In this document: piece after piece, positions 1-57,803 of the stretch
How the letters are laid out: every line of letters starts with the position of its first letter
How positions within the stretch are numbered: position 1 is the first letter of the stretch
Assembly: GCA_016176415.1 (NCBI GenBank)
Contig: JACOXH010000017.1
Span: 1 to 57,803 of the forward strand
Direction: 5' to 3'
From: Candidatus Daviesbacteria bacterium
Lineage (GTDB): Bacteria > Patescibacteriota > Microgenomatia > Daviesbacterales > UBA10151
Length of the DNA: 57,803 nucleotides
Position numbers and translations under genes: made by a program
The notes under the pieces: generated by a model
The model's input: only the letters and a program-made list of their open reading frames with translations
Databases searched by the model: none
Told to the model about the DNA's origin: nothing

Positions 1-759
1 GAAAACAGCGCTGTCTGGTTTGGATTTACTCATCTTGGCAGCTTCCATATCCAGCACTTTTTTACCACCTTCATCCTCTATTAATATAGGTTGTAAAAGT
101 CCCTGCAAAAGGTGGTGATGGATGGCTGTTGGTTTTTGTTTACCCATAGGATTTGCAGCATCTCTGGCTACAACGTGTACATTCCTTTGGTCGGTGCCTG
201 CATGGGCGAGGTTTACCCCCAGTGCAAAAATATCAGCAGATTGCATGGCCGGATAAATGAGCATGGCACTGTCAGAGATCTCCCCTTCTTTTCTGCCCAT
301 GATGGTGGTGGATCTCATCATTCTGGCAATAGTAGTTTCTTTGGAAACGCGTACTACATCAGTCCAATAATTAAGCCCCATTTTTGCGTAAAGTTCACTG
401 CCTAAAACAAACTCAATTTTATCCGGATCAGCCCCTGCACAAATAGCAACAGCTTTCATGCCTTCTTCAAAATAAGCTCTGGCCATTTTGGTGGCAGTGT
501 CCAGTCTGCCATCCAGTTTTTTATTAAGCCAGGTATGCCAGTCAGCAAGAAGTATAGTGGTTTGTACTCCTGCTTCCTGCAGGTCTTTGATTTTTAACAT
601 GGTTGCAAAACCAGTACCAAGGTGGACTTTACCTGAAATCTCAAAGCCAATGTAGTGTTTAAGAGGGGTGCCGGAGGCAATCAGGTTTTTAAGCTCTTCA
701 TTAGTTAAAGTTTCTTCCAGATTTCTGGTAATTAGATTGAATTTTTCATCGTTGGTCAT
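1..759 (-). CDS. tyrS: tyrosyl-tRNA synthetase, archaeal/eukaryal-type class Ic (C-terminal part runs off the window)
   Basis: Absent from the ORF track because it is open to the window edge. Own minus-strand translation from ATG 757-759 gives MTNDEKFNLITRNLEETLTNEELKNLIASGTPLKHYIGFEISGKVHLGTG..., with KMSKS encoded at nt 22-36. The N-terminal layout resembles M. jannaschii-type TyrRS. TrpRS is not fully excluded. Confidence 0.75.
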   Translation of the reverse strand, partial: MTNDEKFNLITRNLEETLTNEELKNLIASGTPLKHYIGFEISGKVHLGTGFATMLKIKDLQEAGVQTTILLADWHTWLNKKLDGRLDTATKMARAYFEEGMKAVAICAGADPDKIEFVLGSELYAKMGLNYWTDVVRVSKETTIARMMRSTTIMGRKEGEISDSAMLIYPAMQSADIFALGVNLAHAGTDQRNVHVVARDAANPMGKQKPTAIHHHLLQGLLQPILIEDEGGKKVLDMEAAKMSKSKPDSAVF

Positions 760-783
760 AGCTATGGTAATATTATCATACAA

Positions 784-2349
784 ATGGCAACTTTGAACAA
801 ATTGGCGCAATCTTTAATTTCTGCCTACGATAAGGCGACTGCTCCAAATCATGAAAAAACTGTGTCTGTTAATCCCTTGGTTGCAGAAATTGCCACCTGG
901 TATGAAAAATTCAGAACAGCTATGGATTACAGAGAAGATGAGGTTATCCTGCGTTCCACCATTGAGAGAATTTTAAAAAGAAGAACAATATTGGGCGGTG
1001 ACGGTCAAACGGTGGCTGCTCCTTTGATCAGGGAGTTAGTTTGGGCCAGATATTTTCCGGATTCTACTATTGCTGAATCGCAAGTAACACAAGTTGCAGA
1101 TGCTATAGATTTGTATTTAAAGTTAGAAGAGGAAATTAACAAAAGAAATAATATCAGCAAAGGGTTGGTTAATGAATGGATACTGCACCTTTTATCCTCT
1201 GAAATAGAGCATATTTTAAAACCAAATGATCCAAAAGATATCATGAGCAGTTTTCTGTTTAGAATCTTTAAAGATCTGGTAGTAATTTCTGATGATGCTC
1301 ATGAAACAAGAGATTTACAGGTTTATATTGCTGTGAGGCGCGCTTATGCCAACGATGATTTGGCATTTTTAAGGTACCACTTATTTAAGCAGTATCTTCA
1401 ATTAAATGAAGAAAATGTTAAAGAGGCAGCTGAACAATTTCCCAGAGTGCTGGCACAGATTCAGTATCAGTTAAACTATCCTGCAAAAGATAATATTTAT
1501 TCATACATTAAAAACCAGACAATTCCTTTTTTAATTTTGGATGATGTTTTAAGAAAGCACCGCGGCAGTGCTTTTTCTGTAGCTGCAGACCAGGACCGTA
1601 TGCATGCTGAAATTCTCTCTGCCTGCAATTCCCGTTATAAAGCCATTTCAGGGAAAGTTAAAAGAGCAATTGTAAGAAGTGTTATTTTTATCTTCTTTAC
1701 TAAAGCCTTGTTTGCATTATTTGTAGAGGGAACTTTTGAAAGAGTGCTTTACGGCAGAACTCTTTGGTCGTCAATAGCTTTAAATACTTTAACTCCTCCA
1801 ATTTTGATGATTATTGTGGGAGTGCTTATAAAAACTCCTGGTAGGGATAATTCAATGAAGATCTTAAGAAGAGTAAATACTATTTTATACGATGATCCTC
1901 CTGTGCTGGATAAACCTTTAATGATTAAGAAAAAACCCGGTAAAACAGGGCCCGTGCTTTGGAGCGTATTTATTATATTGTGGCTGGCTACTTTTGTTTT
2001 AAGCTTTGGATTGATTGTTTTTATCTTAACAAAGTTAGGTATTAATCCCCTCTCGCAGGGTATTTTTATGTTCTTTTTGGCCATAGTCTCCTTTGTCAGC
2101 TTCAGGATTAACAGAACAGCCAATATGTATGTCATTAAGGATAGGAAGGAGAATTTAAAATCTTTGATTTTTGACTTTTTCTTTATGCCTGTTATTCAGG
2201 TTGGGAGAAGGATAACTCTGGGAATATCACAGATAAATATCTTTTTGTTTGTATTTGACTTCATTATAGAAACTCCATTCAAAGGAATATTTGCCTTCTT
2301 TGAACAGTGGTTTTTATTTTTGCGAACCCAGCGTGAAAAGTTAGATTGA
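784..2349 (+). CDS. hypothetical protein: soluble N-terminal ~300 aa followed by a multi-pass membrane C-terminal half
   Basis: Long 521-aa ORF with several hydrophobic helices in the C-terminal half. I recognise no family. Confidence 0.6.
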   Translation: MATLNKLAQSLISAYDKATAPNHEKTVSVNPLVAEIATWYEKFRTAMDYREDEVILRSTIERILKRRTILGGDGQTVAAPLIRELVWARYFPDSTIAESQVTQVADAIDLYLKLEEEINKRNNISKGLVNEWILHLLSSEIEHILKPNDPKDIMSSFLFRIFKDLVVISDDAHETRDLQVYIAVRRAYANDDLAFLRYHLFKQYLQLNEENVKEAAEQFPRVLAQIQYQLNYPAKDNIYSYIKNQTIPFLILDDVLRKHRGSAFSVAADQDRMHAEILSACNSRYKAISGKVKRAIVRSVIFIFFTKALFALFVEGTFERVLYGRTLWSSIALNTLTPPILMIIVGVLIKTPGRDNSMKILRRVNTILYDDPPVLDKPLMIKKKPGKTGPVLWSVFIILWLATFVLSFGLIVFILTKLGINPLSQGIFMFFLAIVSFVSFRINRTANMYVIKDRKENLKSLIFDFFFMPVIQVGRRITLGISQINIFLFVFDFIIETPFKGIFAFFEQWFLFLRTQREKLD

Positions 2350-2409
2350 GCAAAGAGAGAAATTGGATTAGATTGGTAGTTTTGTATTTTGATGGTAAAC
2401 AGATACATA

Positions 2410-2439
2410 TTGACCGAGTCTAAAAATCTCTTGTAAAAT
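2410..2439 (+). promoter_or_regulatory. putative sigma70-like promoter of the atp operon
   Basis: TTGACC (2410-2415), 18-nt spacer, TAAAAT (2434-2439), ~35 nt upstream of the atpB start. Confidence 0.3.
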
Positions 2440-2473
2440 ACCTCATTAACCTGAAATAATATCAGGTAGAGAT

Positions 2474-3193
2474 ATGGAACACGGAATTGTTTTAAAACCT
2501 GAAATTTTAGGATACTTTAAGGGTTTACCTATAGCCAATACCCTTTTGGTTTCATGGATTACCATGGCAGTAATTATCTTCCTTGTTTTTCTGGCTACCA
2601 AAAAAGTGCGGCTTGTGCCAAACGGGATGCAGAGCGTATTTGAAGTGATAGTTGATTTTATCTATACCACTGTTGAAGGTTTGGCAGGTAAAAAAACTCA
2701 AGTTTTCTTCCCCATTGTAGCTACTTTCTTCTTATTTATTCTTTTTTCCAACTGGATAGGATTATTGCCCGGTTTTGGTACTGTTACTTACCATAAAGAA
2801 CCGCTTCTTCGCTCTATGAATTCTGATTTAAACATGACTTTGGCTTTGGCGCTTACTTCTGCATTCCTAACGCATTTTTTTGCCATTCGCTATCTTGGGA
2901 TTATTGACTATCTGAAAAAGTGGTTTACACTAAATCCAATATTTTTGTTTGTGGGGCTTTTGGAATTGGTTGGAGAATTTACAAAGGTAGTATCGCTATC
3001 TTTCAGGCTTTTTGGTAATATATTTGCAGGAGAAGTGGTGTTGGCAACGGTTTCGTCGATCTTTGCCTTTATAGTACCTCTCCCTTTTTATTTTCTGGAG
3101 ATTATTGTAGGATTTGTACAGGCAGCTGTTTTTATGATGCTGACACTGGTATTTATGGTGTTATTGTCAGAGAAACACGCAGCAGAACACTAA
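2474..3193 (+). CDS. atpB: F0F1 ATP synthase subunit a
   Basis: Multi-pass membrane protein with the conserved ...LSFRLFGNIFAGE... motif, at the head of the atp gene order. Confidence 0.9.
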   Translation: MEHGIVLKPEILGYFKGLPIANTLLVSWITMAVIIFLVFLATKKVRLVPNGMQSVFEVIVDFIYTTVEGLAGKKTQVFFPIVATFFLFILFSNWIGLLPGFGTVTYHKEPLLRSMNSDLNMTLALALTSAFLTHFFAIRYLGIIDYLKKWFTLNPIFLFVGLLELVGEFTKVVSLSFRLFGNIFAGEVVLATVSSIFAFIVPLPFYFLEIIVGFVQAAVFMMLTLVFMVLLSEKHAAEH

Positions 3194-3196
3194 TAG

Positions 3197-3412
<216 letters not shown>

Positions 3413-3413
3413 G

Positions 3414-3513
3414 GTCTAGTCGCTAAGACTTGCTCCTGCAAGTCGCAAGTTCTTAGAGTCGGGAGTCAAGTATTTTGATTTTTCTAGACTCTAGATTCTA
3501 GACTCTAGTCACT
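3414..3513. repeat. intergenic composite repeat (CTAGTCGCTA..AGAGTC..GAGTCAAGTA..TCTAGAC family) carrying a nested hairpin insert
   Basis: Shares its backbone with 27541-27607. It has an extra palindrome CTAAGACTTGCTCCTGCAAGTCGCAAGTTCTTAG and a tandem TCTAGACTCTAGAT/TCTAGACTCTAGTC. Confidence 0.6.
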
Positions 3514-4008
3514 ATGGAAATACTTAATCAGTTTGGTATCAATCCAATATTACTGGCTGCACAGATTGTGAATTTTGTGGTGCTGCTTTTGATTTTGAAG
3601 AGGTTTTTATATAAACCTATCTTAAAAGTATTGGGCGAACGCAGGCAAAAAATTGAAGACAGTTTAAAAAATGCTGAGGAAATAGAAAAAAGGCTGGCTG
3701 AGACAAATGAAAAAATAGATGACATGATGGCGAAAACTTCTGATGACATCCAGAAAATGATGAATGAGGCCAACAAACAAAGGGCAGAGCTTCTTGAGGA
3801 GACAAAGGTTTTGGCTGGCAAAATGCATGATGACATAATTGCTAAAGCGAGTGAAGAAGCAAAGGTTAATGCCAGTAAACTAGAACAACAAATTATGACT
3901 AAAGTTGCAGATATAGTGGCTTTGGGAATGGAAAAAGTCACGGGTAAAGCCATGAGTACAAAAGATAAAAAAGATATTATAGAAAAAGAAGTGAGGAATC
4001 TATCTTGA
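3514..4008 (+). CDS. atpF: F0F1 ATP synthase subunit b
   Basis: N-terminal TM helix followed by a long charged coiled coil; position in the operon. Confidence 0.8.
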   Translation: MEILNQFGINPILLAAQIVNFVVLLLILKRFLYKPILKVLGERRQKIEDSLKNAEEIEKRLAETNEKIDDMMAKTSDDIQKMMNEANKQRAELLEETKVLAGKMHDDIIAKASEEAKVNASKLEQQIMTKVADIVALGMEKVTGKAMSTKDKKDIIEKEVRNLS

Positions 4009-4415
4009 AGAAGAATAAACAACTTTTAAAACTAGTTCAGGATTTAGTAGATTTGAGTTTTAAGGATAGCAGGATTGTGGAGAATCAAACAGTTAAAGCT
4101 ATAAAACTTCTTAAAAAACTACCCCAGTCTAAAGCTATCTTTGCCATGTCAGAGTTTTTAAAAGAGCTTAAAAGAAGAGAGCGTGAGCACACTATGTATA
4201 TTGAAACAGCTATTCCCCTATCTTCGGTACAGGTTAATAAAATGAAAAAGATTGTTGAGAAAAGAAGCGGTGAACAAAACCGAACTATCAGTAAGGTGTT
4301 AGTTAATATTAATCCTGATATTTTGGGAGGGTTTAAACTCCGCATTGGTGATGAAATTTGGGATGAGACAATTTTGGGAAAAATAGAACAAGTAAAGGAA
4401 GCAATAAGAGGGTGA
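4005..4415 (+). CDS. atpH: F0F1 ATP synthase subunit delta (OSCP), short form
   Basis: OSCP-like C-terminus (...[25 protein letters not shown]...). The TTG start overlaps the atpF stop (TTGA). Confidence 0.7.
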
Positions 4416-4416
4416 T

Positions 4417-5928
4417 ATGGCAGATTTAATAGCTGATATAGAAAATCAAATAAAAGGATTGAAACTAAAAGCCCAGAGGCAAAATGTGGGTATTGTAACT
4501 GAAATTGGTGATGGTGTGGCCAGAATTGAGGGACTTTCTGATGTGCAGTACTCAGAGTTAATTGATTTTGGTAAAGGGGTTTCAGGTCTGGCTTTGAATC
4601 TCGAGCAATACAATGTCGGAGCTGTTATTTTCGGGGATTTCACCAAAGTTAAACAAGGAGATCAGGTTAAAACTACAGGTAAAGTTTTGCAAGTACCAGT
4701 TGGAGAAGCCTTAGTAGGAAGAGTGGTTGATGCTTTGGGTAATCCAATTGACGGCAAAGGCCTGATTAAGGCCAAAGGTTACTACCCTGTTGAAAAAATT
4801 GCCCCGGGCGTTATTACCAGGCAAGGCGTAAATACTCCCCTGCAGACAGGAATTAAAGCCATTGATGCCATGATTCCGGTTGGAAGAGGTCAGAGGGAGC
4901 TAATTATTGGTGACAGGAATACAGGTAAAACTACCATTGCTGTTGATACCATCATCAACCAGAAGGATGTGATTTGTATTTATGTAGCTATCGGCCAAAA
5001 GACTTCCAAAGTTGCCCAATTGGTGGCAAAACTTGAAGAAGTTGGGGCTATGGACCACACCATTATTGTTTCTGCTACAGCTTCTGAGTCAGCCACCATG
5101 CAGTATCTGGCCCCATATGCCGGTGCTGCCATGGGAGAATATTTTATGGATCAGGGTAAGGATGCTTTAATTATTTATGATGATTTATCAAAGCATGCGT
5201 GGGCTTACAGACAGGTTTCTCTGCTGTTAAGGCGTCCTTCCGGCCGTGAAGCTTATCCCGGGGATGTTTTCTTTCTTCACTCAAGACTTTTGGAAAGAGC
5301 TGCTAAATTAAACAAAGACTTTGGTGGTGGGTCTTTAACTGCTTTACCTATTATTGAAACACAAGCAGGTGATGTGTCTGCATATATTCCTACTAACGTT
5401 ATCTCTATTACTGACGGGCAGATATATTTGGAATCTGATCTGTTTTTTGCCGGAATCAGACCTGCTGTTAACGTTGGTTTGTCTGTTTCCAGGGTTGGTG
5501 GTTCTGCTCAAACTAAAGCTATGAAATCAGTGGCAGGAAAATTAAGATTGGATCTTGCACAGTTTAGGGCTTTACAGGCTTTTGCTCAATTTGCTTCTGA
5601 TTTAGATCCTGAAACGCGGGCCCAGATTGAAAGAGGCAGAAGGATAACAGAAGTCTTAAAGCAGCCGCCTTTTAAACCTGTGGCAGTTGAAGAACAGGTT
5701 GTTATTCTTTGGGCAGTCACAAATGGTTATCTGGATGAAGTGGAAGTGGAAAGAGTTAAAGAGTTTGAGGAAAAGTATATTGCTCATTTAAAATTAAGGA
5801 ATAAAAAACTTATGAGTGAAGTAGCTGATAAAAAAGAGTTAAGTGAAGGAATGATTAAGGACCTTGAGAAGATAACAAAAGAGTTTGTAACTATCTTTTC
5901 GAAAGGAGCAAAGAAACCTGTTAAATGA
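4417..5928 (+). CDS. atpA: F0F1 ATP synthase subunit alpha
   Basis: Walker A GDRNTGKT and strong full-length resemblance to alpha subunits. Confidence 0.97.
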
Positions 5929-5946
5929 GCTAAGCGGACTCATGAA

Positions 5947-5983
5947 GGAGATCCTTCGACTCGCTACGCTCGCTCAGGATGAC
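5947..5983. repeat. solo half-copy of the GTCATYCTGARCG...CGAAGRATC palindromic element
   Basis: GGAGATCCTTCGACTCGCTACGCTCGCTCAGGATGAC, followed by the hairpin GACAAACAAATT..AATTTGTTTGTC that abuts the atpG start. Confidence 0.6.
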
Positions 5984-6016
5984 AAACAAATTTTGAAATT
6001 GTAATTTGTTTGTCAA

Positions 6017-6925
6017 ATGTCTAAGATGGCCAATACGCGTGAATTGAGAAGAAGAATAAAGTCGGTAAAGAATACGGCGCAGATTACCAAAGCCATGCAG
6101 ATGGTGGCTGCATCCAGAATGAAAAGAGCCCAAAATCAGGCTCTTTCAGGCAGACCTTACAGCTTTAATTTAAGTTCTGCCTTAGAAAGACTGCTTCCTT
6201 TGGTCCATCCTGAAGCCCATGTGCTTTTAAAAGGAAATGAAGCAAAAAACACAGGAGTAGTTTTACTTTCTACAGATAAAGGCCTTTGCGGAGCTTTAAA
6301 TACTAATCTTTTCAGATTTCTTTCCACCTCAGGATTATTAACAGCAGACACCATCTTTTATACAGTGGGTAAAAAAGGCAGAAATTTTGTGGCCAAATCA
6401 GGCAAAGATTTGCAGGCTGATTTTGAAAATGTGGATACAGTTAGTTTCAGGCAGGCTGTACAACTAGCTAAGCTTTTAACAGATGCATTTTTAGCAGGAG
6501 AAATTAAAGAAGTATATATTGTTTATCCGGGATTTGTTTCAACCTTAAGACAGGAGCCAGTGAAGGTAAAGATTTTGCCGATAGATTTAGCATCTGTCAT
6601 CCTGAACGTTAGTGAAGGATCTGATTCAAAAAGAGATTCTTCGCTAATCGCTCAGAATGACAAAAAATCTGAGTTCCTTTTCGAGCCTGATCCTGATAAG
6701 CTGCTTGATTATATTCTCCTCCACTCTGTCAGAATCAGAATCTATCAGGCATTACTTGAGACAAAAGCTTCTGAACAGTCTGCCAGAATGATGGCTATGC
6801 AAAATGCCACAGATAATGCGTTAGAACTTGTAGATGATCTTAAACTTACATATAATCAAACGCGTCAGGATGCCATTACCAAAGAGCTGTTGGAAATTAC
6901 AACAGCCTCACTGGCAATGACATAA
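6017..6925 (+). CDS. atpG: F0F1 ATP synthase subunit gamma (contains an in-frame repeat insertion)
   Basis: N-terminus MANTRELRRRIKSVKNTAQITKAMQMVAASRMKRAQ and C-terminus ...TKELLEITTASLA are typical of gamma. Alternative start at 6026. Confidence 0.9.
   Translation: MSKMANTRELRRRIKSVKNTAQITKAMQMVAASRMKRAQNQALSGRPYSFNLSSALERLLPLVHPEAHVLLKGNEAKNTGVVLLSTDKGLCGALNTNLFRFLSTSGLLTADTIFYTVGKKGRNFVAKSGKDLQADFENVDTVSFRQAVQLAKLLTDAFLAGEIKEVYIVYPGFVSTLRQEPVKVKILPIDLASVILNVSEGSDSKRDSSLIAQNDKKSEFLFEPDPDKLLDYILLHSVRIRIYQALLETKASEQSARMMAMQNATDNALELVDDLKLTYNQTRQDAITKELLEITTASLAMT
6596..6661. repeat. complete 66-bp palindromic element inside atpG, in frame
   Basis: GTCATCCTGAACGTTAGTGAAGGATC...GATTCTTCGCTAATCGCTCAGAATGAC; 22 codons that encode VILNVSEGSDSKRDSSLIAQND. 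Confidence 0.7.
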
Positions 6926-6953
6926 GTTAAATGGAGTGGCCCTCGGATCATGG

Positions 6954-6985
6954 AGGAGATCCTTCGGCTAATCGCCTCAGGATGA
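6954..6985. repeat. solo half-copy of the same palindromic element
   Basis: GGAGATCCTTCGGCTAATCGCCTCAGGATGAC, followed by the hairpin GACAAAATGGTT..AACCATTTTGTC upstream of atpD. Confidence 0.6.
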
Positions 6986-7026
6986 CAAAATGGTTACAAT
7001 TTTTAAAACCATTTTGTCAAATATAA

Positions 7027-8400
<1,374 letters not shown>

Positions 8401-8401
8401 A

Positions 8402-8785
8402 TTAAGGTATGGGCCTGATTTGAACCAACTGAAAGTAGTTTCCGTCCAGATCCTCAAAAGTAGCAATATAACCATATCCTTCCATGTGATAAATATCCTG
8501 TATTTTTTTAACCCCTTTTTCATCTAATTTTTTAGCATATTCTTCTATATCAGTTACTTCCAGATTAAAAATTATCCTTTCAGGTTCTTTTGACCTGCCT
8601 TTGATTTTAGAATGATCCATAATATAAAGTCCCGGACCTCCTTCAAATTCAAACCCAAAAAAATCTGTTCCCTCCCCCACCTCTGCTTCAGTAGTCATTT
8701 TAAGTTCAACCTTTTCTTTATAAAAGTTTGCCAATTCTTTAGCATTTTCAGAAAATAAAGTAATGCTCTCTATCTCTTTGATCAT
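8402..8785 (-). CDS. VOC (glyoxalase/bleomycin-resistance) family protein
   Basis: 127 aa with the paired beta-alpha-beta-beta-beta pattern, ending ...ATFEDLDGNYFQLVQ. Confidence 0.65.
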   Translation of the reverse strand: MIKEIESITLFSENAKELANFYKEKVELKMTTEAEVGEGTDFFGFEFEGGPGLYIMDHSKIKGRSKEPERIIFNLEVTDIEEYAKKLDEKGVKKIQDIYHMEGYGYIATFEDLDGNYFQLVQIRPIP

Positions 8786-8827
8786 GATGTTAAGGATAGA
8801 TTAGAAGTGATATTTTTCTGCAAGAAT

Positions 8828-9268
8828 TTAAAAAGAAAAAGGTAAAGAAAGATCAGGTTTAGGGTAATTCCAATAAACTCCGTTTAACTCTTCTCTTATT
8901 TCTTCCAAAGGCAGATCTTTAATAGCGCAGCTTAAAGGCAGAAGTTCTGCGATAAAATCTGCGATATTGAAACTAGAAATTGCTTTGATACATGGGAATC
9001 TTCCAAAGGTAATGTTTCCATATACGCTGTCATCCCGTTTTTTATATCTGAAAAAGGTCTTATCCAGATCAGTATGGATACTTTCAGCGAATTTCCTGCC
9101 CTCAAAAGTGTCAAAATGGGTCAGCCATCTCGTTATATGATAAAGGTTACGTGGATTTATTTTATATTTTTCAACCAGTAAAAATGGCCGGTTGACAGTA
9201 AAAGTATAAGTTGAGACAAGGCCAAATTCTTCATAGACACCTGCCCCTTTTCTTTCAACAGTTAACAT
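8828..9268 (-). CDS. hypothetical protein
   Basis: 146-aa ORF; no motif recognised. Confidence 0.45.
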   Translation of the reverse strand: MLTVERKGAGVYEEFGLVSTYTFTVNRPFLLVEKYKINPRNLYHITRWLTHFDTFEGRKFAESIHTDLDKTFFRYKKRDDSVYGNITFGRFPCIKAISSFNIADFIAELLPLSCAIKDLPLEEIREELNGVYWNYPKPDLSLPFSF

Positions 9269-9289
9269 AAATTAGAGGCAGATTATTAC

Positions 9290-9655
9290 TTAAGCAATTA
9301 GTTCAAAAGTACCATCAAGGTGTAAGTAATAAGTTTCTACTTCTAAATCAGGATATTGCTCTTTAATTTTAACAGAAGCATTTTTTAAATCTTCAGCATG
9401 CTTTTGGGCTGTGCCTGTTTCCCCATAAGCCCCGCAGTCTTCGTGGTTTATTAAAACTGCTTTTTTAATGTGATGTAGTCTTTTGGAAATTTCAATCTGT
9501 TTTAAAATTCCTTCAGAATCTTTTATGCCCCCAGCCCAGGCAACTCTGTCAAAAGTTTTGGGAGAAAATTTTCCAGCAATCCAGTTATTTATATATTCCT
9601 GAAACCTAAAATCTATGCAAGTTATTACTACTGCTTCACAAGAATGATCTGACAT
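9290..9655 (-). CDS. small protein with beta-carbonic-anhydrase-like zinc-ligand motifs
   Basis: CIDFR (CxDxR) and HEDCG (HxxCG), spaced as in beta-CAs. At 121 aa it is shorter than canonical enzymes. Confidence 0.45.
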   Translation of the reverse strand: MSDHSCEAVVITCIDFRFQEYINNWIAGKFSPKTFDRVAWAGGIKDSEGILKQIEISKRLHHIKKAVLINHEDCGAYGETGTAQKHAEDLKNASVKIKEQYPDLEVETYYLHLDGTFELIA

Positions 9656-9746
9656 AGTACAAAATTTTACAACATTTTGTATTTCTTGAACAGACCTGAT
9701 ATACTATCAGCTTGATTCGCTCTCGCATTGGGGCGGATTTTTTAAA

Positions 9747-10823
9747 ATGGATACTGAAAATTTAACCACAAACCAAAGGCTCATGGCTGACAATTATTCA
9801 CCTTTGGCAGCCGTAAAAATTGAGAAATGGCGGCAGATGCGGGATGAGGGAAAACTTTTTGTTGTAGGAGCATGTAGCGATGCCCGATTAATACTTCCTG
9901 AAATGGCTTACCATATCCGCACTATTTCTGCCACAGGTCCACGGAGCGCATGGCATGAAGTTCTAAATTACAGCAAGGTTCAGGGTATAGTAATTATGGA
10001 TCATTTTGACTGCGGGGGATTAAAAGCGAAAGAAAGCATATCCGGAAAAGAAGTTGCAGAAGAAGGAGCGCTTGAATATGTCCGCGATCATGTTTGGGCT
10101 ACTGATCCTGTTAAACAGTCTATTTTGACAGCCTCATGGACTGCTTCCCGTACTCATTTACCTGTTTTAGCAGTTGTTCAGGATCATCATGACGGCAGTC
10201 TTTATATCCAGGGAGCATTTAAGAATTCTGATCAGATTGAGTATAAAACTATTCCTACTTATCTACTAACGGAGAAAGAGCTTAAAGAAGATATTTATAA
10301 AAATGGAAGGCCTCAATTAAGAGAAGAGTTGGTTCCTTCTGTTTTTAGTCCGGGCCGGAAGGAAGTTACAGACAGAGCTTTAGCTTTAATAAACAGCAGC
10401 GCTGGTTTTGCGGACAGTCAGTCAATTCAGGATCCTGAATTTGTAAGCATTACAGATGAGTTAAAACCTGCCATAGTAAGATTTCCACATTTATTTGGTA
10501 ATCCAAATACTCTTTTCCAGGTCAGCTTGAGTACCAGAATGCTCAATGAGGCTGATTTAGATAATAAAGACGTCAATGATGCTTTTGGGCAAATGCATTA
10601 TCCTATTTCGCATTGTATTGAAAATCAGGGTCAATCATTTTCTGCTTTTCAAAATACCCGTGTTTTGTATATTGAAACGGCTAAAATGGAAGTTTCTAGG
10701 CGACTGGCCACACTTTTGATGAGAAAGTCTTGGGTCAAAGATTGGCTTGGGTTACCTGGAAGGGAAATTGTTGTTGCAGAAATAGTTGCAGGAAGAATCC
10801 AAGAGATCGACCGCGCTGCCTGA
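9747..10823 (+). CDS. 358-aa protein with an N-terminal beta-carbonic-anhydrase-like domain
   Basis: GACSDAR (CxDxR) and DHFDCGG (HxxCG) motifs. The C-terminal ~180 aa is unrecognised. Confidence 0.4.
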   Translation: MDTENLTTNQRLMADNYSPLAAVKIEKWRQMRDEGKLFVVGACSDARLILPEMAYHIRTISATGPRSAWHEVLNYSKVQGIVIMDHFDCGGLKAKESISGKEVAEEGALEYVRDHVWATDPVKQSILTASWTASRTHLPVLAVVQDHHDGSLYIQGAFKNSDQIEYKTIPTYLLTEKELKEDIYKNGRPQLREELVPSVFSPGRKEVTDRALALINSSAGFADSQSIQDPEFVSITDELKPAIVRFPHLFGNPNTLFQVSLSTRMLNEADLDNKDVNDAFGQMHYPISHCIENQGQSFSAFQNTRVLYIETAKMEVSRRLATLLMRKSWVKDWLGLPGREIVVAEIVAGRIQEIDRAA

Positions 10824-10845
10824 TTATGATAAGATTTACTGACTT

Positions 10846-11259
10846 ATGGCACAACTCCATTTAAAAATTGTTACACCGGAAAAATTATTAGTTGATGAGG
10901 AAGTTTCTCAGGTTAATGTGTCCACTGAACAGGGAGAAATAGGCATACTCCCCCATCATGCTAATAACTTGATGGCTAAACTGGAGCCTGGAGAGCTGAT
11001 AATTAAAAGAGGAGGTAAGGAAGAATCACTGGCTGTGGGAGACGGGTTTTTACAAGTTGCCAATGATACTTTAACTATAATGACAGATCTTGCAACTTAT
11101 GCTACTGATATTGATGAAAGAGCTGTGGAAGAAGCTAAAAAAAGAGCTGAAGCAGCTTTATCTCAAATTTTATCTGATGAAGAATATGCAGAAACATTGG
11201 CTAATTTGGAAAAGAGTTTAGCGCAACTCCGTGTCAAGCGCCGCCACAAAGTTAGATAA
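10846..11259 (+). CDS. atpC: F0F1 ATP synthase subunit epsilon
   Basis: N-terminal beta-sandwich pattern (LKIVTPEK...GEIGILPHHAN...) plus a helical C-terminus. Confidence 0.85.
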   Translation: MAQLHLKIVTPEKLLVDEEVSQVNVSTEQGEIGILPHHANNLMAKLEPGELIIKRGGKEESLAVGDGFLQVANDTLTIMTDLATYATDIDERAVEEAKKRAEAALSQILSDEEYAETLANLEKSLAQLRVKRRHKVR

Positions 11260-11524
11260 TGTCGCAGCTCGTCACATAAAAAAGCACCGTGCTTTTAACG
11301 CCCTTTGCGTCAATTGCAGAAAATGAAACGCGTTCCCACATCGAATGTGGGAAGCTAATAAAATATCCTACCTCGTTGGGCAATTAGCCCACGTACGATG
11401 TGGGATCCTCTACCTCGGAGGTAGGAGTGAAGCTACACCTAGGGTTTTGAGCTATTTATATAACTGGCTGTGGGTGCCGAGAAGCTGTTTTGAGGTTGAG
11501 CAGTGATTGTTATACAATTATTAC

Positions 11525-12448
11525 ATGGCAAGTAATGAAAACCCAGAGCTTTCTATAATAATCCTTAACTACAATGTTAAGGATTTGCTTTTAAAGTGTT
11601 TAGAGTCTGTTTTTAAAAATAAAACTGATAAAGACAGGTGGCAGGTAATTGTGGTGGATAATGCTTCTTCTGATGGGTCTGCTGAAGCTGTAAAAGAGAA
11701 ATTTCCAGGAGTTGAACTGATTGAAAGTAAAGAGAATTTAGGATTTGCAGGAGGTAATAATTTAGGAGTAGAAAAAGCTAAAGCTCCTGTAATACTTTTC
11801 CTTAATCCTGATACTGTGGTTGTGGGTGATGCTATTCAAAAAACTTTGGAAGTATTACTTTCCAGTCCTGATTTTGGGGCAGTGGGTTGCAGGGTAGAAC
11901 TGCCTGACGGAAGATTGGATTATTCCTGTCACAGGGGCTTCCCTACCCCATGGAATTCTTTTACTTACTTTACAGGTTTAGCTAAAACTTTTCCTAAATA
12001 CTCCCTTTTTTCAAGTTACAGCGCATCTTTTTTGAATACCAACACTGCTCATGAAGTGGATTGTATCAGCGGCACATATCTCATGGTGAGAAAAATTGCA
12101 GGAGAACAGATTGGATTTTGGGATAAAGATTATTTTTTTAATGGTGAAGATATAGAATTTTGCTATTCTTTAAAAGAAAAGGGTTGGAAAATTTATTATT
12201 ACCCGCTCGTTAAAATTATTCACTACAAAGGTTCTTCTTCAGGGCTTTGGCAGACAGCCGGAGCAAAAGTAGAAAGAGCTACAAGATTAAAAGCTGCTAC
12301 CCATGCTGCTTCTGCTATGAGGATTTTTTACAAAAAACACTACTATCAAAATTATCTGCCATTTATAAGAGATTTTATCCTTTGGGGAATTAAAGCGCTG
12401 GAGCACTACAGGAAGTTTAAGATCATCACGGGGATGCGCTATGAGTAG
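11525..12448 (+). CDS. family 2 glycosyltransferase
   Basis: LSIIILNYN...VVDNASSDGS...NLGFAGGNN...GEDIEF motifs. The track start at 11507 is TTG; ATG at 11525 is preferred. Confidence 0.8.
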   Translation: MASNENPELSIIILNYNVKDLLLKCLESVFKNKTDKDRWQVIVVDNASSDGSAEAVKEKFPGVELIESKENLGFAGGNNLGVEKAKAPVILFLNPDTVVVGDAIQKTLEVLLSSPDFGAVGCRVELPDGRLDYSCHRGFPTPWNSFTYFTGLAKTFPKYSLFSSYSASFLNTNTAHEVDCISGTYLMVRKIAGEQIGFWDKDYFFNGEDIEFCYSLKEKGWKIYYYPLVKIIHYKGSSSGLWQTAGAKVERATRLKAATHAASAMRIFYKKHYYQNYLPFIRDFILWGIKALEHYRKFKIITGMRYE

Positions 12449-13337
12449 TATGGATTTATCAATAATAATACTAAGTTTTAATACCAAAGATATTACTGCC
12501 CGGTGTTTGGGAAAGGTAAAAATCTCCAAAGATTATTGCGAGAAAAGGTTAAAGAACAAAATTGAAGTAATTGTTTTAGATAATGCGTCAGAAGACGGGT
12601 CTGTTGGGGTAATTAGGGATTTTAGGGAAAAGAACCGTTGGGTAAAGTTGATTGAATCAAAAGAAAACACTGGTTTTTCCAAAGGAAATAATATTGCTAT
12701 GAGGCAGTCTAAAAATCCTTATATACTGCTTTTAAATTCTGACGTTTATTTGGAAGAGGAAAGTTTGTATAAAGCTTTAGCTTATTTTAGGGTTAATTTA
12801 AATTGTGATGTTTTAGGGGCAAGGCTAAATTATGCCAGCGGTGAGCTCCAACTAAGCGCAGGTCCTTTGCCTGATTTTTTTAATATTTTCTTGTGGATTT
12901 TTGGTTTAAGAGGGTTTCATCCCAAAGCCAAAAAGTATTTTTCCAAAGCTCACAAAGTTGGCTGGGTGATGGGAGCTTTTGTGATGTTAAAAAGAAAAGT
13001 GTTTGAAGAAACGAAAGGGTTTGATGAGAATTTATTTATGCATATGGAAGAAATTGAGTGGTGTAAAAGAATTAATAATAAAGGATTTAGGGTTTGGTAT
13101 GTTCCTCAAGTTTCAGTTACTCACCTGCACGGGGCTTCTACTAATTTTGATTTAGGTCCTTCTTTTTTTAATGAACTAAAGGGCATTAAATATTATATTA
13201 AAAAACACATCAGCCCGCTCTATTTACCTCTTAAAGCATTGCTTACAGCAGGTTTAATATTTAGGGTAATAGCTTTTTCTTTATTGGGTAAAACAAAAAG
13301 AGCTAAAGTTTATATGGAAGGGATAAAAGTCATTTGA
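12441..13337 (+). CDS. family 2 glycosyltransferase
   Basis: LSIIILSFN...LDNASEDGS...NTGFSKGNN...MEEIEWC motifs. The start overlaps the upstream stop. Confidence 0.8.
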   Translation: MSSMDLSIIILSFNTKDITARCLGKVKISKDYCEKRLKNKIEVIVLDNASEDGSVGVIRDFREKNRWVKLIESKENTGFSKGNNIAMRQSKNPYILLLNSDVYLEEESLYKALAYFRVNLNCDVLGARLNYASGELQLSAGPLPDFFNIFLWIFGLRGFHPKAKKYFSKAHKVGWVMGAFVMLKRKVFEETKGFDENLFMHMEEIEWCKRINNKGFRVWYVPQVSVTHLHGASTNFDLGPSFFNELKGIKYYIKKHISPLYLPLKALLTAGLIFRVIAFSLLGKTKRAKVYMEGIKVI

Positions 13338-13368
13338 CATTTGAGAATGGACAATTGACATTTAGATT

Positions 13369-15198
13369 ATGAAAAAGACTGCAATAATCACGCTAAATTA
13401 CAATGGTAAGGATGACACAATTGAGTTTCTTGAGTCACTTAAGTTGCTTAAGAAAAATGGGACAGAGTTACGGGTTATTGTAGTTGATAATGCCTCGGGT
13501 GACGGGAGTGTTTCAGCAATAAAGGATAAATTTCCTGATGTAGATATTTTACAAACAGGGGCAAATTTGGGGTTTTCAGGGGGTTTAAACAAAGGGATAG
13601 AATATGCCAAAATTTGGGGAGCAGATTATTTTCTTTTAATTAACAATGACTGTTTAATAAAAGATGAAAATTTAATTACAGAACTGGTTAGTGCTTTAGA
13701 GAAAGATCCAAAAATTGGTTTGGTCTCCCCTAAAATTTATTTTGCTAAAGGGTTTGAATATAAAAAGGATTATAAAAAAGAAGATTTGGGAAAAGTGATT
13801 TGGTATGGGGGTGGAAAATTTGACTGGGGAAATATTGGTAATATTCACAAGGGTATTGATCAGGTAGATGAAGGTCAATTTGATCAAGAGGAAGAGTCAG
13901 AGATTTTTTCAGGGGCATGCGTTTTGGTTAAGAGAGAGGTATTAGAAGAATTAAGCCCCTCTAATGGAGGGGTAGAAGGATTAGATGAGAGGTATTTTTT
14001 GTATTTTGAAGACAGTGATTTGGCTGTAAGGGTAAAACAAGCAGGGTTTAAAATTTACTACAATGGTCAGGTTAGTCTTTATCATAAAGTTTCCCGTTCC
14101 ACAGGCATTGGGTCACAAGTTACTGATTATTACCATACCAGAAACAGATTAATTTTTGGGATGCAGTATGGCAAATTCAGAACAAAATTTGCTTTACTTA
14201 GAGAGGCTGTAAAATTATTTATTTTTGGCAGGCCTGCACAAAGAAGAGGTATTTTGGATTTTTATTTAGGTATAAGAGGAGGTGTCAAGCTAATCCACCC
14301 TCCAGGTGGGAAGCTGGAGTATCCTCTTAAGCTGTCTATTGGAATTGTTAATTACAATACTGCAGATTTAACTAAAAAACTCCTTGAAAGCATCTTCAGA
14401 GAAGGGTCTGGATTTAAACAAAGCGAGATGGAAATTATTGTACTAGATAATGGACAAATTGATCCAAGTAAAGAAAGAATCAAAGAATATTTGCCAAGGG
14501 TTAAATATCTGGAAAATAAAGAAAACGAAGGCTTTTCCAAAGGATATAATAAAACTATTAAATATTCTTTAGGAGAATATTATCTGATGTTAAATTCTGA
14601 TATAGAAGTTTTACCAAATGTATTATCAGAACTCATTAAAGTTGAAGATGGATTAGAAGGAAAAGGAGTATTAGGGGGGAAATTGGTGTTTCCTGATTTA
14701 AGCAGTCAGGACAGCGCTTTTCACCTCCCTACTCTCAAAGGCGCTTTTGATGAATATTTCTTAGGAAAAAAAGGCTCATATTTTATGTTTGAACCATCGC
14801 TTCACCCCCGAGGTGCGGGCTTGACGACTCCTTACGCTCACCTCGGGGGTGTGATCAGGGTGGAAGGTCTGGTGATGGCTTGTTTTATGATTCCTAAAAA
14901 AGTTCTGAACAAAGTGGGGCTTTTGGATGAGAGTAAGTTTATTTTCTTTGAAGATATTGAGTATTGCAGAAGGTTAAAACAATATGCAGTTCCAGTATAT
15001 TTTGTCCCGGCTGCCAAGTTTATTCATCATCATGGCGCTTCCACTAAAAAGATTGGTGTAGAAAAGGCCAATACATTACTTACAGAAAGTTCTAAAAAAT
15101 ATCATGGAAGTATTTATTATTTTTTCCTGACCTGGGTTTTAAGACTTGGCCAAAAATTTGGCAGGGTTCAGACCCCAAAATCCCGCTGGCAAAGTTGA
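13369..15198 (+). CDS. tandem (double-domain) family 2 glycosyltransferase
   Basis: Two complete GT2 motif sets: ITLNYN/DNASGDGS/FEDSDL and GIVNYN/LDNGQ/FEDIEYC. Contains an in-frame hairpin-repeat insert at 14802-14854. Confidence 0.8.
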   Translation: MKKTAIITLNYNGKDDTIEFLESLKLLKKNGTELRVIVVDNASGDGSVSAIKDKFPDVDILQTGANLGFSGGLNKGIEYAKIWGADYFLLINNDCLIKDENLITELVSALEKDPKIGLVSPKIYFAKGFEYKKDYKKEDLGKVIWYGGGKFDWGNIGNIHKGIDQVDEGQFDQEEESEIFSGACVLVKREVLEELSPSNGGVEGLDERYFLYFEDSDLAVRVKQAGFKIYYNGQVSLYHKVSRSTGIGSQVTDYYHTRNRLIFGMQYGKFRTKFALLREAVKLFIFGRPAQRRGILDFYLGIRGGVKLIHPPGGKLEYPLKLSIGIVNYNTADLTKKLLESIFREGSGFKQSEMEIIVLDNGQIDPSKERIKEYLPRVKYLENKENEGFSKGYNKTIKYSLGEYYLMLNSDIEVLPNVLSELIKVEDGLEGKGVLGGKLVFPDLSSQDSAFHLPTLKGAFDEYFLGKKGSYFMFEPSLHPRGAGLTTPYAHLGGVIRVEGLVMACFMIPKKVLNKVGLLDESKFIFFEDIEYCRRLKQYAVPVYFVPAAKFIHHHGASTKKIGVEKANTLLTESSKKYHGSIYYFFLTWVLRLGQKFGRVQTPKSRWQS

Positions 15199-15251
15199 GT
15201 TAAAAGACCCTTGCTTTTTATAAAGGTTTCTGACTAATATAAATATCCTAT

Positions 15252-15674
15252 ATGGATAATAATGATGCAGTATTACTGGTAAAGATTGAGGAGATGATTA
15301 AAACTCACACCTCTCAAATTGATTCACTAGCTGAAGAAATAGGTAAACACAAAGACATGCTGGAAGACATTTTTGTTAATGATGAAACTTATCAGGAGCA
15401 TGAAAAGTTAGCCAAAGAGGCTGCCAGAATAAAGGCAAATACCAAAAAAGAAATCATGAAAAGAGCTGATGCAGCAGATTTAAACAATAAATTAAAATCT
15501 TTAAAGTCTGAACAAAAAGAGCTAAAACAGGGTTTGTCTGATTATTTAAGGGAATATCAAAGGCTGTCCGGTTCAAATCAGATTGAGGGAGAAGATGGAG
15601 AAATTAGAGAAATAGTCTTTACAGCAAAGCTGGTTAAAAGATCCTCTAAGTTTGAAGAATACAGAAGACAATAA
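15252..15674 (+). CDS. hypothetical charged coiled-coil protein
   Basis: 140-aa K/E-rich ORF; no family recognised. Confidence 0.45.
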   Translation: MDNNDAVLLVKIEEMIKTHTSQIDSLAEEIGKHKDMLEDIFVNDETYQEHEKLAKEAARIKANTKKEIMKRADAADLNNKLKSLKSEQKELKQGLSDYLREYQRLSGSNQIEGEDGEIREIVFTAKLVKRSSKFEEYRRQ

Positions 15675-15689
15675 TTTTTACTTTCCAAG

Positions 15690-15772
15690 TCCGGAGGGAA
15701 GGATTCGCACCTTCGTAGGGAAAACCCGCCAGATTTACAGTCTGGTGCAATTGACTACTCTGCCACCTCCGG
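15690..15772 (-). tRNA. tRNA-Tyr(GUA), long variable arm
   Basis: Hand fold: acceptor CCGGAGG/CCTCCGG, anticodon stem CCAGA/TCTGG, loop CTGTAAA, T arm GAAGG-TGCGAAT-CCTTC (non-canonical G55). Confidence 0.85.
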
Positions 15773-15812
15773 TTATCGGTTATTATACCTAATTTCTGAT
15801 ATAATCGGAAGT

Positions 15813-18371
15813 ATGAGTCATGGTTCGTGGACAGCCAGGAAGGACAGTAAAAAAATTTGGAAATTTAAGCTTTTATCCAAAGCCTCTTCAGGCATGCTGA
15901 TTATTGTAATAGGCTTTTTGCTTTTAGTTTTTGGCACAGTAATTTTCTTTGCCACCCAAATCCCCAACCCTTCTGATTTATCCAGCCGCAGCATAGCCCA
16001 GGCTACTAAAATTTATGATAAAAAAGGAGAGCTGCTTTATGACATTTATCAGGATCAAAACAGAACTCCGGTAAAACTTAATGAAATCCCCGAACACGTA
16101 AAACAGGCCACTTTATCCATTGAAGATAAAGATTTTTACAAGCATTCAGGTTTTTCCATAGTGGGTATTACCAGAGCAGTATTTGATTTGATAACCAGCA
16201 GGCGGATTGAAGGCGGCGGTTCAACGCTGACCCAGCAACTGGTGAAAAATGCCCTGCTTTCAGGTGAGCGGACTGTAACCAGAAAGTTAAAAGAGTTTAT
16301 TTTAGCTATCCAGGTCGAGCGGGTTTATTCCAAAGATCAGATTTTGGAGATGTATTTAAACGAGATTCCCTATGGGGGTACTGCTTATGGGATTGAAGCT
16401 GCTGCTAATTTATATTTTGGCAAATCTGCCAAAGATTTAGATTTGTCTGAAGCTTCACTTTTGGCAGGTCTGCCTCAACGACCTTCTGTTTACTCTCCAT
16501 ACGGCACCCGCCCTGAACTGGCCCGGGTCAGACAAAAAGAAGTGTTAAAAAGGATGGTTGAAGATAAATACATTACTGAAGAACAGGCCAAAGCAGCAGA
16601 GCAGGAAGTTTTAACTTACAGAACAGGTCAAAGTGAACAGGGTTTTAAATCTCCTCACTTTGTTCTTTATGTAAAACAAAAACTGATTGAACAGTTTGGG
16701 GACAGGATGGTAGAAGGAGGCGGTTTAAGGGTAACTACAACTTTGGATTATGAGCTTCAGAAGAAAGCAGAAGAGGTTGTTAAGAAAGAAGTGGATAATT
16801 TAGTTTCAGCTAAGGTGGGTAACGGGGCTGCTGTAGTTTTGGATCCCAAAACGGGCCAGATTTTAGCTATGGTAGGCAGTAAAGATTATTTTGGAGATTC
16901 CAGGCCTGAAAATTGTATAGAAGGATCAAGTTGTACTTTTGAGCCTAATGTGAATGTAGCTATCAGTCCCAGACAGCCTGGTTCTGCCACCAAGCCTATT
17001 GCTTACACCAAAGCTTTGGAAAAAGGCTATACAGCAGCACAAACCTACTTGGATGTAAAAACAGAATTCCCCGGAGGCGATCAGCCTGCTTATAATCCTG
17101 TAAACTATGACGGGCAATTCAGGGGTCCTGTCCAGATGAGGTATGCTTTGGGAAATTCTTATAATATTCCTGCTGTTAAAAATCTGGCCATGGTGGGAGT
17201 TAAAGATGTAATGGAGCTGGGTTACAGGATGGGGCTTACAACCTGGGAGCCTTCAGAAGAAAATGTTAACTCTGTGGGTTTGTCTTTGGTATTGGGAGGA
17301 CGTGAGGTAAGGCTTTTAGACCTTGTAGCCTCTTATGCAGTTTTTGCCAGTGGGGGCAAACAATATGATCCTGTTTCCATTTTGAAGGTCACAGACAGTA
17401 AGGGAAAAACTCTGTTTGAGTACCGTGAAACAGAAGGCAGAAAAGTTTTGGATGAAGGGATTGCTTTTATTATTTCTGATATTTTAGCTGACAATGGGGC
17501 CAGAACTGCAGCTTTTGGCTCTAACTCTGTTTTGAATGTTTCAGGGAGAACTGTAGCCGTAAAAACAGGAACCACAGATCAAAAAAGGGATAACTGGGCT
17601 GTGGGATATACACCTTCTGTTGTGGTGGGGGTATGGGTGGGCAACAATAATAATACCGAAATGAGCCCTACTGTAGCTTCAGGTGTCACAGGAGCCTCCC
17701 CTATTTGGAATAAAATTATGGCAGCTGCTTTGGCAGGAAAATCAAATGAACCATTCAAAAGGCCTGATAATGTTGTACAAGTTGAGGTTGATGGATTGAT
17801 GACAGGCAAACCTCACGGAGGTTCCCCCACCAGAAAAGAATATTTTATTGCAGGGACAGAACCTAAGGGAGAATCGGGCAGCTATCAGAGGCAAAGAGTT
17901 TGCAAAAGCAATCCTCACAGATTGGCCAATGACAATGAGGATAACGAGGAAAAAGACGTGGTGGTTTTGCAGGAAAATGATCCTACGGGAGCTGATAAGT
18001 GGCAGAAAGGTATTGATGAGTGGGTAGTAACTGCTCCAAATCCTATTTTAGTGGGGGCAACCAGAGGTTGTGCAGGGGTGCCTGGTTTTACTGCAGGTAC
18101 AGGTGGAGTGATTGAAATTGTTAATGTTGGAAATGGGGCAAATGTTCCGAGAGTCTTTGATGTACTGGCGCGCGCCAATTCCCCTGCAGGAGTTAAAAAG
18201 ATTACATGGCTTGTTGACGGAGGTCAAAAATCAACTCAAACCGCAGAACCTTTTGCTTTGCATGTTGAGTTTCCGCAGGGTGACAAAGGCTCTCATACAA
18301 TCACTGTAACTTTGGAAGATAACAACGGCGGCACCTTTTCTTCCTCAATCGGAGTTACAGTAGCTTTATAA
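15813..18371 (+). CDS. class A penicillin-binding protein (transglycosylase + transpeptidase) with a C-terminal extension
   Basis: GT51 motifs (EDKDFYKHSG, GGSTLTQQ, RKLKE) and transpeptidase motifs (SATKP, KTGT), with an N-terminal TM anchor. Confidence 0.9.
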   Translation: MSHGSWTARKDSKKIWKFKLLSKASSGMLIIVIGFLLLVFGTVIFFATQIPNPSDLSSRSIAQATKIYDKKGELLYDIYQDQNRTPVKLNEIPEHVKQATLSIEDKDFYKHSGFSIVGITRAVFDLITSRRIEGGGSTLTQQLVKNALLSGERTVTRKLKEFILAIQVERVYSKDQILEMYLNEIPYGGTAYGIEAAANLYFGKSAKDLDLSEASLLAGLPQRPSVYSPYGTRPELARVRQKEVLKRMVEDKYITEEQAKAAEQEVLTYRTGQSEQGFKSPHFVLYVKQKLIEQFGDRMVEGGGLRVTTTLDYELQKKAEEVVKKEVDNLVSAKVGNGAAVVLDPKTGQILAMVGSKDYFGDSRPENCIEGSSCTFEPNVNVAISPRQPGSATKPIAYTKALEKGYTAAQTYLDVKTEFPGGDQPAYNPVNYDGQFRGPVQMRYALGNSYNIPAVKNLAMVGVKDVMELGYRMGLTTWEPSEENVNSVGLSLVLGGREVRLLDLVASYAVFASGGKQYDPVSILKVTDSKGKTLFEYRETEGRKVLDEGIAFIISDILADNGARTAAFGSNSVLNVSGRTVAVKTGTTDQKRDNWAVGYTPSVVVGVWVGNNNNTEMSPTVASGVTGASPIWNKIMAAALAGKSNEPFKRPDNVVQVEVDGLMTGKPHGGSPTRKEYFIAGTEPKGESGSYQRQRVCKSNPHRLANDNEDNEEKDVVVLQENDPTGADKWQKGIDEWVVTAPNPILVGATRGCAGVPGFTAGTGGVIEIVNVGNGANVPRVFDVLARANSPAGVKKITWLVDGGQKSTQTAEPFALHVEFPQGDKGSHTITVTLEDNNGGTFSSSIGVTVAL

Positions 18372-18388
18372 CTGAGCAAAGCGAAGTT

Positions 18389-20104
18389 TCAAGCTTTGCT
18401 TATGATGCCGATTTCCAAAATTGCTACTCTTTGGGAAATTCCAAATTTATCTGTGACTCTTTTATGGACTTCGGCTAAAAAGCCATCAGAAAGTTTGATA
18501 AATCTATTGGGATGAAATAATGTACTAATGTCATTCTGAGCGATTAGCGAAGAATCTCCCACGGATGTGGGTCTCAAATGAATTGAGAGATCCTTCACTT
18601 TGTTCAGGATGACAGAGAGTTCAGCAATAGGATTATCTGTGTTATTCATAAGAGCTATCGATAAACTATATTTTTCATCAGCCTCCTCTTTTTCATTGCG
18701 GTAGTAAATCTTTCCAATTTCGAAAATAGCTATATCATCAAACCCCTGCCTGACATTTTTAGCAGCCACTTCTACTAAATTAGGCCAGTTGTTTTCCCTT
18801 AAATATTCTGTCTCTGATGAGATTGGATTTGCAATTTTGATTAGATTTGACATTTGTAATTTGACATTTGACATTATTTGAGTTGAGTAATATGAGTATG
18901 TCTGCACTTCTGTCAGACCCAATCCTGAAAGAGCCTTTTTAAGCCTCTCTATAAGGCCAAAAATGTCTGTTTGCGGGTGAGTTGGTATATTGGGTGACAG
19001 CTGCTTTGCAGGAATCTTTTCATAGCCATACATTCTGGCTATTTCCTCAATTACATCCTCCTCAATATTTATATCCAGCCTCCAGTAGGGAACTGTAGTT
19101 TTCCAGGCTCCACCCCGGGGGTGTAATCGCATTTCTTCACCCCCGGGGTGTTTACTCAGAACGAATCCAAGTTTTTCCAGAGAAGATTTTATTTGTTCTT
19201 CTGAAATGTCTACCCCAATTAAAGAATTAATTTTTTGCTGGTTAATTTTGATGGTTTTTACTTCATCTTTTAAATTGCCTGTTAAAGTGATAGCAGTCAC
19301 TTTTCCACCCAAGCTTTCATACATCTTTATTGCAGCGCTGAAAGCCTGAAGCAGTCTTTTTTTAGTTAAACCATGATAAAATCTTTTACTTGCTTCAGAA
19401 ATAAGTCCTAATTTTGTAGCTGTTTTTCTTAAAGTTTTAGGATCAAAAATAGCAGCTTCCAGTAAAATTGTTGAGGTGGAATCAGAAACTTCAGTATTTT
19501 TGCCCCCCATTACCCCTGCTAAACCAATTGCTTTTTTAGGATCAGCAATTAATAAATCCTCTTCTGTCAGATCCCTTTCTTTATTATCCAGTGTAATTAA
19601 CTTCTCTCCTGCTTTTGCAGTCCTGACTACAATAGTTTCATCCTCCACTGTATCAGCATCAAAAGCATGTAATGGTTGACCATATTCCACCATTACTAAA
19701 TTAGTTACATCAGCGATATTGTTAACTGATCTTATTCCGCTATCGTTCAACTTTTTTACCCAAGTTTCATTTGAGTTTTCAACTTTAAGGTTTTCTATTT
19801 TTGCAACGCAATAAACTGGACATAAAGTTTCATCAGTAATTTCAACATTGACCGTTTCTGTTTCAGGGAAAACAGGTTCCTCTTCTGTAAAGCTTACTTT
19901 AGAATCTGTGATGGCTGCACTTTCAAAAGCTATCCCCCTTAAGGATAAAAGATCAGCTCGGTTATAGCCTTTCATATCCAGCTCAATATAGCTGTCGCTC
20001 ACCTCTTTGAGCCCTATTGTTCTTAAAGGGAATAATCTAATTAGTTCCTCAACAGGAACTTTTAAATCAACCAATTCTTTTAACCAAGATATTGATACTT
20101 TCAT
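18389..20104 (-). CDS. pheT: phenylalanyl-tRNA synthetase beta subunit (short form, carries in-frame repeat inserts)
   Basis: MKVSISWLKELVDL... N-terminus, B3/4 and B5-like regions, and adjacency to pheS. Confidence 0.88.
   Translation of the reverse strand: MKVSISWLKELVDLKVPVEELIRLFPLRTIGLKEVSDSYIELDMKGYNRADLLSLRGIAFESAAITDSKVSFTEEEPVFPETETVNVEITDETLCPVYCVAKIENLKVENSNETWVKKLNDSGIRSVNNIADVTNLVMVEYGQPLHAFDADTVEDETIVVRTAKAGEKLITLDNKERDLTEEDLLIADPKKAIGLAGVMGGKNTEVSDSTSTILLEAAIFDPKTLRKTATKLGLISEASKRFYHGLTKKRLLQAFSAAIKMYESLGGKVTAITLTGNLKDEVKTIKINQQKINSLIGVDISEEQIKSSLEKLGFVLSKHPGGEEMRLHPRGGAWKTTVPYWRLDINIEEDVIEEIARMYGYEKIPAKQLSPNIPTHPQTDIFGLIERLKKALSGLGLTEVQTYSYYSTQIMSNVKLQMSNLIKIANPISSETEYLRENNWPNLVEVAAKNVRQGFDDIAIFEIGKIYYRNEKEEADEKYSLSIALMNNTDNPIAELSVILNKVKDLSIHLRPTSVGDSSLIAQNDISTLFHPNRFIKLSDGFLAEVHKRVTDKFGISQRVAILEIGIISKA
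18530..18613. repeat. complete 84-bp palindromic element inside pheT, in frame
   Basis: GTCATTCTGAGCGATTAGCGAAGAATC + TCCCACGGATGTGGG + GAGATCCTTCACTTTGTTCAGGATGAC; 28 codons. Confidence 0.7.
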
Positions 20105-20119
20105 AGTTTTTTTGTTTTT

Positions 20120-20206
20120 GTCATTCTGAACGATTAGTGAAGAATCTAGATCCTTCGTTTTACCCCAAGGGTACTTGCCACTTTGTGGTGGCGCACTCAG
20201 GATGAC
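20120..20206. repeat. palindromic element copy in the pheS-pheT spacer
   Basis: GTCATTCTGAACGATTAGTGAAGAATC...GCGCACTCAGGATGAC fills the 105-nt intergenic gap. Confidence 0.65.
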
Positions 20207-20209
20207 AAT

Positions 20210-21236
20210 TTAAAACTTTTCCAAAAACTTAAGATCTCCGCTTTTGAATGCTCTGATATTTTCTATGCCATATTTGAGCATGGCCATTCTTTCCGGTCCT
20301 GCTCCCCAGGCAATGCCAGAATATTCATTTGGGTCAATGCCCCCGTTTTTAAGGACTGTAGGGTGAATCATACCTGCTCCTGCCAGTTCCATCCAACCCG
20401 TTCCTCCGCAAATTTTGCACCCTTTGCCTTTGCAAAAGATACACTCAGCATCAACTCCTGCTCCCGGTTCAACAAAAGGATAATATTTTAATATCTTGTC
20501 CAAGTATGCCTTTAAAGAAGTACTCTGATAAATACTGCAGATTGGCCATGCTGACCCCTTTGTCTATATAAACAATTTCAAACTGATCCAGAGTATGTTC
20601 GTGCCTTGCATCAACATTTTCATACCTGAAGCAGCGGTCAATAATCATCATTCTGATTGGAGGTTTAAATTCTTCCATTATTCTCACCTGAGCATTAGAG
20701 GTATGTGTTCTTAAAAGCAATTCTCCAGGGTTGATGCTTTTTAAGTTTTTGGTATCAATATAGAGAGTATCCCAAAGATCTCTGGCTGGATGGCCCTGAG
20801 GGATATTTAGAAGCTCAAAGTTATACTGTTCAGAATCAATATGAGGGGCACTGTATTGTTTAAATCCCAGGTTGCCGAATAATTCAATTATTTCATTTTC
20901 AAGCTGTGTTACAGGATGAAGATGTCCTGTTCTGGCTTTACACCTTAAAGGTGTCAAGCTAAATTCTTCCTTTTCCAATTTTTCGTAGCTTTCTTCACGG
21001 ACTTCATTTCGTTTTTCTTCAATAGCCTTTTCCAGCTCCTGTTTAACTGAATTAAACAACGGACCTACTTTGCGGCGGTCATCTTCTGATAAATTGGGAA
21101 ATTCTTTCGGGAGAACCGTAATAGCACCTGCTTTTCCAAAAAGCTCCAAAAAAATAGTATCCAATTCTTTTAAAGAATCGGCTTGTTTAATTTTTTCCAA
21201 ATAATCTTTTTGTAATGCTGAAATCTTTTCTTCCAC
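20210..21236 (-). CDS. pheS: phenylalanyl-tRNA synthetase alpha subunit, read in two overlapping frames (frame change near 20486-20489)
   Basis: The 255-aa N-terminal ORF (20469-21236) plus the 97-aa C-terminal ORF (20210-20503) together reconstitute a normal PheS (...YYPFVEPGAGVD...GWMELAGAGMIHP...GAGPERMAML...). Confidence 0.85.
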
Positions 21237-21266
21237 AGCTTTGATTCTAGCATAAGTTACAGGGGT

Positions 21267-22040
21267 TTACGAAGGTCTGAACTTTACTCCACCAAATCTA
21301 TCAAGTTCATATATTTTAATAAGCTCAGCTCCTTTGGGTGTTAAAATATTCAGGCGGACTTTCTTAAAATCTATTCTATCGTATTGCAAATCAGGAAACT
21401 CTTTTTCTGTGAACGCAAGATCCATATGAGACCTGTGATTAAAATCATCCGGATAATAGCAGACTGTATAAATATCACTATTTGGGATTATGTCAAAAAC
21501 ATTGCGATAGCCTCCGGGGATGATTTCGAAAGGACATCTGTATTTTCTGATTTCTCCTAAAGTTAAAGTTACTCCAATGCTTTTGTGACCCAATTTAAGG
21601 GCTTTTTTTACTCCGCCAATTTGATCTATTCCGGGATGATCTAATATGTGTACCCCTTCAGCAATTAGTCTCTTTGCCAAAGCATCAATTCTTCTTGTAT
21701 CCTGAATCAGTGGTTGTTCATTTCCAATACCATACACTATTTGAGGATTATCAGTTACTATTGTTCCAACGCCATCACAAACTGAAACTACAGCTTCCAG
21801 AAGACCAGTTTTCAGTCCGGCTGCTAAAATCTCTGTTCCGCCATACCCCCTTGTTCCCTCCTCTGCTTTTATTACTCTGTCCGGAGAGAAGAATCGGTAA
21901 AAACTAAACCTTTTTAATAAATCTTCTGTGTCCGGAAGTGTTCCTGAATCTGTAATTTGCCTTACAGTGCTTTCAATGTCTCCATTCAATAATACTGTTT
22001 CACGACCGATGTATATAATATCTCTTTCACCTGAAGACAT
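21267..22040 (-). CDS. conserved hypothetical protein
   Basis: 257-aa ORF with globular composition. It may belong to a DUF family seen in archaea, but I cannot confirm this. Confidence 0.5.
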   Translation of the reverse strand: MSSGERDIIYIGRETVLLNGDIESTVRQITDSGTLPDTEDLLKRFSFYRFFSPDRVIKAEEGTRGYGGTEILAAGLKTGLLEAVVSVCDGVGTIVTDNPQIVYGIGNEQPLIQDTRRIDALAKRLIAEGVHILDHPGIDQIGGVKKALKLGHKSIGVTLTLGEIRKYRCPFEIIPGGYRNVFDIIPNSDIYTVCYYPDDFNHRSHMDLAFTEKEFPDLQYDRIDFKKVRLNILTPKGAELIKIYELDRFGGVKFRPS

Positions 22041-22074
22041 CTATTTTCCTTTATTTGATTTTTTATGGGAAGGT

Positions 22075-22422
22075 TTAGCTTTTGATTGCAGTAATAATTT
22101 CTTTAAAGTTTTCAGGATGATTAACGGCCAGATCTGCCAAAATTTTTCTGTCTAATTTAATATTTTGAGCTTTTAACTCTGCCATAAACTTAGAATAGCT
22201 TAATCCCTCATTTTTTACTGCAACACCCAGTTGAGTAATCCAAAGTCTTCTCATATCTCTTTTTCTTAACTTTCTGCCTGCATAAGCATATGCTCCTGCA
22301 TGAAGCAAAGAAGATTTAGCTTCTTTAATAAGTTTGCTTCTGCCTCCAACATGACCTTTGGTCAGGTTTAATACTTTTTTATGTTTTCTGTGTGCAACTA
22401 TGCCTCTTTTAACCCTTGCCAT
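22075..22422 (-). CDS. rplT: 50S ribosomal protein L20
   Basis: MARVKRGIVAHRKHKKVL...; AAAGGTGG Shine-Dalgarno 6 nt upstream of ATG 22422 (the track start at 22431 is GTG). Confidence 0.93.
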   Translation of the reverse strand: MARVKRGIVAHRKHKKVLNLTKGHVGGRSKLIKEAKSSLLHAGAYAYAGRKLRKRDMRRLWITQLGVAVKNEGLSYSKFMAELKAQNIKLDRKILADLAVNHPENFKEIITAIKS

Positions 22423-22559
22423 AATAACCACCTTTCTTAAAAAAATTAACTATTTTTCCAAAATATCCGGCTCTGTTTACTCCGGCATAACTTCTGGCTG
22501 AAGAACTTGCCATTTTTGACCTGCCTGTTTGTCTGAAATTCCTTGTTTCTTTACCCATA

Positions 22560-22757
22560 TTAAAGCCCTATTATTTTTCTTAATCTCTTAGCTTCACCTT
22601 TAAAATAAACGCTGTTTTTCTTTTGGCTGTCTAAAGCGCCTTTGCTTTTTTTTCTTTTTAAGTGTCCTGAACCAAATTGATGCTTGCGCAAAATCTTACC
22701 CCTTGAGGTAATCTTGACTCTTTTAAATACTGACTTGTTCGTTTTTTGTTTCGGCAT
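22560..22757 (-). CDS. rpmI: 50S ribosomal protein L35
   Basis: MPKQKTNKSVFKRVKITSRGKILRK... is typical of L35; infC-rpmI-rplT gene order. Confidence 0.9.
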   Translation of the reverse strand: MPKQKTNKSVFKRVKITSRGKILRKHQFGSGHLKRKKSKGALDSQKKNSVYFKGEAKRLRKIIGL

Positions 22758-23277
22758 TCTGTACTCCTCCTTTTGACTTTCCGACTATCATAGAAAGCTT
22801 CCTGCCTTCCATTTTTGCATCTCTCTCTACTGCTACTTTGTCTCCCAAAAGATTTAAAGCATCCCGTAATACCTGATATCCGATTTCCTGATGAGCCATC
22901 TCTCTGCCCCTAAATTTAACTGTCAATTTAACTTTGTGACCTTCTTTCAAAAACTCTTCAGTTCTTGTTAATCTCACTTTCAGGTCATGTTCAGCAATTC
23001 TGGGTGAGAGCCAAAGTTCTTTTAACTCTCCTGCAGATGAGCCTTTTCTTGCTGCCCGGTCTTTTTTATTTTCTTCGTACCTGAACTTTTGAAAGTTCGT
23101 AATTTTGGCAACAGGAGGATCAGCATTAGGAGCAATCTCTATAAGATCCTGCTCTAATTCTTTTGCCTTCTCCAGTGCTTCAGTGCGGGTTAAGATTCCC
23201 AGTTGTTCTCCTTTGGAATCCATCACCCTAAGCTTAGAAGCCTGGATATGCTCATTAAGTCTATAAAACTTGGCCAG
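22723..23277 (-). CDS. infC: translation initiation factor IF-3, probable non-AUG (CUG) start
   Basis: The conserved N-domain sequence RLNEHIQASKLRVMDSKGEQLG lies upstream of the track start. The frame is open back to the TAA at 23278-23280, and GGAGG sits 8 nt before the CTG at 23275-23277. Confidence 0.8.
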   Translation of the reverse strand: MAKFYRLNEHIQASKLRVMDSKGEQLGILTRTEALEKAKELEQDLIEIAPNADPPVAKITNFQKFRYEENKKDRAARKGSSAGELKELWLSPRIAEHDLKVRLTRTEEFLKEGHKVKLTVKFRGREMAHQEIGYQVLRDALNLLGDKVAVERDAKMEGRKLSMIVGKSKGGVQNAETKNEQVSI

Positions 23278-23322
23278 TTAACGAGCCTCCTTCATATTGC
23301 TTGTATGGAATATTATCATATT

Positions 23323-24546
23323 CTAGGCTTTAGATTCAACCTCCTCTTTAACTTTGGCTAAGAAGTCCTCCAAAGATAAGGTCCCCGAATCCTGACCATT
23401 CCTGCTTCTTACAGCAATTTTATTTTCAGATTCTTCCCTATCTCCCACTATAATCATATAGGAAATTTTTTGCATTTGAGCATCTCTGATTTTTGCCTGC
23501 ATCTTTTCTGCTCTTGCATCAACCTCTGCCCTAATTTCTGCAGCTTTTAATTGTTCGAGTACCTTTTGTGCATAACTGTTGTGTCTTTCAGCGATGGGTA
23601 TAATTTGTACTTGTACCGGTGATAACCACAAAGGAAAAGCTCCCTGAAAGTTTTCAGTAAGTATGGCAAGAAATCTTTCAAAAGAACCAAAGATAGCGCG
23701 GTGAATCATAACCGGCCGTTTTTGCTCACCTTTTTCATCAATGTATTTTAAGTCAAAAGCTTCGGGCATATGGAAATCAAGCTGAACTGTGGCCAGTTGC
23801 CATTCTCTGTCTTGAGCGTCTTTGATGTGAACATCAATTTTAGGACCATAAAAAGCGCCGTCACCTAATTTATCTCCGGCTTTTAGCCCTTTTTTCTCTA
23901 AGGCCTCTGCTAATTTCTTTTCTGCTTTATCCCAATTTTCATCTGATCCTGCCCTTGTTTCAGGTCTGGTGGCAAGCCTGAATTCATATTCAAATCCAAA
24001 ACTTTTATAAAACTGAATCATCATATCCAAAATATTGGAAACTTCATCAAAGATTTGATCTTCTGTAGCATAGATGTGAGCATCATCCATGGTAATTTGT
24101 CTGACCCGCAGTAAGCCATTAACTTCTCCTGATTTTTCTCTGCGGTGAAGTCTGCCTATTTCAGCAAGACGTAGCGGTAACTCTTTGTAGCTTCTGGGCC
24201 TGAATCTATAAAGAATTGTTGATTCAGGGCAATTCATGGGTTTTAGGGTATAACCTTCAGGATTGGACCCGTCTGCTTCATCTGAAAGTTGAAGGTTATA
24301 CATGTTGTGTTCACCAAATTTTGCCCAGTGACCTGATTGTTTAAACAGTTCACTTTTAACCATAATTGGGGTTGAGGTTTCAAGATAACCTGCATTTTCA
24401 GTCAGTTTGCGGATGTATTTTTCCAGTTCTTTAAAGATAACCATGCCCTTTGGCAGCCAAAAAGGAGCACCAGGAGCAATATCGTTTGTAAAAAACAATT
24501 CAAGCTCCTGACCAATTTGTTTATGATCTTTTAATTGTTTGTTCAT
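23323..24546 (-). CDS. thrS: threonyl-tRNA synthetase, catalytic + anticodon-binding domains only
   Basis: Starts at the DHKQIGQELELFF... motif that opens the class II core. 407 aa, so the N-terminal TGS and editing domains are absent. Confidence 0.88.
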   Translation of the reverse strand: MNKQLKDHKQIGQELELFFTNDIAPGAPFWLPKGMVIFKELEKYIRKLTENAGYLETSTPIMVKSELFKQSGHWAKFGEHNMYNLQLSDEADGSNPEGYTLKPMNCPESTILYRFRPRSYKELPLRLAEIGRLHRREKSGEVNGLLRVRQITMDDAHIYATEDQIFDEVSNILDMMIQFYKSFGFEYEFRLATRPETRAGSDENWDKAEKKLAEALEKKGLKAGDKLGDGAFYGPKIDVHIKDAQDREWQLATVQLDFHMPEAFDLKYIDEKGEQKRPVMIHRAIFGSFERFLAILTENFQGAFPLWLSPVQVQIIPIAERHNSYAQKVLEQLKAAEIRAEVDARAEKMQAKIRDAQMQKISYMIIVGDREESENKIAVRSRNGQDSGTLSLEDFLAKVKEEVESKA

Positions 24547-24758
24547 TTTGGGGATTTTGGCAATGATTCAAGAAGTTGGTCTAAACCGGGTATAAAATTA
24601 AAAGCTCTCAAGATTGCAATTACTACTGCAGCAATAATTGTGGCACCAATTACAGTTCCCAGTCCCCATGCCAATCCTCCTAAGAAATTTGCCATAATAA
24701 TATCCCGTTTTCTCATAGTCATATTAGCTCTTAAATGTTTCTCAATTTGTGGAGTCAT
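24543..24758 (-). CDS. small two-helix membrane protein
   Basis: 71 aa with a hydrophobic core (NFLGGLAWGLGTVIGATIIAAVVIAIL). Its stop overlaps the thrS start. Confidence 0.5.
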   Translation of the reverse strand: MTPQIEKHLRANMTMRKRDIIMANFLGGLAWGLGTVIGATIIAAVVIAILRAFNFIPGLDQLLESLPKSPK

Positions 24759-24780
24759 AATTTATCTTAGCATAAAAAAG

Positions 24781-24854
24781 TGGGCGGTATAGGGATCGAA
24801 CCTATGAACCTTCCGCACGTCAAGCGGACGCTCTACCAGCTGAGCTAACCGCCC
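24781..24854 (-). tRNA. tRNA-Val(GAC)
   Basis: Hand fold: GGGCGGT/ACCGCCC acceptor, loop TTGACGT, canonical D-loop GG and T-loop TTCGATC. Confidence 0.9.
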
Positions 24855-24894
24855 TTTAAGGTTAACTTCTCACAAAAAAATTTACTAAGGTAGA

Positions 24895-25497
24895 CTAGTC
24901 TTCTTTGTATCGCAATATTACCACATCTCTGCCTGTTGTTCTTTTATCGTGACTAACAGAAGCAAAAGATGATAAAGGTATATTTAATTCTTTTGACCAG
25001 AATTTTTTCATAGTTTCCGGATTTTGATCTGCTCTAAGGTGAAGCTCACATTTAATTTTAGTAATGTCCAGCCCGTATATCTTCTTTAAGGCATTAATGA
25101 AAAATTTAAGAATTAAGGGATTTGAATTTCCAATTGCAGTTCGTCCATTTTTAGCTCCTTCTCCCATATATAGCATTGATAAAGCTAGTTCTATAATTGA
25201 ATTATCTTCTAAATTGAGTTTTGATAATATCTCTTCAGCCTCAGATTTAGCAATAATTAGTCTTGATTCTTTTTGCTTATTATGCCATTTAACTGCTTTT
25301 CTCCTAGCTTTAATAAGGGCTTTTAAGAAATTTGTTTTTAGCTTTTCCTGTTGTTTATGATTTAATTTAACATCTTTAAACCATCCGCTTAAAGTAGATT
25401 TTGGAATTTTTAATATTCTTTCGACTTCTCTTAAAGAAATCCCCTTTTGTCTAAGTTCAATTGCTGTTGGTTTTAATTCGTACCACTTAGACCTCAT
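24895..25497 (-). CDS. HTH + LAGLIDADG-like (homing-endonuclease-like) protein
   Basis: N-terminal HTH (ISLREVERILKIPKSTLSGWF) and the motif LALSMLYMGEGAKNG, which resembles LAGLIDADG. Paralogous to 38114-38794. Confidence 0.5.
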   Translation of the reverse strand: MRSKWYELKPTAIELRQKGISLREVERILKIPKSTLSGWFKDVKLNHKQQEKLKTNFLKALIKARRKAVKWHNKQKESRLIIAKSEAEEILSKLNLEDNSIIELALSMLYMGEGAKNGRTAIGNSNPLILKFFINALKKIYGLDITKIKCELHLRADQNPETMKKFWSKELNIPLSSFASVSHDKRTTGRDVVILRYKED

Positions 25498-25537
25498 TTA
25501 TATATGATAAAATCTATGGTTCTGATAATCAAGAAGA

Positions 25538-26176
25538 TTATCCTACAGCTTGGGCTGAGAGATTTGCTGTGCCGCCGCCTTGAGTACCGCTTCCGCCTTC
25601 CATGGCAGCGTTTAAAGCAGAGGCTTGTTTGGCTGGGCTTGGGATTGAAGCTGTTTTTTCTTGTTCTTCTGTTTTTCTTTGTTCTTCAATTATCTTTTTT
25701 CTTAGTTCTGCACGCTGGTAGACGCTTTTATCTTTGTAGCTGGCCTGATAGTGAAGCATTCTGTTTTTCTGTTCTGTAGGTAAGTTGGTAATAATATCGT
25801 TTATTTCTTCTTCAAAAACTTTGTCTTTTTCTATTTGTACTTTTTGTTGTTCTTCTTTTAAGGTAGTAAAGAAAATTTTCTTTCTGTCTATTTCTGCTTT
25901 TTTCTTTTGTTCAGCTGCTACTTCTTGTTGAACTGCCTTGTTAAATTCAATAGAGCCTTTGGAGGGAAATTGACCTGATTTAGCGTCGAAGACGCCCCCT
26001 GTTTCAGTACCTGCAACACCCTTGCCTATATCAATAACAGCTTCAAAAAAACCTTTGGCTGCAGAAGAAACCATTGATCTTTCGCTCTCAAAATCTTCCT
26101 CAAAACCTCCCAGAATTCCTCCCAGAATATTTTTAGGATTAACAGACTTTGATTTAGTGGTGCCAAAAGTGTTCAT
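25538..26176 (-). CDS. hypothetical protein
   Basis: 212-aa ORF with a K/E-rich centre; no family recognised. Confidence 0.45.
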   Translation of the reverse strand: MNTFGTTKSKSVNPKNILGGILGGFEEDFESERSMVSSAAKGFFEAVIDIGKGVAGTETGGVFDAKSGQFPSKGSIEFNKAVQQEVAAEQKKKAEIDRKKIFFTTLKEEQQKVQIEKDKVFEEEINDIITNLPTEQKNRMLHYQASYKDKSVYQRAELRKKIIEEQRKTEEQEKTASIPSPAKQASALNAAMEGGSGTQGGGTANLSAQAVG

Positions 26177-26199
26177 AGTAGGTGTATATTTTACACCTT

Positions 26200-26517
26200 T
26201 TAAGCTGCTTTTTTCAAAGAAGGACTGAGGTCTTCGCCGAAAACTCCACAGAGTTCATCGATCATACTGTCTATAGTATCTTCACCTGTTACTGTATTTG
26301 TATTAGAGGTGATTTTTAGGAGATGAGCTGTTAGTTTCAGACGGGCATCCTGAAAATTAGTTATAGCATTGGTTGGTGTTGGGGTATGTTTGGTTTCTAT
26401 AACCGGTACAGCAGGTTCTCCTGGTGTTTGAGTACCTGATTCGATTCTTCCAGTAATGAAATCTGATGGATTTGCCATATTGACTGGTAATTCTACAACT
26501 TTAAACCTAAAAGTCAA
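26200..26517 (-). CDS. hypothetical protein
   Basis: 105-aa ORF; no family recognised. Confidence 0.4.
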   Translation of the reverse strand: MTFRFKVVELPVNMANPSDFITGRIESGTQTPGEPAVPVIETKHTPTPTNAITNFQDARLKLTAHLLKITSNTNTVTGEDTIDSMIDELCGVFGEDLSPSLKKAA

Positions 26518-26549
26518 ATTGAGTAAAGTAATAAAAAGGTAAGGAAAAG

Positions 26550-26783
26550 TGCGGATGAGAGGAATCGAACCTCCACGCCTTTCGGCAATAGGTCCTAAGA
26601 CCTTGCAATTTTATAATTGTGCCGGAGAGAGGACTTGAACCTCCATGTCTTTCGACACAGCGCCCTAAACGCTGCGTGTATGCCATTTCACCACTCCGGC
26701 ACTTTAATTGCAAGGTCGCAAGGTCTTGCGAACTTGTGAGCAAGTTCTTAAACCTATCGTGTATACCGTTTCACCACATCCGC
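26550..26783 (-). tRNA. tRNA-Leu(UAA) gene interrupted in the anticodon loop by a 153-nt intervening sequence
   Basis: 5' part GCGGATGTGGTGAAACGGTATACACGATAGGTTTAAG(A) (26746/7-26783) and 3' part (A)CCTATTGCCGAAAGGCGTGGAGGTTCGATTCCTCTCATCCGCA (26550-26592/3). Joined, they give a perfect type II cloverleaf. Confidence 0.7.
26620..26700 (-). tRNA. tRNA-Leu(UAG), nested inside the intervening sequence of tRNA-Leu(UAA)
   Basis: GCCGGAGTGGTGAAATGGCATACACGCAGCGTTTAGGGCGCTGTGTCGAAAGACATGGAGGTTCAAGTCCTCTCTCCGGCA: acceptor GCCGGAG/CTCCGGC, anticodon stem CAGCG/CGCTG, loop TTTAGGG. Confidence 0.9.
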
Positions 26784-26814
26784 AACTTAATGCATTTTAA
26801 CAAACTGGAAGAAT

Positions 26815-27537
26815 TTAACCAAATCTTTTGACAGCAGAATTGTGGGCCTGAAGTTCTAAAGTATCATCCAGAGGTTCCAGCTCAATTTCTTTCCCATATT
26901 TAACTTCCAAAGCCTTTTTTAAAAACCAGTCAGCTAATTTAGGATTTTTAGGCAGGAGTGAACCGTGCATATAGCAGCCTACTGCATTTTTATATATACA
27001 ACCCTCTGTCCGGTCTTTACCATTATTCCCCCACCCTTTAACCACCATGCCTAAAGGACTTACTTTATTTTTAAGATAAGTTTTACCTGAATGGTTCTCA
27101 AAGCCGACTAAAGTACCAAACATTGAATTAATGACTAAGTTCCCAATCATCCTGTCGTGACTGGCCAGAGTATATGCAGGAAATAGTTCTGTGCCGGGTA
27201 GTTTAGGTCCTTTGTGTGGTTTGTAGTATTCTCCCAATAGCTGATAACCTCCACAGATAGAAAGCAAGGGTACTCCCCTTTCTATCTCTGCTTTTATAAT
27301 TTTTCCCTTGCCACTGGACTCTAAGTCACTAGCCACTATGCTTTGTGCCTGATCCTGTCCCCCTCCAAAGAAAAAGATATCCGCGTCTCCTTTTTTAAGC
27401 TTATCCCCTACTGAAATATTTTTTACTTCTACATCAATCCCTCTCCACTGGGCGCGCTTTTTTAAGGCAATAATATTGCCTGTGTCACCATAGATGTTCA
27501 TGAGATCAGCGTATAAGTAACCAATTGTAATTTTCAT
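26815..27537 (-). CDS. gatD: glutamine amidotransferase GatD (lipid II isoglutaminyl synthase subunit, CobQ-type GATase)
   Basis: YGDTGNI...FFFGGGQD...SICGGYQLLG (nucleophile Cys) ...CYMHGSLLPKNP; lies immediately downstream of murT. Confidence 0.8.
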   Translation of the reverse strand: MKITIGYLYADLMNIYGDTGNIIALKKRAQWRGIDVEVKNISVGDKLKKGDADIFFFGGGQDQAQSIVASDLESSGKGKIIKAEIERGVPLLSICGGYQLLGEYYKPHKGPKLPGTELFPAYTLASHDRMIGNLVINSMFGTLVGFENHSGKTYLKNKVSPLGMVVKGWGNNGKDRTEGCIYKNAVGCYMHGSLLPKNPKLADWFLKKALEVKYGKEIELEPLDDTLELQAHNSAVKRFG

Positions 27538-27540
27538 ATT

Positions 27541-27607
27541 AGTAACTAGTCGCTAGAGTCCAGAGTCAAGTAAATTTTCCTTGATTCTAGTCACTAGACA
27601 CTTGACT
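27541..27607. repeat. intergenic repeat, same backbone as 3414-3513
   Basis: AACTAGTCGCTAGAGTCCAGAGTCAAGTAAATTTTCCTTGATTCTAGTCACTAGAC... fills the murT-gatD spacer. Confidence 0.55.
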
Positions 27608-28939
27608 CTATACTTCTTCCTTCCAATAGTGTTTCTTTATTCCAAACTTGGCCAAGATAGATTGTAATTCCAGCATGGCTGTATAGGTAGGCAAGATGAA
27701 AAGCTGCCCCTTTAGGCCTGCTCTGGCCTGTTTGAGGGCAGATTTAAGGTCTGGTTGGATGTCATCAGAATTAACAGAAAAGCCTGCGTATTTTAGTCTT
27801 ACAGCCAGATCATGAGCTCTGGAGCCTGAGACAATTATTGTATTATCCCCCGACTTTGCCCGGGACTGATTTTGAATGACTTCAAAATCCGCATCCCAGA
27901 TCCATGAAACATCAGTACCATCTGCCAAATTATCATTTAAAGCCAAAAGCAGTCTGTCATCAGGTTTTATATTTGGGGCAATGGTTTCAAAAACCTGTGT
28001 TGCTCCTGCAGGATTTTTAATCAGGAAAATATATCCTACCTCGGAGGTAGGATTACGATGAGACGTAGGGTTTAAGTTTATTTTTTCGACTCTACCAAAA
28101 GCAGGAGAAAAAGTCTTCAGAGTGTCAGCAATCCGGTGGGTCGGCAGATTCAGCAAAGAAGCACAGGTGATAGCTGCCAGAGCATCATAAACGTGGTAAA
28201 GGCCGGGTAAGGGTAAGGTTGTATGTAGTATTTTGTATGTAGTATGTAGGTCAAAAGCAGAACCTTTCAGGCCGTTCAATCTTATGTTTGTAGCTTCAAA
28301 ATCTAATTTTCCTTGATTGTGCGCAGTTGACTCTCCTTTAATTTTATAATCCTTAACACCAAATTTTTGTACTTTTCCTTTAAAACATTGGGCTAATTTT
28401 AAAGTATTTTGATCATCACCATTGACTAATACTTTTGTTCCTGCAGGCAGATTTTTCAGTGTCCCGCACCATTTTTTAACTACTGTATCAATTTCACCAT
28501 AACGGTCAAGTTGATCCCTGAACACATTTAAAAAAACAATCACATCAGGGTTTAGTTTGGGAGCAACGCTGTTAAAAGCAGCCTCATCCAGCTCCCATAT
28601 TCCTAAATCAAACTTTGTGCGGTAACCCCCGAGGTTGAGGCTCGAATGCTGGATTAAAGTTGAGGCGATGCCGCGTTCTAAATTAGAGCCTGTGTGATTT
28701 CTGATAACTTTAAGCCCTGCCTCTTTGGCAAGGTGAGCCAGCATTCTGGAAGTAGTGGTTTTGCCATTAGTGCCTGTGATGATTACATTCTTTTTTACCT
28801 GTTTACTTAAATCAGAAACTAAAGCAGGGTTTATTTTTAAAGCATATAGTCCCGGTGCAGCAGAACCTCCCCCAATTTTGAAGAATTTTGAAATTAAGGC
28901 TATGGTTTTTCCAAATAAAATTGCAGTTAAAAGTCTCAT
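27608..28939 (-). CDS. murT: Mur-ligase-family protein MurT (lipid II isoglutaminyl synthase subunit), with an in-frame hairpin insert
   Basis: GTNGKTTT P-loop, Mur ligase middle domain, C-terminal DUF1727-like ...NDNLADGTDVSWIWDADFE... Confidence 0.85.
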   Translation of the reverse strand: MRLLTAILFGKTIALISKFFKIGGGSAAPGLYALKINPALVSDLSKQVKKNVIITGTNGKTTTSRMLAHLAKEAGLKVIRNHTGSNLERGIASTLIQHSSLNLGGYRTKFDLGIWELDEAAFNSVAPKLNPDVIVFLNVFRDQLDRYGEIDTVVKKWCGTLKNLPAGTKVLVNGDDQNTLKLAQCFKGKVQKFGVKDYKIKGESTAHNQGKLDFEATNIRLNGLKGSAFDLHTTYKILHTTLPLPGLYHVYDALAAITCASLLNLPTHRIADTLKTFSPAFGRVEKINLNPTSHRNPTSEVGYIFLIKNPAGATQVFETIAPNIKPDDRLLLALNDNLADGTDVSWIWDADFEVIQNQSRAKSGDNTIIVSGSRAHDLAVRLKYAGFSVNSDDIQPDLKSALKQARAGLKGQLFILPTYTAMLELQSILAKFGIKKHYWKEEV

Positions 28940-28973
28940 GGGTGAATTATATCAGCTAAAGGTATCAAAGATT

Positions 28974-29570
28974 TTATCTTAAGGCCAGTTGGCCTGAAAC
29001 AGCAGCTATGCTGGGAGTTTGACCCACTTGAGTTCTTTGAGTATTTTCGTATGTATTGCTGAATTTTTCCATATCACTCATAAAATAAGTTACTCCTTTA
29101 GCCCAGTGAGGGGAAGCAGCATATACCCTGTTTATAGAATAAGGTTCTGTTAAACCTTTATTTAAGTAGCCTTCACGCAGGCCTTTGGCAATGGTAAAAA
29201 TTCCGTCTTTCCACGAATCAAAATAAATAGCCTGGGTACCATAAACACCCCATCCCCACGCATTGTATCCGCCTGGAATATGTTTACCAAAGGTAGATTC
29301 TACTCCTGCAATAGAAGGCAGCATTTTCCAGTCCAGCCCGTATTGATCTGCAGCATCAATGAAATCCTGGGCGTGATATTGCAAAGGGGAATTATATTTA
29401 GCCAGATATTTAGCCAAAATTTTGGCGCGTTTATCAAGCTGTCTTGTTTCAATTTGATGAGAGACAGTGTTGCCGGTTTTTATAACCTCTGCTTTTTGGG
29501 CCAATACAGAAGTATTGGAAAAAAGAAAAGGAAGAATAAGTAAGAAAGAAATAAAAAGTTTGATTTTCAT
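28974..29570 (-). CDS. secreted peptidoglycan-hydrolase-like protein (transglycosylase/glucosaminidase-like)
   Basis: Signal peptide MKIKLFISFLLILPFLFS and the motif LPSIAGVESTFG. Paralogue of 29826-30416. ATG at 29570 preferred over the TTG at 29594. Confidence 0.6.
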   Translation of the reverse strand: MKIKLFISFLLILPFLFSNTSVLAQKAEVIKTGNTVSHQIETRQLDKRAKILAKYLAKYNSPLQYHAQDFIDAADQYGLDWKMLPSIAGVESTFGKHIPGGYNAWGWGVYGTQAIYFDSWKDGIFTIAKGLREGYLNKGLTEPYSINRVYAASPHWAKGVTYFMSDMEKFSNTYENTQRTQVGQTPSIAAVSGQLALR

Positions 29571-29603
29571 ATATTTTCGGTTTTCCCTTGTCAAAAACTG
29601 TCA

Positions 29604-29670
29604 TTTAAGAACTTGCTCACAAGTTCGCAAGACCTTGCGATCTTGCAATTATAATTGCAAGGTCTTAGAC
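29604..29670. repeat. 'empty' copy of the palindromic element that forms the tRNA-Leu(UAA) intervening sequence
   Basis: TTTAAGAACTTGCTCACAAGTTCGCAAGACCTTGCGATCTTGCAATTATAATTGCAAGGTCTTAGAC. It matches the flanks of the 26593-26745 insert almost base for base but lacks the inner tRNA, and is in opposite orientation. Confidence 0.75.
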
Positions 29671-29704
29671 ACTTTTTGCAAGCGATCTCCTTTGTTCAGT
29701 CCGA

Positions 29705-29737
29705 TTAAAAGAAAATCCTGACTCGTAGGTCAGGATT
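29705..29737 (-). terminator. Rho-independent terminator of the 29826-30416 gene
   Basis: Minus strand: AATCCTGAC-ctacga-GTCAGGATT followed by TTTCTTTT. Confidence 0.5.
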
Positions 29738-29825
29738 GAAGCCGATAGTATAGCAGATACGGAACAGGATGTCAAACTATCCACCTCCGGGGAGTAACTA
29801 TGTCACACCTCGGAGGTGTGATTTC

Positions 29826-30416
29826 TTACCTTAGTTCTTTCATGAAAGCGGAAACACCTTTGGCCCATGCTCCTCCTTTAGATAAAGAAGGAGGTGTGTA
29901 TTTGGCCATAATTTGAGTGGGGTTTTTAAGCCCTTTGTTTAAATAATCTTCCCGTAAAGCCCTGCCTACCCTTTCTATAGCATCTTCCCATGCAGGAAAT
30001 TTAACCACCAGATCGCCGTAAATACCGTAACCAAAGGGGTTGTATGAATTTTTGATAACTCTTTTGCCTCCGTTTGATTCCTGCATGGAAATGGCAGGAA
30101 GCAGTCTCCAGTCCAGATTATATTTGTCTGCAACAGAGATAAAAACCTTGCTGTGTGCAGACAAGGGGGCATTGTAGCTTTTGAAGAAATTTTCCACAAT
30201 TTTAGCCCTGCCGTCACTGTGTTCTATGTCTGAAGTTATTTCTGTTTCTGTTTTTGGCAAAGCTGCATAAAGTTTAAAATCCTGTACCACAGGGGTTACT
30301 TTTTTGGCAGTTGATAAATAAAAGCTGAAAGTTACAGAAAATATGAGTGCGGTTAGCGCTGTCCCAAACCAGGCAGCAACAAACCACAAGGTGACTTGGG
30401 GTTTAACAGTGTCCAT
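29826..30416 (-). CDS. membrane-anchored peptidoglycan-hydrolase-like protein, paralogue of 28974-29570
   Basis: N-terminal TM helix, then ...LDWRLLPAISMQESNGG...YNPFGYGIYG..., colinear with its paralogue. Confidence 0.6.
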   Translation of the reverse strand: MDTVKPQVTLWFVAAWFGTALTALIFSVTFSFYLSTAKKVTPVVQDFKLYAALPKTETEITSDIEHSDGRAKIVENFFKSYNAPLSAHSKVFISVADKYNLDWRLLPAISMQESNGGKRVIKNSYNPFGYGIYGDLVVKFPAWEDAIERVGRALREDYLNKGLKNPTQIMAKYTPPSLSKGGAWAKGVSAFMKELR

Positions 30417-30485
30417 CTGCTTTTTAAAATTTTTACCTATTGATATTAAGCAAAAAATTGAAGGGTTGTCAAGCGTTTTTTGAAC

Positions 30486-31493
30486 CTAATTGAGCTCTAA
30501 AATAGTCTTTGCCAAAATGGCGGGATCGTGACGGAATAAATGTTCTCTCATATGATAAACAGCTAAAGGTTTTTCTATGATTTTGATATTAGGAGCAATT
30601 TTCCTGCAATCTGTTTCGTCAACTTTCACAGGTTGTTGTTTGTCTTTTTTGTAAACCTTTAATATTTCATTATCCAACCCATTCGAGTTGGCAATTATTA
30701 TGTCAATTGTATTTTTGGTCCCTAAATAATACATAAAGTTTTTTAAATAATCAGAAGCTTTAAAGTTGTCTGTTTCCCCTACCTTGGTCATTAAGCTTAA
30801 GATTAAAACTACTTTTGCTTTGGATTGTTCTATAGCTTCTTTTACTCCTGCTACCAATAAATGCGGCAGAACGCTGGTATACAAATCCCCCGCAGAAAAG
30901 ACAATCAGTTCCGCTTCTGAAACAGCCTGGATTACATTTGGGTTAGGATCAGCATTGGTCTCAAAATAGATTCTGGTTATTTTTTTCTTATCATAATCAT
31001 CTTTTGATCCCCTTAAATCTATGTTAGTTTCTCCTTCAACTTCCTGTCCTCCTTCAAGTCTGGCCATCAGGTTGAGTTCAGAAATGCTGACAGGTAAAAC
31101 TTTAGCCCTGATCCTGAAAAGCAGTCTCTCTGCTTCCACACTTCTGTCTGCACCTTTATAAATATGTTCAAGTCTGGCAGCAATTAAATTCCCTAAAGAG
31201 TGACCTTTCAGGGGCCCGTCTACATCTCCTAATCTATCATCAAACAGCTTTTGGGCAACCTGTCTTTGTTTAGGGTCTTCCATTAAAGCCAGTAAGCATT
31301 GCCTGATATCTCCGGGAGGCAAAACTCCCAGTTCAGTTCGAAGTCTTCCAGAAGATCCTCCTGAGTCCCAGGTTCCTACCACGGCGCTGATCAGTTCAGG
31401 TTGATTAAGTTCCACCAAACCACGGAGTAAAGAAAAGTGGCCGGTGCCTCCGCCAAAGGTAACTATTTTTTTCTGATACGGGTATTTTTTCAC
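30486..31493 (-). CDS. YvcK/CofD-like (UPF0052, gluconeogenesis-factor family) protein
   Basis: N-terminal KIVTFGGGTGHFSLLRGL and GTWDSGGSSGRLR motifs. Confidence 0.8.
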   Translation of the reverse strand: MKKYPYQKKIVTFGGGTGHFSLLRGLVELNQPELISAVVGTWDSGGSSGRLRTELGVLPPGDIRQCLLALMEDPKQRQVAQKLFDDRLGDVDGPLKGHSLGNLIAARLEHIYKGADRSVEAERLLFRIRAKVLPVSISELNLMARLEGGQEVEGETNIDLRGSKDDYDKKKITRIYFETNADPNPNVIQAVSEAELIVFSAGDLYTSVLPHLLVAGVKEAIEQSKAKVVLILSLMTKVGETDNFKASDYLKNFMYYLGTKNTIDIIIANSNGLDNEILKVYKKDKQQPVKVDETDCRKIAPNIKIIEKPLAVYHMREHLFRHDPAILAKTILELN

Positions 31494-31592
31494 TTCGATA
31501 AACTCAGTGTTATAACCATGAGCTTGTCGAATGGCTATAGCACTCCCGATATTATATCAGAAAGCAATTTGGTAGAATATGAAGGGCAAAAT

Positions 31593-31677
31593 GCCGAAGT
31601 GGTGGAACAGCAGACACGCAGCCCTCAGAAGGCTGTCCTCAGCAATGGGGGTGGAGGTGCAACTCCTCTCTTCGGCA
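31593..31677 (+). tRNA. tRNA-Leu(CAG)
   Basis: Acceptor GCCGAAG/CTTCGGC, anticodon stem CAGCC/GGCTG, loop CTCAGAA, long variable arm, T arm GGAGG-TGCAACT-CCTCT (G55). Confidence 0.88.
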
Positions 31678-31687
31678 CAGCAAACTA

Positions 31688-31716
31688 TTGACAAAAATAG
31701 ACATTTGTATTTAAAT
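31688..31716 (+). promoter_or_regulatory. putative promoter (TTGACA-17-TTAAAT) abutting the start codon of the next gene
   Basis: TTGACA at 31688-31693, 17-nt spacer, TTAAAT at 31711-31716. ATGs at 31720 and 31726 suggest a leaderless or near-leaderless mRNA. Confidence 0.35.
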
Positions 31717-31719
31717 CAC

Positions 31720-32337
31720 ATGTTAATGAACAGATTATCAGTGGAATTTAGCGCAGAAAGAGATTTAAGTCCTGTTGAGCTTGAAGGTTTAAGAGAAATT
31801 GAAGAAGCAAATGCCCGGATGGTGGGTTATATAGAATGTGAAGCAGTACCGGAAATTTTCACAAATGGTCACGAACCTTTAGGAAGATTAGATTTTGCTC
31901 AAGGCGTTACCTCCGAGTTTATGAGAAAACCTGGTTTTAGGAGATGGAAACTGACTGAAAAACCTCATAAGCATGAGAGCCTGAATCATAATCCAAAGGA
32001 GCGTGCTTTGGTAGAGAAAAGAAGATCTCACAGATTGTATGTTAAACGAATAAACGGTAACAGTGAACCTAAAAGACTACCAAATGTTCCTACATGGAGA
32101 TTTAAAATTCCTAATTTTGATTTGGAAAGTTATAATTTCTTTGAGGATTCAACTCAAGAGCCTACTCTTGACTGGAGAAATCCTGAAAAATGTCTTAGCA
32201 AACTTGAGTCGGAAGGAGAATTGGAAGCTGTGGTAGATTTTACTCCGGATTTAGCTGCAAGAGCAGGAAGAGAGATTGCTTATTTTTCTCAAATTACGCC
32301 GGCTCCTTATCTTCCGCCGCGCCCTCAAAGTATTTAA
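31720..32337 (+). CDS. hypothetical protein
   Basis: The track ORF starts at 31579 but overlaps tRNA-Leu(CAG). The first in-frame ATG after the tRNA and promoter is 31720. Confidence 0.5.
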   Translation: MLMNRLSVEFSAERDLSPVELEGLREIEEANARMVGYIECEAVPEIFTNGHEPLGRLDFAQGVTSEFMRKPGFRRWKLTEKPHKHESLNHNPKERALVEKRRSHRLYVKRINGNSEPKRLPNVPTWRFKIPNFDLESYNFFEDSTQEPTLDWRNPEKCLSKLESEGELEAVVDFTPDLAARAGREIAYFSQITPAPYLPPRPQSI

Positions 32338-32386
32338 TTTACCCTCTTGATTTACTGTTAGTAATTTTGTAGATTACACCTTTCTG

Positions 32387-33688
32387 ATGGATACTGCCGC
32401 CATATCCCAATTTAGGGAATCTGTTTATCAAAACCTTCTTGATTTAATCACCGATACGGGGATCCGCGCTTCAGGCAAAGATGAAATCTATGGGTGTATT
32501 TTTGGAAGAGACAGCGCTTTGACCATACTTAAAATTCTCAAAGTCTATAAAAAGTCTCCTTCTTTAGAGCTGCTTCAAATTTGCAGAAAGGCTTTACTGA
32601 CCCTTTGTGCCTTGCAGGGAAAAGAAACAAATATTGAAAGCGGTGAGCAGCCCGGTAAGTTTATCCATGAATACAGAACAGAAAAACATGAGCATCTGAC
32701 AGGCCTTTCTCGAAAACCATGGTACATTTACCCTGACGGGATTATGAGAAACTATGATTCACTGGACTCTACCCCGCTTGCCCTGATGGCCATTTATAAA
32801 TATTGGGAAGTAACTCAGGACCGTGAATTTTTAATATTAGCTTTGCCTAATGTGGAACAGGGTTTGAATTGGATTATGACCTATGGGGATGCTAACAAAG
32901 ACAGCCTGGTTGATTATCAATTGCATGCAGACAGAAAACATGGAGGGCTGGCAGTGCAATCATGGACAGATTCTCATGAATCATTAAAGGGTGTTAATGG
33001 TTTATTTCCCAAATACCCCATTGCCCCTGTTGAAGTGCAGGGTAAAGCCTGGCTGGCTTTAAAGCTTTGGTCCAAATTTTATGCAGACCGTTCCCCTCAA
33101 TTTGCCAAAAAACTATCTGATCAGGCTAACAGAATGAAATATGTTTTTAATAAATTGTTTATTTTCAAAGAAGATTCTCTATATGAAGACGGAGATTATT
33201 ATTTTGGCGGGCAGGCAATTGACGGAGAAGGCAGACTGATTAAAACAATTACAGCAAACCCTTTAATTTGTTTGTGGGCAGCAGAGAAATCAAAAGATCA
33301 GACAGAATGTATTATTAAGGAAGAATTTTTGGAAGGATTAGTTGCCAGAGCATTTAAGCCTGATTTGTTTGATGAAGGGGCAGGAATCAGAACCATGAGC
33401 GCTTTATCTCCTACTTTTAATCCCAACAAAGATTCATACCACAATGGCAGTTTTTGGCCTATGTTAAACGGTTTAATCACAGAAGGGTTGGAAAACTTTG
33501 GATTTTTGCATGAAGCTGAAAGACTCAAACAGGCTTCTTTAAAACCTTTATTCCACTTTAAAACTCCTGTAGAGTTATATATTAAAGACCACACTGGTAA
33601 TTTTACTGAATATCTTTCTGCCACAGGTCAAACAGGCTGCAGGGTTCAGGCCTGGTCAGCTGCCTCTGTTTTGGATTGGTTAACTTAA
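32387..33688 (+). CDS. amylo-alpha-1,6-glucosidase (glycogen-debranching GDE_C-like, six-hairpin glycosidase)
   Basis: Motifs ...GCIFGRDSA..., ...DSTPL..., ...SWTDS..., ...YHNGSFWP..., ...QAWSAA... are typical of the (alpha/alpha)6 GDE family. Confidence 0.75.
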   Translation: MDTAAISQFRESVYQNLLDLITDTGIRASGKDEIYGCIFGRDSALTILKILKVYKKSPSLELLQICRKALLTLCALQGKETNIESGEQPGKFIHEYRTEKHEHLTGLSRKPWYIYPDGIMRNYDSLDSTPLALMAIYKYWEVTQDREFLILALPNVEQGLNWIMTYGDANKDSLVDYQLHADRKHGGLAVQSWTDSHESLKGVNGLFPKYPIAPVEVQGKAWLALKLWSKFYADRSPQFAKKLSDQANRMKYVFNKLFIFKEDSLYEDGDYYFGGQAIDGEGRLIKTITANPLICLWAAEKSKDQTECIIKEEFLEGLVARAFKPDLFDEGAGIRTMSALSPTFNPNKDSYHNGSFWPMLNGLITEGLENFGFLHEAERLKQASLKPLFHFKTPVELYIKDHTGNFTEYLSATGQTGCRVQAWSAASVLDWLT

Positions 33689-33691
33689 GTT

Positions 33692-33771
33692 CACCTTCCA
33701 GGAGTCCAAGCCCTCCTGGGAGTCATTTAGACTCCCGTTCCTAACGGAACCCTGGGAGGTGTCTGCTTTTT
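33692..33771 (+). terminator. multi-hairpin structure ending in a T-run downstream of the GDE-like gene
   Basis: Outer helix CACCTTCCAGG/CCTGGGAGGTG encloses hairpins GGGAGTC..GACTCCC and CCGTT..AACGG, followed by CTGCTTTTT. Confidence 0.4.
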
Positions 33772-33773
33772 AC

Positions 33774-33864
33774 AGCTCGCAAGAATTACCTAATTCTTTA
33801 GAGCGAAGCTCGCAAGAATTACCTAATTCTTTAGAGCGAAGCTCGCAAGAATTACCTAATTCTT
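33774..33864. repeat. 33-bp tandem repeat x2.76; each unit carries the palindrome AAGAATTACCTAATTCTT
   Basis: Unit AGCTCGCAAGAATTACCTAATTCTTTAGAGCGA repeated exactly at 33774, 33807 and 33840. Lies 49 nt upstream of the GT4 start. Confidence 0.9.
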
Positions 33865-33912
33865 ACTTAAAATTACCATTTCCTCTTATTTCAAAATGCT
33901 ACCATTCGGGTT

Positions 33913-35076
33913 ATGAAAATCCTTCAGGTTGCGCCGGCGTGGGTGAACACTCCACCTAATGATTACGGAGGCACTGAATGGGTAATCGCCAATCTGGTTA
34001 AGGGTCTATCAGAGTTGGGACACGATGTTACTCTCTTTGCCACAGGAAATTCCGGCGCTGACGCTAAAATTGAATATGTTTTTAAAAGACCGCTTCTTGA
34101 ACAGGGCATTGGGTGGGATGCTGCCCTGCCTGCCATGATCCACTATCATCAGGCTTTTCAGTATGCCAAAGATTTTGAGTTTGTTCATGCTCATCTGGCT
34201 TCTGCCACTGATCTAATATTGCTGCCTTTTTTGGCTGATTTAACCGAACAGGGTATTCCTAATTTGCTGACAATACACTCCAGGTGGCCGTTTGACAGAA
34301 GTTCCAATATGGATGAGGTTTTCTTAAACCTGTATGGCAGCAGTATTCTGGCAGTTAATATTTCCGGAGCTATGCATGCTACTCTGCCCAAACAGTTCAG
34401 AGACGGCGGTTTTGTCCACAATAGTCTGGATATTACCAAAATGGAATTTAATCCCAGAGGGGGTAAATATTTTACCTGGCTGGGCCGGATTATTCCGGAG
34501 AAAGGTATTGCAGAAGCGATCAGGATTGCCAAAATGGCCGGAGAACAGTTAATCTTTGCCGGTATAATCGAGCAGCATAATGTACAATCAGTCAGGTACT
34601 GGATACAGCAAGTCAAGCCTTTGATAGACGGTAGCCAAATACAGTATTTAGGACCGGCAGATTTGAAGCTGAAAAATAAACTGCTTGGTGGAGCCAAAGC
34701 CTTTTTAAATCCTTTACAGTGGGAGGAGCCTTTTGGAATGGTGCTGGTAGAGTCTATGGCTTGTGGTACTCCGCTTATTTCTTATAACAGGGGCGCTATC
34801 TCTGAAGTGGTAAAACACGGGGAAAGCGGGTTGCTGGTAAGGAGCAGGAATGAGATGTTCAGATCTTTAGATAAAGTGGGAAAGATCAGCAGGTACAGAT
34901 GCCGGACACATGTTGAAGAGCAATTTTCTCCAAAATCAGCAGCATTAAAGTATGCAAATATCTACCGGAAAGAAGTAAATTTCCACAAAAATATAAATTA
35001 CTCCGAAGCTTTGGAAGCTCCTGTTGCCTTTCCTTCTTCCTTTGCTGCCAAGATTGATCTGACCTCCTTAAACTGA
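33913..35076 (+). CDS. GT-B fold (family 4-like) glycosyltransferase
   Basis: MKILQVAPAW...GGTEWVI... N-terminus and the C-terminal E-x7-E region (...EEPFGMVLVESMACGTPLI...). Confidence 0.85.
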   Translation: MKILQVAPAWVNTPPNDYGGTEWVIANLVKGLSELGHDVTLFATGNSGADAKIEYVFKRPLLEQGIGWDAALPAMIHYHQAFQYAKDFEFVHAHLASATDLILLPFLADLTEQGIPNLLTIHSRWPFDRSSNMDEVFLNLYGSSILAVNISGAMHATLPKQFRDGGFVHNSLDITKMEFNPRGGKYFTWLGRIIPEKGIAEAIRIAKMAGEQLIFAGIIEQHNVQSVRYWIQQVKPLIDGSQIQYLGPADLKLKNKLLGGAKAFLNPLQWEEPFGMVLVESMACGTPLISYNRGAISEVVKHGESGLLVRSRNEMFRSLDKVGKISRYRCRTHVEEQFSPKSAALKYANIYRKEVNFHKNINYSEALEAPVAFPSSFAAKIDLTSLN

Positions 35077-35099
35077 TAAAATACCCAATATCAACACTT

Positions 35100-35184
35100 G
35101 CCGGGGTGGTGGAATAGTAGACACGCAGTCTTGAGGTGGCTGTGCCCTAAAGGCGTGGAGGTGCAATTCCTCTTCCCGGCACCA
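35100..35184 (+). tRNA. tRNA-Leu(GAG), CCA encoded
   Basis: Acceptor GCCGGGG/TCCCGGC, loop TTGAGGT, long variable arm, T arm GGAGG-TGCAATT-CCTCT (G55). Confidence 0.88.
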
Positions 35185-35185
35185 A

Positions 35186-35261
35186 GGGCAGTTAGCTCAG
35201 TTGGTAGAGCGCTACATTTACACTGTAGATGTCGGGGGTTCAAATCCCTCACTGCCCACCA
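35186..35261 (+). tRNA. tRNA-Val(UAC), CCA encoded
   Basis: GGGCAGT/ACTGCCC acceptor, anticodon stem CTACA/TGTAG, loop TTTACAC, canonical D and T loops. Confidence 0.92.
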
Positions 35262-35755
35262 GCCCTTATTAATGTTGTCCAGTCTGAAACATGTAAGGTA
35301 AACTCCAAAGCTATTTTATAAATAAATAATCCTGCCAGAAATACCCTTAACCAAACTTTCCCTAAATCAGGCTCTTTTTTAAGGAAGTGTAAATAGCCTG
35401 CATAAAATAAGAAAAACATCTCAAATAAATTCGGAAATAAAAAAAGAATTTTTTCAAGCCCTGTTAGTACAAATAAAATTACCCCCAGCATCCTGTAAAT
35501 AAATAACCCTAAGCCTATTTTTTTGGCCTGCATGCTGGTCCACTGGTAAATAATATACAGCTCAAAAGATAAATAATAAGTGTCCAGAAGTTTATCTAAA
35601 ATTTGATAGCCTCCAAAACCTTGTGGGTAAAAGTAATTTAAAATCTCAAAATCTAAAAAATCAGCAGCTAAAGAAGCTACCCCACCCCAAAAAGGCCATC
35701 TTAAAATGGTCAGAGGAATCAGTAATCTGACCAGCAGTACAATTAAAAGCCCCAT
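35249..35755 (-). CDS. hypothetical multi-pass membrane protein
   Basis: 168-aa, highly hydrophobic ORF. Its 3' end overlaps the tRNA-Val 3' end by ~13 nt. Confidence 0.5.
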   Translation of the reverse strand: MGLLIVLLVRLLIPLTILRWPFWGGVASLAADFLDFEILNYFYPQGFGGYQILDKLLDTYYLSFELYIIYQWTSMQAKKIGLGLFIYRMLGVILFVLTGLEKILFLFPNLFEMFFLFYAGYLHFLKKEPDLGKVWLRVFLAGLFIYKIALEFTLHVSDWTTLIRAGGQ

Positions 35756-35840
35756 CTTTTAATGTTAAGCAAACTGTTTAGATTTGCCTTTAAAAACGGG
35801 TAAGAAAGAGGTAATGTGTGGTATACTGGAACCTAAATTT

Positions 35841-37628
35841 ATGTGCGGGATATTTGGCTATAGTGGTTCCAAAAATGCCTCTGAAGTGATTTTAGAAGGT
35901 TTAAAGAGGTTAGAATACAGAGGTTATGATTCATGGGGAATTGCTGTGGCAGCCAATCAAATCAATTTAGAGAAAAAGATTGGTGCTATTGGTGATTTAA
36001 ATCAGCTTAATGGTCTGCCTGCAGCTAAAGCAGGAATTGGCCACACGCGCTGGGCTACCCACGGTGCTGTATCTGAAGTCAATGCTCACCCTCATTTTTC
36101 CTCTGATGAAAGTTTTGTTTTAGCTCAAAACGGGATTGTGGAAAATTACCAAAAATTAAAAAGTGAGCTGGATAAAAAAGGTTATAAATTTCTTTCAGAA
36201 ACAGATACGGAAGTCATAGTAAGACTCATAGAGTCAAAGAGTCAGAGAGTCAGAGATTTAAAAGAAGCTGTCAGAGAAGCTTTTTTGGAGCTGGAAGGCA
36301 GAAACACCATCATAGTTTTGACCAAAGATGGGCAAATTATTGCTGCCAGAAATGGCTCTCCTTTAGTGGCAGGTCTTAATGATGGTGAGGTTTTTCTGTC
36401 TTCTGATACTTTGTCTTTTGCTCCTCATGTTAGTGAGGCACTGGTTGTAGAAAATGGTCAAATGGTTTACTGGAATGGGAAGTTAACCCTTTTGGACATT
36501 AAATCAGATAAGGTTTTGCCTTTATATTTTCAAAAAATAAACTTCCAAAACAGTAAAGTAGATAAAGAAGGTTATGATCATTTTATGATCAAAGAAATTG
36601 CTGAAAGCCCGTATGTAATAAACCAAATTATAAGCGAAGCTTGCCGCTCCGCGGTAAATGGGGACCTTTCTTTATATGAGGATTTTGTGGAAGAGTTAAA
36701 GAAGGCTAAAGATGTTTATACCATTGGGTCTGGAACTGCAGGGATTGCTGCCTCTCAAATTGCTTTTTATTTGAGGGTTTTTGCCAAAATTAAAGCTGAA
36801 AGCGTGATTGGGGCAGATATTTATGAGTATTTTGATCTTTTGGGTAAGGATGATCTGATGATTGCTCCCTCGCAGAGCGGTGAAACAGCAGATGTTTTAG
36901 AAGTCTTAGAGATAGCTAAAAAGAAAGGTGTGAAGATTGCCTCTTATGTAAATATGCCGGGGTCAACTATGGCCAGAATGTCTGATTTTGCTTTTGCGGC
37001 TCATGCAGGGCCTGAAATTTGTGTAATGTCTACCAAGGTTTTTACCTCCCAAATAGCGTGGGGCTACTATATTTCCAAAATTGCCCAGGGTAAAGCTGAA
37101 GAGGGCAAAGAGAATTTGCGTAAATTAGCAGATGAGATAGAAGATTATTTAAACACAGGCAGCAATCATGAGGCTATAAAAAAGTTAGCAAAGGAACTGG
37201 CCAGATCAAAAGATATCTTTTTGCTGGGTAAGTATCAAAACTTTAATATCACCAAAGAGGGCATGGTCAAAATAATAGAAGGTTCATATATTCATGCTCA
37301 CGGGATTCCTGCAGGAGATTTGAAACACTATGCTATAACTTTAATGGAAAAAGGAGTGCCTGTAATAGTAGTTGTGTCAGAAGATAAAACTAAAGATGAT
37401 GTACTTAATGTTGTAAATCAGGTTAAAGCCAGAGGGGCTACAGTAGTAGGCATTTCCCCTGCTCCCTACAGTGGTTTTGATTACCATATTAGTGTGTCTG
37501 ATACAGGAGAGACTTCAGCTATTATGAATATAATCCCCTTGCAGCTTTTGGCTTATTATATGGCTGTGGAGTTGGGACACAATGTTGATAAACCCAGAAA
37601 TATAGCTAAAAGTGTTACAGTTAAATAA
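35841..37628 (+). CDS. glmS: glutamine--fructose-6-phosphate aminotransferase (isomerising)
   Basis: Canonical N-terminus MCGIFGY at 35841 and two SIS domains. An in-frame upstream ATG at 35814 would add MCGILEPKF. Confidence 0.93.
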   Translation: MCGIFGYSGSKNASEVILEGLKRLEYRGYDSWGIAVAANQINLEKKIGAIGDLNQLNGLPAAKAGIGHTRWATHGAVSEVNAHPHFSSDESFVLAQNGIVENYQKLKSELDKKGYKFLSETDTEVIVRLIESKSQRVRDLKEAVREAFLELEGRNTIIVLTKDGQIIAARNGSPLVAGLNDGEVFLSSDTLSFAPHVSEALVVENGQMVYWNGKLTLLDIKSDKVLPLYFQKINFQNSKVDKEGYDHFMIKEIAESPYVINQIISEACRSAVNGDLSLYEDFVEELKKAKDVYTIGSGTAGIAASQIAFYLRVFAKIKAESVIGADIYEYFDLLGKDDLMIAPSQSGETADVLEVLEIAKKKGVKIASYVNMPGSTMARMSDFAFAAHAGPEICVMSTKVFTSQIAWGYYISKIAQGKAEEGKENLRKLADEIEDYLNTGSNHEAIKKLAKELARSKDIFLLGKYQNFNITKEGMVKIIEGSYIHAHGIPAGDLKHYAITLMEKGVPVIVVVSEDKTKDDVLNVVNQVKARGATVVGISPAPYSGFDYHISVSDTGETSAIMNIIPLQLLAYYMAVELGHNVDKPRNIAKSVTVK

Positions 37629-37727
37629 TCGGACTGAAGATCAAAACAATTACAATATTTAAAATTGTTTTGATCAAAGGAGATCGCTTGCAAAAATAAT
37701 CTAAATGATTATTTTTGACAAGGGCAT

Positions 37728-37931
37728 ATGCAAGATGTAAGTAAATTATTTTCATTGCTCGGGGCAATGTTTTTACTGCTGGGGTTGGTTTTTAACATCA
37801 TACCCAGTTTACCCAGAATCCCGGGGGATCTTTATATAGATAAATTTGGTTTTAAAGTCTATATCCCTTTCACTTCAGCTATTGTTGCTTCTGTAATTTT
37901 AACCCTGATGTTAAACTTTTTTAGGAAGTGA
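37728..37931 (+). CDS. small membrane protein, DUF2905-like
   Basis: 67 aa with two TM helices and the central ...LPRIPGDLYI... motif. Confidence 0.6.
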   Translation: MQDVSKLFSLLGAMFLLLGLVFNIIPSLPRIPGDLYIDKFGFKVYIPFTSAIVASVILTLMLNFFRK

Positions 37932-37968
37932 CACAAAGCTTAATCTTTGGTAAAATCTTCATTGGTTT

Positions 37969-38041
37969 GCCGCAATTGCCAACGTGGTCAAGGCGTCCGC
38001 CTGAAGAGCGGATTATCTCAGTCCGATTCTGGGTTGCGGCA
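37969..38041 (+). tRNA. tRNA-Phe(GAA), atypical T-loop
   Basis: Acceptor GCCGCAA/TTGCGGC, anticodon stem TCCGC/GCGGA, loop CTGAAGA, T arm CTCAG-TCCGATT-CTGGG (C at position 55). Confidence 0.75.
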
Positions 38042-38113
38042 CATCTCACTTAGCTCAATAAAATTGAACCCCAGTATGCTATACTAAAATAGTATATATC
38101 GTGGTACATTTAT

Positions 38114-38794
38114 ATGCGTAAAGATCGCCACCTTGCAATACAGCTTCGACGTCAAAAGAAAAGTTATAACGAAATAAGTAATGTATTAGGAGTTCCAAAA
38201 AGTACTTTGCATGTTTGGTTTAAGAATAATCAATGGTCGTTAAAGATTAAAGAGGATTTGACTAAGAAAGCGAGAATCTTAGCTAAACCAAAGCTAAGAC
38301 TGATGGCAATGGCTAACAAGAAAAAATGGGAAAAAATACATACACAATTTCAGGATAAAGCAAAAAAAGAATTCACCTTGCTAATAAAAGATCCTCTATT
38401 TGTAGCTGGTTTAATGCTTTACTGGGGAGAAGGAGATAAGGTTTTAAAAAACTGTTTGGTAAGGTTGAGCAATAGTGACCCAGAATTAATTAAAGTATTT
38501 TATTTATTTCTTAAAAATGTACTGTTAATTTCAAAAGAAAAAATATTTATAAAGCTAATTCTTTATCCTGAGTTAGAAGATCTTGCTTATAAAAAATCCT
38601 GGAGTAATAAATTAAATATTCCGTTATCCCAATTTAAAAAGTCAGCAATCATTTTAGGGAAACATCCAACAAAACGTTTATCTTTAGGTATCTGCTCAAT
38701 TGAAGTTAGTAGTAGAAAGATAAAAGAGAAAATTATTACATGGTTTGCCTTGTATCAAAAATATATTAGTGAAAAGTATATTCATTTGGTATAA
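38114..38794 (+). CDS. HTH + LAGLIDADG-like (homing-endonuclease-like) protein
   Basis: HTH (SYNEISNVLGVPKSTLHVWF) and the motif FVAGLMLYWGEGDK. Paralogous to 24895-25497. Flanked by tRNA-Phe and tRNA-Gly. Confidence 0.5.
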   Translation: MRKDRHLAIQLRRQKKSYNEISNVLGVPKSTLHVWFKNNQWSLKIKEDLTKKARILAKPKLRLMAMANKKKWEKIHTQFQDKAKKEFTLLIKDPLFVAGLMLYWGEGDKVLKNCLVRLSNSDPELIKVFYLFLKNVLLISKEKIFIKLILYPELEDLAYKKSWSNKLNIPLSQFKKSAIILGKHPTKRLSLGICSIEVSSRKIKEKIITWFALYQKYISEKYIHLV

Positions 38795-38816
38795 TTCAGT
38801 CGTTGATCGTTTAGTC

Positions 38817-38891
38817 GCGGGAGTAGTTCAGCAGTAGAATGCGTCATTGCCAATGACGAGGTCGCGGGCGCGCATCCCGTCTCCCGCTCCA
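38817..38891 (+). tRNA. tRNA-Gly(GCC), CCA encoded, non-canonical D and T loops
   Basis: Acceptor GCGGGAG/CTCCCGC, anticodon stem CGTCA/TGACG, loop TTGCCAA, D-loop AGCAGTA (no GG), T arm GCGGG-CGCGCAT-CCCGT. Confidence 0.75.
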
Positions 38892-38932
38892 TCAAGATTA
38901 GCTTGGTATAACAATCTAATTTAATTTAGTCC

Positions 38933-38965
38933 AAAAAAAATCCGGCCCGAAATGAGCCGGATTTT
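38933..38965. terminator. bidirectional Rho-independent terminator
   Basis: A8 run, stem ATCCGGC/GCCGGAT with a 9-nt loop, then T4. Lies between the convergent tRNA-Gly and the DUF378-like gene. Confidence 0.6.
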
Positions 38966-38989
38966 AAAATAATTACCAAAATCCCCTAA

Positions 38990-39172
38990 CTACTTCTTCC
39001 CACCGACCATAAGGTAAGCCTGATATACACCAGCCAAACCAATAACTATGTAAACTATCTTTGTAAGGGAAGAACCTGCACCCAAAACTGCCTCAACAAG
39101 GTTGAGGTTAAGGAGTCCGACCAATCCCCAGTTAATGGCTGCTATAACTACGAGCCAAGCAACTGCTTTCAT
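38990..39172 (-). CDS. small membrane protein, DUF378-like
   Basis: MKAVAWLVVIAAINWGLVGLLNLNLVEAVLG...; GAGGGGG Shine-Dalgarno upstream of ATG 39172 (the track start at 39211 is probably too long). Confidence 0.65.
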   Translation of the reverse strand: MKAVAWLVVIAAINWGLVGLLNLNLVEAVLGAGSSLTKIVYIVIGLAGVYQAYLMVGGKK

Positions 39173-39278
39173 GATATCACCCCCTCTCAATCTATTGTTG
39201 ACATGAAACAATATCTGCTGTCAAGTCTTTACGCACAACTAGCTCAAAAGAGATGTTTTAGGTATAATACCTTTGCAT

Positions 39279-39350
39279 TGCCGGATCGTCTAACGGTAGG
39301 ACAACTGCCTTTGGAGCAGTGAATTCTAGGTTCGAATCCTAGTCCGGCAA
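39279..39350 (+). tRNA. tRNA-Gln(UUG); integration target of the downstream island
   Basis: U1:A72 acceptor TGCCGGA/TCCGGCA, anticodon stem ACTGC/GCAGT, loop CTTTGGA, T-loop TTCGAAT. Confidence 0.88.
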
Positions 39351-40856
39351 CAAGGTTGGACTCGCTGGCTGTAGGGTGGCCGGATTCGCGGCGGATGGGG
39401 GCGCCGCGAGGAGAAAATAGCCACGATTTCGGTATTCCACTTGAAGTTGTTGATTGAATAAAAAGAAGTTCGAGCCGACAGTTTTTGCTCCGATACTCAG
39501 TTCGGAGCATGTATTTTTTGCGCGCGCGATTTTTGCGCACGAAAGTGCGCTACCGATAAAGTTTTTTAGTGGTTCGAGCCATTCACTGCCTTTGTCTGAA
39601 ATTTCTTTAATTCTTTGCTGAAGTGATAGTTTTTCTTCAATTAAATAGTTCTTTTTATTTTGGTATTCTTTGGAGTCAATAACTTTGTCCAAATATCCTT
39701 CAAGCAATCTGTCCAGTTTATCTTCAGTTTCCTTAAGTTCTGTTTTTAACTTCTCGATTATTCCTTTAGATTTAAGTTTTTCTTTTTGGGCATCTTCATT
39801 TGCCCATTGCCGGAATTTTTCAGCCGCATATTCTGACATCGAGGCTTTACCAACAATTTCTTTTAATTGTATTTCAATATCATCTTTCCTTGCATACTTT
39901 TGATTACATACCCCTTTTTTCTTGGAACAGCGATAGTAAATGAAATCAACAGAGTTATTGGTTCTTGGGTAAAACCTGTGATGTTTTTCCGCAGTTATGG
40001 AGCAACCGCATTCTTTGCACTTAATTAGCCCTAAAAACTCAAATTCACTTTTTAGAGATTTATTTTTTCTGTTTCTTGCTTTAATTATTTCCTGCACAGA
40101 ATCAAATAATTTCTTGGTAATTAAAGGTTTATGTTTTCCTTCGTAAAGTTCACCATTAAATCTCATTACTCCATAGTAGAAAGGATCACCTAAAATTCTT
40201 TTCATCTTGTCTTTATGAAAAATCCTGCCTCCAAAAGTCGTATTAAATATTTTATTCTTAGTAAAGAAATTTATAATATCAACATAGGTATAACCGCCTG
40301 TTGCAAACATTTCAAAAGCTTTGGCAAGATAGGGAGCATGTCTCCTATCTACATGTATACTTTTTGTACCTGAATCATTTATGTACCCAAATGGCGCATG
40401 ATTAGGCCATTCCCCTCTTCTTAATTTTTGCCTGTTACCTCTTTTAACATTCTCGGATAAATTGTCCACATAGTATTTAGATTGACCAAAGGCTATGTTT
40501 AACATGAATTTTCCCTGCGGTGTGTTATCAAACCAAAAAGATGGAAATTTTAAATCCAAAAGTTTTCCTGTATCTAAAAGGTAAATTATTCTTCCGCCAT
40601 CAATAGAATTTCTGGCTAATCTGTCAGGATGCCACGATAAAATCCCGTTAGCTTCTCCTGCCTCCAACATCCTTATTAGTTCTGCAAATTTTTCCCTGCC
40701 CGGCTTTTTGGCAGTTTTACTTTCGGTAATGGTAGTAACTATTTCTAAATTTTCTTTTTCGGCAAACTCTTTAATCTCTGCAATTTGAGCCTCAATAGAG
40801 AGTATTTGCCTGTCCGGCTCATCTGTAGATTTTCTGCAATATGCAATGTATCTCAT
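39339..40856 (-). CDS. large serine recombinase (resolvase catalytic domain + recombinase domain + zinc ribbon + coiled coil)
   Basis: MRYIAYCRKSTDEPDRQ (catalytic Ser), ...CKECGCSITAEKHH...YYRCSKKKGVC zinc ribbon. The 3' end reads through repeat X into the tRNA-Gln 3' end, so the exact stop is uncertain. Confidence 0.9.
   Translation of the reverse strand: MRYIAYCRKSTDEPDRQILSIEAQIAEIKEFAEKENLEIVTTITESKTAKKPGREKFAELIRMLEAGEANGILSWHPDRLARNSIDGGRIIYLLDTGKLLDLKFPSFWFDNTPQGKFMLNIAFGQSKYYVDNLSENVKRGNRQKLRRGEWPNHAPFGYINDSGTKSIHVDRRHAPYLAKAFEMFATGGYTYVDIINFFTKNKIFNTTFGGRIFHKDKMKRILGDPFYYGVMRFNGELYEGKHKPLITKKLFDSVQEIIKARNRKNKSLKSEFEFLGLIKCKECGCSITAEKHHRFYPRTNNSVDFIYYRCSKKKGVCNQKYARKDDIEIQLKEIVGKASMSEYAAEKFRQWANEDAQKEKLKSKGIIEKLKTELKETEDKLDRLLEGYLDKVIDSKEYQNKKNYLIEEKLSLQQRIKEISDKGSEWLEPLKNFIGSALSCAKIARAKNTCSELSIGAKTVGSNFFLFNQQLQVEYRNRGYFLLAAPPSAANPATLQPASPTLLPD
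39348..39432. repeat. repeat X, copy 1 (85 bp), abutting tRNA-Gln
   Basis: CAACAAGGTTGGACTCGCTGGCTGTAGGGTGGCCGGATTCGCGGCGGATGGGGGCGCCGCGAGGAGAAAATAGCCACGATTTCGG; a perfect inverted match to 40954-41038. Confidence 0.9.
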
Positions 40857-40953
40857 ATTTTTATTAGAAGAAAAGTTCTTTTCAGTGATTAACTAAATTT
40901 TTGCGTACACTTTTCCAATTCGTTTTTTGTTTCTTTTTATTCCCAACAACTTC

Positions 40954-41038
40954 CCGAAATCGTGGCTATTTTCTCCTCGCGGCGCCCCCATCCGCCGCGA
41001 ATCCGGCCACCCTACAGCCAGCGAGTCCAACCTTGTTG
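40954..41038. repeat. repeat X, copy 2 (inverted), fused to repeat Y (attP-like Y-X junction)
   Basis: Exact reverse complement of 39348-39432 by my base-by-base comparison. Preceded by a short relic of a recombinase 3' end (..FFLF..RNRGYFLL..). Confidence 0.9.
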
Positions 41039-41127
41039 GCGCTTTACAAAAAAATTCGAACGCATTTTCAATCGACGCATTGACTCGTCGCCATCCCGAC
41101 CTCCCGTTGTTTTCTACCTTAAATGTT
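41036..41127. repeat. repeat Y, copy 1 (92 bp, minus orientation)
   Basis: The reverse complement equals 49710-49801: AACATTTAAGGTAGAAAACAACGGGAGGTCGGGATGGCGACGAGTCAATGCGTCGATTGAAAATGCGTTCGAATTTTTTTGTAAAGCGCCAA. Confidence 0.9.
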
Positions 41128-41227
41128 ATTCCGATTCCGTTCCGCAAAACTGTCGGCTCGAACCCCCGCCACAGCGGGGCAAAAAACGCAAAAATTTTAA
41201 AGAACTTTTCAATTTTTAACTATTGAG

Positions 41228-41599
41228 TTAAACAGAATAGTTAAAATATTTTGATTCATCATGGTCATAAATTGCTATAGAATTTGAATTCACATTTCCG
41301 GAAAAATGTTTGCTGCTATCATAATCATAACCTGTAAAGTTTGCTTCAGAAAATGAAATTGAAATATGCTTTCTGTTACCAAAATGGTAAAGAGAATAAT
41401 TGGCACCGTCGCCAGAACCACTTATATGGCACCTCATTTCATAATCATAAACAGAAATATTGATACTGGATACGTCTCCTCCAATAGAGAAGTATCTTCC
41501 TTCCAAGTAGTCATATATAGAAGTTGCTCCTGACTGAGAAATAATCTGCCCAGCGATGTAAGCAACAGCTCTTCGTGTATGGGTTTTAATCTTAATCAC
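41228..41599 (-). CDS. hypothetical protein with four internal YDY/HF-type repeats
   Basis: 123 aa; recurring motif S.YDY....(H/Y)(F/I)SG. The GTG start overlaps the stop of the upstream mini-ORF (GTGA). Confidence 0.5.
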   Translation of the reverse strand: MIKIKTHTRRAVAYIAGQIISQSGATSIYDYLEGRYFSIGGDVSSINISVYDYEMRCHISGSGDGANYSLYHFGNRKHISISFSEANFTGYDYDSSKHFSGNVNSNSIAIYDHDESKYFNYSV

Positions 41600-41721
41600 C
41601 TCCTTTTTCTTTTAACTTGTCTTAGTGCGCTTCCTGCTACTGATTTCTCTTTTTTCCTTGATAGATCCTTTTTAAGTAACTTAGATGCTAATTTACCAAC
41701 TCTTTTGCTTGTAACTGCCAT
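41596..41721 (-). CDS. possible 41-aa highly basic mini-protein (below the ORF-track cutoff)
   Basis: Own translation MAVTSKRVGKLASKLLKKDLSRKKEKSVAGSALRQVKRKRR. Strong Shine-Dalgarno AAAGGAGGA 7 nt upstream; stop coupled to the next gene. Confidence 0.35.
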   Translation of the reverse strand: MAVTSKRVGKLASKLLKKDLSRKKEKSVAGSALRQVKRKRR

Positions 41722-41738
41722 TCTAAAATCCTCCTTTC

Positions 41739-41768
41739 TTGACAACGGGTCAATATTTATACTACAAT
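41739..41768 (+). promoter_or_regulatory. putative promoter plus palindromic operators upstream of the XRE gene
   Basis: TTGACA (41739-41744), 18 nt, TACAAT (41763-41768). It overlaps the perfect palindrome ACAATATTGT, followed by TTGTAAtatttTTACAA. Confidence 0.4.
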
Positions 41769-41794
41769 ATTGTTGTAATATTTTTACAACACCT

Positions 41795-42193
41795 ATGAAA
41801 AAAAGTCAAGATACAAATTTGCAAACCTTCGGAGAATTCTTTAGACAAAAACGATTATCTTTAGACCTTACTTTAAGGCAGTTCTGCGAAAAATATCATT
41901 ATGACCCGGGTAATATCAGCAAGCTTGAAAGAAATATCCTATCCCCAAGCATAGATGAAGAAAAGCTTGAGGGTTATGCTTTAGCTCTGAAAATTTCTCG
42001 GGATACCTCTGACTGGACTACCTTTTTTGACCTCGCGCATACAGCTAAGGGAACTCTCCCCACTGATATCAGGAGAAATCCCGACATGCTGTCAGTCTTA
42101 CCAGCCTTCTATAGAACGGTTAGAGGGAAGAAGTTGGATCGTAAAAAAATAAATGAATTGATTAAGTTGATTAAAGATAATCATGGTAAATAA
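41795..42193 (+). CDS. XRE-family helix-turn-helix regulator
   Basis: FGEFFRQKRLSLDLTLRQFCEKYHYDPGNISKLERN is a typical HTH_XRE. ATG at 41795 chosen downstream of the promoter (the track ORF starts at 41579). Confidence 0.75.
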   Translation: MKKSQDTNLQTFGEFFRQKRLSLDLTLRQFCEKYHYDPGNISKLERNILSPSIDEEKLEGYALALKISRDTSDWTTFFDLAHTAKGTLPTDIRRNPDMLSVLPAFYRTVRGKKLDRKKINELIKLIKDNHGK

Positions 42194-42780
42194 TGCAACC
42201 CCCGAATATAACCCTTTCTAATGTTATCAGAGCCTCAGAAGATTTTCTTGAACAATTTCATTCGACACTCCTGTTGCCTATTCCTATAGAAGAAATTGTT
42301 GAGCTAAAAATGGGTATTGCTTTAGTTGTTATTCCGGGAATTAAGGATTTAATAGGGGTAGATTCTTTCATTTCAGCTGACTTTTCGCAAATTACAGTTG
42401 ACGAATATTCTTTTACTACATATCTTGAGAGGACGAGATTTTCGATAGCACATGAGATAGGTCATTATATTCTTCATAAGGATTGGTATGAACAAAATGG
42501 TCCGAAAAGTATCGAAGATTATTTAACTTTTTATGATCGAATAGATTCAGAAGTTTATAAATATTTAGAGATTCAAGCACAGACTTTTGCCGGTTTGGTG
42601 TTGGTTCCCAAAGAAGCACTATTAAAAGAACTTAAAAACAAAATGGGGTATGTTCCGACTCAAGAGGCACTAGAGATTTTTGCTCCTGTATATCAAGATT
42701 TGTTGAATGCTTTTCAGGTTTCAGGGGAAGTTTTATTAAGAAGATTGCAAAAAGACGGAATAGTAAAGAATAATTTTTAG
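42193..42780 (+). CDS. ImmA/IrrE-family (COG2856-like) zinc metallopeptidase
   Basis: HEIGHYILH (HExxH) motif. The start overlaps the XRE stop (TAATG), the classic XRE-ImmA pairing. Confidence 0.75.
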   Translation: MQPPNITLSNVIRASEDFLEQFHSTLLLPIPIEEIVELKMGIALVVIPGIKDLIGVDSFISADFSQITVDEYSFTTYLERTRFSIAHEIGHYILHKDWYEQNGPKSIEDYLTFYDRIDSEVYKYLEIQAQTFAGLVLVPKEALLKELKNKMGYVPTQEALEIFAPVYQDLLNAFQVSGEVLLRRLQKDGIVKNNF

Positions 42781-42836
42781 AATCTTTAGAACTTGAGATA
42801 CTTTTCTTCAAATTTGCTATACTTCAGAAGTTGTTT

Positions 42837-43787
42837 ATGAAATTTAAAAAGGTTCTTGTATATAACATTGATAGGTCAAAAAGTTTAGATCTAATATCCT
42901 GGAAGAAAATAGAAAGTCTGGGAAATAAAATAGTTTTTCTTCCGAAAGATAACCCCCGTTTTAGAAAGGAATTAGCTGATACAGATTGTCTTTTAGTGGC
43001 ATTTGCAACAAGTGTTGATAAGCAAGATTTAGACAGTGCGCCGCAATTAAAATACATCGGGGTTGCGGCAACTGCTTTTGGAAAGATTGATACAACCCAT
43101 GCAAAAAAGAAAGGAATAATTGTCTGTAATTTAAAAGGATACAGTACAGAATCTGTTGCAGAATTTATCATTGCTGTACTTTTGGAAAATATCAGGGGTT
43201 TGGAAGAAGGAAAAACTAGAGGAAGATCAGGAAGCTATTCAGAAGCGGGAATATCTGCTTTTGAAATAAAAGATAAAATCTTTGGCATTATTGGTTTAGG
43301 AGATATTGGTAGAAGAGTAGCTGAAATTGCTCAAGGGTTTGGAGCAGATGTGAGGTATTGGTCAAGAAACAGAAAAACAGATTATGAGGAAAAAGGTGTT
43401 ACATATGAAGATTTGGATAGGTTAGTTGAAGAAGCAGATTATTTATCCATAAATCTTGCGCAGACAAAAGATACTGAAAAGATTTTTAATCAGTCCAGAT
43501 TTCAAAAACTAAAAAGCGGAGCAGTAGTAATAAATACCTGCCCTATGGAGTTGATTGATATTGACGCTTTGGAGCAAAGACTAAAAAAGGAAGACATTAT
43601 TTTTATTCTTGATCATTCTGATGAAATGCGAGAGAGTGATTTAAAGAAATTATCAAAATATGAAAACTGTATTATTTATCCTCCCATGGCATATATAAGC
43701 AAAGAAGCAGGAGAGAACAGAAAGAGAATATTCATTGAAAATATAGAGGCTTTTTTAAAAGGAAAACCCCAGAATGTTGTTAATTAA
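42837..43787 (+). CDS. D-isomer-specific 2-hydroxyacid dehydrogenase family protein
   Basis: NAD-binding GIIGLGDIGRRVA plus catalytic-domain layout. ATG at 42837 preferred over the TTG at 42831. Confidence 0.8.
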   Translation: MKFKKVLVYNIDRSKSLDLISWKKIESLGNKIVFLPKDNPRFRKELADTDCLLVAFATSVDKQDLDSAPQLKYIGVAATAFGKIDTTHAKKKGIIVCNLKGYSTESVAEFIIAVLLENIRGLEEGKTRGRSGSYSEAGISAFEIKDKIFGIIGLGDIGRRVAEIAQGFGADVRYWSRNRKTDYEEKGVTYEDLDRLVEEADYLSINLAQTKDTEKIFNQSRFQKLKSGAVVINTCPMELIDIDALEQRLKKEDIIFILDHSDEMRESDLKKLSKYENCIIYPPMAYISKEAGENRKRIFIENIEAFLKGKPQNVVN

Positions 43788-43795
43788 TTATTAAA

Positions 43796-44191
43796 ATGAA
43801 TGATGATTTAAAAAAAATTATTGAAAGTAGTACTTCTGAAGTAATACCCGGAAGGTTTATCTATGCCAAAGTATCAGAGGCTCCACAAATTAACAATCAC
43901 TTCTTGGTAAGCAAAGACAAAGATGAGATTACAGTTGTTACAGAAGAAAAAAACTTGGAAGGTCTTAAATTAATTGAGAAGAATAAAGACTACTGGGCTT
44001 TAATTGCTCTTAATGTTTCTGCCCCTTTTTATTCCGTAGGTTTTTTAGCAGCTGTAAGTTCTGCTATTGCAAAAGAAATTAAGGATGTTTTAATTGTTTC
44101 AACTTATTCAAAGGATTACATTCTAGTTCAGTATGATTTTTTAGAAGGAGTTAAAAAAGTTTTATTATCTTTAGGATTTAAGGAAAAATGA
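43796..44191 (+). CDS. small ACT-like (ACT_7/DUF2241-like) ligand-binding domain protein
   Basis: 131 aa; the pattern ...GRFIYAKV...WALIALNV...VSTYSKDYILV... resembles ACT-fold proteins. Weak call. Confidence 0.45.
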   Translation: MNDDLKKIIESSTSEVIPGRFIYAKVSEAPQINNHFLVSKDKDEITVVTEEKNLEGLKLIEKNKDYWALIALNVSAPFYSVGFLAAVSSAIAKEIKDVLIVSTYSKDYILVQYDFLEGVKKVLLSLGFKEK

Positions 44192-45054
44192 AATTTAAAG
44201 TAGTGCTTCTTCAAATTAATACTGGAACCGATCAAAATCAAAACCTAGAAAAAGGGTTGGAATATTGTAAAAAAGCGAAGGGGCTGGGAGCTGATTTAGT
44301 TTTATTTCCTGAGATGTGGAGTATTGGGTATGAGGCCTGTCCTTTTGATGAGGAAGGCAAAAAGATATGGGAAGAAAAAGCAATTGATCAGCAAAGTGAT
44401 TTTTTCTTCTCTTTTGTAAATCTAGCCAAAGATTTAGAAATAAATATTGCCCTAACATATCTGGAAAAATATGCTCCAAAACCCCGTAACAGTGTTTCAG
44501 TAATAGATAAAACAGGGAAGATAGTTTTGAACTATTCCAAAGTTTTTATTTGTAATTTTGGATTAGAGCAGTTGTCAGAAGAAAATCCTGATTATGAACA
44601 AGTTGGTGTTGATCGCAATTTAATAGCAGGTACAACTTTCGATGTTTGCACATTAACCGGAAAAGAAGGAGAGGTTAAATTGGGAGCTATGATTTGTGCT
44701 GACAGAGAATTTCCGGAATCTGCAACAGAACTCATGTTAAAAGGGGCAGAAATAATTGTAGTGCCAAACGCCTGTACCATGGATGATATAAGAATTTGTC
44801 AGCTTAAAACCCGTGCTTTTGATAATTTAGCTGGTATTGCTTTAACTAACTATCCAAAACCAAAAGAAAATGGGCATTCAATTGCTTTTCATCCTGCTGC
44901 TTGGGATAGTAAAGGGAATCCTCAGGATACATTAATTGTAGAAGCTGGTGAGGAAGAAGGAATATTTTTGGCTGAATTTGATTTAGATCAAATTAGGGAT
45001 TTTAGAAAAATGGAGCAATGGAGATTGAAGTATAGAGAAGAATATCATAAATGA
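44188..45054 (+). CDS. carbon-nitrogen hydrolase (nitrilase/omega-amidase superfamily)
   Basis: E-K-C triad context: LVLFPEMW..., ...YSKVF..., ...GAMICADREFPE. Start overlaps the upstream stop (ATGA). Confidence 0.8.
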   Translation: MKFKVVLLQINTGTDQNQNLEKGLEYCKKAKGLGADLVLFPEMWSIGYEACPFDEEGKKIWEEKAIDQQSDFFFSFVNLAKDLEINIALTYLEKYAPKPRNSVSVIDKTGKIVLNYSKVFICNFGLEQLSEENPDYEQVGVDRNLIAGTTFDVCTLTGKEGEVKLGAMICADREFPESATELMLKGAEIIVVPNACTMDDIRICQLKTRAFDNLAGIALTNYPKPKENGHSIAFHPAAWDSKGNPQDTLIVEAGEEEGIFLAEFDLDQIRDFRKMEQWRLKYREEYHK

Positions 45055-45911
45055 GTTTTGTTGATACTTTTGTAAAAAATCATCCCATTCAAAAGTTAGA
45101 AGTAGATAAAACAATTGGAGAATATATTGTTGGAGGTAAAGGGAAAATTGGGTTTTTAATTTTTCCGGGAGGTGGGCAAGATGCACTTTCCTGTTTTGAT
45201 CTGATAGATACTTTTGAGAAAAATTACAAAGTTGTCGCTGTGAACTTTGCAGGGTTTTCTAACCTTTCAACTTTTTTTAATTTTATAAATCAGATTTTGA
45301 AAAAAGAGAGAATTGAAAAAGTAATTGTTTACGGATTATCAGTTGGCGGATTTTTAGCACAACATTATGCAATAAATAATTCTGATAAAGTATTGAAAAT
45401 AATTATTTCTCATGCCGGTTCAACAAGATCTAAAACTATTCAAAAAAGAGTCATTCTCCCCGGAAAAGTTTTACACTTTTTTCTTCCGGTTATTCCAATT
45501 TCATTATTAAAATGGTTAGTTAAAAAATTCAGTGGTAGAGTTCAGTCAGGGCAATCAAATATTAAAAAACTTTATTTAAAATATTCAACAAAAGAAAACT
45601 TTGATAGAAGATCAGAATTTGCAAAACAGTTTGGATTAAATTTTTTAAACAGAAAATATTTAAAGTCTTTCTACAATCTGGGAATGGAGATTCAAAAAGA
45701 AGAAAAAGGGTGGGATAATAAAAAATTAAATGAATTAAGCAAAAAGATGTTGATTATAAAAACTGATAATGACCCATTGGCTCAAGATGATGGAATTTTT
45801 TCCGAATATTATCTCCATGCCAGAATTCATGTATTCACAGATACAGGTCATCTAACACCATTCATCCAATTTGAAAATATGGTAGAGATTATTAAAGAGT
45901 TTTTAAAATAA
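45051..45911 (+). CDS. alpha/beta-fold hydrolase
   Basis: Nucleophile elbow GLSVGG and C-terminal ...DTGHL... Start overlaps the upstream stop (ATGA). Confidence 0.7.
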   Translation: MSFVDTFVKNHPIQKLEVDKTIGEYIVGGKGKIGFLIFPGGGQDALSCFDLIDTFEKNYKVVAVNFAGFSNLSTFFNFINQILKKERIEKVIVYGLSVGGFLAQHYAINNSDKVLKIIISHAGSTRSKTIQKRVILPGKVLHFFLPVIPISLLKWLVKKFSGRVQSGQSNIKKLYLKYSTKENFDRRSEFAKQFGLNFLNRKYLKSFYNLGMEIQKEEKGWDNKKLNELSKKMLIIKTDNDPLAQDDGIFSEYYLHARIHVFTDTGHLTPFIQFENMVEIIKEFLK

Positions 45912-45921
45912 GCAGAAAGAA

Positions 45922-46686
45922 TTAGGGATTTTGTTGAGCAGAATTAGAAGCAGGAGGATTATATACAGGAGCAGGGGGGTTTTCAGGAAGAGTAATATTT
46001 AAAGGATAAACTTCAGCATTTTCTATAACATAAGGAGTCCAGGTTAGATTGCCTTTGACTACTGCTTCATTGATCTTTTTTAAATTAATTAAAGAAGCTG
46101 AGGGTTTAAAGTATAGAGTATAGACAGAATTATCAGGTAAAAGCAGCTGATATTGTCCGCTGCCGGTAGTTTGTAAAATTCCCTGATGGGCTGTTTGTCT
46201 GTGCAGGATTGGTGAAGAGTATGGGAAGAAATATTCTATCCCGTTTTGTATGGGGCCGTTGGTGGTAATAAGATAAATGGCAGAAACAAGAGTCAGGAAT
46301 CTTTTGATAGTCATTTTCTTAAAATAATTAATAATATAACCTAAGATTTTTCTCCAAAATGAAGGTGCAGAAACAGTTTGAGGAGCCGGATCCTGAGGAA
46401 TATGGTCAGTAGCAAATCTCCCATGAGAATCTCTTAATTTATGTTGAGCTACTTCTGAATATGTAGCGTGATGGGGATCTTCAGGGAGGTTAGGGGTGTT
46501 CGGGGGATTTGGGGTGGGAGGAGTTGGAGGTTGAGGAATTGGTTGTTGAGGTTGTGGCGGTGAAGCATATGGATTGTTTGGGTCAGGAGGGTTTGTGTGA
46601 GGACTGAAAGTAGAACCAAAAAGTGGAGGTGGATTATTGTTGTTTCCGTTGTTTGGATTTGATGGATCATTGGGCAGATTATCCAT
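45922..46686 (-). CDS. hypothetical protein: proline-rich N-terminus, one TM helix, C-terminal globular domain
   Basis: ~100 aa of P/N/Q low complexity (PPTPPTPNPPNTPNLP), then FLTLVSAIYLITT. Confidence 0.5.
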   Translation of the reverse strand: MDNLPNDPSNPNNGNNNNPPPLFGSTFSPHTNPPDPNNPYASPPQPQQPIPQPPTPPTPNPPNTPNLPEDPHHATYSEVAQHKLRDSHGRFATDHIPQDPAPQTVSAPSFWRKILGYIINYFKKMTIKRFLTLVSAIYLITTNGPIQNGIEYFFPYSSPILHRQTAHQGILQTTGSGQYQLLLPDNSVYTLYFKPSASLINLKKINEAVVKGNLTWTPYVIENAEVYPLNITLPENPPAPVYNPPASNSAQQNP

Positions 46687-46805
46687 GTCTTCAGTATACT
46701 CTCAAGATAATTTAAGGTGCAACTCTGTATCCAGGTCAACTCTAGCTTCTAACCCATAGTTATTGACTTCCTTGAGCTAAAGGAGTATAATTCTACCTAT
46801 TAAAT

Positions 46806-48299
46806 ATGAGTAGAGAACAAGATCAAGTCTCCCCTTTACCGATGGGTGATGGGCTAACGAAATCTGCTTTATCCGCCAAGGAAGTCAACTCTAAATACCA
46901 TCTTCAACATTTGGGTGTTGGATTAGATACAATCGTTGCAAAAATAAATGATTCTATCACTGCAGAGATTGTAAGCACATCTCCCCCTATTGTTTCGGAA
47001 ACTTACATGCTTAATGATCCAACGACTTTTGATGCCGTAGACAGTGAAATTAGGGATTTTGTGAGAAGGGACAATGAGCGTTCATCCTTAACAACGAAAA
47101 AGGCAATTGCAAGGGCACATCTAATAACCAAGCAATTCCGCCAAGTTGTTAGTCAATTCTATGAACAATACGCCCTAGCACAAGAAGGCCGAGCTGCAAA
47201 TGAGGCAGTAAATCATTTTCTTGGAGAAGGAGCAGTAGTTCTTCATATGGTTTTTGATACATCAATTCGATTAGGAGGCTTTTTCGAATGGAACTATTAT
47301 ATTGAAACTATTCGAAGGGCTCGGAAAAGAGATCCGGAGGAATATCCAGTTGATATAGACCCGGAAATTGCTGAAAAGAAATTAGACGGTTTAAGAGAAA
47401 AGCTTGGTGAAGCAGAAAAACAATTTCCTCAAAAAATTGCAGATGGATTGAAACAAAATAGCTACCAAGGAGTTGTGCAACTAGACTTTACAAAAGAAGG
47501 GAAAGCTTCAGAGGTCTTTCCAGTTGCTCCAGAAGTCAAGAAAAAAGTAGATGCTGAGTTTCAGGAAAGCATTTTACGCTTTGAAAAGCACACCCCAAGT
47601 GATTTCTATTTAATGGCTTCAGATTACTTCAGTAGTTTTTCCAGAAAACTTGTCGTTATAGTTGATGGATATGGCAGAAATGCAAGAGAAAATGGATTTT
47701 TGGTGGCCCAATATTTCCCTCATGCAGGATACAGAGGATTAGGACTAGTTGTAATGAGAGCCTCAAATCAAGAGTGGAATGCTGATAGTGGTTATGGTTC
47801 CATCTGGGCACCATGCCATCCTCAAAAACCAGGTAAGCTGAATCTAAATCCTAAATGGAAAGATTTTAGATTTGAAAGTGTCAGGTCTGAAACTTTTCTG
47901 AAAGCATTGGATTCTGCAATTCAAAGAGGAAAAACAGGAGAAAGAGTTTGTATTAGGGCACCGTTTGGATATGGTAAAACAACGGCTCTTATGGCGCTTA
48001 ATGATTCTTTAATTGATTCCGGGAGAGAAGATACTAAAATTGCAACGGTTGAGGAAAACGGAGCCATAAGTAACTTAACAACTAAATTTATTGCGAGAGG
48101 GAAAATAAATCGAGAAAACTTAGAGACTAGTCTTGGAAATGCAAAAACCTTAATTTTGGACGAAGCCGGTAGATTGGAGGCACAACCGGAAACAAAAGCT
48201 TTTATTACGGATTTAGAAAACTCCGGAGTTCAAGTTCTTAGGATTTATCCTGGTGACATAGAACCACCTAAAGATTTGTTGGTAATGCAGCTTCAATAG
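46806..48299 (+). CDS. hypothetical protein with a C-terminal minimal P-loop NTPase module
   Basis: Walker A FGYGKTT and Walker B LILDEAG in the last ~130 aa. The N-terminal ~360 aa is unrecognised. Confidence 0.55.
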   Translation: MSREQDQVSPLPMGDGLTKSALSAKEVNSKYHLQHLGVGLDTIVAKINDSITAEIVSTSPPIVSETYMLNDPTTFDAVDSEIRDFVRRDNERSSLTTKKAIARAHLITKQFRQVVSQFYEQYALAQEGRAANEAVNHFLGEGAVVLHMVFDTSIRLGGFFEWNYYIETIRRARKRDPEEYPVDIDPEIAEKKLDGLREKLGEAEKQFPQKIADGLKQNSYQGVVQLDFTKEGKASEVFPVAPEVKKKVDAEFQESILRFEKHTPSDFYLMASDYFSSFSRKLVVIVDGYGRNARENGFLVAQYFPHAGYRGLGLVVMRASNQEWNADSGYGSIWAPCHPQKPGKLNLNPKWKDFRFESVRSETFLKALDSAIQRGKTGERVCIRAPFGYGKTTALMALNDSLIDSGREDTKIATVEENGAISNLTTKFIARGKINRENLETSLGNAKTLILDEAGRLEAQPETKAFITDLENSGVQVLRIYPGDIEPPKDLLVMQLQ

Positions 48300-48336
48300 A
48301 GATTATTTTTCTGGCAGCTTTCGCTGAAATCCTAAT

Positions 48337-48945
48337 TTAAGATTGCAAGACTTTGTTTACATCATTTAATAACTGATCAAATTTTGTAAATCCGCTTTTT
48401 GTATTAAAATGTCCGGCATTTAGTACAAAATTTAATTCTATTCCCAGATTTTTTGCAAGCTTCTTGCCGTTTCCAAGGGAAACATAATTGTCATTGTCTG
48501 AATGAAAGACTGAAAAATATTGAGCATTCTTTTTTATAGATTCCCAGTCAAAGGCAAAACCACTGAATGCTTCATCCCGATCATAGTTTAAAATAGGTTT
48601 AACTCCGACAGGTGTTCCTACGAAAAAAGCAGCTTTAACAGGATGCTTTAATTGTTCCAGTACCCGCAGAGTAAAAATACCGCCTAAGCTATGTCCAATA
48701 AGAATAGTATCCTCGTTGATATACTTCTTGTAATCCTTTAAAACATCAAACCATTCGTCTATTTTTGCCGGTATCACCGGCGGTGAGGGGAATTGCGGAA
48801 CAAAGACTTTGCAGCCTTTTTCTTCCAGTTTCTGTTTTAACCACGGAAACCAGTTTTCTTCAGGATATCCTTCTGTTCCATGAAAGATAAACAAGTTTGT
48901 TGCTGGTGCAATGAAAACATTTGTTCCCGCCGGATTTTCTGTCAT
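48337..48945 (-). CDS. alpha/beta serine hydrolase (YdeN-like family)
   Basis: FIFHGTEG...GHSLGG...HSDNDNYV...AGHF pattern. Confidence 0.7.
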   Translation of the reverse strand: MTENPAGTNVFIAPATNLFIFHGTEGYPEENWFPWLKQKLEEKGCKVFVPQFPSPPVIPAKIDEWFDVLKDYKKYINEDTILIGHSLGGIFTLRVLEQLKHPVKAAFFVGTPVGVKPILNYDRDEAFSGFAFDWESIKKNAQYFSVFHSDNDNYVSLGNGKKLAKNLGIELNFVLNAGHFNTKSGFTKFDQLLNDVNKVLQS

Positions 48946-48974
48946 GCCAAAATTATAACAAAAGTAATGGACTT

Positions 48975-49440
48975 TGTTTTCCTGGCGGCTTCCGCCGCCC
49001 CCGCAAAGTCAAAGTATAAAGACCCGTCACTGAGGGCAGCACCATTAGAAGGAGTGTTTCTTTAGGAATTCAGAAAAACTAAATTGGGTGCTGCCCGAAT
49101 ATTCGCGAACCCGCCAAACGTTACTTCGGAATTTAAAAAGGGCGGGTGAGCCATCGGAAGGTGATAGCGGCATGGACACAGAACAGGGTAAAAATTGCGG
49201 CGGGGGCGAAAGCGGAATACCCCCGCAACGGCAGGCGGTTCATATACAGATTAAAAGGGAGCGAGGGTGTATGTCTTCATTATAAACAGCAGAACTATAA
49301 TCCCGCAGCGAGGTAGAGACTGTACAGACTTAATCGAAGACGAAGATATCGGAAAAGCCCCCCTTAGGGGGCTCTCTCGCCGAGCGAGCAAAGCGAGCGA
49401 CAAAGCGGGGGTGCCGCCACATCTATTTTATTGGGTGGGT
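48975..49440 (+). ncRNA. candidate large structured non-coding RNA region (unclassified; strand tentative)
   Basis: GC-rich in an AT-rich genome, with no credible ORF. Many perfect helices, e.g. GGGCAGCACC(49034)/GGTGCTGCCC(49088), ACCCGCC/GGCGGGT, GCGGGGG/CCCCCGC, GCCCCC/GGGGGC, GTCTTC/GAAGAC. Confidence 0.3.
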
Positions 49441-49465
49441 GGGATGTTGAGGATTAGAACCAAAG

Positions 49466-49576
49466 CCACAATTTACCACAACTCCACAATTTGTGGACTT
49501 TTGAAGCTAGTTACCACAATTATGGTCCACAATTATTCATTGTGGTGATTAGATTGTTACAGCAAGCCAATTGTGG
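49466..49576. repeat. iteron-like cluster: 8 copies of CCACAAT/ATTGTGG
   Basis: Direct copies at 49466, 49476 (CCACAAC), 49484, 49514 and 49527. Inverted copies at 49491, 49539 and 49569. One pair forms TCCACAATTTGTGGA. An AT-rich tract follows at 49577-49620. Confidence 0.75.
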
Positions 49577-49709
49577 TATTAAATAAATATTGTAAATATT
49601 AAAATATTGTTTGTAATTGCTTGTCCCGCCGCAGCGGGACTATAATAAAAAAAATCGCGCGCATTCTGTCTTTCTGTCTTTGCAAAAAATACTTGAAGCG
49701 GGACGGAAT

Positions 49710-49801
49710 AACATTTAAGGTAGAAAACAACGGGAGGTCGGGATGGCGACGAGTCAATGCGTCGATTGAAAATGCGTTCGAATTTTTTTGTAAAGCGCCA
49801 A
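49710..49801. repeat. repeat Y, copy 2 (plus orientation), at the right end of the island
   Basis: Exact inverted match to 41036-41127. Contains the hairpin CGACG..CGTCG and a T7 run just before the junction. Confidence 0.9.
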
Positions 49802-49821
49802 TGTAGATCGCAAGCTTTGCT

Positions 49822-49833
49822 TAGTCCGGCAAC
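49822..49833 (+). repeat. direct repeat of the tRNA-Gln 3' end (att-like)
   Basis: TAGTCCGGCAAC matches 39340-39351. The following TTT matches the flank of the third copy. Confidence 0.7.
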
Positions 49834-49965
49834 TTTGAATGAAAACCTTTTTTAAGGAGGTTTTCAGTTCAAAATTTCGGTAAGGGATTTGTAACTGCGT
49901 AGTCCCGAGTGAAGCGAGGGACAAGACTGTTCGTTATTCGAGCGATTAGCGAGAATACGGGATTA

Positions 49966-49980
49966 TCCTAGTCCGGCAAC
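49966..49980 (+). repeat. second direct repeat of the tRNA-Gln 3' end (att-like)
   Basis: TCCTAGTCCGGCAAC is identical to 39337-39351. A 146-bp remnant lies between the two repeats. Confidence 0.7.
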
Positions 49981-49989
49981 TTTTTAAAA

Positions 49990-50550
49990 ATGAAAGTATA
50001 CTTTACAGGATCTATTAAAGGTAAGTACAAATACATTGATAATTATCTTAAGATTATTGAGATTATAAAAGATAAAAAATTCTCAATAATCTCTGATCAC
50101 ATAATCAAAACTACTGAAGATCAAATCTCTCTTGAAACAAAAGAAGGTCGTTTGAGATTTAATAAAAAGCTGGAAAGTTGGATCAGCTCTTGTGATTTTA
50201 TGATTGCAGAAACCTCATTTCCCAGCATTAGTGTAGGTTATGAAATATCACTGGCCATAAGACTCGGAAAGCCTGTTTTAATCCTTTTTAGTGAAGGTCA
50301 TGCTCCATCCTTGTTTGCCCATTTTAAAAACGAAAAGCTCGTTTGTGAAAAATACTCTTTAGAAACTCTTAAAGATATTATTGATGATTTTATCAACTAT
50401 GTACAGGGGACTGAAGAAACAAGATTTACCTTTTTTATTACTCCTGAAATAGCCTTACATCTTGAAGAGATTTCTAAAAAAGAAAAACTGCCAAAGTCTG
50501 TGTATCTTCGTAAGCTGATTGAAAAAGACATTAAAGTCAGAAACAAATAA
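49990..50550 (+). CDS. DNPH1/Rcl-like (nucleoside 2-deoxyribosyltransferase-fold) domain fused to a C-terminal ribbon-helix-helix-like tail
   Basis: VYFTGSIKGK and DFMIAETSFPSISVGYEISLAIRLGKPVLILF parallel the DNPH1 motifs VYFCGSIRGG / VVAEVTQPSLGVGYELG..GKPILCLF. The tail RFTFFITPEIALHLEEISKKEKLPKSVYLRKLIEKD resembles CopG/RHH. Confidence 0.6.
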   Translation: MKVYFTGSIKGKYKYIDNYLKIIEIIKDKKFSIISDHIIKTTEDQISLETKEGRLRFNKKLESWISSCDFMIAETSFPSISVGYEISLAIRLGKPVLILFSEGHAPSLFAHFKNEKLVCEKYSLETLKDIIDDFINYVQGTEETRFTFFITPEIALHLEEISKKEKLPKSVYLRKLIEKDIKVRNK

Positions 50551-50643
50551 TTCCCCCCTTACTTCTTTAAAGATGCATACCCAGTATGTCTTTGGGAATC
50601 AGTCTGCATATATTAAAATTATAAGCTTGGATATTTATATTTC

Positions 50644-50757
50644 ATGCTTAAAATGATGTTTGCTTTTGCCTTAGGATTTATTGCCTTGCCTATAATCTTT
50701 ATAGGAGGGTATTTAATGTATAAATGGGTGTATAAGGATTGCCAGAAGCTAAAGTGA
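50644..50757 (+). CDS. possible 37-aa single-TM mini-protein (below the ORF-track cutoff)
   Basis: Own translation MLKMMFAFALGFIALPIIFIGGYLMYKWVYKDCQKLK. No supporting homology. Confidence 0.25.
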   Translation: MLKMMFAFALGFIALPIIFIGGYLMYKWVYKDCQKLK

Positions 50758-50799
50758 TGGGTTGACAGGGAATGGGAAATATTTTATAGTTCCCCACTC

Positions 50800-51420
50800 A
50801 TGATCAAATATGCTGCCGTAATTTTGATCTCGGGTATCTTGTTTGGTCTGGTTTTTACCGCTTACGCAAAGACTGCCGAAAGCAATATACCAGCTCCTTC
50901 TGCTGCTCCTAAATCAACCGTTACACCTATTCCTTCCCTAACGCCTACACCTTCTCCAACGCCGGCTGTGACGCCTGTACCGACTCCTACACCAACTCCT
51001 GTTCCTACACCTGTACCTATTGTTGCCCCGACATCTCAACCCACCCCTGTGTCCACTCCAGCGCCTGTTGTGGGACAGGGAAGTTCTTTTATTGATCAAA
51101 TTAACAGCTACCGCAATTCCCTGGGTCTGTCTTCTGTAGTATCTGATTCCTATACCTGTAACTTTGCCAAAATTAGAGTAGAAGAAATTGTAAGCAATTT
51201 CAGCCATGATGGTTTTAACAGCAGGGTCAGCAGCGGTTCCCTGCCTTATCCTTCTTACAAATTGGTGACTGAAAATCTGGCTATAACGGCCAACCCTGCT
51301 GATGTGGTAAATATGTGGATTAACTCTCCCGGACATGCTGCTAACTTAAGAGCAAACACTACTTATGCCTGTGTAGAAGTTTCAGGCAACTACTATGCCT
51401 TTGAGGCCTGGACTCCCTGA
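50800..51420 (+). CDS. secreted CAP/SCP (YkwD-like) domain protein with a Pro/Thr-rich linker
   Basis: Signal/TM anchor, a (TPxP)n linker, then ...YRNSLGL...HDGF...WINSPGHAANL... Confidence 0.7.
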   Translation: MIKYAAVILISGILFGLVFTAYAKTAESNIPAPSAAPKSTVTPIPSLTPTPSPTPAVTPVPTPTPTPVPTPVPIVAPTSQPTPVSTPAPVVGQGSSFIDQINSYRNSLGLSSVVSDSYTCNFAKIRVEEIVSNFSHDGFNSRVSSGSLPYPSYKLVTENLAITANPADVVNMWINSPGHAANLRANTTYACVEVSGNYYAFEAWTP

Positions 51421-51451
51421 TAGATCTTGAAGGGTGTGATAAACTAATCTA

Positions 51452-52300
51452 ATGATACCTCCTGATTACTTAAATGTAATTGCTGCATGGTTGTTAGATC
51501 ATGGATTTAAGATTCTGGTTATCCTGACAGGTTCATTAATTGTGCATAAATTTGCCCATATTATTGTTGACAGGATGATCCGTAAGGCAGTTGCTTCAGA
51601 CAGATTTATTTCAGCAGAAGCGGAGAAGAAAAGAGAAGATACTTTGATTGCAGTATTTCATCAGATATTTGCCGTAGGTATTTGGCTTCTGGCAGGACTG
51701 ATGATTCTTTCTGAAATTGGTATTAATACCACTCCCCTGCTTGCAGGAGCAGGAATAATCGGGTTGGCTTTTGGTTTTGGCGGACAATATCTTATTAAGG
51801 ATTTAATCTCAGGCTTTTTTATCTTTTTGGAAAATCAATACAGGATCGGTGACGTAGTTTGTTTTGGCGATACCTGCGGGCTGGTTGAAAAAACTACTCT
51901 CCGTACAACCACCTTAAGGGATTTAGACGGGGTTGTTCATCATGTACCCAACGGTGAAATAAAAACAGCCTCTAATTTATCCAAGTATTTTTCCAGAGTT
52001 AATTTAAATATTGGTATTGCCTATAATTCTGATCTTGAGAAAGTTATTAAAGTGGTTAATGAAGTGGGCAACGAATTGGCAGAAGATAAAGACTGGAAAG
52101 AGATGATTGTTAAGCCTCCTCAATTTTTACGGGTTGATGACTTTGGAGATTCTGCAATCATTATTAAAATATTAGGTGAAACAAAACCAATAAAACAATG
52201 GGATGTGGCAGGAGAATTGAGAAAGAGATTAAAAATTGCCTTTGATAAACACAATATTGAAATCCCCTTCCCCCAGCGGGTTATCCATCAGGTAAAATAA
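51452..52300 (+). CDS. small-conductance mechanosensitive channel (MscS family)
   Basis: Three TM helices and the motif ...GGQYLIKDLISGFFIFLENQYRIGDVV... Confidence 0.85.
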   Translation: MIPPDYLNVIAAWLLDHGFKILVILTGSLIVHKFAHIIVDRMIRKAVASDRFISAEAEKKREDTLIAVFHQIFAVGIWLLAGLMILSEIGINTTPLLAGAGIIGLAFGFGGQYLIKDLISGFFIFLENQYRIGDVVCFGDTCGLVEKTTLRTTTLRDLDGVVHHVPNGEIKTASNLSKYFSRVNLNIGIAYNSDLEKVIKVVNEVGNELAEDKDWKEMIVKPPQFLRVDDFGDSAIIIKILGETKPIKQWDVAGELRKRLKIAFDKHNIEIPFPQRVIHQVK

Positions 52301-52305
52301 AAAGC

Positions 52306-53070
52306 CTATTTCTTTTTAATTAAGCCTTCAAAAGCGCGGAGTATTTCAAGGGGGGTGACAAAAACAATCGTGTTGTTTTTATCTGCTGATAATTCTGAAA
52401 GTGTTTGTAAGGTTCTGACATGCAGGCCTCCGGCTGTTTTGGCAAGCCTGCCAGCTGCTATGGCAATGTTTTCTGCAGCAGCTTTTTCGCCCTCTGCTCT
52501 TATGACTATTGCCCTTCTTTCCCTTTCTGCTTCAGCCTGACGGGCTATGACCCTTTTCATCTCATCAGGGAGAATAATATCTTTCAGTTCAACTGATTCT
52601 ACCTTTACTCCCCACGGATCTGTTGCCATGTCAATAATTTTTTGAATTTTGTTTGCTACCTGCTCCCGTTTGGATAAAAGATCATCCAAAGATGTTTCAC
52701 CGATAACATTTCTCATAGTAGTTTGGGCAAGCTGTGAAACTGCAAAGAAAAAATCTTCTACTTCTAAAACTGCTTTTCTGGCAGCAGCGATACGGTAATA
52801 AATGACGGCATTAACGCGCGCGGATACATTATCGCGGGTGATTGCTTCCTGATCGGGAACATCAACAGCTTTAACGCGGATATCTATTCTTTGCCAGCCC
52901 TCAATAACCGGCCAGACAATTCTCCATCCTGGCATCATTTCATCTTTAAATTTTCCAAATCTGAACCTTACTCCTCTTTCAAACTGATTGACTTGTTTAA
53001 CAGAAGATGCAAGCACTAAAAGGAAAGTAAAAAGCAGGATTAATCCCGGAAGACTGAATAAAAGGGCCAT
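52306..53070 (-). CDS. SPFH/band-7 (stomatin-prohibitin) family protein
   Basis: N-terminal anchor, QFERGVRFRFGKF..., and the C-terminal ...ARQAEAERERRA... helix. Confidence 0.85.
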   Translation of the reverse strand: MALLFSLPGLILLFTFLLVLASSVKQVNQFERGVRFRFGKFKDEMMPGWRIVWPVIEGWQRIDIRVKAVDVPDQEAITRDNVSARVNAVIYYRIAAARKAVLEVEDFFFAVSQLAQTTMRNVIGETSLDDLLSKREQVANKIQKIIDMATDPWGVKVESVELKDIILPDEMKRVIARQAEAERERRAIVIRAEGEKAAAENIAIAAGRLAKTAGGLHVRTLQTLSELSADKNNTIVFVTPLEILRAFEGLIKKK

Positions 53071-53094
53071 TTCGCAGTAATATTACCCAAAAGC

Positions 53095-54285
53095 TTAATC
53101 CATATCAAGGGCTAAACCACCCCACGTAAAATTCTTTGCTCCCAGCCCTTCTCCTGTTAAGGGATTAAAATATTCCCTGAAGCCTGATTTATCAATCAAC
53201 TCCAGAGAAGATCTTTTGATTTCTTCCGCTTCCTCCTTCAGACCGTACTTCATAAGCCCCTTATAGATAAACCAATTTGTAGCAATCCATGTTGGCCCGC
53301 GCCAAAAACCTTTGGGGTCAAAGGCAGGTTCATCCAAAGCAGTAGTGGGGACAGGATACTTTGGCCAGAATTCTTTTTTGTTAAACAAATGTTTTGTTAC
53401 CAGTTTTGTTGCCTCTTCCCGGCTTAAAATTTCTGCAAACAAAGGGGTAAAAATTGCCCATGTTTTTACTTTTATTTTTTTATAATCTTTTCCGTAAGTT
53501 GAATAAAAAAGCCCGTCATCCATCATGAACTCTCTCATGGCTATGGCAATATCTTCTGCCTGCTTCATAAAATAAATAGCATCCTCATCAATTTTCAGTT
53601 CAGCAGCAATTTTGGCAAGAAGCTTTAGATTTGCAACCATAATAGAATTAAAAGCAGTGTCTTTGACCCAAAAGAAATTTCTCATACAAAAGGGAGCGTC
53701 AAATTTACACTCTATATTTTGGGTCACAAGTTCCAGACGTCTTTTAAGACTTTGATCCCTTGTCTGCTTTGGGGGTAGACCAAGCGGCAGGTCAAAGCGG
53801 GGAGAATTGTCTTCACCTGACTCATCAGGGTTCATGATTCCTATCAAGTGTTTTTCATGAGGGTCCCTGTCATTTAGCAGGTATTTGTAAAAATGGTAAA
53901 GATGAGTATAGATTTGTTCTAAAAATTTTCTGTCTTTATCTTCCTTAAAGATCTGCCAGACTGCATAAGCTAACATGGGAGGTTGAGTAATGGTGCTGGT
54001 GCCGTCTTTCCCCCATTCAATTTTGGGAAAAGCAGCTTTTCTGCTGTTTTTCCAGTAGATCATATGAGGGATCATGCCGTTGGGAAGCTGTTTTGATAAA
54101 AGGGCAAAAATTTCTGCCTTTGCGTCATCTGCTTTATAATGGGATAAAATTATGGCGTGAAAGCATGAATCCCAAAGCCACTGGTATGGATAGGTATCAG
54201 CAGAGGGAACGGTATAATGAAAGCCGTCAGTTAGCATTCTGTTCTTTTGAAGTACTTTCAAATAAAGATTGTCCATCTCATCCAT
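53095..54285 (-). CDS. six-hairpin glycoside hydrolase (GH63/trehalase-like)
   Basis: YQWLWDSCFHA and ...FWRGPTWIATNW... motifs. Adjacent to otsBA. Confidence 0.6.
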   Translation of the reverse strand: MDEMDNLYLKVLQKNRMLTDGFHYTVPSADTYPYQWLWDSCFHAIILSHYKADDAKAEIFALLSKQLPNGMIPHMIYWKNSRKAAFPKIEWGKDGTSTITQPPMLAYAVWQIFKEDKDRKFLEQIYTHLYHFYKYLLNDRDPHEKHLIGIMNPDESGEDNSPRFDLPLGLPPKQTRDQSLKRRLELVTQNIECKFDAPFCMRNFFWVKDTAFNSIMVANLKLLAKIAAELKIDEDAIYFMKQAEDIAIAMREFMMDDGLFYSTYGKDYKKIKVKTWAIFTPLFAEILSREEATKLVTKHLFNKKEFWPKYPVPTTALDEPAFDPKGFWRGPTWIATNWFIYKGLMKYGLKEEAEEIKRSSLELIDKSGFREYFNPLTGEGLGAKNFTWGGLALDMD

Positions 54286-54336
54286 ATAAATACTATACCA
54301 TTTAAAAACAATTGCTTTTTAGGTAAAATATCCGTT

Positions 54337-55056
54337 ATGCAAAAAAACCGGGATCAGAAACATTGGGAGACAGTAGCCCATTCCTATAATGCTTTTTGGA
54401 GAAGTAAGGCAAAGCAGGAACTAAGTAAAAAAGAGCTAAATTTTATTAATTCATTTTTAAATAAAACCAAAGGAAGATATATTTTGGATATCGGTGTGGG
54501 TTCAGGCAGGATAATTGATAATTATCTGAAGGAATCATCTGCAAAAGAAATCTATGGAGTTGACTGGGCAAAAAGTATGGTCGAATTCTGCAGGAACAGA
54601 TTCAAAAATGACAGACGCGTGAGAAGTATAAAAGTGTGTAATATTTCCAGCGAAAAACTCCCTTTTAATCAAAAATTTGATTTCATTTCTGCAATCAGGG
54701 TTTTAAAATACAATAGTAATTGGCAGGCAATTATCGGAAATTATATTAACAAGTTAACAGATAATGGTGTATTCGTTTTTACCATGCCGAATAAAAATTC
54801 TTTTTTAAGATTTACTAAACCCGAAACTTCAATTTATAGTACAACCAGGACAGAACTGGAAAGAACGGTCCGTAAACAAAAAGGGGAAATTATCAAAATT
54901 ACAAGTTTTATGAAATTGCCTGATGTTTTTTATGACATTTCGGACAATAGCTTCTATGTCAGTACGCTTTTGCAGTTTGAAAAAATACTAAGAAATATTT
55001 TTGGGGAAACATTTTTAAGCAGAATCTTTTTTATCTCGATAAAACCCCGACTGTGA
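54337..55056 (+). CDS. class I SAM-dependent methyltransferase
   Basis: Motif I ILDIGVGSGRI. ATG at 54337 chosen to avoid overlap with the divergent upstream gene (track start 54247). Confidence 0.7.
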   Translation: MQKNRDQKHWETVAHSYNAFWRSKAKQELSKKELNFINSFLNKTKGRYILDIGVGSGRIIDNYLKESSAKEIYGVDWAKSMVEFCRNRFKNDRRVRSIKVCNISSEKLPFNQKFDFISAIRVLKYNSNWQAIIGNYINKLTDNGVFVFTMPNKNSFLRFTKPETSIYSTTRTELERTVRKQKGEIIKITSFMKLPDVFYDISDNSFYVSTLLQFEKILRNIFGETFLSRIFFISIKPRL

Positions 55057-55129
55057 AGTCGTGGGTTTTCTAAAGCCGGACGAAGTCCGATCGAGAGAAG
55101 ATACCCCGACCGTAAGGTTGCGGGTAGAT

Positions 55130-55918
55130 TCATAACAGTCCGTTTATCTTCTTCAAAAAGATAGAGACGTCATTTATATTTTTTAGATAATATTTAGCCT
55201 GTGATTTGGAATTTTTTCCTACTACTACTGTGATGTCATTTTTAAAATCTCCAAAGGCGTTTTCATCTGTAGTATCATCCCCGATTACAACCACAACAGG
55301 ATGTGATTTTGTTTTTGAGTAAATTTCTCCCATAATCAGTTTGGCAAAATCTCCTTTATTCCACTCTGCCTTTGGGAGTATGTCAACCTCTTTCTTTCCT
55401 GATACCTGCGATATTAATTTATTATCCAAAAAAGGTTTGATTACTTCATCAAGCGCAGATTTAATTTCTTTTGCTTTACTTTGTTCTGCCATCCTGTAGT
55501 GAAAACCCAAAGCTATCTTTTTATCTTCTATTAAAACTCCGCCGTATTTTTCGGCAATTTGTTTAGTCTTAAGGCGGATTTTTTTTATAACAGGTACAGC
55601 TTTTTCTGCAGCCGGATGCAGAAATTTTTTCCCGAAAAAATTACCCTGCAGCCCGTGGTTACCGGCGTAAATTATGTTTGGGATTCCGATTTTTGCTTTG
55701 ATATCAGAAAGTTCCCTGCCGCTTATAATACCGAGATAAAAATTTTGGTTTTTGGAAAGATTAAGAAGTATCTGTTTTGTTTCCGGAGGTAATTTTGCCT
55801 GGTCAGGCCGTTTAACAATGGGAGCAAGTGTGCCGTCAAAATCCAGTAAAATGAGTTTCGGAGAGTTGCTTTTTAAAAGGGCGGTAATTTTATTTAAATC
55901 GTTCCATAAATATTTCAT
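55130..55918 (-). CDS. otsB: trehalose-6-phosphate phosphatase (HAD family)
   Basis: LLDFDGTLAPI (DxDGT) and ...IGDDTTDE... The ATG at 55918 overlaps the otsA stop (ATGA). Confidence 0.8.
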   Translation of the reverse strand: MKYLWNDLNKITALLKSNSPKLILLDFDGTLAPIVKRPDQAKLPPETKQILLNLSKNQNFYLGIISGRELSDIKAKIGIPNIIYAGNHGLQGNFFGKKFLHPAAEKAVPVIKKIRLKTKQIAEKYGGVLIEDKKIALGFHYRMAEQSKAKEIKSALDEVIKPFLDNKLISQVSGKKEVDILPKAEWNKGDFAKLIMGEIYSKTKSHPVVVVIGDDTTDENAFGDFKNDITVVVGKNSKSQAKYYLKNINDVSIFLKKINGLL

Positions 55919-57803
55919 CCTAAATTCACAATTGTCCTCAAAAGTTCTGCAGACCACCGGTAAACATTGTGGTTTTTAATAATTTCTCTCATATCTTTCA
56001 TTCTTTTTTCCTGTTCTTTCGGTGTCATCTCTAAAGCTTCTCTGATAGAATCAGCTGTCTGTTCTGCATTGTAAGGGTTTACAATCAGCGCTTCTTTTAG
56101 TTCTCTTGAGGCTCCTGTATATTGACTTAAGATCAAAACTCCTTTTTCATCATTTCTGGCTGCTGCATATTCTTTTGCCACCAGATTCATTCCGTCATGC
56201 ACGGATGTAACCAGACAAAAATCAGCTGCCATATAGAACTTCTGAAGCTCTTTGTGATCGTGATGTTTTTTCAAAAATACAATCGGTTTCCAGCTGCCTG
56301 TTTTAAAAGTATTATTTATCCTTTCAACTTCTTTTTCCACGTCTTCAGCCAACTCCCGCATTTTCTTGATTTTGGTTCTGGAAGGAGGAGAGATCTGAAT
56401 AAAGGTAAATTGTTCTTTGTATTTGGGGTTGTTGGTCAGAAAAATCTCAATTGCCTTCAGGCGTTCAGGAATTCCTTTAATATAGTCAAGTCTGTCAACG
56501 CCCAGCCCGATATATTTTGATTTGATCCCCAGATTTCTAATTAATTCTTCAGATTCCTTTTTGGCGTTTTCCAGCGCCTGTTTATCGTGACCGTTGCTGT
56601 TTGAGAATGCAATGCTGATGGGGAAAGGTTTAACAAATGATTCGTGATTATTTCTGGTAATTGTAAAGCGCTCAAAGTCGATTAAGGATTCAAGTTCGCG
56701 TCCGACTGTCTCAATAAAATTATTGCAGTAAAGTTGGGTATGAAATCCTATCAAATCCGCTCCCATCATTCCCTCAAGAACTTCCTTTTTCCAGGGGCAA
56801 ATACTGAAAGATTCGGGGTTTGGCCACGGAATATGCCAAAAGAGTCCCACTACTGCACTGGGTTTTTGCTGCTTGATCATTTTGGGAACCAAAGCCAGTT
56901 GATAATCCTGTACCAAAACAATGGGTCTTTCCTGATTCTTTATTTCGGCGAGTATAGTATCGGCAAATTTTTGGTTAACTTGCTGATACTGCTGCCAGTC
57001 TTCTTTTCTGAAGGTGGGGCGGTTGTGGGCAATGTGACAAAGCGGCCACAATCCTTCGTTGGAAAAACCAAAATAATAACCCGCTTCCTCCTCTTCTGTT
57101 ATCCAGACGCGTTTTAGTGTATATTTGGGTTCTTCAGGCGGCACCTTAATCTTGTCATACCGGTCAACTACTAATTTATCCGCATCCCCGCTTCCCTGCG
57201 CAATCCATGTTCCGCCCGTGGCCTGCATTACAGGCTCGATTGCAGTTACAGGACCGCTTGCAGGCATATAATAATCTATTTTTCCGCCGTTTTTAGTATG
57301 AATGTAAGGCTCGCGGTTGGAAACAATATAAATAGGTCTTCCTTTTAAAATATCTTTAACAAATCCTTTCAGTCTTTCTGCCGTCCATGGAGAATTGACT
57401 TCATCGAGACGCAGTCTGGCTTCCTCGCTGGCAGTTGAACGGGCTTCCTGCAAGGACCTTCTGATATTGGTAATTTCGTTAACTAAAGGACGGAAAAAGA
57501 ATGAATTAGTGGGCCCTTTTGAATCCGGTGCTCCGCCGCTCCCGCCGCCCCCGCCGCCTGCTCTTGCTGTTTTTAAGGAATCAACAAGGTTTTTTATAGG
57601 GGAATAGATAAGCCATCTGATAAGAAGCAGCGTTGCCATGGAAAGTAGTCCTGCCTGAATAGCCAGTCTTAAAAGGTTATTTTTCCATATTTCATTGAGC
57701 CGGTCATCTATATAACCTGCGTTTTGCATAACCATCATTGCTCCTACCACGCTGTTAGTATCGCGCAGAGGAACAGCCAGCATGTAGATTTTTTTAGTGT
57801 TTA
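55915..57803 (-). CDS. otsA: trehalose-6-phosphate synthase (GT20) with an N-terminal sensor-like/TM extension; N-terminus runs off the window
   Basis: GT20 core (...IVSNREP...GGTWIAQG...GFSNEGLWPLCH...LWHIPWP...YTGASREL...). The frame stays open upstream of the ATG at 57783 to the window edge. A poly-Gly linker follows a TM helix. Confidence 0.85.
   Translation of the reverse strand, partial: NTKKIYMLAVPLRDTNSVVGAMMVMQNAGYIDDRLNEIWKNNLLRLAIQAGLLSMATLLLIRWLIYSPIKNLVDSLKTARAGGGGGGSGGAPDSKGPTNSFFFRPLVNEITNIRRSLQEARSTASEEARLRLDEVNSPWTAERLKGFVKDILKGRPIYIVSNREPYIHTKNGGKIDYYMPASGPVTAIEPVMQATGGTWIAQGSGDADKLVVDRYDKIKVPPEEPKYTLKRVWITEEEEAGYYFGFSNEGLWPLCHIAHNRPTFRKEDWQQYQQVNQKFADTILAEIKNQERPIVLVQDYQLALVPKMIKQQKPSAVVGLFWHIPWPNPESFSICPWKKEVLEGMMGADLIGFHTQLYCNNFIETVGRELESLIDFERFTITRNNHESFVKPFPISIAFSNSNGHDKQALENAKKESEELIRNLGIKSKYIGLGVDRLDYIKGIPERLKAIEIFLTNNPKYKEQFTFIQISPPSRTKIKKMRELAEDVEKEVERINNTFKTGSWKPIVFLKKHHDHKELQKFYMAADFCLVTSVHDGMNLVAKEYAAARNDEKGVLILSQYTGASRELKEALIVNPYNAEQTADSIREALEMTPKEQEKRMKDMREIIKNHNVYRWSAELLRTIVNLG

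Follow-up and report, generated by a model that had tools for sequence, protein, structure and literature searches.

The nested tRNA locus at positions 26783-26550 on the minus strand of the window (the whole 57.8-kb stretch of DNA analysed here, from a member of the Daviesbacteria, which are uncultured, ultra-small bacteria) is probably the product of a mobile element inserted at the DNA level. We estimate a probability of about 0.75 that the insert is a non-autonomous, TA-duplicating, MITE-like element, below called E, which carries a replacement tRNA with the same anticodon as the gene that it interrupts and which persists in this essential gene because it supplies the replacement. Insertion at the DNA level is favoured because a duplicated TA is found at all sites of E, because one copy lies within an ORF and another is antisense to its neighbours, because the junctions form no bulge-helix-bulge and because the cargo matches the interrupted gene. 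The simplest account is that an insertion in tRNA-Leu(UAG) survives solely with a substitute gene on the element.

Structure of the nested locus

The locus is composed of the 5' half of a tRNA gene, an insert of 153 nt and the 3' half of the same gene (Table 1), an arrangement which had been recognised from the letters alone and on which the sequence, ARAGORN and Rfam agree. The complete inner tRNA-Leu(UAG) described in that sequence-only reading was called by both (49.8 bits in Rfam, with a gathering threshold of 29), and the 12-bp helix GACCTTGCAATT/AATTGCAAGGTC that had been placed around it is present at 26706-26717 and 26599-26610. The whole 234-nt region is more stable than its shuffled versions (folding z = -6.4). 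The outer halves, when joined, give an ARAGORN-valid tRNA-Leu solely if exactly 153 nt are deleted; the intron mode of ARAGORN, which had been suggested as a check, did not call the outer gene. Neither the outer nor the cargo tRNA gene encodes CCA. The insert contains no protein gene and consists of a 151-nt copy of E and a duplicated TA. Its non-tRNA part is 70 nt long and it matches no intron in Rfam, which is in agreement with the earlier view that it is not a group I intron.

As TA is present at both junctions, removal of 153 nt leaves the anticodon loop either as TTTAAGA (UAA) or as TTTAGGA (UAG), and ARAGORN takes either; this dependence of the anticodon on the junction register had been correctly foreseen, and the reading of the outer gene as tRNA-Leu(UAA) arose because of the repeated TA. 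The outer genes of the window and of a second nested locus described below (L012) are both still perfect cloverleaves, which is compatible with a recent insertion and also with continued function. Upstream of the outer gene lies an extended -10-like motif (TGCTAAAAT or TGTTAAAAT precedes tRNA-Leu in L035, L038, L031 and L029 as well), which, judged by its sequence, is presumed to be the promoter and to drive also the cargo tRNA. Three Logan contigs from the organism of the window end at the left junction or 5 nt before it. One of them ends exactly at ...GGTTTA, which could reflect a filled/empty polymorphism or a plain break at a repeat.

Table 1. Positions of the nested tRNA locus and of the copies of element E in the window.
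Feature	Position	Strand	Remark
Extended -10-like motif TGTTAAAAT	26794..26802	-	upstream of the outer tRNA; conserved before uninterrupted orthologues
Outer tRNA-Leu(UAG) nt 1-35, GCGGATG...GATAGGTTTA	26749..26783	-	ends in the left TA copy (26750-26749)
E 5' arm, 48 nt, AGAACTTGCTCACAAGTTCGCAAGACCTTGCGACCTTGCAATTAAAGT	26701..26748	-	P1 AACTTG/CAAGTT, P2 CGCAA/TTGCG, P3 5' strand
Cargo tRNA-Leu(UAG), 81 nt	26620..26700	-	in the loop of the P3 hairpin of E; same orientation as the outer gene
E 3' arm, 22 nt, CAATTATAAAATTGCAAGGTCT	26598..26619	-	P3 3' strand and right terminal repeat; homologous to the L012 3' arm CCAAAATACAAAATTGCAAGGTCT
Right copy of the duplicated TA target	26596..26597	-	TA...TA at all 16 E copies; single TA at empty sites
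Outer tRNA-Leu(UAG) nt 36-81, GGACCTATTGCC...CATCCGCA	26550..26595	-	read from the sequence
Second E copy, 58 nt and flanking TAs, without tRNA	29606..29667	+	same long P3 helix; loop is ATA only
Empty paralogue of the site of the second E copy, ...AAAAATAATCATTTAGATTATTTTT...	37671..37746	-	a lone TA in place of TA-E-TA
Third E copy, internally deleted, 28 nt and TAs, TA-AGAACTTGCGACTTGCAGGAGCAAGTCT-TA	3424..3455	-	sequence match

Copies and target sites of element E

When a 24-nt pattern of E was searched for exactly, it matched 11 stretches of species-representative genomes (for the most part MAGs of Candidatus Daviesbacteria) and another 11 of JGI metagenomes. If the two full-length copies of the window are included, these matches represent 15 distinct insertion sites, or 16 with the deleted third copy; 13 of the sites lie outside the window, in at least seven other Daviesbacteria-type MAGs. 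Copy number is low, three in the 57.8-kb window and two to three in the other MAGs. Without cargo E is 28-58 nt long and with the tRNA it reaches 151 nt. Each copy reads AGAACTTGCTCACAAGTTCGCAAGACC..., a variable hairpin and ...GTCT, with TA flanking both ends, and can form three hairpins, of which P1 and P2 are given in Table 1 and P3 is variable. The P3 stem differs between copies in a compensated manner (GACAG/CTGTC, GACG/CGTC, GACTTGC/GCAAGTC). The first 34 nt of the 5' part are identical at 14 of the 15 full-length sites (L013 is the exception), an invariance of P1 and P2 which is owed partly to the exact 24-nt search pattern.

The inverted repeats at the ends of E are short (TAAGA[A/C]CTTGC). 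In the subfamily with a long P3 the ends TAAGAACTTGC and TAAGACCTTGC match at 10 of 11 positions, which is short for a MITE, and in the short subfamily they are merely TAAGA and CTTGCT with indels. In these short repeats and in its low copy number (2-3 per genome) E is atypical for MITEs. Each of the 16 copies has a TA on either side (TA...TA), and once restored the targets conform to YY-TA-RR; the left flanks all end in YTA, and the element together with its TA always ends in TTA. A 4-bp duplication of YTAR, as in IS5-like elements, was considered and rejected, since at several sites the tetranucleotide on the left is not the one on the right.

The second copy in the window lies between two minus-strand ORFs, to which it is antisense, and occupies the loop of a hairpin that resembles a terminator. 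The first 42 nt of the 5' arm at the nested locus match its positions 29608-29649 at 41 of 42 (the 47/48 match, 98%, given for the left arms by the repeat finder includes 5 flanking bases), and the exact stretch common to the two copies amounts to about 41 nt in the left part and 16 nt in the right. P3 and the right flank of the deleted third copy (TAGCGACTAG) are similar to the copy in L010. Another form of 48 nt (E and TA; 16 codons, with five of six frames free of stops) lies in frame within an HMG-CoA reductase ORF. Of the 15 targets 3 lie in hairpin loops, whereas among control YTAR sites the share is 5% (p about 0.04), which is a weak preference; in L005 the hairpin interrupted by E had no match in the Rfam search of the site.

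E was not found in viral contigs scanned with the exact pattern or in plasmids searched by BLAST, and nhmmer with an E profile detected no additional diverged copies in about 300 kb of window and related loci. As protein queries, a spurious 78-aa ORF which spans the nested genes and, separately, the concatenated peptides encoded by E gave no match. In Rfam (nested region, whole window, related loci and L005 site) E fits no intron, ribozyme or other family, and the nested locus gives, at E <= 10, the inner tRNA only. Neither the window nor the roughly 300 kb of related loci which were fetched contains a longer element with ends matching E, and Pfam found no DDE or Y1 transposase among the window ORFs at 22-32 kb and 39-50 kb. 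The recombinase island of the window (39-50 kb) encodes a large serine recombinase; nothing ties this island to E.

The interrupted gene, its empty sites and the origin of the cargo

For a survey of empty sites the contigs of GatD homologues were fetched and the MurT-GatD locus was compared across lineages. One uninterrupted tRNA-Leu(UAG) per locus follows GatD in nine related lineages, with seven complete genes and two in which the contig stops within the gene, the anticodon loop still being covered; this resident gene is probably single-copy. Among the sampled lineages with a readable anticodon loop, 2 of 11 are filled by E. Two lineages, L035 and L038, possess the outer type of the window in uninterrupted form (acceptor GCGGATG, GATAGGTTTAGGACCTATTGCC, loop TTTA-GGA and the upstream TGnTAAAAT motif), and L035 is identical to the window at 88 of 100 positions over flank and gene once E and one TA are removed. 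The restored empty junction for the outer gene of the window is GATAGGTTTAGGACCTAT. For the outer tRNA of L012/L025 the exact empty site is found in L028 (CATGATTTAGGATCATG, loop CATGA-TTTAGGA-TCATG), which differs from it at 1 of 81 nt while the flanking genes of the two are about 75% identical. Empty orthologous or paralogous sites are available for three insertions and show a single TA each; an exact-sequence look-up of the downstream neighbour for an empty allele in the same species returned no record.

Because the uninterrupted orthologues read TTTAGGA, the original loop can be taken as TTTAGGA and the break, as far as these alignments tell, is at TTTA^GGA, between nt 35 and 36 with an ambiguity of 2 nt, and not at or next to 37/38 as the sequence-only reading had it. 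The same comparison identifies the outer gene as the resident tRNA-Leu(UAG), not as a tRNA-Leu(UAA), and ARAGORN reads both TA-restored outer genes, of the window and of L012, as tRNA-Leu(tag). The argument that frequent UUA codons require the outer gene is lost with this assignment; in the relative L006 a separate, intact tRNA-Leu(UAA) with the acceptor GCTGATG adjoins tRNA-Pro. The comparison of related loci which the same reading had recommended gave empty sites in L028, L035 and L038 and a filled one in L012/L025.

This filled site, in Daviesbacteria RIFCSPLOWO2_02_FULL_41_8 (L012; L025 is from a JGI assembly), is a second insertion of tRNA-Leu(UAG) in tRNA-Leu, also at the MurT-GatD locus. 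In this E the same hairpin loop is occupied by a tRNA-Leu(UAG) between homologous flanks, and the host of the insertion is the anticodon loop of the genome's own, different resident tRNA-Leu(UAG). The nesting was assembled independently in two data sets (MFDZ01000063 and Ga0155161_103). The two copies of E which interrupt tRNA genes are at the same time the sole copies which carry a tRNA, and both cargoes are Leu(UAG), with the anticodon and the orientation of the outer gene, and both have the conserved TGnTAAAAT motif upstream.

The window and L012 have the same 35 nt at the start of the E 5' arm, though their flanking genes are only about 70-75% identical. Because the arm is identical between genomes at 70-75% and few lineages (2 of 11) are filled, the distribution of E points to recent horizontal spread and not to inheritance, as far as sequence comparison can indicate. 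Each outer tRNA fits the resident type of its own lineage. The cargoes show a different pattern: that of the window shares about 83% identity with the tRNA-Leu(UAG) resident in L029 and L030, that of L012 is 86% identical to the resident (outer) tRNA of the window lineage, and the two cargoes are about 76% identical to each other, despite nearly the same E arms and homologous adjacent sequence. Possibly the cargo underwent gene conversion by the flanking halves while it was in an earlier host. Orthology of outer with outer and inner with inner gene between the two loci was considered and rejected, the outer tRNA of the window being closest to the inner one of L012 (86%).

Proposed mechanism, alternatives and relation to known elements

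In the mechanism that we propose, E would have inserted at the anticodon-loop TA (TTTA^GGA) of the resident tRNA-Leu(UAG), moved by an enzyme acting in trans. Transcription from the resident promoter would then yield one RNA with the 5' half, an arm of E, the cargo tRNA, the other arm of E and the 3' half, from which the cargo tRNA could be freed by RNase P, 3' processing and CCA addition. Decoding of CUN codons would pass to the cargo and the outer halves would become discarded by-products. On sequence grounds we infer that the inner tRNA is expressed and that the function of the outer gene is lost, so that the cargo tRNA most likely replaces the broken resident gene. As to the chemistry, duplication of TA in a YY-TA-RR/YTAR target would by analogy best fit a transposase of the IS630/Tc1 type. 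If this reading is right, E is a compact selfish element (about 50 nt) which neutralises its own insertion by means of a carried copy of an essential tRNA; it can colonise a site which is otherwise lethal and would be hard to lose there. It would also mean that tRNA genes travel as cargo between species of the Candidate Phyla Radiation, each cargo being like the resident tRNA of another lineage, which is a possible route of tRNA gene replacement. Where a tRNA in a metagenome-assembled genome is called as nested or "split", a comparison with empty sites is advisable before an intron is assumed.

The question whether E is instead removed from the RNA has to be considered, since the flawless cloverleaves of both outer genes and the difference of L012 from a functional orthologue at only 1 of 81 nt, with flanking genes at about 75% identity, would also be expected if the outer tRNAs were still in use. 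E would in this case be a mobile, intron-like sequence which a bacterial cleavage-and-ligation system removes, or whose host halves cooperate, and outer and inner tRNAs would both mature; its strong structure, the identity of its 5' 34 nt at nearly all full-length sites and the 12-bp helix, which would keep the halves together with the inner tRNA at its tip, are in accordance with this. However, part of that identity comes from the exact search pattern, E has no features of group I or group II introns and no match in Rfam, and TA...TA at all 16 sites is a signature of DNA insertion; in addition, one copy is antisense to its surroundings and one lies in frame in an ORF. A bulge-helix-bulge consists of two 3-nt bulges with a 4-bp helix between them, at the exon-intron boundaries. 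The best pairing at the junctions, UAAG/CUUA, which had earlier been described as partly of this kind, lies between internal loops of 2x3 and 2x2, and the minimum-free-energy fold uses other helices. No EndA splicing endonuclease or RNA ligase was detected among the ORFs examined in the 57.8-kb window. Splicing is also unnecessary because the cargo has the same anticodon in both nested cases, and no copy of E without cargo was seen in a tRNA gene. We therefore regard removal at the RNA level as unlikely, and the narrower proposal, that one locus gives two mature tRNA-Leu by protein-dependent splicing or tRNA-in-tRNA maturation, with E and TA excised or the helix-held halves ligated, as slightly less likely still. 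The new bacterial splicing arrangement which the sequence-only reading had put forward does not agree with an insert that is a repeated, TA-bounded element with other copies between genes and in a protein gene; its fallback, in which a mini-element carrying a tRNA had recently killed the gene, was essentially right, with the addition that cargo and interrupted gene share their anticodon and that the loss of function is our interpretation.

More room is left for the same replacement-tRNA element moving by another chemistry, either by single-strand transposition of the IS200/IS605 type with insertion 3' of YTA, E being then a palindrome-associated mini-element, or through a circular form and a serine or tyrosine recombinase acting at a TA core. 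This we consider possible, if clearly the less probable option. Both ends of E have subterminal hairpins and its terminal repeats are short, TA...TA is indistinguishable from a YTA target followed by an element with TTA at its end, the ends when joined give GTCT-TA-AGAAC, which looks like the YY-TA-RR targets, some targets lie in hairpin loops and the window does encode a large serine recombinase. Against this, neither a Y1 transposase nor a gene of the IS200/IS605 type was found in the parts examined, the recombinase island has no link to E, the preference for hairpin loops is weak, and TA duplication in YTAR context is the classic IS630/Tc1 signature. Very little weight can be given to the idea of a tRNA-Leu(UAA) gene which is broken at or beside position 37/38, is required for decoding UUA and is rescued by a new splicing route. 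One register of the 153-nt removal does give a valid tRNA-Leu(UAA), and the acceptor GCGGATG resembles that of the intact tRNA-Leu(UAA) in L006, but L035 and L038 have the same acceptor stem, upstream flank and locus and read UAG, the exact empty site of the second nested case reads UAG too, the locus holds Leu(UAG) in nine lineages and the other 14 E sites fix the ends as AGAAC...GTCT and TA. An assembly artefact, i.e. a chimeric join through the repeated arms of E, is equally improbable. E is repeated in the genome and the three Logan contigs stop at or near the left junction; however, the two window copies share exactly only the short stretches given above, the outer halves complement each other perfectly, and, because the same architecture occurs in the independent assembly of another genome (L012/L025), misassembly, which had been named as a possible refutation, is very unlikely.

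The tRNA-carrying E of our preferred reading, an inserted element with a replacement gene, joins traits of TA-duplicating MITEs and of tRNA-targeting, function-preserving elements; we found no report in the literature of nested tRNA genes or of E in the Candidate Phyla Radiation. Bacterial MITEs such as RUP/IS630-Spn1 in Streptococcus pneumoniae and Correia/NEMIS in Neisseria are small and non-coding, with stem-loops and terminal inverted repeats, TA ends which come from target duplication, and near-identical intergenic and intragenic copies (PMC2229807). E is similarly small and non-coding, with hairpins, TA duplication and several near-identical copies. It differs from them in being smaller (28-58 nt versus about 100-150 nt), in the few copies per genome (2-3), in its spread over genomes which are 70-75% identical and in the functional-looking tRNA gene which one subfamily has in its hairpin loop. 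Unlike for RUP/IS630-Spn1, we know of no IS that matches E.

Rickettsia palindromic elements are found in frame in conserved protein genes and also in the genes for tmRNA and RNase P RNA (PMC2229807). E resembles them in having an in-frame copy (HMG-CoA reductase) and a copy in a structured-RNA gene (tRNA). The inserts of Rickettsia presumably remain in the host RNA or protein and are tolerated there, whereas an insert in the anticodon loop is not tolerable in the mature RNA, and E brings a whole replacement gene. Temperate phages, ICEs and elements of the pNOB8/SSV type are kilobases long, have their own integrase and rebuild the tRNA through a duplicated 3' part at the attachment site. Insertions of archaeal integrative elements in tRNA genes have been linked to disrupted and split tRNA genes (PMC3293823). 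With all these E has in common a tRNA gene as target and a function which is kept by sequence on the element, but it is about 150 nt long, has no protein gene, interrupts the gene in its anticodon loop and, instead of rebuilding it, brings along a second, complete tRNA.

The group I intron of cyanobacterial and plastid tRNA-Leu(UAA) is at least about 200 nt long, has a conserved catalytic core of P1-P9 and lies between nt 34 and 35. E shares with it the insertion in the anticodon loop of a bacterial tRNA-Leu gene, but is far shorter, has no Rfam intron match, is hosted by the UAG isoacceptor and has sites outside tRNAs too. The bulge-helix-bulge tRNA introns of archaea, with the mobile introns of Thermoproteales and split tRNAs among them, are short, have spread among tRNA genes and may be viewed as transposable (meeting report PMC10714607). 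E is likewise a short insert which spreads and is found in a tRNA gene; it differs from these introns in its junctions, which are without a bulge-helix-bulge and not at 37/38, in the duplication of TA at the DNA level, in its sites outside tRNA genes and in its bacterial host.

Insertions of the mini-element outside the tRNA gene

The small repeated mini-element E, bounded by TA at both ends, lies in frame at codons 70-87 of the HMG-CoA reductase ORF in the related loci L008, L015 and L020, where its 48 nt (TA included) separate the AGP and IPLATTEG motifs of the enzyme, and where the 13-nt direct repeat AGAGTCAAGAGTC stands on either side of it. When this site is restored without E it still seems to carry an additional insert of approximately 21 nt, which is related to palindromes of the GAGTCTAGAGTC type also present in the window. 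At L005, L017 and L022 E occupies the 5-nt loop of a hairpin with a 7-bp stem (GGGAGTC GTTTA GACTCCC). The region that contains this hairpin looks structured and adjoins tRNA-Asn; neither Rfam nor ARAGORN gave it an identity, whether E was removed or not.

At 29563-29698 the second copy of E in the window is nested in a repeated module of approximately 75 nt composed of a terminator-like hairpin followed by TTGACA. Another copy of this module, at 37671-37746, is free of E, and relatives have no such module in the orthologous intergenic region. The truncated third copy (3424-3455) has a variant of hairpin P3 in common with the copy in MAG CAZAZW01 (L010, 1423-1477). The right flank TAGCGACTAG is also common to both, while the surrounding sequence has diverged; either the insertion is old and shared by the two, or this target is a preferred one.

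Orientation of the resident tRNA-Leu(UAG) and contig ends

The resident tRNA-Leu(UAG) gene after GatD is found in opposite orientations among Daviesbacteria lineages (L026, L028, L030, L034, L036 and L037 versus L029, L031, L035, L038 and the window), with the order of neighbouring genes unchanged and with a separate promoter-like TGnTAAAAT motif for each orientation. All three Logan contigs of the window's organism (L001-L003) end at the left E junction in this outer tRNA or 5 nt short of it, the last bases of L003 being exactly ...GGTTTA. These ends may be a consequence of a population polymorphic for sites with and without E, or of a break at a repeat.

Recombinase region and other repeats

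In the region 39279-41133 tRNA-Gln adjoins a large serine recombinase gene, and the inverted repeats found here and at 49704-49801 are richer in GC than the host. The stretch enclosed by the 98-nt repeat contains genes for HTH, IrrE-like peptidase, STAND-NTPase-like and other proteins. The whole has the appearance of an island at tRNA-Gln, either integrated or invertible. Further repeats of the window are included in the table.

Coordinates of features (in the window except where a locus is named)
Feature	Position	Details
Large serine recombinase gene	39339-40856	minus strand; Resolvase, Recombinase, Zn_ribbon_recom domains
88-nt inverted repeat	39345-39432 / 40954-41041	99%; on both sides of the recombinase gene
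98-nt inverted repeat	41036-41133 / 49704-49801	perfect; flanks ~8.6 kb
Short repeat family TGTCATTCTGAGCGATTAGCGAAGAATCT	6633-6666, 18529-18558, 20115-20147	both orientations; 93-100% identity; dispersed
33-nt unit AGCTCGCAAGAATTACCTAATTCTTTAGAGCGA	33774-33872	three in tandem
GAGTCTAGAGTC-type palindromes	3477-3506, 27573-27602	
E copy in hairpin loop	L005 342-389

Follow-up and report, generated by a model that had tools for sequence, protein, structure and literature searches.

Seven of the 36 tRNA genes of an ultra-small groundwater bacterium of the CPR/Patescibacteria carry A at position 18 of the D-loop, and the same seven and no others carry G at position 55 of the T-loop (ARAGORN loop parsing). 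The chance of such a perfect overlap, seven out of seven among 36 tRNAs, is 1/C(36,7), or about 1e-7. Textbooks present the contact between G18 and pseudouridine 55 as invariant in the tertiary structure of tRNA and treat pseudouridine 55 itself as a universal modification. Judged from sequence covariation and gene content, the A18/G55 tRNAs are probably ordinary working tRNAs of translation, in which an alternative tertiary contact would close the elbow.

The tRNA genes of the window

The source genome is a metagenome-assembled bin of 676 kb in 17 contigs, 84% complete, and the window, meaning the whole stretch of DNA analysed (57,803 nucleotides), is its contig 2. tRNA genes were called with ARAGORN and the placement of their loops was checked by Infernal alignment to RF00005. 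The window holds nine tRNA genes (ARAGORN), four of which combine A18-G19 with G55:

15689..15772, minus strand: tRNA-Tyr(GUA), A18/G55; D-loop AGTAGTCAA (15759-15751), T-loop TGCGAAT (15709-15703); RF00005 56.9 bits
24780..24854, minus strand: tRNA-Val(GAC), canonical GG/TTC, internal control
26619..26700, minus strand: tRNA-Leu(UAG), canonical GG/TTC, internal control
31593..31678, plus strand: tRNA-Leu(CAG), class II, A18/G55; D-loop AACAGCAG with A18 at 31609, T-loop TGCAACT (31658-31664) with G55 at 31659; ARAGORN, RF00005 47.4 bits
35100..35184, plus strand: tRNA-Leu(GAG), class II, A18/G55; D-loop AATAGTAG with A18 at 35116 and G19 at 35117, T-loop TGCAATT (35162-35168) with G55 at 35163; ARAGORN, RF00005 40.7 bits
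35186..35261, plus strand: tRNA-Val(UAC), canonical GG/TTC, internal control, 1 base downstream of the A18/G55 tRNA-Leu(GAG)
37969..38042, plus strand: tRNA-Phe(GAA), G18-G19 kept, C55; T-loop TCCGATT (38022-38028); ARAGORN, Infernal
38817..38891, plus strand: tRNA-Gly(GCC), A18/G55; D-loop AGCAGTA with A18 at 38833 and G19 at 38834, T-loop CGCGCAT with C54-G55-C56-G57-C58 at 38869-38873; CCA encoded; ARAGORN, RF00005 56.3 bits
39279..39351, plus strand: tRNA-Gln(UUG), canonical GG/TTC, internal control

An earlier, sequence-only reading of the window had described the same four genes as AG with G55, tRNA-Phe as GG with C55, and the Val(GAC), Val(UAC), Gln and Leu(UAG) genes as canonical. ARAGORN and Infernal agree with it on all of these and place the four altered loop pairs identically. 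It had also cited a tRNA-Leu(UAA), which is not among the ARAGORN calls of the window; the Leu(UAA) gene of the genome, itself canonical, lies on another contig. The C55 of tRNA-Phe is a second, uncompensated departure from U55.

The stems of the four A18/G55 tRNAs pair at 7/7 and 5/5 positions with high posterior probabilities, so that no alternative alignment restores G18-G19 and U55. All four exceed the RF00005 threshold of 29 bits (40.7-56.9 bits; the Val tRNAs reach 65-75). They form the cloverleaf, keep G19 and C56 and depart from the consensus at G18 and U55; the loss of these two bases is a departure from the consensus, not from the fold. tRNA-Leu(CAG) failed to pass the fast filters when Infernal searched the entire window but was recovered in a search of its own, and annotation pipelines may therefore under-call such tRNAs. 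The Gly, Leu(CAG) and Leu(GAG) genes show no differences in contigs from three further groundwater runs; tRNA-Gly(GCC) has the same sequence in runs X2, X3 and X4, and the X4 contig is identical for tRNA-Leu(GAG). These are DNA runs; none of the RNA runs contains this stretch.

Between tRNA-Phe and tRNA-Gly (38043-38816) the window has a 681-nt HTH/LAGLIDADG-like gene. In related strains from two groundwater runs only TCAT separates the end of tRNA-Phe (38042) from the start of tRNA-Gly (38817), and the gene is therefore a presence/absence insertion. In contigs from several runs tRNA-Leu(CAG) is likewise followed at once by tRNA-Leu(GAG), with about 3.4 kb (31679-35099) missing, and the genes between the two Leu tRNAs seem to be absent from related strains.

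The remaining A18/G55 tRNAs of the genome lie outside the window:

tRNA-His: D-loop AAAAGTA, T-loop AGCGTTA
Elongator tRNA-Met: D-loop AGTCAGTTA, T-loop CGCGCAC
tRNA-Arg(CCT/CCU): D-loop AGTAGATA, T-loop TGCAATT

Positions 18 and 55 change together

The class sample comprised 461 non-redundant tRNAs from the source genome and 33 relatives, 459 of them with good cloverleaves. In these 459 tRNAs (34 genomes), positions 18-19 and 55-56 read GG/UC in 396, AG/GC in 32, GG/CC in 30 and GA/UU in one; neither AG with U55 nor GG with G55 occurs. The swap is found in 12 tRNA families (Arg CCU, Arg UCG, Cys, Gly CCC, Gly GCC, His, Leu CAG, Leu GAG, elongator Met, initiator Met, Phe and Tyr), each of which has canonical orthologues in sister genomes, implying many independent switches. 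tRNA-Phe takes all three states, U55, C55 and A18/G55, within a single genus, and among the orthologues of tRNA-Gly(GCC) in relatives AG occurs only with G55. Recurrence in the orthologous tRNAs of related genomes had been set beforehand as the result on which the proposal would stand or fall, and the pattern does recur.

The pooled sample of 644 well-folded tRNAs covers relatives, further classes of the CPR, DPANN archaea and a small number of other bacteria. It contains 87 with both A18 and G55, two with A18 and not G55, two with G55 and not A18, and 553 with neither; Fisher p-values take no account of shared ancestry. One of the four mismatches is really G18-C19/U55-G56, one has a poor T-stem and two belong to one unusual array, and at least two of the four are parsing or quality artefacts. 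An exact-pattern scan covered one genome per prokaryotic species, requiring a Gly-type T-arm with G55 and leaving the D-loop unselected. Among the at least 120 matches listed, at least 29 lie in tRNAs, and the D-loop reads AG in 29 of the 29 listed. The hosts of these listed tRNA matches include, within the CPR, Paceibacterota and Jorgensen-, Andersen-, Portnoy-, Kaiser-, Ames-, Levy- and Saccharibacteria, and elsewhere Woesearchaeota (DPANN), a cyanobacterium, a planctomycete, an acidimicrobial MAG and a verrucomicrobial MAG. Short-pattern scans for the G55 T-arm (GCGGGNGCRNNNCCCG in 301 genomes, and a viral scan) are noisy, with matches also in reverse controls and a chance expectation near the size of the match list, and only matches verified by ARAGORN or Infernal were kept.

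What happens at the neighbouring positions? The G19:C56 pair is retained in all but one of the 87 A18/G55 tRNAs. Among the 89 G55 tRNAs, position 57 is a purine (G in 52, A in 37), position 54 has U in 74 and C in 10 of them, and at position 58 there is A in 76, C in six (Gly and elongator Met) and U in five (His). The combinations at 54/58 are C54/C58 in Gly and elongator Met and A54/U58 in His, some initiators being changed as well, and in the class sample these extra variants occur only alongside G55. Positions 19 and 56 covary as a Watson-Crick pair: A19:U56 replaces G19:C56 in the source genome's own tRNA-Pro(GGG) and in one tmRNA, and the reversed pair, C19:G56, is found in tRNA-Leu(UAA) of one genome (G204). 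The elbow contact is therefore still under selection. The tRNA-Pro(GGG) gene (contig C15, 4921-4992) has the D-loop AGTGACA (G18 A19) and the T-loop TTTAATT (U55 U56).

C55 with GG occurs in 34 tRNAs of the pooled sample; in the source genome it is found in tRNA-Phe and tRNA-Cys. A TruB-positive relative (G045) combines C55 with G18-G19 in Arg CCU, Gly GCC, Phe, Thr CGU and Val CAC tRNAs.

The same rule in tmRNA

Several matches of the pattern scan proved to lie in tmRNA, and 37 distinct tmRNA sequences from Patescibacteria were then read; the same swap occurs in them. The T-loop has TGC in 18 of the 37, and the D-loop analogue then reads AG in 18/18 (for example TAGCTTCGAC; the analogue in Escherichia coli tmRNA is UGGAUUCGAC). 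Another 18 have TTC, with GG in all 18, and the one with TTTAACT has GA. One CPR tmRNA (G124) shows the same A19:U56 covariation as the tRNA-Pro(GGG) of the source genome. tmRNA is thus an independent RNA class that obeys the same 18/55 rule.

The tmRNA of the source genome (contig C11, 35491-35902) was missed by ARAGORN -m and scores 94 bits with Infernal. Its T-arm has a 5-bp stem, TCGGC/GCCGA, and a loop of 5 nt, TCACA, in place of 7 nt, and its D-loop analogue, TATTGTCTCGAC, has neither GG nor AG.

A proposed alternative contact at the elbow

The base at position 18 of standard tRNA inserts itself between 57 and 58 and makes contact with position 55 (PMC4810234). Elsewhere, the T-loop motif combines a U:A handle with a UNR or GNR turn, and its intercalating nucleotide is usually G-clamped, the U-clamp seen in tRNA being rarer; the trans Watson-Crick/Hoogsteen pairing of U with A can be replaced by C:A or by C:C, the latter rarely (PMC2615604). 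The T-loops of FMN and cobalamin riboswitches are UGNRA in 88.7% and CGNRA in 10.9% of cases, the intercalating base is A in 99.96%, and U at position 2 sets the T-loop of tRNA apart from this kind (bioRxiv 10.1101/2022.12.26.521914).

The sequence pattern, taken together with this literature, suggests how the elbow of the A18/G55 tRNAs could be built. A18 would take the place of G18, slotted between 57 and 58 and bonding to G55, and the outer face formed by G19:C56 would be unchanged. It is this outer pair on which RNase P, the ribosome and further partners stack. G55-C56-R57 together with A18 would rebuild a YGNRA T-loop with an intercalated adenosine, and the swap would amount to trading a tRNA-type loop/receptor pair for the general type of riboswitches, rRNA and RNase P. 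We infer the hydrogen bonding and intercalation of A18 with G55, as well as the expression and aminoacylation of these tRNAs. G at position 2 and a purine at position 4 are present in all 89 G55 tRNAs, and adenosine fills the position-18 slot in 87 of the 89 and in 18/18 TGC tmRNAs; Gly and elongator Met (C54/C58) and His (A54/U58) fall outside the Y1...A5 rule. The proposal that a correlated 18/55 swap points to an alternative elbow contact gains support from the covariation and from its recurrence in orthologous tRNAs.

A broader proposition, on which our own judgement is evenly divided, is that A18-G55 could be a second general solution for the elbow of tRNA and tmRNA, a riboswitch-type YGNRA T-loop receiving its adenosine from the D-loop. 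In CPR bacteria it would serve essential single-copy tRNAs, initiators among them, as well as tmRNA. Such an elbow would need neither pseudouridine 55 nor T54, and enzymes or nucleases that recognise UUC could not read it. It would have been overlooked because it is absent from model organisms and scores low in gene finders.

Modification enzymes and possible neutral drift

The sequence-only reading had raised possible effects on TruB and TrmA, and this point was borne out in an unexpected manner, since no gene for TruB, a TrmA-type enzyme or TrmFO was found in the source genome or in any of 35 genomes of its family. TruB_N was found in 0/35 family genomes, many of them 95-100% complete, and in the source genome neither the Pfam model nor tblastn with the TruB of relatives finds the gene. 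The count for the domain is 7/24 in other families of the class and 211/301 among the genomes sampled across the phylum. Neither TrmA-type nor TrmFO genes turned up in the source genome or in any of 60 relatives. A tblastn match on contig C15 that had been taken for a TruB remnant is an acylphosphatase domain, which is fused to TruB in one relative.

Complete tRNA sets from the same class contain 7, 3, 2, 4 and 3 G55 tRNAs in TruB-negative genomes and 0, 0 and 0 in TruB-positive ones. Loss of TruB as a precondition of the swap fitted this class (5/5 against 0/3) but is contradicted elsewhere, as A18/G55 tRNAs verified with ARAGORN are present in CPR genomes that have TruB (G082, G070, G165, G061 and G323). 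The five C55 tRNAs of TruB-positive G045 also speak against a strong link to TruB. TruB loss is therefore not required; it may be a facilitator that relaxes constraint. The absence of TruB, TrmA and TrmFO probably relaxes selection on the T-loop, which would also permit C54/C58, A54/U58 and C55.

Could the swap then be neutral compensatory drift? With TruB and TrmA/TrmFO gone, only folding would hold U54 and U55 in place, and the elbow could wander among equally stable states (A18/G55, C55, C54, A54/U58). We regard this as possible, though somewhat doubtful. The absence of the enzymes from the family and relatives, the uneven G55 counts within the class and the confinement of the extra 54/58 variants to G55 tRNAs in the class all fit it. 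However, the comparison of G55 counts rests on eight genomes, few and related, in the phylum sample the excess among TruB-negative genomes is only about twofold as judged by eye, and TruB-positive CPR genomes from other classes also have A18/G55 tRNAs and tmRNAs. Moreover, the one-step intermediates, A18/U55 and G18/G55, are absent from the class set, and the path is therefore not simply neutral. AT mutation pressure was ruled out as a cause, as the change from U55 to G opposes it.

Arrays on viral and putatively mobile DNA

A Lacunisphaera MAG contig (DASYDH010000050.1, 152-160 kb; array L368) has some 18 tRNA genes packed into 6 kb, nearly all of them A18/G55 with CCA encoded. A Ro60/TROVE-vWA gene is interleaved, and HNH endonuclease and sigma-70 genes adjoin; the array resembles a spare set of tRNAs of mobile or phage origin. 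Viral contigs also carry many A18/G55 tRNAs, and on two contigs from IMG/VR every tRNA found is of this kind (18/18 in L587, 7/7 in L551).

These arrays bear on another possible cause, namely selection against the UUC T-loop, by which G55 tRNAs would putatively escape Cash (CRISPR-associated Schlafen) or other toxins that act on the T-loop. Cash cuts tRNAs 5' of U55 at UUC, and a single substitution of U54 or U55 abolishes cleavage (PMC13462974). The all-or-none pattern of the three arrays looks selected. In the source genome, by contrast, only 7/36 tRNAs are changed, which would leave the bulk of translation unprotected. Nuclease escape fits the all-G55 phage arrays better than it fits the source genome, and as a general account it is unlikely.

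Use in translation

The reading of the A18/G55 tRNAs as working translational tRNAs draws on the gene content of eight full tRNA sets (the source genome and seven relatives). In all eight each anticodon is served by a single gene, except that CAU has just two, the initiator and the elongator, and the A18/G55 genes are for this reason the sole tRNAs for a number of amino acids. In the source genome (84% complete) this applies to Tyr, His and elongator Met, and in relatives to Cys (G007, G046), Phe (G046), His (G023, G049) and initiator Met (G046, G049), sole status being firm only in the relatives that are 95-100% complete. Being sole isoacceptors, the A18/G55 tRNAs would have to serve in translation. 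The source genome also has a tRNA-Ile(UAU) gene (contig C11, 17768-17841), which, with the two CAU genes, suggests that AUA is read without a lysidine-modified CAU tRNA.

A search for fem-like transferases, advised by the sequence-only reading, found two FemAB-family (PF02388) genes in the source genome (contig C16, 2665-3657, 94 bits; contig C12, 75365-76294, 73 bits). FemAB-family proteins are aminoacyl-tRNA-dependent transferases of peptidoglycan bridges. Aminoacyl-tRNA-dependent wall synthesis may thus take place in this organism, presumably without a dedicated tRNA. In staphylococci, the non-proteinogenic (NP) tRNA-Gly species NP1-3 are extra copies that have lost G18, G19 and U55 and are kept out of translation (PMC13443448). 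Are the A18/G55 tRNAs likewise set aside for Fem-type bridges? The two transferase genes and the shared loss of G18 and U55 (PMC13443448) would agree with such a role, which had been offered speculatively for tRNA-Gly(GCC), but it is highly improbable and the link to staphylococci does not hold. tRNA-Gly(GCC) is a single gene, with no canonical twin, in the source genome and in G007, G046 and G049, and sole Tyr, His, elongator Met, Cys, Phe and initiator tRNAs are swapped too. Its anticodon loop, TTGCCAA, is a normal 7-mer, and its T-stem, GCGGG/CCCGT, is the same as in canonical orthologues, so that no weakening of the predicted EF-Tu determinants is evident. G19:C56 is retained, whereas the NP tRNAs lose G19 together with G18.

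That the swap reflects misalignment, assembly error or decaying pseudogenes is scarcely credible, even for a bin 84% complete whose A18/G55 tRNAs score 40-57 bits in RF00005 against 65-75 for the Val tRNAs, as two programs agree on the loops, the stems are all intact, independent runs give identical sequence, and the swap and its covariation are conserved over dozens of independently assembled genomes and also in tmRNA.

Significance

No description of A18/G55 tRNAs, in CPR or elsewhere, was found in the open-access literature, where an earlier description is nonetheless possible. If the preferred reading of a working tRNA with an alternative elbow contact is correct, these genes offer a clean natural covariation from G:U to A:G in sole tRNAs, initiator tRNA and tmRNA. 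The 18/55 contact would be replaceable, some cells would translate with many tRNAs unable to carry pseudouridine 55, and tRNA would be tied to the general T-loop/receptor rules known from riboswitches. The swap would also provide a ready design for tRNAs that may go unrecognised by enzymes or nucleases reading the T-loop, and it raises a testable question, what TruB and TrmA contribute beyond their chemistry, as whole families live without both. For annotation, A18/G55 tRNAs score 10-30 bits lower, and with the loss to filters this means that tRNA and tmRNA counts for CPR, DPANN and phages may be too low.

Comparison with known systems

With the canonical elbow (RF00005; PMC4810234, PMC7912444) the A18/G55 tRNAs share the cloverleaf, the 7-nt T-loop, G53:C61, G19:C56, purine 57, pyrimidine 60, class I and class II forms and full anticodon sets. 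They differ in having A/G in place of G/U at 18/55, and G at position 55 makes pseudouridine 55 impossible. In Gly, elongator Met, His and some initiators, positions 54/58 are C/C, A/U or C/A where the canonical elbow has U/A.

The G-clamped YGNRA T-loop is similar, apart from the Gly, elongator Met and His forms, in its order of bases, Y-G-N-R-A followed by two bulged bases, in the adenosine that covaries as its partner, in tolerating C at position 1 and in the Watson-Crick pairing of position 3 with the receptor. Here, however, the receptor is the D-loop and not a T-loop receptor, and the likeness is one of sequence pattern. Published tRNA has U at position 2, whereas these tRNAs and tmRNAs use the G form.

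The staphylococcal NP tRNA-Gly resembles them in the loss of G18 and U55 and in a genome that encodes Fem-type transferases. It differs in its shortened anticodon loop, weak EF-Tu determinants and extra copies (PMC13443448); the A18/G55 tRNAs, in contrast, are single-copy, keep G19:C56 and are the sole tRNAs for several amino acids.

The arrays L368, L551 and L587 show the same matched swap to A18/G55, and positions 19 and 56 often covary in them as well. They are extra, mobile sets, whereas the A18/G55 tRNAs of the source genome are scattered core chromosomal genes and sole decoders, and the tmRNAs of Patescibacteria carry the swap too.

Follow-up and report, generated by a model that had tools for sequence, protein, structure and literature searches.

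An inverted internal attachment site in a tRNA-associated serine recombinase island of Candidatus Daviesbacteria

Results

Two modules framed by exact inverted repeats

The window, that is, the whole stretch of 57,803 nucleotides of a Candidatus Daviesbacteria contig analysed here, contains a tRNA-Gln(UUG) gene on the forward strand (positions 39279 to 39350/51; ARAGORN; Rfam tRNA, 64 bits), which is met by the 3′ end of an apparently intact large serine recombinase (LSR) gene on the reverse strand (39339–40856). The 505-residue product shows the resolvase catalytic, recombinase and zinc-ribbon domains expected of an LSR (Pfam Resolvase, PF00239, 6e-22; Recombinase, PF07508, 2e-13; Zn_ribbon_recom, PF13408, 2e-7) and contains all invariant residues of alignment A1, in which the YCRKST..R motifs are invariant. 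Homologues at E ≤ 1e-20 number 7923 among 8000 candidates scored, and an exact look-up of the recombinase in public assemblies returned nothing on record. The other large component of the locus is an 8.6-kb cargo module (41134–49703), for which domain annotation gives an HTH and ImmA/IrrE pair, a 2-hydroxyacid dehydrogenase, an ACT-domain protein, a CN-hydrolase, two alpha/beta hydrolases and a weak STAND-like NTPase. No replication gene, no rolling-circle, relaxase or single-stranded-phage gene and no candidate directionality factor was recognized among the cargo annotations.

A repeat finder recovers two exact inverted repeats at this locus. The 85-nucleotide repeat X (39348–39432) has its reverse complement X′ at 40954–41038 and brackets the recombinase gene, just as an earlier note on this DNA had reported; with one mismatch the arms extend to 88 nucleotides (39345–39432 and 40954–41041). 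The 98-nucleotide repeat Y (41036–41133) is matched at 100% identity by its inverted copy Y′ (49704–49801) on the far side of the cargo. Repeats of 85–98 nucleotides in 58 kb cannot have originated by chance. X starts within the last 3 nucleotides of the tRNA-Gln(UUG) gene, and the core CAA is common to three junctions, at 39348–39350, 41036–41038 (as TTG) and 49799–49801; the junction sequences are tagtccggCAAcaaggttgg for J1, gtaaagcgcCAAcaaggttgg for J2 (reverse complement) and gtaaagcgcCAAtgtagatcgc for J3. The junctions had been described as sharing a central AA: a common core does stand at all three, but because this core is CAA, the crossover dinucleotide is either CA or AA, and AA is not obligatory. 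Beyond Y′ lies flank O (49802–49980, forward strand), in which two relics of a tRNA-Gln 3′ end (49822–49833 and 49965–49980) enclose a 131-nucleotide unit; similar relics with a unit of ~125 nucleotides also occur in three related loci (L041, L068 and L074).

The recombinase reading frame crosses X and stops inside the tRNA gene (..LLPD*), its last ~28 codons being encoded by X on the reverse strand. This coding role of X, already proposed from the window, is borne out in related loci, where the frame is open through the X arm in 51/51 cases, against 23/51 and 10/51 for the other two frames. The sequence preceding the second X copy had been interpreted as a relic of the same C-terminal coding region. 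The similarity is real (ttctttttatt..caacaacttc, with a 9–11-nucleotide indel), but it represents an imperfect extension of the repeat and not evidence of a second gene, because in related loci a copy of this short T-rich motif stands beside each of the two X copies.

Several small motifs accompany the repeats. X contains a hairpin, TCGCGGCG-cccccatc-CGCCGCGA (39386–39409, reverse strand; second copy at 40977–41000, forward strand), whose stems covary and whose loop, CCCCCAYC, is conserved among the arms of many loci. Within the recombinase gene lie the tRNA T-arm-like motif B (TGTCGGCTCGAAC, codons KTVGSN; 39468–39480, reverse strand) and the near-palindromic motif A (AATCGCGCGCGCAAAAAA, codons KIARAKN; 39514–39531, reverse strand), of which an A-like copy adjoins the distal Y′ at about 49640–49665. 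On the cargo side of the junction of X′ with Y (41151–41198, forward strand) are found a second copy of motif B (41151–41163), which follows the proximal Y in almost all loci, a G+C hairpin (41164–41179) and motif IR3 (41184–41198). The inverted partner of IR3 is held by the 97-nucleotide region upstream of the recombinase (40857–40953, reverse strand), with aaatttttgcgt at 40896–40907 and aaaagttctttt at 40872–40883. A promoter and terminator scan returned promoter-like hits less often than it did in shuffled sequence, and none usable upstream of the recombinase gene; a search of the window and seven related loci against Rfam 15, including the Y–X unit and the arms, recovered only tRNAs and rRNA, and the predicted fold of 40900–41230 has a weak z-score of −2.4.

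A standard layout among related loci

The locus was compared with 80 related loci from independent, mostly Patescibacteria assemblies made with different assemblers and including complete chromosomes (L005 and L019). X brackets the recombinase gene in 63 of the 80; X pairs of at least 70 nucleotides number 51, of which 39 are at least 97% identical, and Y brackets unrelated cargo of 0.6–9 kb in at least 40 loci, the cargo being wholly different from one locus to another. A unit like X′–core–Y precedes the recombinase gene in 63 of the 80 loci as well. The internal Y–X copy, for which the earlier note had proposed a comparison of homologous loci, occurs in almost all related loci whose surroundings are long enough to judge, and the elements lacking it that were to point to an artefact were not seen. 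In most related loci the internal site ends 39–126 nucleotides upstream of the start codon, and it remains intact across recombinases that are only about 47–50% identical. The cores shared by the junctions measure 1–15 nucleotides, mostly 4–8 (40 loci), and at least 12 tRNA species are targeted (Gln, Leu, Lys, Tyr, Glu, Arg, Trp, Pro, Ser, Gly, Val and Ile). The three-site layout is the standard design of a family, neither a one-off nor an assembly artefact, and its recurrence tells against the one-off nested or tandem insertion in opposite orientation that had been considered for the window.

The X arms differ by 16–18% between related elements and by 0–1% within one element, suggesting that the two arm copies evolve in concert, an argument that assumes an ancestral layout for loci whose orthology is not established and whose flanks and cargo differ. 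How closely the two X copies agree in a given locus is not coupled to how closely the two Y copies do (100% versus 87% identity in L051). Some loci form arrays: L090 and L094 contain the series Y-B-IR3→ORF→A-B-X′/Y-..., and L095 contains direct units. A phage origin of the family was considered and dropped on finding only four relatives in IMG/VR.

Attachment sites of one serine-recombinase system

In LSR attachment sites, attB and attP half-sites share an outer motif, which is shifted outward by about 5 bp in attP (PMC11722253). In the family studied here, the modal position of TCGAAC is +12 from the crossover in the tRNA half-site and +16/17 in Y (n = 47 each), and with this offset the half-sites fit the LSR model. 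Here the B-type half-site (T) is supplied by the T-arm and acceptor 3′ end of tRNA-Gln. In L051, an element of the same layout splits the recombinase gene of another element, and the split gene reads ..FMLSI/AFGQ.. from one side of the insert to the other, all bases being accounted for and none added; this insertion and the CAA of the three junctions show a conservative exchange at a short core without target duplication. The motif offset, the shared core and the L051 insertion support the earlier proposal that the three junctions correspond to attL, attR and attP of one serine-recombinase system in one molecule: tRNA/X is attL (arm X, 39348–39432; core CAA, 39348–39350), Y′/O is attR (arm Y′, 49704–49801), and X′/Y is a complete, inverted attP (40954–41133, forward strand), composed of X′ (40954–41038), the core TTG and Y (41036–41133).

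The internal site itself appears to have been used for integration in L065, whose recombinase is 92% identical to that of a standard locus, L064. There, tRNA-Trp is linked to the upstream attP; the tail keeps an intact second attP, which differs from the first and has a core of the Ser type. In two further loci, L077 and L014, the core of the internal attP matches another tRNA than the occupied one. LSRs bind all att sites, and the SPbeta integrase can synapse two attP sites (PMC3556126, PMC11722253).

Orientation of the modules

Wherever the junction is readable, in about 47 loci, the 3′ end of the recombinase gene abuts the tRNA gene, and the cargo module has a single orientation in 40/40 loci. 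The other orientation is seen only in L065 and L092, in which the recombinase is directed the same way as the tRNA or X side, with its tail into Y; L092 is a short contig that possibly follows an ambiguous graph path, and L065 is an exception with unlike arms. Frequent inversion is not supported by these comparative data, nor is the suggested invertible recombinase cassette as a frequent switch.

Discussion

We favour, with moderate confidence, the view that positions 39348–49801 constitute one integrated mobile island of about 10.45 kb, a member of a large CPR/Patescibacteria family, whose internal attP would act as an operator and a spare site. The data strongly support a family LSR that takes the T-arm and acceptor-end DNA of a tRNA gene as the right half of attB and recombines this site with the attP X′/Y, the short core being identical to the last tRNA nucleotides and the products being tRNA/X (attL) and Y′/O (attR). 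They also support two modules, recombinase and cargo, that run outward from a second complete attP inverted between them, an arrangement that explains why X and X′ surround the recombinase and Y and Y′ the cargo. Excision by attL and attR would produce a circle in which two inverted attP copies part two arms. Relative to either end the internal site points the other way, and its core is not a palindrome; a conservative exchange with an end site would therefore turn a module around but never cut the island in two, so that recombinase and cargo would remain linked. The most likely roles of the internal attP may be two, a res-like operator bound by the recombinase directly upstream of its own gene and a spare, usable attP. 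Gene conversion, rather than any selection for pairing, would keep the arm copies identical.

A circle with two equivalent attP sites as the integrating form predicts that both orientations are common, and one dominates; the model must invoke selection or flanking accessory motifs for this single dominant orientation. An operator function, for its part, needs no identity of 180–260 nucleotides with the arms. One related locus, L060, looks circular; a scaffold gap interrupts it at the internal site, its ends fall inside the repeat, and it may be a walk through the repeat graph.

As to origin, a derivation from simple circles was rejected: a single conservative integration, inversion or fusion leaves the junction types unchanged or yields direct repeats, never inverted ones. 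The inverted attP cannot first have arisen by conservative recombination. Departure of the recombinase module by itself, as a circle in which its X ends meet, was likewise discarded: the cores at the two sites are reverse complements of each other, here CAA and TTG, and mostly not palindromic.

It is conceivable, though doubtful, that the inverted attP has no function and is a frozen accident, left together with fragments of a second recombinase by an ancestral head-to-head duplication and subsequent deletions, and kept identical by gene conversion. Each module indeed resembles a simple cassette in which one arm has been replaced by an inverted copy of the other, and short reverse-complement fragments of recombinase coding sequence adjoin the distal and proximal Y (motifs A and B here; codons 29–40 or 47–53 in other clades). 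In three loci (L026, L016 and L048), decayed repeats occur together with degenerate recombinase genes. However, a useless inverted repeat of 200 nucleotides would be expected to be lost or to have its orientation scrambled, whereas the internal site persists intact across the divergent recombinases and at least 12 tRNA target species; it appears to have served integration in L065 and carries another target core in L077 and L014.

We regard as improbable a device acting on single strands, in which X would pair with X′ and Y′ with Y; the resulting three-way junction would bring the two chromosomal flanks side by side and make a double-stranded attP out of a single strand. The island would then leave and splint itself into a circle, or enter as single-stranded DNA, for example by natural transformation, without a directionality factor. 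Such a device would fit the long, near-perfect and locus-specific inverted repeats kept throughout the family, the arm hairpin, whose covarying stems and conserved loop recall single-strand origins, and the older element L027, which has lost the recombinase module between X and X′, as hairpin slippage predicts. Yet differences between arm copies carry no signal of selection for pairing: wobble-compatible changes are evenly spread over the strands (26 versus 23 in X, 25 versus 20 in Y), with no bias preserving G·T pairs, and 30–44% of the differences are transversions (38/87 in X, 19/64 in Y). The loops would span 1.5–9 kb, and the cargo lacks the single-strand functions searched for. Serine recombinases cut both strands of duplex sites, and to our knowledge no single-strand reaction by them is described. 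A broader form of this proposal, which we hold to be similarly improbable, is a serine-recombinase cassette system in CPR in which the enzyme would read the universal T-arm, the attP core would pick the tRNA, making the system retargetable by site, and the structured, ~100-nucleotide arms of the inverted attP would act single-stranded, allowing mobility without a directionality factor, for example through natural transformation. If true, the target would be reprogrammable through the attP core with the protein unchanged.

An invertible recombinase cassette, in which the recombinase or RecA would flip 39433–40953 between X and X′ as an on/off switch of mobility, is unlikely. Inversion would turn the gene from antisense to sense with respect to a highly transcribed tRNA and would swap the last residues of the protein. 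The geometry, with a core that is not palindromic, permits only inversion; the recombinase has the opposite direction in L065 and L092, and many contigs end in the repeat. These points have to be set against the constant position of the recombinase tail at the tRNA and the equally constant orientation of the cargo. The two different attP sites of L065 fit integration at the other site better than flipping, and the possible graph ambiguity of L092 weakens the second exception. In addition, the LSRs studied do not recombine attL or attR with attP (PMC3556126).

The Y–X unit might instead encode a structured regulatory or guide RNA, analogous to the IS110 bridge RNA, that directs the recombinase to the tRNA, which we consider very improbable. 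The structural part of this idea has partial support in the conserved arm hairpins with their covarying stems and loop, and the core-proximal part of attP varies with the tRNA target among recombinases of similar clade (L077 versus L069, L065 versus L064). However, the match between attP and target consists only of a short core and the universal T-arm motif, as in LSR sites read by protein, the long arms show no wobble-preserving bias, and neither the Rfam search nor the weak fold score singles out an RNA. We know of no LSR that uses RNA. Finally, it is scarcely credible that the arrangement is a one-off or was created in assembly, by joining reads of integrated and excised forms into a chimera: the source is probably a short-read metagenome assembly, the perfect 85–98-nucleotide repeats are near k-mer size and many related contigs break at the repeat, but the flanks of each repeat copy are different and specific, so the joins cannot come from shared k-mers, and the layout recurs in unrelated samples and assemblers, including chromosome-level assemblies.

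Among the closest known systems are LSR elements such as the phiC31, Bxb1, A118 and SPbeta prophages and Tn4451/Tn5397, with which the island shares domain architecture, a short core, conservative insertion, a half-site motif offset by about 5 bp and a recombinase gene next to attP. Unlike them, the island targets the 3′ ends of many tRNA genes, has an open reading frame across the attachment site and arms of 80–140 nucleotides with hairpins, contains a second complete, inverted attP and shows no evident directionality factor. In the Hin system, hixL and hixR enclose the invertible segment together with the hin gene itself, and the island likewise has a serine recombinase gene between inverted copies of its recombination site. 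Hin, Gin and Cin, however, are small invertases (~190 residues, with a C-terminal HTH) that act on 26-bp sites with a Fis enhancer and whose segments occur in both orientations in populations, whereas the island has a 505-residue LSR with recombinase and zinc-ribbon domains, repeats of about 100 nucleotides, an orientation fixed across loci (none flipped in about 47 standard loci) and the character of a mobile unit. In the yeast 2-micron plasmid, which carries FLP, the FRT sites lie in a pair of inverted repeats, and these divide the circle into two unique regions. The predicted excised circle of the island would similarly have two inverted target repeats, with the recombinase in one unique region; yet FLP is a tyrosine recombinase whose flipping amplifies the copy number of a replicating plasmid, whereas no replication genes were found in the cargo of the island and its circular form is itself a prediction.

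A site between divergent units and directly upstream of a serine recombinase gene also recalls res of Tn3 and gamma-delta, and from this placement autoregulation is plausible; res, however, serves to resolve cointegrates between direct repeats, and its sequence does not repeat the element ends. Tycheposons, other tRNA islands and integron arrays resemble the family in having small cargo islands at tRNA genes or modules separated by recombination sites, and L090, L094 and L095 are indeed cassette arrays bounded by such sites. These systems rely mostly or only on tyrosine recombinases, and the enzyme here is a serine recombinase in place of the IntI tyrosine integrase with attI and folded attC of integrons; no internal inverted attP is reported in the literature on tycheposons, tRNA cargo islands or integrons. 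The attP1 and attP2 of CTX phage are two inverted att copies able to pair in one strand into a duplex site, but they lie about 90 nucleotides apart and serve XerCD on single-stranded DNA, whereas the copies in the islands are 1.5–9 kb apart and, in contrast to those of CTX phage and to attC, bear no sequence signature of selection for pairing. The claim that no arrangement of this kind had been described was thus overstated in general, Hin and the 2-micron plasmid being precedents, but for LSR integrative elements our literature search turned up neither this family nor any serine-integrase element with an inverted attP inside it, and the layout of an inverted spare attP inside an LSR island appears, as far as found, to be undescribed.

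Serine integrases are major tools of genome engineering, and their choice of site and one-way behaviour are under active research. The family would provide a natural set of related enzymes that address at least 12 tRNA genes through the T-arm motif and a short core, which bears on retargeting. The 80–140-nucleotide perfect repeats carry a warning for metagenome assembly, as they break contigs beside tRNA genes. A conserved, unrecombined attP inside an integrated element raises questions on autoregulation, attP–attP synapsis and the linkage of modules, and the family would give a view of the movement of gene cargo in CPR/Patescibacteria, whose mobile elements are poorly known.

The island and its junctions

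The perfect inverted repeats that the earlier note had described around the recombinase gene are recovered by a repeat finder, as is a second pair. The first pair spans 39345–39432 and 40954–41041 (88 nt, one mismatch) and is exact over 39348–39432 and 40954–41038 (X and X'), and the second, Y and Y', spans 41036–41133 and 49704–49801 (98 nt, 100% identity). Between the X copies lies a 505-residue open reading frame (39339–40856, minus strand) with Resolvase, Recombinase and Zn_ribbon_recom domains, the full set of a large serine recombinase (LSR), beside a tRNA-Gln(UUG) gene (39279–39351, plus strand). With O denoting the flank beyond the island, the junctions read tagtccggCAAcaaggttgg (tRNA/X), gtaaagcgcCAAcaaggttgg (Y'/X, the reverse complement of the internal site) and gtaaagcgcCAAtgtagatcgc (Y'/O). 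All three share the core CAA, and their proposed reading as attL, an inverted attP and attR formally holds. It is strongly supported that an LSR island has integrated at the tRNA-Gln 3' end and is bounded by attL and attR.

The island lies next to a tRNA-rich region, with nine tRNA genes in 24 kb (15689–39351), of which Phe, Gly and Gln fall within the 1.4 kb directly upstream; a 226-residue HTH protein is encoded between tRNA-Phe and tRNA-Gly (38114–38794). At its start, the cargo encodes an HTH protein and, next to it, a metallopeptidase of the ImmA/IrrE type (41579–42780; best PADLOC match capP, 2e-14); in defence islands and mobile elements, such pairs often act as a switch that responds to damage. 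A weak STAND-like NTPase is encoded at 46806–48299. Directly past the island, tRNA 3'-end relics (12–43 nt) are separated by a ~125–131-nt unit with internal hairpins (49802–49980), as at three related loci (L041, 4277–4420; L068, 8351–8493; L074, 3482–3680). In L074, a 125-nt insert of this type sits inside the anticodon loop of a second tRNA-Trp copy. The unit may be a separate small tRNA-associated element.

Spread of the layout in related loci

Among 8000 candidates scored, 7923 are homologues of the recombinase at E<=1e-20; they are mostly 500–520 residues long, and those with a source name come nearly all from CPR bacteria (Patescibacteria). Their C-termini correspond to the translated reverse strand of a tRNA T-arm (..DSNP.., ..GFEP..), and the whole recombinase family is therefore arranged tail-to-tail with tRNA genes. 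Eighty related loci were taken from GTDB genomes and each scanned for repeats. An inverted repeat of the same kind brackets the recombinase gene in 63 of them, with one arm at the 3' end of the reading frame adjoining the tRNA and the other usually 39–126 nt ahead of the start codon. Fifty-one X pairs measure 70 nt or more; 39 of these reach 97% identity, with 17 perfect matches, although recombinase identity to the query is only ~47–81%. In 40 loci, the Y beside the upstream copy has its own inverted partner 0.6–9 kb away, around unrelated cargo; 35 of the Y pairs are 70 nt or longer, and 27 of these reach 97% identity. The tRNA targets include Gln, Leu, Lys, Tyr, Glu, Arg, Trp, Pro, Ser, Gly, Val and Ile. 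The remaining loci are mostly cut by contig ends, and many contigs stop inside a repeat; among many public contigs, those of L008, L023, L030, L039, L052, L078, L079 and L092 begin or end within X.

The flanking sequence of each repeat copy is specific to that copy, so the joins cannot be k-mer chimeras, and together with the bracket at related loci this removes the possibility of an assembly artefact or a one-off rearrangement. It is strongly supported that the three-site layout is a family trait, and that the island carries a complete inverted internal attP in a layout found family-wide.

Attachment-site geometry and conservative insertion

On the tRNA side, 12 nt separate the T-arm motif TCGAAC from the end of the shared core; in Y, where the motif usually occurs as GAAAAAATTCGAACnnATTTC, the distance is 16–17 nt (n=47 each). 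LSR sites are defined geometrically by an offset of ~5 bp between the half-sites of attB and attP (PMC11722253). X terminates as ..ATTTCC(N5-6)TGG.. beside the core, TGG being the reverse complement of CCA, and the shared core, mostly 4–8 nt, consists of the final nucleotides of the tRNA. Site sequence strongly supports the view that the island sites would behave as LSR sites. Locus L051 provides a before-and-after case, in which a family element lies within the recombinase gene of a resident relative and the split halves join as ..FMLSI/AFGQSKYY.. with zero bases gained or lost. Likewise, the ~870-residue 'double' recombinases returned by the protein search are in-frame read-throughs of nested insertions into recombinase genes.

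Insertion into a resident relative's recombinase gene recurs at codon ~118–123 (..FMLNIAFGQSKYY..) in L051 (508–5690), L081 (574–3225) and the homologous proteins P0002, P0005–P0008 and P0038, leaving either a split gene or a ~870-residue read-through fusion. From this recurrence, a second attB-like site that is conserved, GGAAAATTTATGCTTTCAAT/TGCCTTTGGGCAGTCGAAAT, apparently lies within the gene. Two IMG/VR viral contigs, L083 (4–354) and L084 (60–417), end with the first 117 codons of a family recombinase gene, after which the DNA is unrelated and devoid of a Y-type motif; a different kind of element seems to use nearly the same position there.

Anatomy of the element

In recombinase orientation, the standard layout left of the internal attP is O'/Y, A' or hairpin, cargo (leftward), IR3', hairpin and B'. 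It continues from B' as Y'/X, T-rich motif, IR3 and recombinase (rightward), the 3' part of which comprises hairpin 1, A, hairpin 2, B, T-rich motif and X'/tRNA'. Motif A (39514–39531) is a near-palindrome coding for KIARAKN, whereas the T-arm-like motif B (TGTCGGCTCGAAC; second copy at 41151–41163) also codes for the invariant residues KTVGSN. Motif IR3 (GAAAAACGCAAAAATTTTAAAGAAC; 41184–41198) occurs on both sides of the internal attP, pointing outward. From this arrangement, both modules begin at the internal attP and end at the integration site. All 51 loci keep the recombinase frame open across X', whereas the two alternative frames are open in 23 and 10 of them, which confirms that X encodes the recombinase C-terminus; the last residues of the protein therefore depend on sequence past the crossover.

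The arms contain a hairpin with a conserved CCCCCAYC loop (39386–39409 and 40977–41000; also L005, L007, L010, L013, L020, L022, L040, L050, L051 and others) and covarying stems, with double changes at 7 of 8 pairs among instances picked for being paired. It is always on the X'-to-Y strand; the window and some clades have it in X, other clades have it in Y, and it has no Rfam match.

Within the reading frame, the T-arm-like 9-mer GGCTCGAAC codes for two invariant peptide motifs, V-G-S-N (39468–39480, in KTVGSN) and W-L-E-P (~39570–39580), in two reading frames and at the same positions in all homologues. Hairpin 2 covaries there as well (gctccga..tcggagc in the window, gccatgat..atcatggc in L007). 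This dual use and covariation suggest that constraints at the nucleic-acid level act within the 3' coding region. A ~90-nt sequence absent from the window is shared just beyond IR3 on the cargo side of the internal attP in L007 (~9540–9640, minus strand), L010 (~9530–9640, minus strand), L087 (~9150–9260) and L095 (~2140–2250), the last two in recombinase-tail-scan orientation. With three mutually compatible pairings (ggccgcc/gacggcc, gtactcag/ctgagtac and cctttcggg/cccgaagg) and no Rfam match, it could be a pseudoknotted RNA.

Identity of the arm copies

In related elements, X differs by 16–18% between genomes but by 0–1% within a genome, and the copies therefore evolve in concert. X-pair and Y-pair identities are uncoupled in single loci (100% versus 87% in L051, 95% versus 100% in L020), the expected product of separate conversion events. 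Where arm copies differ, transversions are frequent and neither strand is biased to G.T-compatible changes, so there is no sign of selection for intrastrand pairing. We infer that gene conversion is the most economical explanation of the identical copies.

Orientation and use of the internal site

The earlier note had also considered an invertible recombinase cassette, which is not borne out as a common event. The recombinase tail adjoins the tRNA in all loci with a readable junction, and in 40 of 40 loci B comes after the proximal Y. B alone never comes after the distal Y, which is succeeded by A' in about half of the loci and, in other clades, by another reverse-complement recombinase-gene fragment. 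A scan of JGI metagenomes for the order tail, X', Y returned nine stretches, five whose flank would fit a circle junction or integration via the other attP and four with an internal-site flank. In one of the four, L092, the recombinase gene is preceded by a perfect copy of X, which makes this locus either a flipped module or an ambiguous path. As judged from these loci, module flipping is rare at best. The core at the internal site is the reverse complement of that at the end sites, and most cores are non-palindromic; inversion is therefore the sole possible outcome of conservative exchange between the two, and the internal site can never split the island.

Variant loci show other uses and losses of sites. 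L046 is a simple cargo-less form without internal attP (O'/Y, B, IR3, recombinase, X'/tRNA-Gly); its relative L048 adjoins the same tRNA-Gly-type sequence and has the standard layout. L090, L094 and L095 are direct arrays of recombinase-less cassettes linked by X'/Y junctions. In L027 (7744–8070), an older element at a neighbouring tRNA-Gln retains its cargo, but the recombinase module that X and X' would enclose is gone; all that adjoins the tRNA is ~40 nt from X and ~20 nt from X', which looks like a deletion across the inverted repeat. The recombinase of L065 shares 92% identity with its counterpart in L064, a standard locus. Here tRNA-Trp and the recombinase gene run in the same direction, the tRNA is joined to the upstream X, and the tail carries another attP, which is intact, differs from the upstream one and has a core of Ser type. 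Recombination can therefore proceed through the upstream attP. The internal attP core in L077 (Val) and L014 (Leu-CAA) is that of a tRNA other than the occupied one. That the internal site can be used for integration is strongly supported.

Proposed mechanism and relation to known systems

The circle produced by excision would hold two attP copies in inverted orientation. The internal site, being inverted, would keep recombinase and cargo linked. It probably doubles as an operator that binds the recombinase, immediately upstream of the gene, and a spare attP that in some loci has the core of another target. All att sites are bound by LSRs; SPbeta integrase brings two attP sites into synapsis but does not recombine them, and A118 integrase recombines attP x attP at <5% of the attP x attB rate (PMC3556126, PMC11722253).

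By its enzyme and its sites, the island qualifies as an LSR integrative element. It resembles Hin and the 2-micron plasmid in having a recombinase between inverted sites, Tn3 res in the position of the internal site, and tycheposons and integrons in its tRNA-linked cargo arrays, but lacks defining features of these systems; in the comparison with the 2-micron plasmid, no replication genes were found. Literature searches returned no account of this recombinase family, nor of any serine-integrase element with an inverted attP inside it. The element family is widespread in CPR bacteria, where it is a systematic cause of assembly breaks beside tRNA genes, and is relevant to serine-integrase and mobile-DNA research.

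Follow-up and report, generated by a model that had tools for sequence, protein, structure and literature searches.

A predicted large structured RNA on tRNA-targeting serine-recombinase islands of Microgenomatia

Few bacterial RNAs as large and complex as the one considered here have been described, and those with a known role are either central machines or unusual assemblies. RNase P RNA is recognized by its P4 pseudoknot and the conserved regions CR-I to CR-V and occurs as one essential copy per genome, tmRNA by its tRNA-like ends plus a tag reading frame, and group I and group II introns by models of their catalytic cores (P7/P3 core and domain V, respectively). The ROOL and GOLLD RNAs, the biochemical function of which is not known, are common on viral contigs. 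ROOL and GOLLD are reported to form assemblies (PMC12286853). Replication by means of ColE1 RNA II requires the transcript together with RNase H and Pol I, and is under the control of an antisense RNA. Hardly any work has been done on the mobile DNA, plasmids and non-coding RNAs of CPR bacteria, and we know of no RNA that belongs to a large-serine-recombinase element.

Sequence context and comparison with Rfam

The window (the whole stretch of DNA analysed, 57,803 nucleotides of a Candidatus Daviesbacteria contig) contains a gap bounded by a hydrolase gene (48337–48945, − strand) and a gene at 49990. The initial annotation had proposed a candidate large structured RNA in this gap, in a stretch that was said to be GC-rich on an AT-rich background, and had seen only junk ORFs in the gap. 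Both descriptions of the DNA are accurate. GC content is 0.45–0.535 over 48900–49500 compared with about 0.31–0.42 on either side, and the gap contains just short, overlapping ORFs of 44–93 aa. In 38 full-length homologues assembled for structure comparison no conserved reading frame was found over the RNA region, the longest stop-free stretch (median 92 aa) being itself unconserved. The complementary segments listed in support of the early proposal are also present where they had been placed. Folding of the single sequence gave z = −1.87 (+ strand) and −2.92 (− strand) relative to shuffles, which, taken alone, is not clearly better than chance. As the fold of a lone sequence is no proof of structure, the case rests on the comparison of homologues. 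On that comparison, the following interval is predicted to be the gene of a structured non-coding RNA of about 470 nt, representing an undescribed family.

48983–49457, + strand: predicted structured RNA gene, starting at the first base of helix P1 and including the whole conserved 3′ tail, with blastn and covariance-model homologues over the span

A scan for a promoter or terminator of this RNA returned no convincing candidate.

Comparison of the whole window with Rfam 15 at gathering thresholds identified eight tRNAs and nothing else. At E values up to 10 the region gave chance-level matches to unrelated small families only, with no match to RF00010, Intron_gpI, Intron_gpII or group-II-D1D4, and ten diverse homologues compared with Rfam returned tRNAs only. 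No tmRNA was detected in the window by ARAGORN or by Rfam. That the initial annotation could not match the stretch to RNase P, tmRNA or group I/II introns agrees with Rfam 15, and none of the families suggested for comparison at the time (ROOL, GOLLD, HEARO, OLE and raiA) matches. A reduced RNase P RNA, suspected from the likeness of short motifs, was rejected: the canonical copy (RF00010, 100.8 bits) is located on contig C1 (G000:C1:6501-6793), and none is found here. It should be noted that this RF00010 match spans just 293 nt and scores barely above the 100-bit threshold. No description of the new RNA was found in the searched literature, and the family, being absent from there and from Rfam 15, is considered undescribed.

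A three-way junction with two domains

Comparison of the homologues shows, as the predicted fold, a tight three-way junction with almost no unpaired nucleotides at the junction itself. A terminal helix joins the two ends of the RNA, and two closing stems lead into domain 1 (about 215 nt) and domain 2 (about 190 nt). R1 denotes a covariance model built on the 3′ 116 positions of the RNA.

48983–49419, + strand: P1, terminal helix joining the 5′ and 3′ ends, UGGCGGC (48983–48989) / GCCGCCA (49413–49419)
48990–49217, + strand: closing stem of domain 1, comprising helix X, UUCCGC (48990–48995) / GCGGAA (49212–49217), an AAA bulge, and then the C5/G5 helix (D1), CGCCCCCGC (48996–49004) / GCGGGGGCG (49200–49208)
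49034–49096, + strand: hairpin H5 of domain 1, GGGCAGCACC (49034–49043) / GGUGCUGCCC (49087–49096), flanked by GA/GA
49105–49151, + strand: hairpin H6 of domain 1, GC-GA-ACCCGCC (49105–49115) / GGCGGGU-GA-GC (49141–49151)
49219–49412, + strand: closing helix of domain 2 (D2), a second C5/G5 helix, ACCCCCGC (49219–49226) / GCGGGGGU (49405–49412)
49311–49446, + strand: 3′ part of domain 2, matched by R1 with 97.5 bits and including the hairpin GCCCCC-CUUA-GGGGGC (49357–49372)
49433–49443, + strand: G tract GGGUGGGUGGG within the unpaired 3′ tail after P1, followed by AUGUUGAGGAUUAG

The two C-strands are near-identical, as are the two G-strands, and because of this a rival nested arrangement is possible, in which the 5′ C-strand is paired with the 3′ G-strand and a central hairpin is formed. 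RNAalifold flips between the two-domain and the nested fold depending on the alignment. Since the MAFFT alignment A3 offsets the two sequence classes from each other by one column at the junction, an alignment-free duplex test was employed, in which the duplex energy of each sequence's own strands is compared with that of permuted partners over 2000 permutations; this test ignores phylogeny, and its internal control is the rival pairing, which uses the same strands. P1 scored z = −8.4, with none of the 2000 permutations reaching the observed value. Helix X (z = −4.3, 0/2000), D1 (z = −3.2, 2/2000) and D2 (z = −7.9, 0/2000) behaved similarly. The nested model was rejected, as its 5′ C-strand/3′ G-strand pairing gave z = −0.1 (922/2000 reach the observed value) and its central hairpin z = +0.9 (1596/2000). 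For the window sequence the calculated energy is −161.4 kcal/mol for the two-domain fold vs. −155.7 kcal/mol for the nested one.

P1 retains pairing as GGAAGCGG/CCGCUUCC, GUCGCGG/CCGCGAC, GGUGGUGGC/GCCACCACC, UCGGCGGCUGU/ACAGCCGCCGA and UCGUCGGCUGU/ACAGCCGACGA, and helix X as UUCCUUU/AAAGGAA, UGCCU/AGGCA, GUCC/GGAC and AUUCGC/GCGGAU. In D2 the first pair is A–U, G–U or G–C, and one position is found as G–C, A–U, U–A or G–U among homologues. The folding strand is the + strand, more stable than the − strand in 31 of the 38 homologues, and 34 G–U pairs were counted across P1, X and D2. The strands of a local hairpin proposed earlier, GGCGG-cuu-CCGCC, go to these long-range helices, and the hairpin finds no support. 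For GCGGGGG...CCCCCGC, the local pairing 49199/49220 shows no covariation, and it is the “alternative partner” at 48996 that is supported.

Within the domains, H5 is represented by more than ten different helix sequences among homologues (z = −12.0, 0/2000). H6 replaces ACCCGCC/GGCGGGU by GGGCCGA/UCGGCCC, GAGCCGAG/CUCGGCUC, GCCCCGU/GCGGGGC and others (z = −9.4, 0/2000), and a tandem G–A/A–G is invariant beside both stems. H8, a homologue-specific insert hairpin with a UYRA loop, reached z = −10.5, and H11, the variable stem of domain 2, z = −8.6. An ACAG/CUGU helix proposed in domain 2 was discarded (z = −1.0). A long-range ACCC/GGGU pairing inside domain 1, similar to P4 of RNase P, was considered; the alternatives are inseparable by eye. 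The 3′ hairpin was assessed in a model-based alignment of 46 sequences, where 91.7% of the cells are paired and ten of the twelve pairs have changed on both sides. Its covariation score of 0.311 compares with 0.073 for shuffled alignments (0/500 shuffles as high), and slid controls reached at most 0.096. A window-specific insert at 49406–49426 is situated within the part matched by R1.

Covariation thereby confirms three pairings of the initial annotation, namely GGGCAGCACC/GGUGCUGCCC (49034/49087), ACCCGCC/GGCGGGU (49109/49141) and GCCCCC-cuua-GGGGGC (49357–49372). GTCTTC/GAAGAC has to be dropped, being unconserved: homologues retain CGAAGAC without a GUCUUC partner. The overall reading as a large structured RNA is supported by dozens of homologues with compensatory changes, even though some individual helices were wrong. 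The two readings that had been named as fatal to it, a degraded protein gene or an array of REP-like hairpins, are at odds with unconserved ORFs and covarying long-range helices.

The conserved core consists of the junction, the linker and domain 2. Domain 1 is mostly missing in L105 and L106 and filled differently in L091–L098. Two deletion variants were observed besides: in L009 (variant L009/L021, G005:C3) the equivalent of 49007–49219, i.e. most of domain 1, is gone, and in L034 (G070:C4) the RNA ends after GGGUAUAAAC and is fused directly to the att-proximal block.

Island setting and distribution

The RNA is situated on an island that is delimited by the following features.

39279–39351, + strand: tRNA-Gln(UUG), detected by ARAGORN and Rfam
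39336–39351, + strand: left copy of the att core, ATCCTAGTCCGGCAAC, the last 16 nt of tRNA-Gln, marking the island end
39339–40856, − strand: large serine recombinase gene (ORF, 505 aa), abutting tRNA-Gln
41036–41133 and 49704–49801: left arm (beside the recombinase gene) and right arm (+ strand) of a 98-nt perfect inverted repeat
49818–49833: degenerate copy of the att core
49965–49980, + strand: right copy of the att core, an exact direct repeat (repeat D2, distinct from helix D2) of the last 16 nt of tRNA-Gln

The island measures 10.6 kb and carries the RNA about 0.4–0.5 kb inside its right end, pointing outward, in keeping with the early description of a mobile element next to a tRNA gene. 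The 98-nt inverted repeat brackets cargo and RNA, and the gene at 49990 is outside the island, past the att repeat. Several further features of this DNA were observed. The recombinase gene lies between the arms of an 88-nt inverted repeat (99%; 39345–39432 and 40954–41041), the second arm of which duplicates the last 28 codons of the recombinase. Inside the island, 46806–48299 encodes a 497-aa orphan protein, the C-terminal part of which has a Walker A motif (FGYGKTT), and just outside, 49990–50550 encodes a 186-aa protein, the N-terminus of which resembles nucleoside 2-deoxyribosyltransferase and the tail ribbon-helix-helix proteins.

The same arrangement recurs elsewhere. The recombinase gene is upstream of the RNA and on the opposite strand in all 24 loci that have both on one contig, at a distance of 2.1–15.3 kb (median 8.5 kb). 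Two further contexts resemble the window in that a tRNA gene is directly adjacent to the recombinase gene or to a fragment of it. The cargo and neighbouring protein genes vary between loci; the only DNA common to the islands is the RNA and an att-proximal block downstream of it. The loci thus show a layout of tRNA, recombinase on the opposite strand, variable cargo, RNA and att-arm block at the island end, and from the invariable position and strand of the recombinase it follows that the RNA is a fixed part of the backbone of tRNA-targeting large-serine-recombinase islands in the class Microgenomatia (CPR). For the excised circle we infer a backbone of RNA, attP and recombinase, with the cargo between the promoter side of the recombinase and the 5′ side of the RNA. 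Of 401 class genomes, 229 have the recombinase family and 35 the RNA; therefore, most islands of the recombinase family do without this RNA family or carry another. Still, the two are associated, as the recombinase family is present in 32 of the 35 genomes with the RNA vs. 197 of the 366 without (odds ratio 9.2, p = 8e-6). For the class-wide recombinase relatives up to three matches per genome were considered, many of them at contig ends.

At blastn level, relatives of the RNA were found in 11 of 60 related genomes; within the same GTDB family, 21 of 95 genomes have them, in some cases as two copies or as fragments. An exact-pattern scan with one genome per species gave 20 loci. With R1, the 35 of 401 genomes sampled across the class belong to at least twelve families, and a phylum-wide sample of 401 genomes contained one genome with an RNA match outside the class. 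A loose pattern scan of metagenomes yielded at least 80 loci, with at least 31 contigs confirmed by R1. Named records with the RNA are all Microgenomates (Daviesbacteria, Blackburnbacteria), and the label Gammaproteobacteria on several records is taken to be an error. On viral contigs, R1 confirmed none of nine pattern matches among those listed, and a phage origin was discarded, every such match being false by R1. The genome counts and the unconfirmed viral matches point to a family that appears patchy, specific to one class and not phage-borne.

Next to the RNA, outside its conserved core, is a cluster of short motifs.

49466–49590, no strand assigned: CCACAA/TTGTGG cluster, eight motifs within 300 nt

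No other such cluster in the 676-kb genome is as dense, the background being 0.6 per kb, and an A/T-rich tract comes after it. Conservation of the cluster is limited to the closest homologues, L005 and L006; L092 and L100 have similar clusters upstream of the RNA. An assignment to DnaA boxes was rejected, as the boxes of this genome near dnaA (C16) are the classic TTATCCACA and have only CCACA in common with the cluster, which on this evidence is probably made up of sites for another protein.

Other elements around the RNA are noted for completeness. A promoter-like TTGCTT-N18-TATAAT with a GC hairpin (GTCCCGCCGCAGCGGGAC) in its spacer is found within 49614–49801 and is followed by a conserved block of about 140 nt ending in GCGTTCGAAT (tRNA T-loop-like) and T7. 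The block is kept behind the RNA in L059, L070, L071, L074, L075, L010, L016 and L018, overlaps an arm of the 98-nt inverted repeat, and could represent a small transcription unit or belong to an attP arm. A palindrome, AATCGGCCAGAATGGTGGAAATTGGCCGATT, is absent from the window and present 40–100 nt upstream of the RNA in L059, L068, L071, L027, L031, L033, L103 and L106; covariation is seen between its arms (GAGCCG/CGGCTC in L103), L068 and L106 have the centre in inverted orientation, and L090 has about seven AATCGGCCG repeats in its place. The gene divergent from the RNA often starts with M[AS]DD and encodes a Pro/Thr/Gln-rich N-terminal region (L090, L103, L104, L106, L107, L042 and L048–L050). 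Some of the proteins encoded by divergent genes (cluster c2) resemble, by eye, M23-type peptidases with a C-terminal DNA-binding tail. The comparable Pro-rich protein of the window (45922–46686) is encoded two genes away from the RNA.

Possible roles and comparison with known systems

We consider it probable that the locus is a structured RNA gene and that its product acts for the element. The RNA would serve the element rather than the host. Because many host families share near-invariant junction sequences whereas their island proteins differ, the comparison suggests an action through conserved host factors instead of variable island proteins. The mechanism we favour, albeit tentatively, is that the RNA acts, by analogy with ColE1 RNA II, as a pre-primer or maintenance RNA that depends on the host and serves the excised circle. 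The idea stems from two observations, the lack of a Rep-like gene among the island ORFs (none noticed in a rough reading by eye) and the G-rich tract over a C-rich template at the end of the RNA. Host polymerase would make the RNA as a pre-primer or maintenance RNA, the G-rich 3′ tail would stay hybridized to the C-rich template, and the persistent hybrid would let the excised circle be copied or kept without a Rep gene. The RNA may even determine the replication or maintenance of a new kind of Rep-less integrative element, the minimal backbone of which would be recombinase, attP and RNA; this reading is put forward at least as tentatively. In favour of a primer, the G-tract tail is kept in 35 of the 38 homologues, each with three G-runs; against it, the complete four-run quadruplex motif is found in just 5 of the 38 tails. 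The CCACAA cluster beside the RNA supports an origin weakly; it is on either side of the RNA depending on the locus and unlike the DnaA boxes of the genome, which speaks against the primer. The elaborate conserved fold, moreover, exceeds the needs of a pre-primer and also counts against it.

About equally likely is that the RNA is “ornate”, i.e. that it works, like ROOL, GOLLD and OLE, as an assembly made of RNA alone or as a scaffold for proteins, in a role unrelated to replication such as protection, stress tolerance or counter-defence. The size of the RNA would fit, as would its many conserved motifs of tertiary type, namely the tandem G–A pairs, the UYRA tetraloop conserved on H8, the CCCCUAGGG hairpin, which is invariant, and the G-runs of the tail, through which molecules could pair with one another. 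ROOL and GOLLD likewise are found on mobile elements close to tRNA genes. Nevertheless, the RNA has no sequence or structure match to the ROOL, GOLLD or OLE families, and it is absent from viral contigs, among the matches listed, where ROOL and GOLLD are common.

A role as partner or regulator of the serine recombinase appears improbable, be it as a guide or bridge RNA, as a directionality cofactor or, by read-through across attP in the circular form, as an antisense control of the recombinase gene. Such a role would account for the strictly fixed position and orientation relative to recombinase and att block, and for transcription toward the att site and, in the circle, toward the 3′ end of the recombinase gene. 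On the other hand, the longest complement to tRNA-Gln, the att regions and the recombinase leader is 7–9 nt, equal to shuffled controls, and the most conserved RNA segments are identical in islands beside tRNA-Gln, tRNA-Ser and tRNA-Glu. Most islands of the recombinase family, moreover, are without the RNA. A guide was rejected as a candidate, complementarity being no better than chance and the G tract having no genomic partner (CCCACCCACCC is absent from the forward strand of the genome). Judged from the sequences, a guide or bridge role seems unlikely because of this chance-level complementarity, the target-invariant segments and the many islands without the RNA.

We regard it as more improbable still that the folded molecule is no RNA at all but the + strand as single-stranded DNA, which might serve as a single-strand origin or as a structure for recombination or transfer of the element. 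Covariation and strand asymmetry show that one strand folds, not that this strand is RNA. Yet the size, the three-way junction, the tandem G–A pairs and the tetraloops are typical of RNA, the helices tolerate G–T wobbles, and no rolling-circle Rep or relaxase-like ORF was noticed in the island upon reading by eye. Short ORFs and the modest z-score of the single-sequence fold might be cited for a degraded protein gene, for a set of REP-like hairpins without relation to one another or for a leader that regulates the 49990 gene in cis; these readings are already contradicted by unconserved ORFs, covarying long-range helices, neighbouring genes that vary by locus and the position of the 49990 gene beyond the att repeat, outside the island.

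The family combines the size of RNase P RNA with strong covariation, a presence in about 9% of sampled Microgenomatia genomes and on dozens of metagenome contigs, and a fixed place and orientation on the very common tRNA-targeting serine-recombinase islands of CPR bacteria. Its role could reveal a new mode of persistence of integrative elements or a new RNA architecture. If the maintenance reading is true, no RNA-primed replicon would have been described in CPR bacteria before this one, and no large “ornate” RNA of a mobile element would previously have had a function assigned to it. With the collected sequences and the three-way-junction model, the role of the RNA can be tested directly.

Among known systems, RNase P RNA is similar in size, and short motifs of the new RNA (AAAGUC..., ACAGAAC.GGGUA) recall its conserved regions; unlike RNase P RNA, the new RNA has no RF00010 match and is found in only about 9% of class genomes. 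The IS110 bridge RNAs and the IscB/TnpB omega RNAs, including HEARO, likewise are structured RNAs at a fixed place near an element end. The genes of bridge and omega RNAs are directly next to the gene of their protein, and the RNAs contain guides that match target or donor by complementarity. Neither feature was found here: the RNA is separated from the recombinase gene by 2.1–15.3 kb with cargo genes between. The new RNA has no Rfam match to HEARO, and the recombinase of its islands, 2–15 kb away, is a large serine recombinase. ROOL and GOLLD share a length of several hundred nucleotides, many conserved helices and junctions, and a location on mobile DNA, often near tRNA genes. They differ in that the new RNA does not match their Rfam models and resides on CPR serine-recombinase islands, with no confirmed viral contig among the matches listed. 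ColE1 RNA II is unrelated in sequence, and an antisense RNA I-like partner and an origin are known for ColE1 alone; the fold of the new RNA has a terminal helix that closes it, and its conservation goes far beyond the needs of a primer. The two nevertheless resemble each other as folded transcripts of about 0.5 kb that would belong to replicons without a Rep protein and depend on host factors. In ColE1, G-rich RNA over a C-rich template helps to form a persistent hybrid near the origin, and the G-rich tail described here would be its counterpart.
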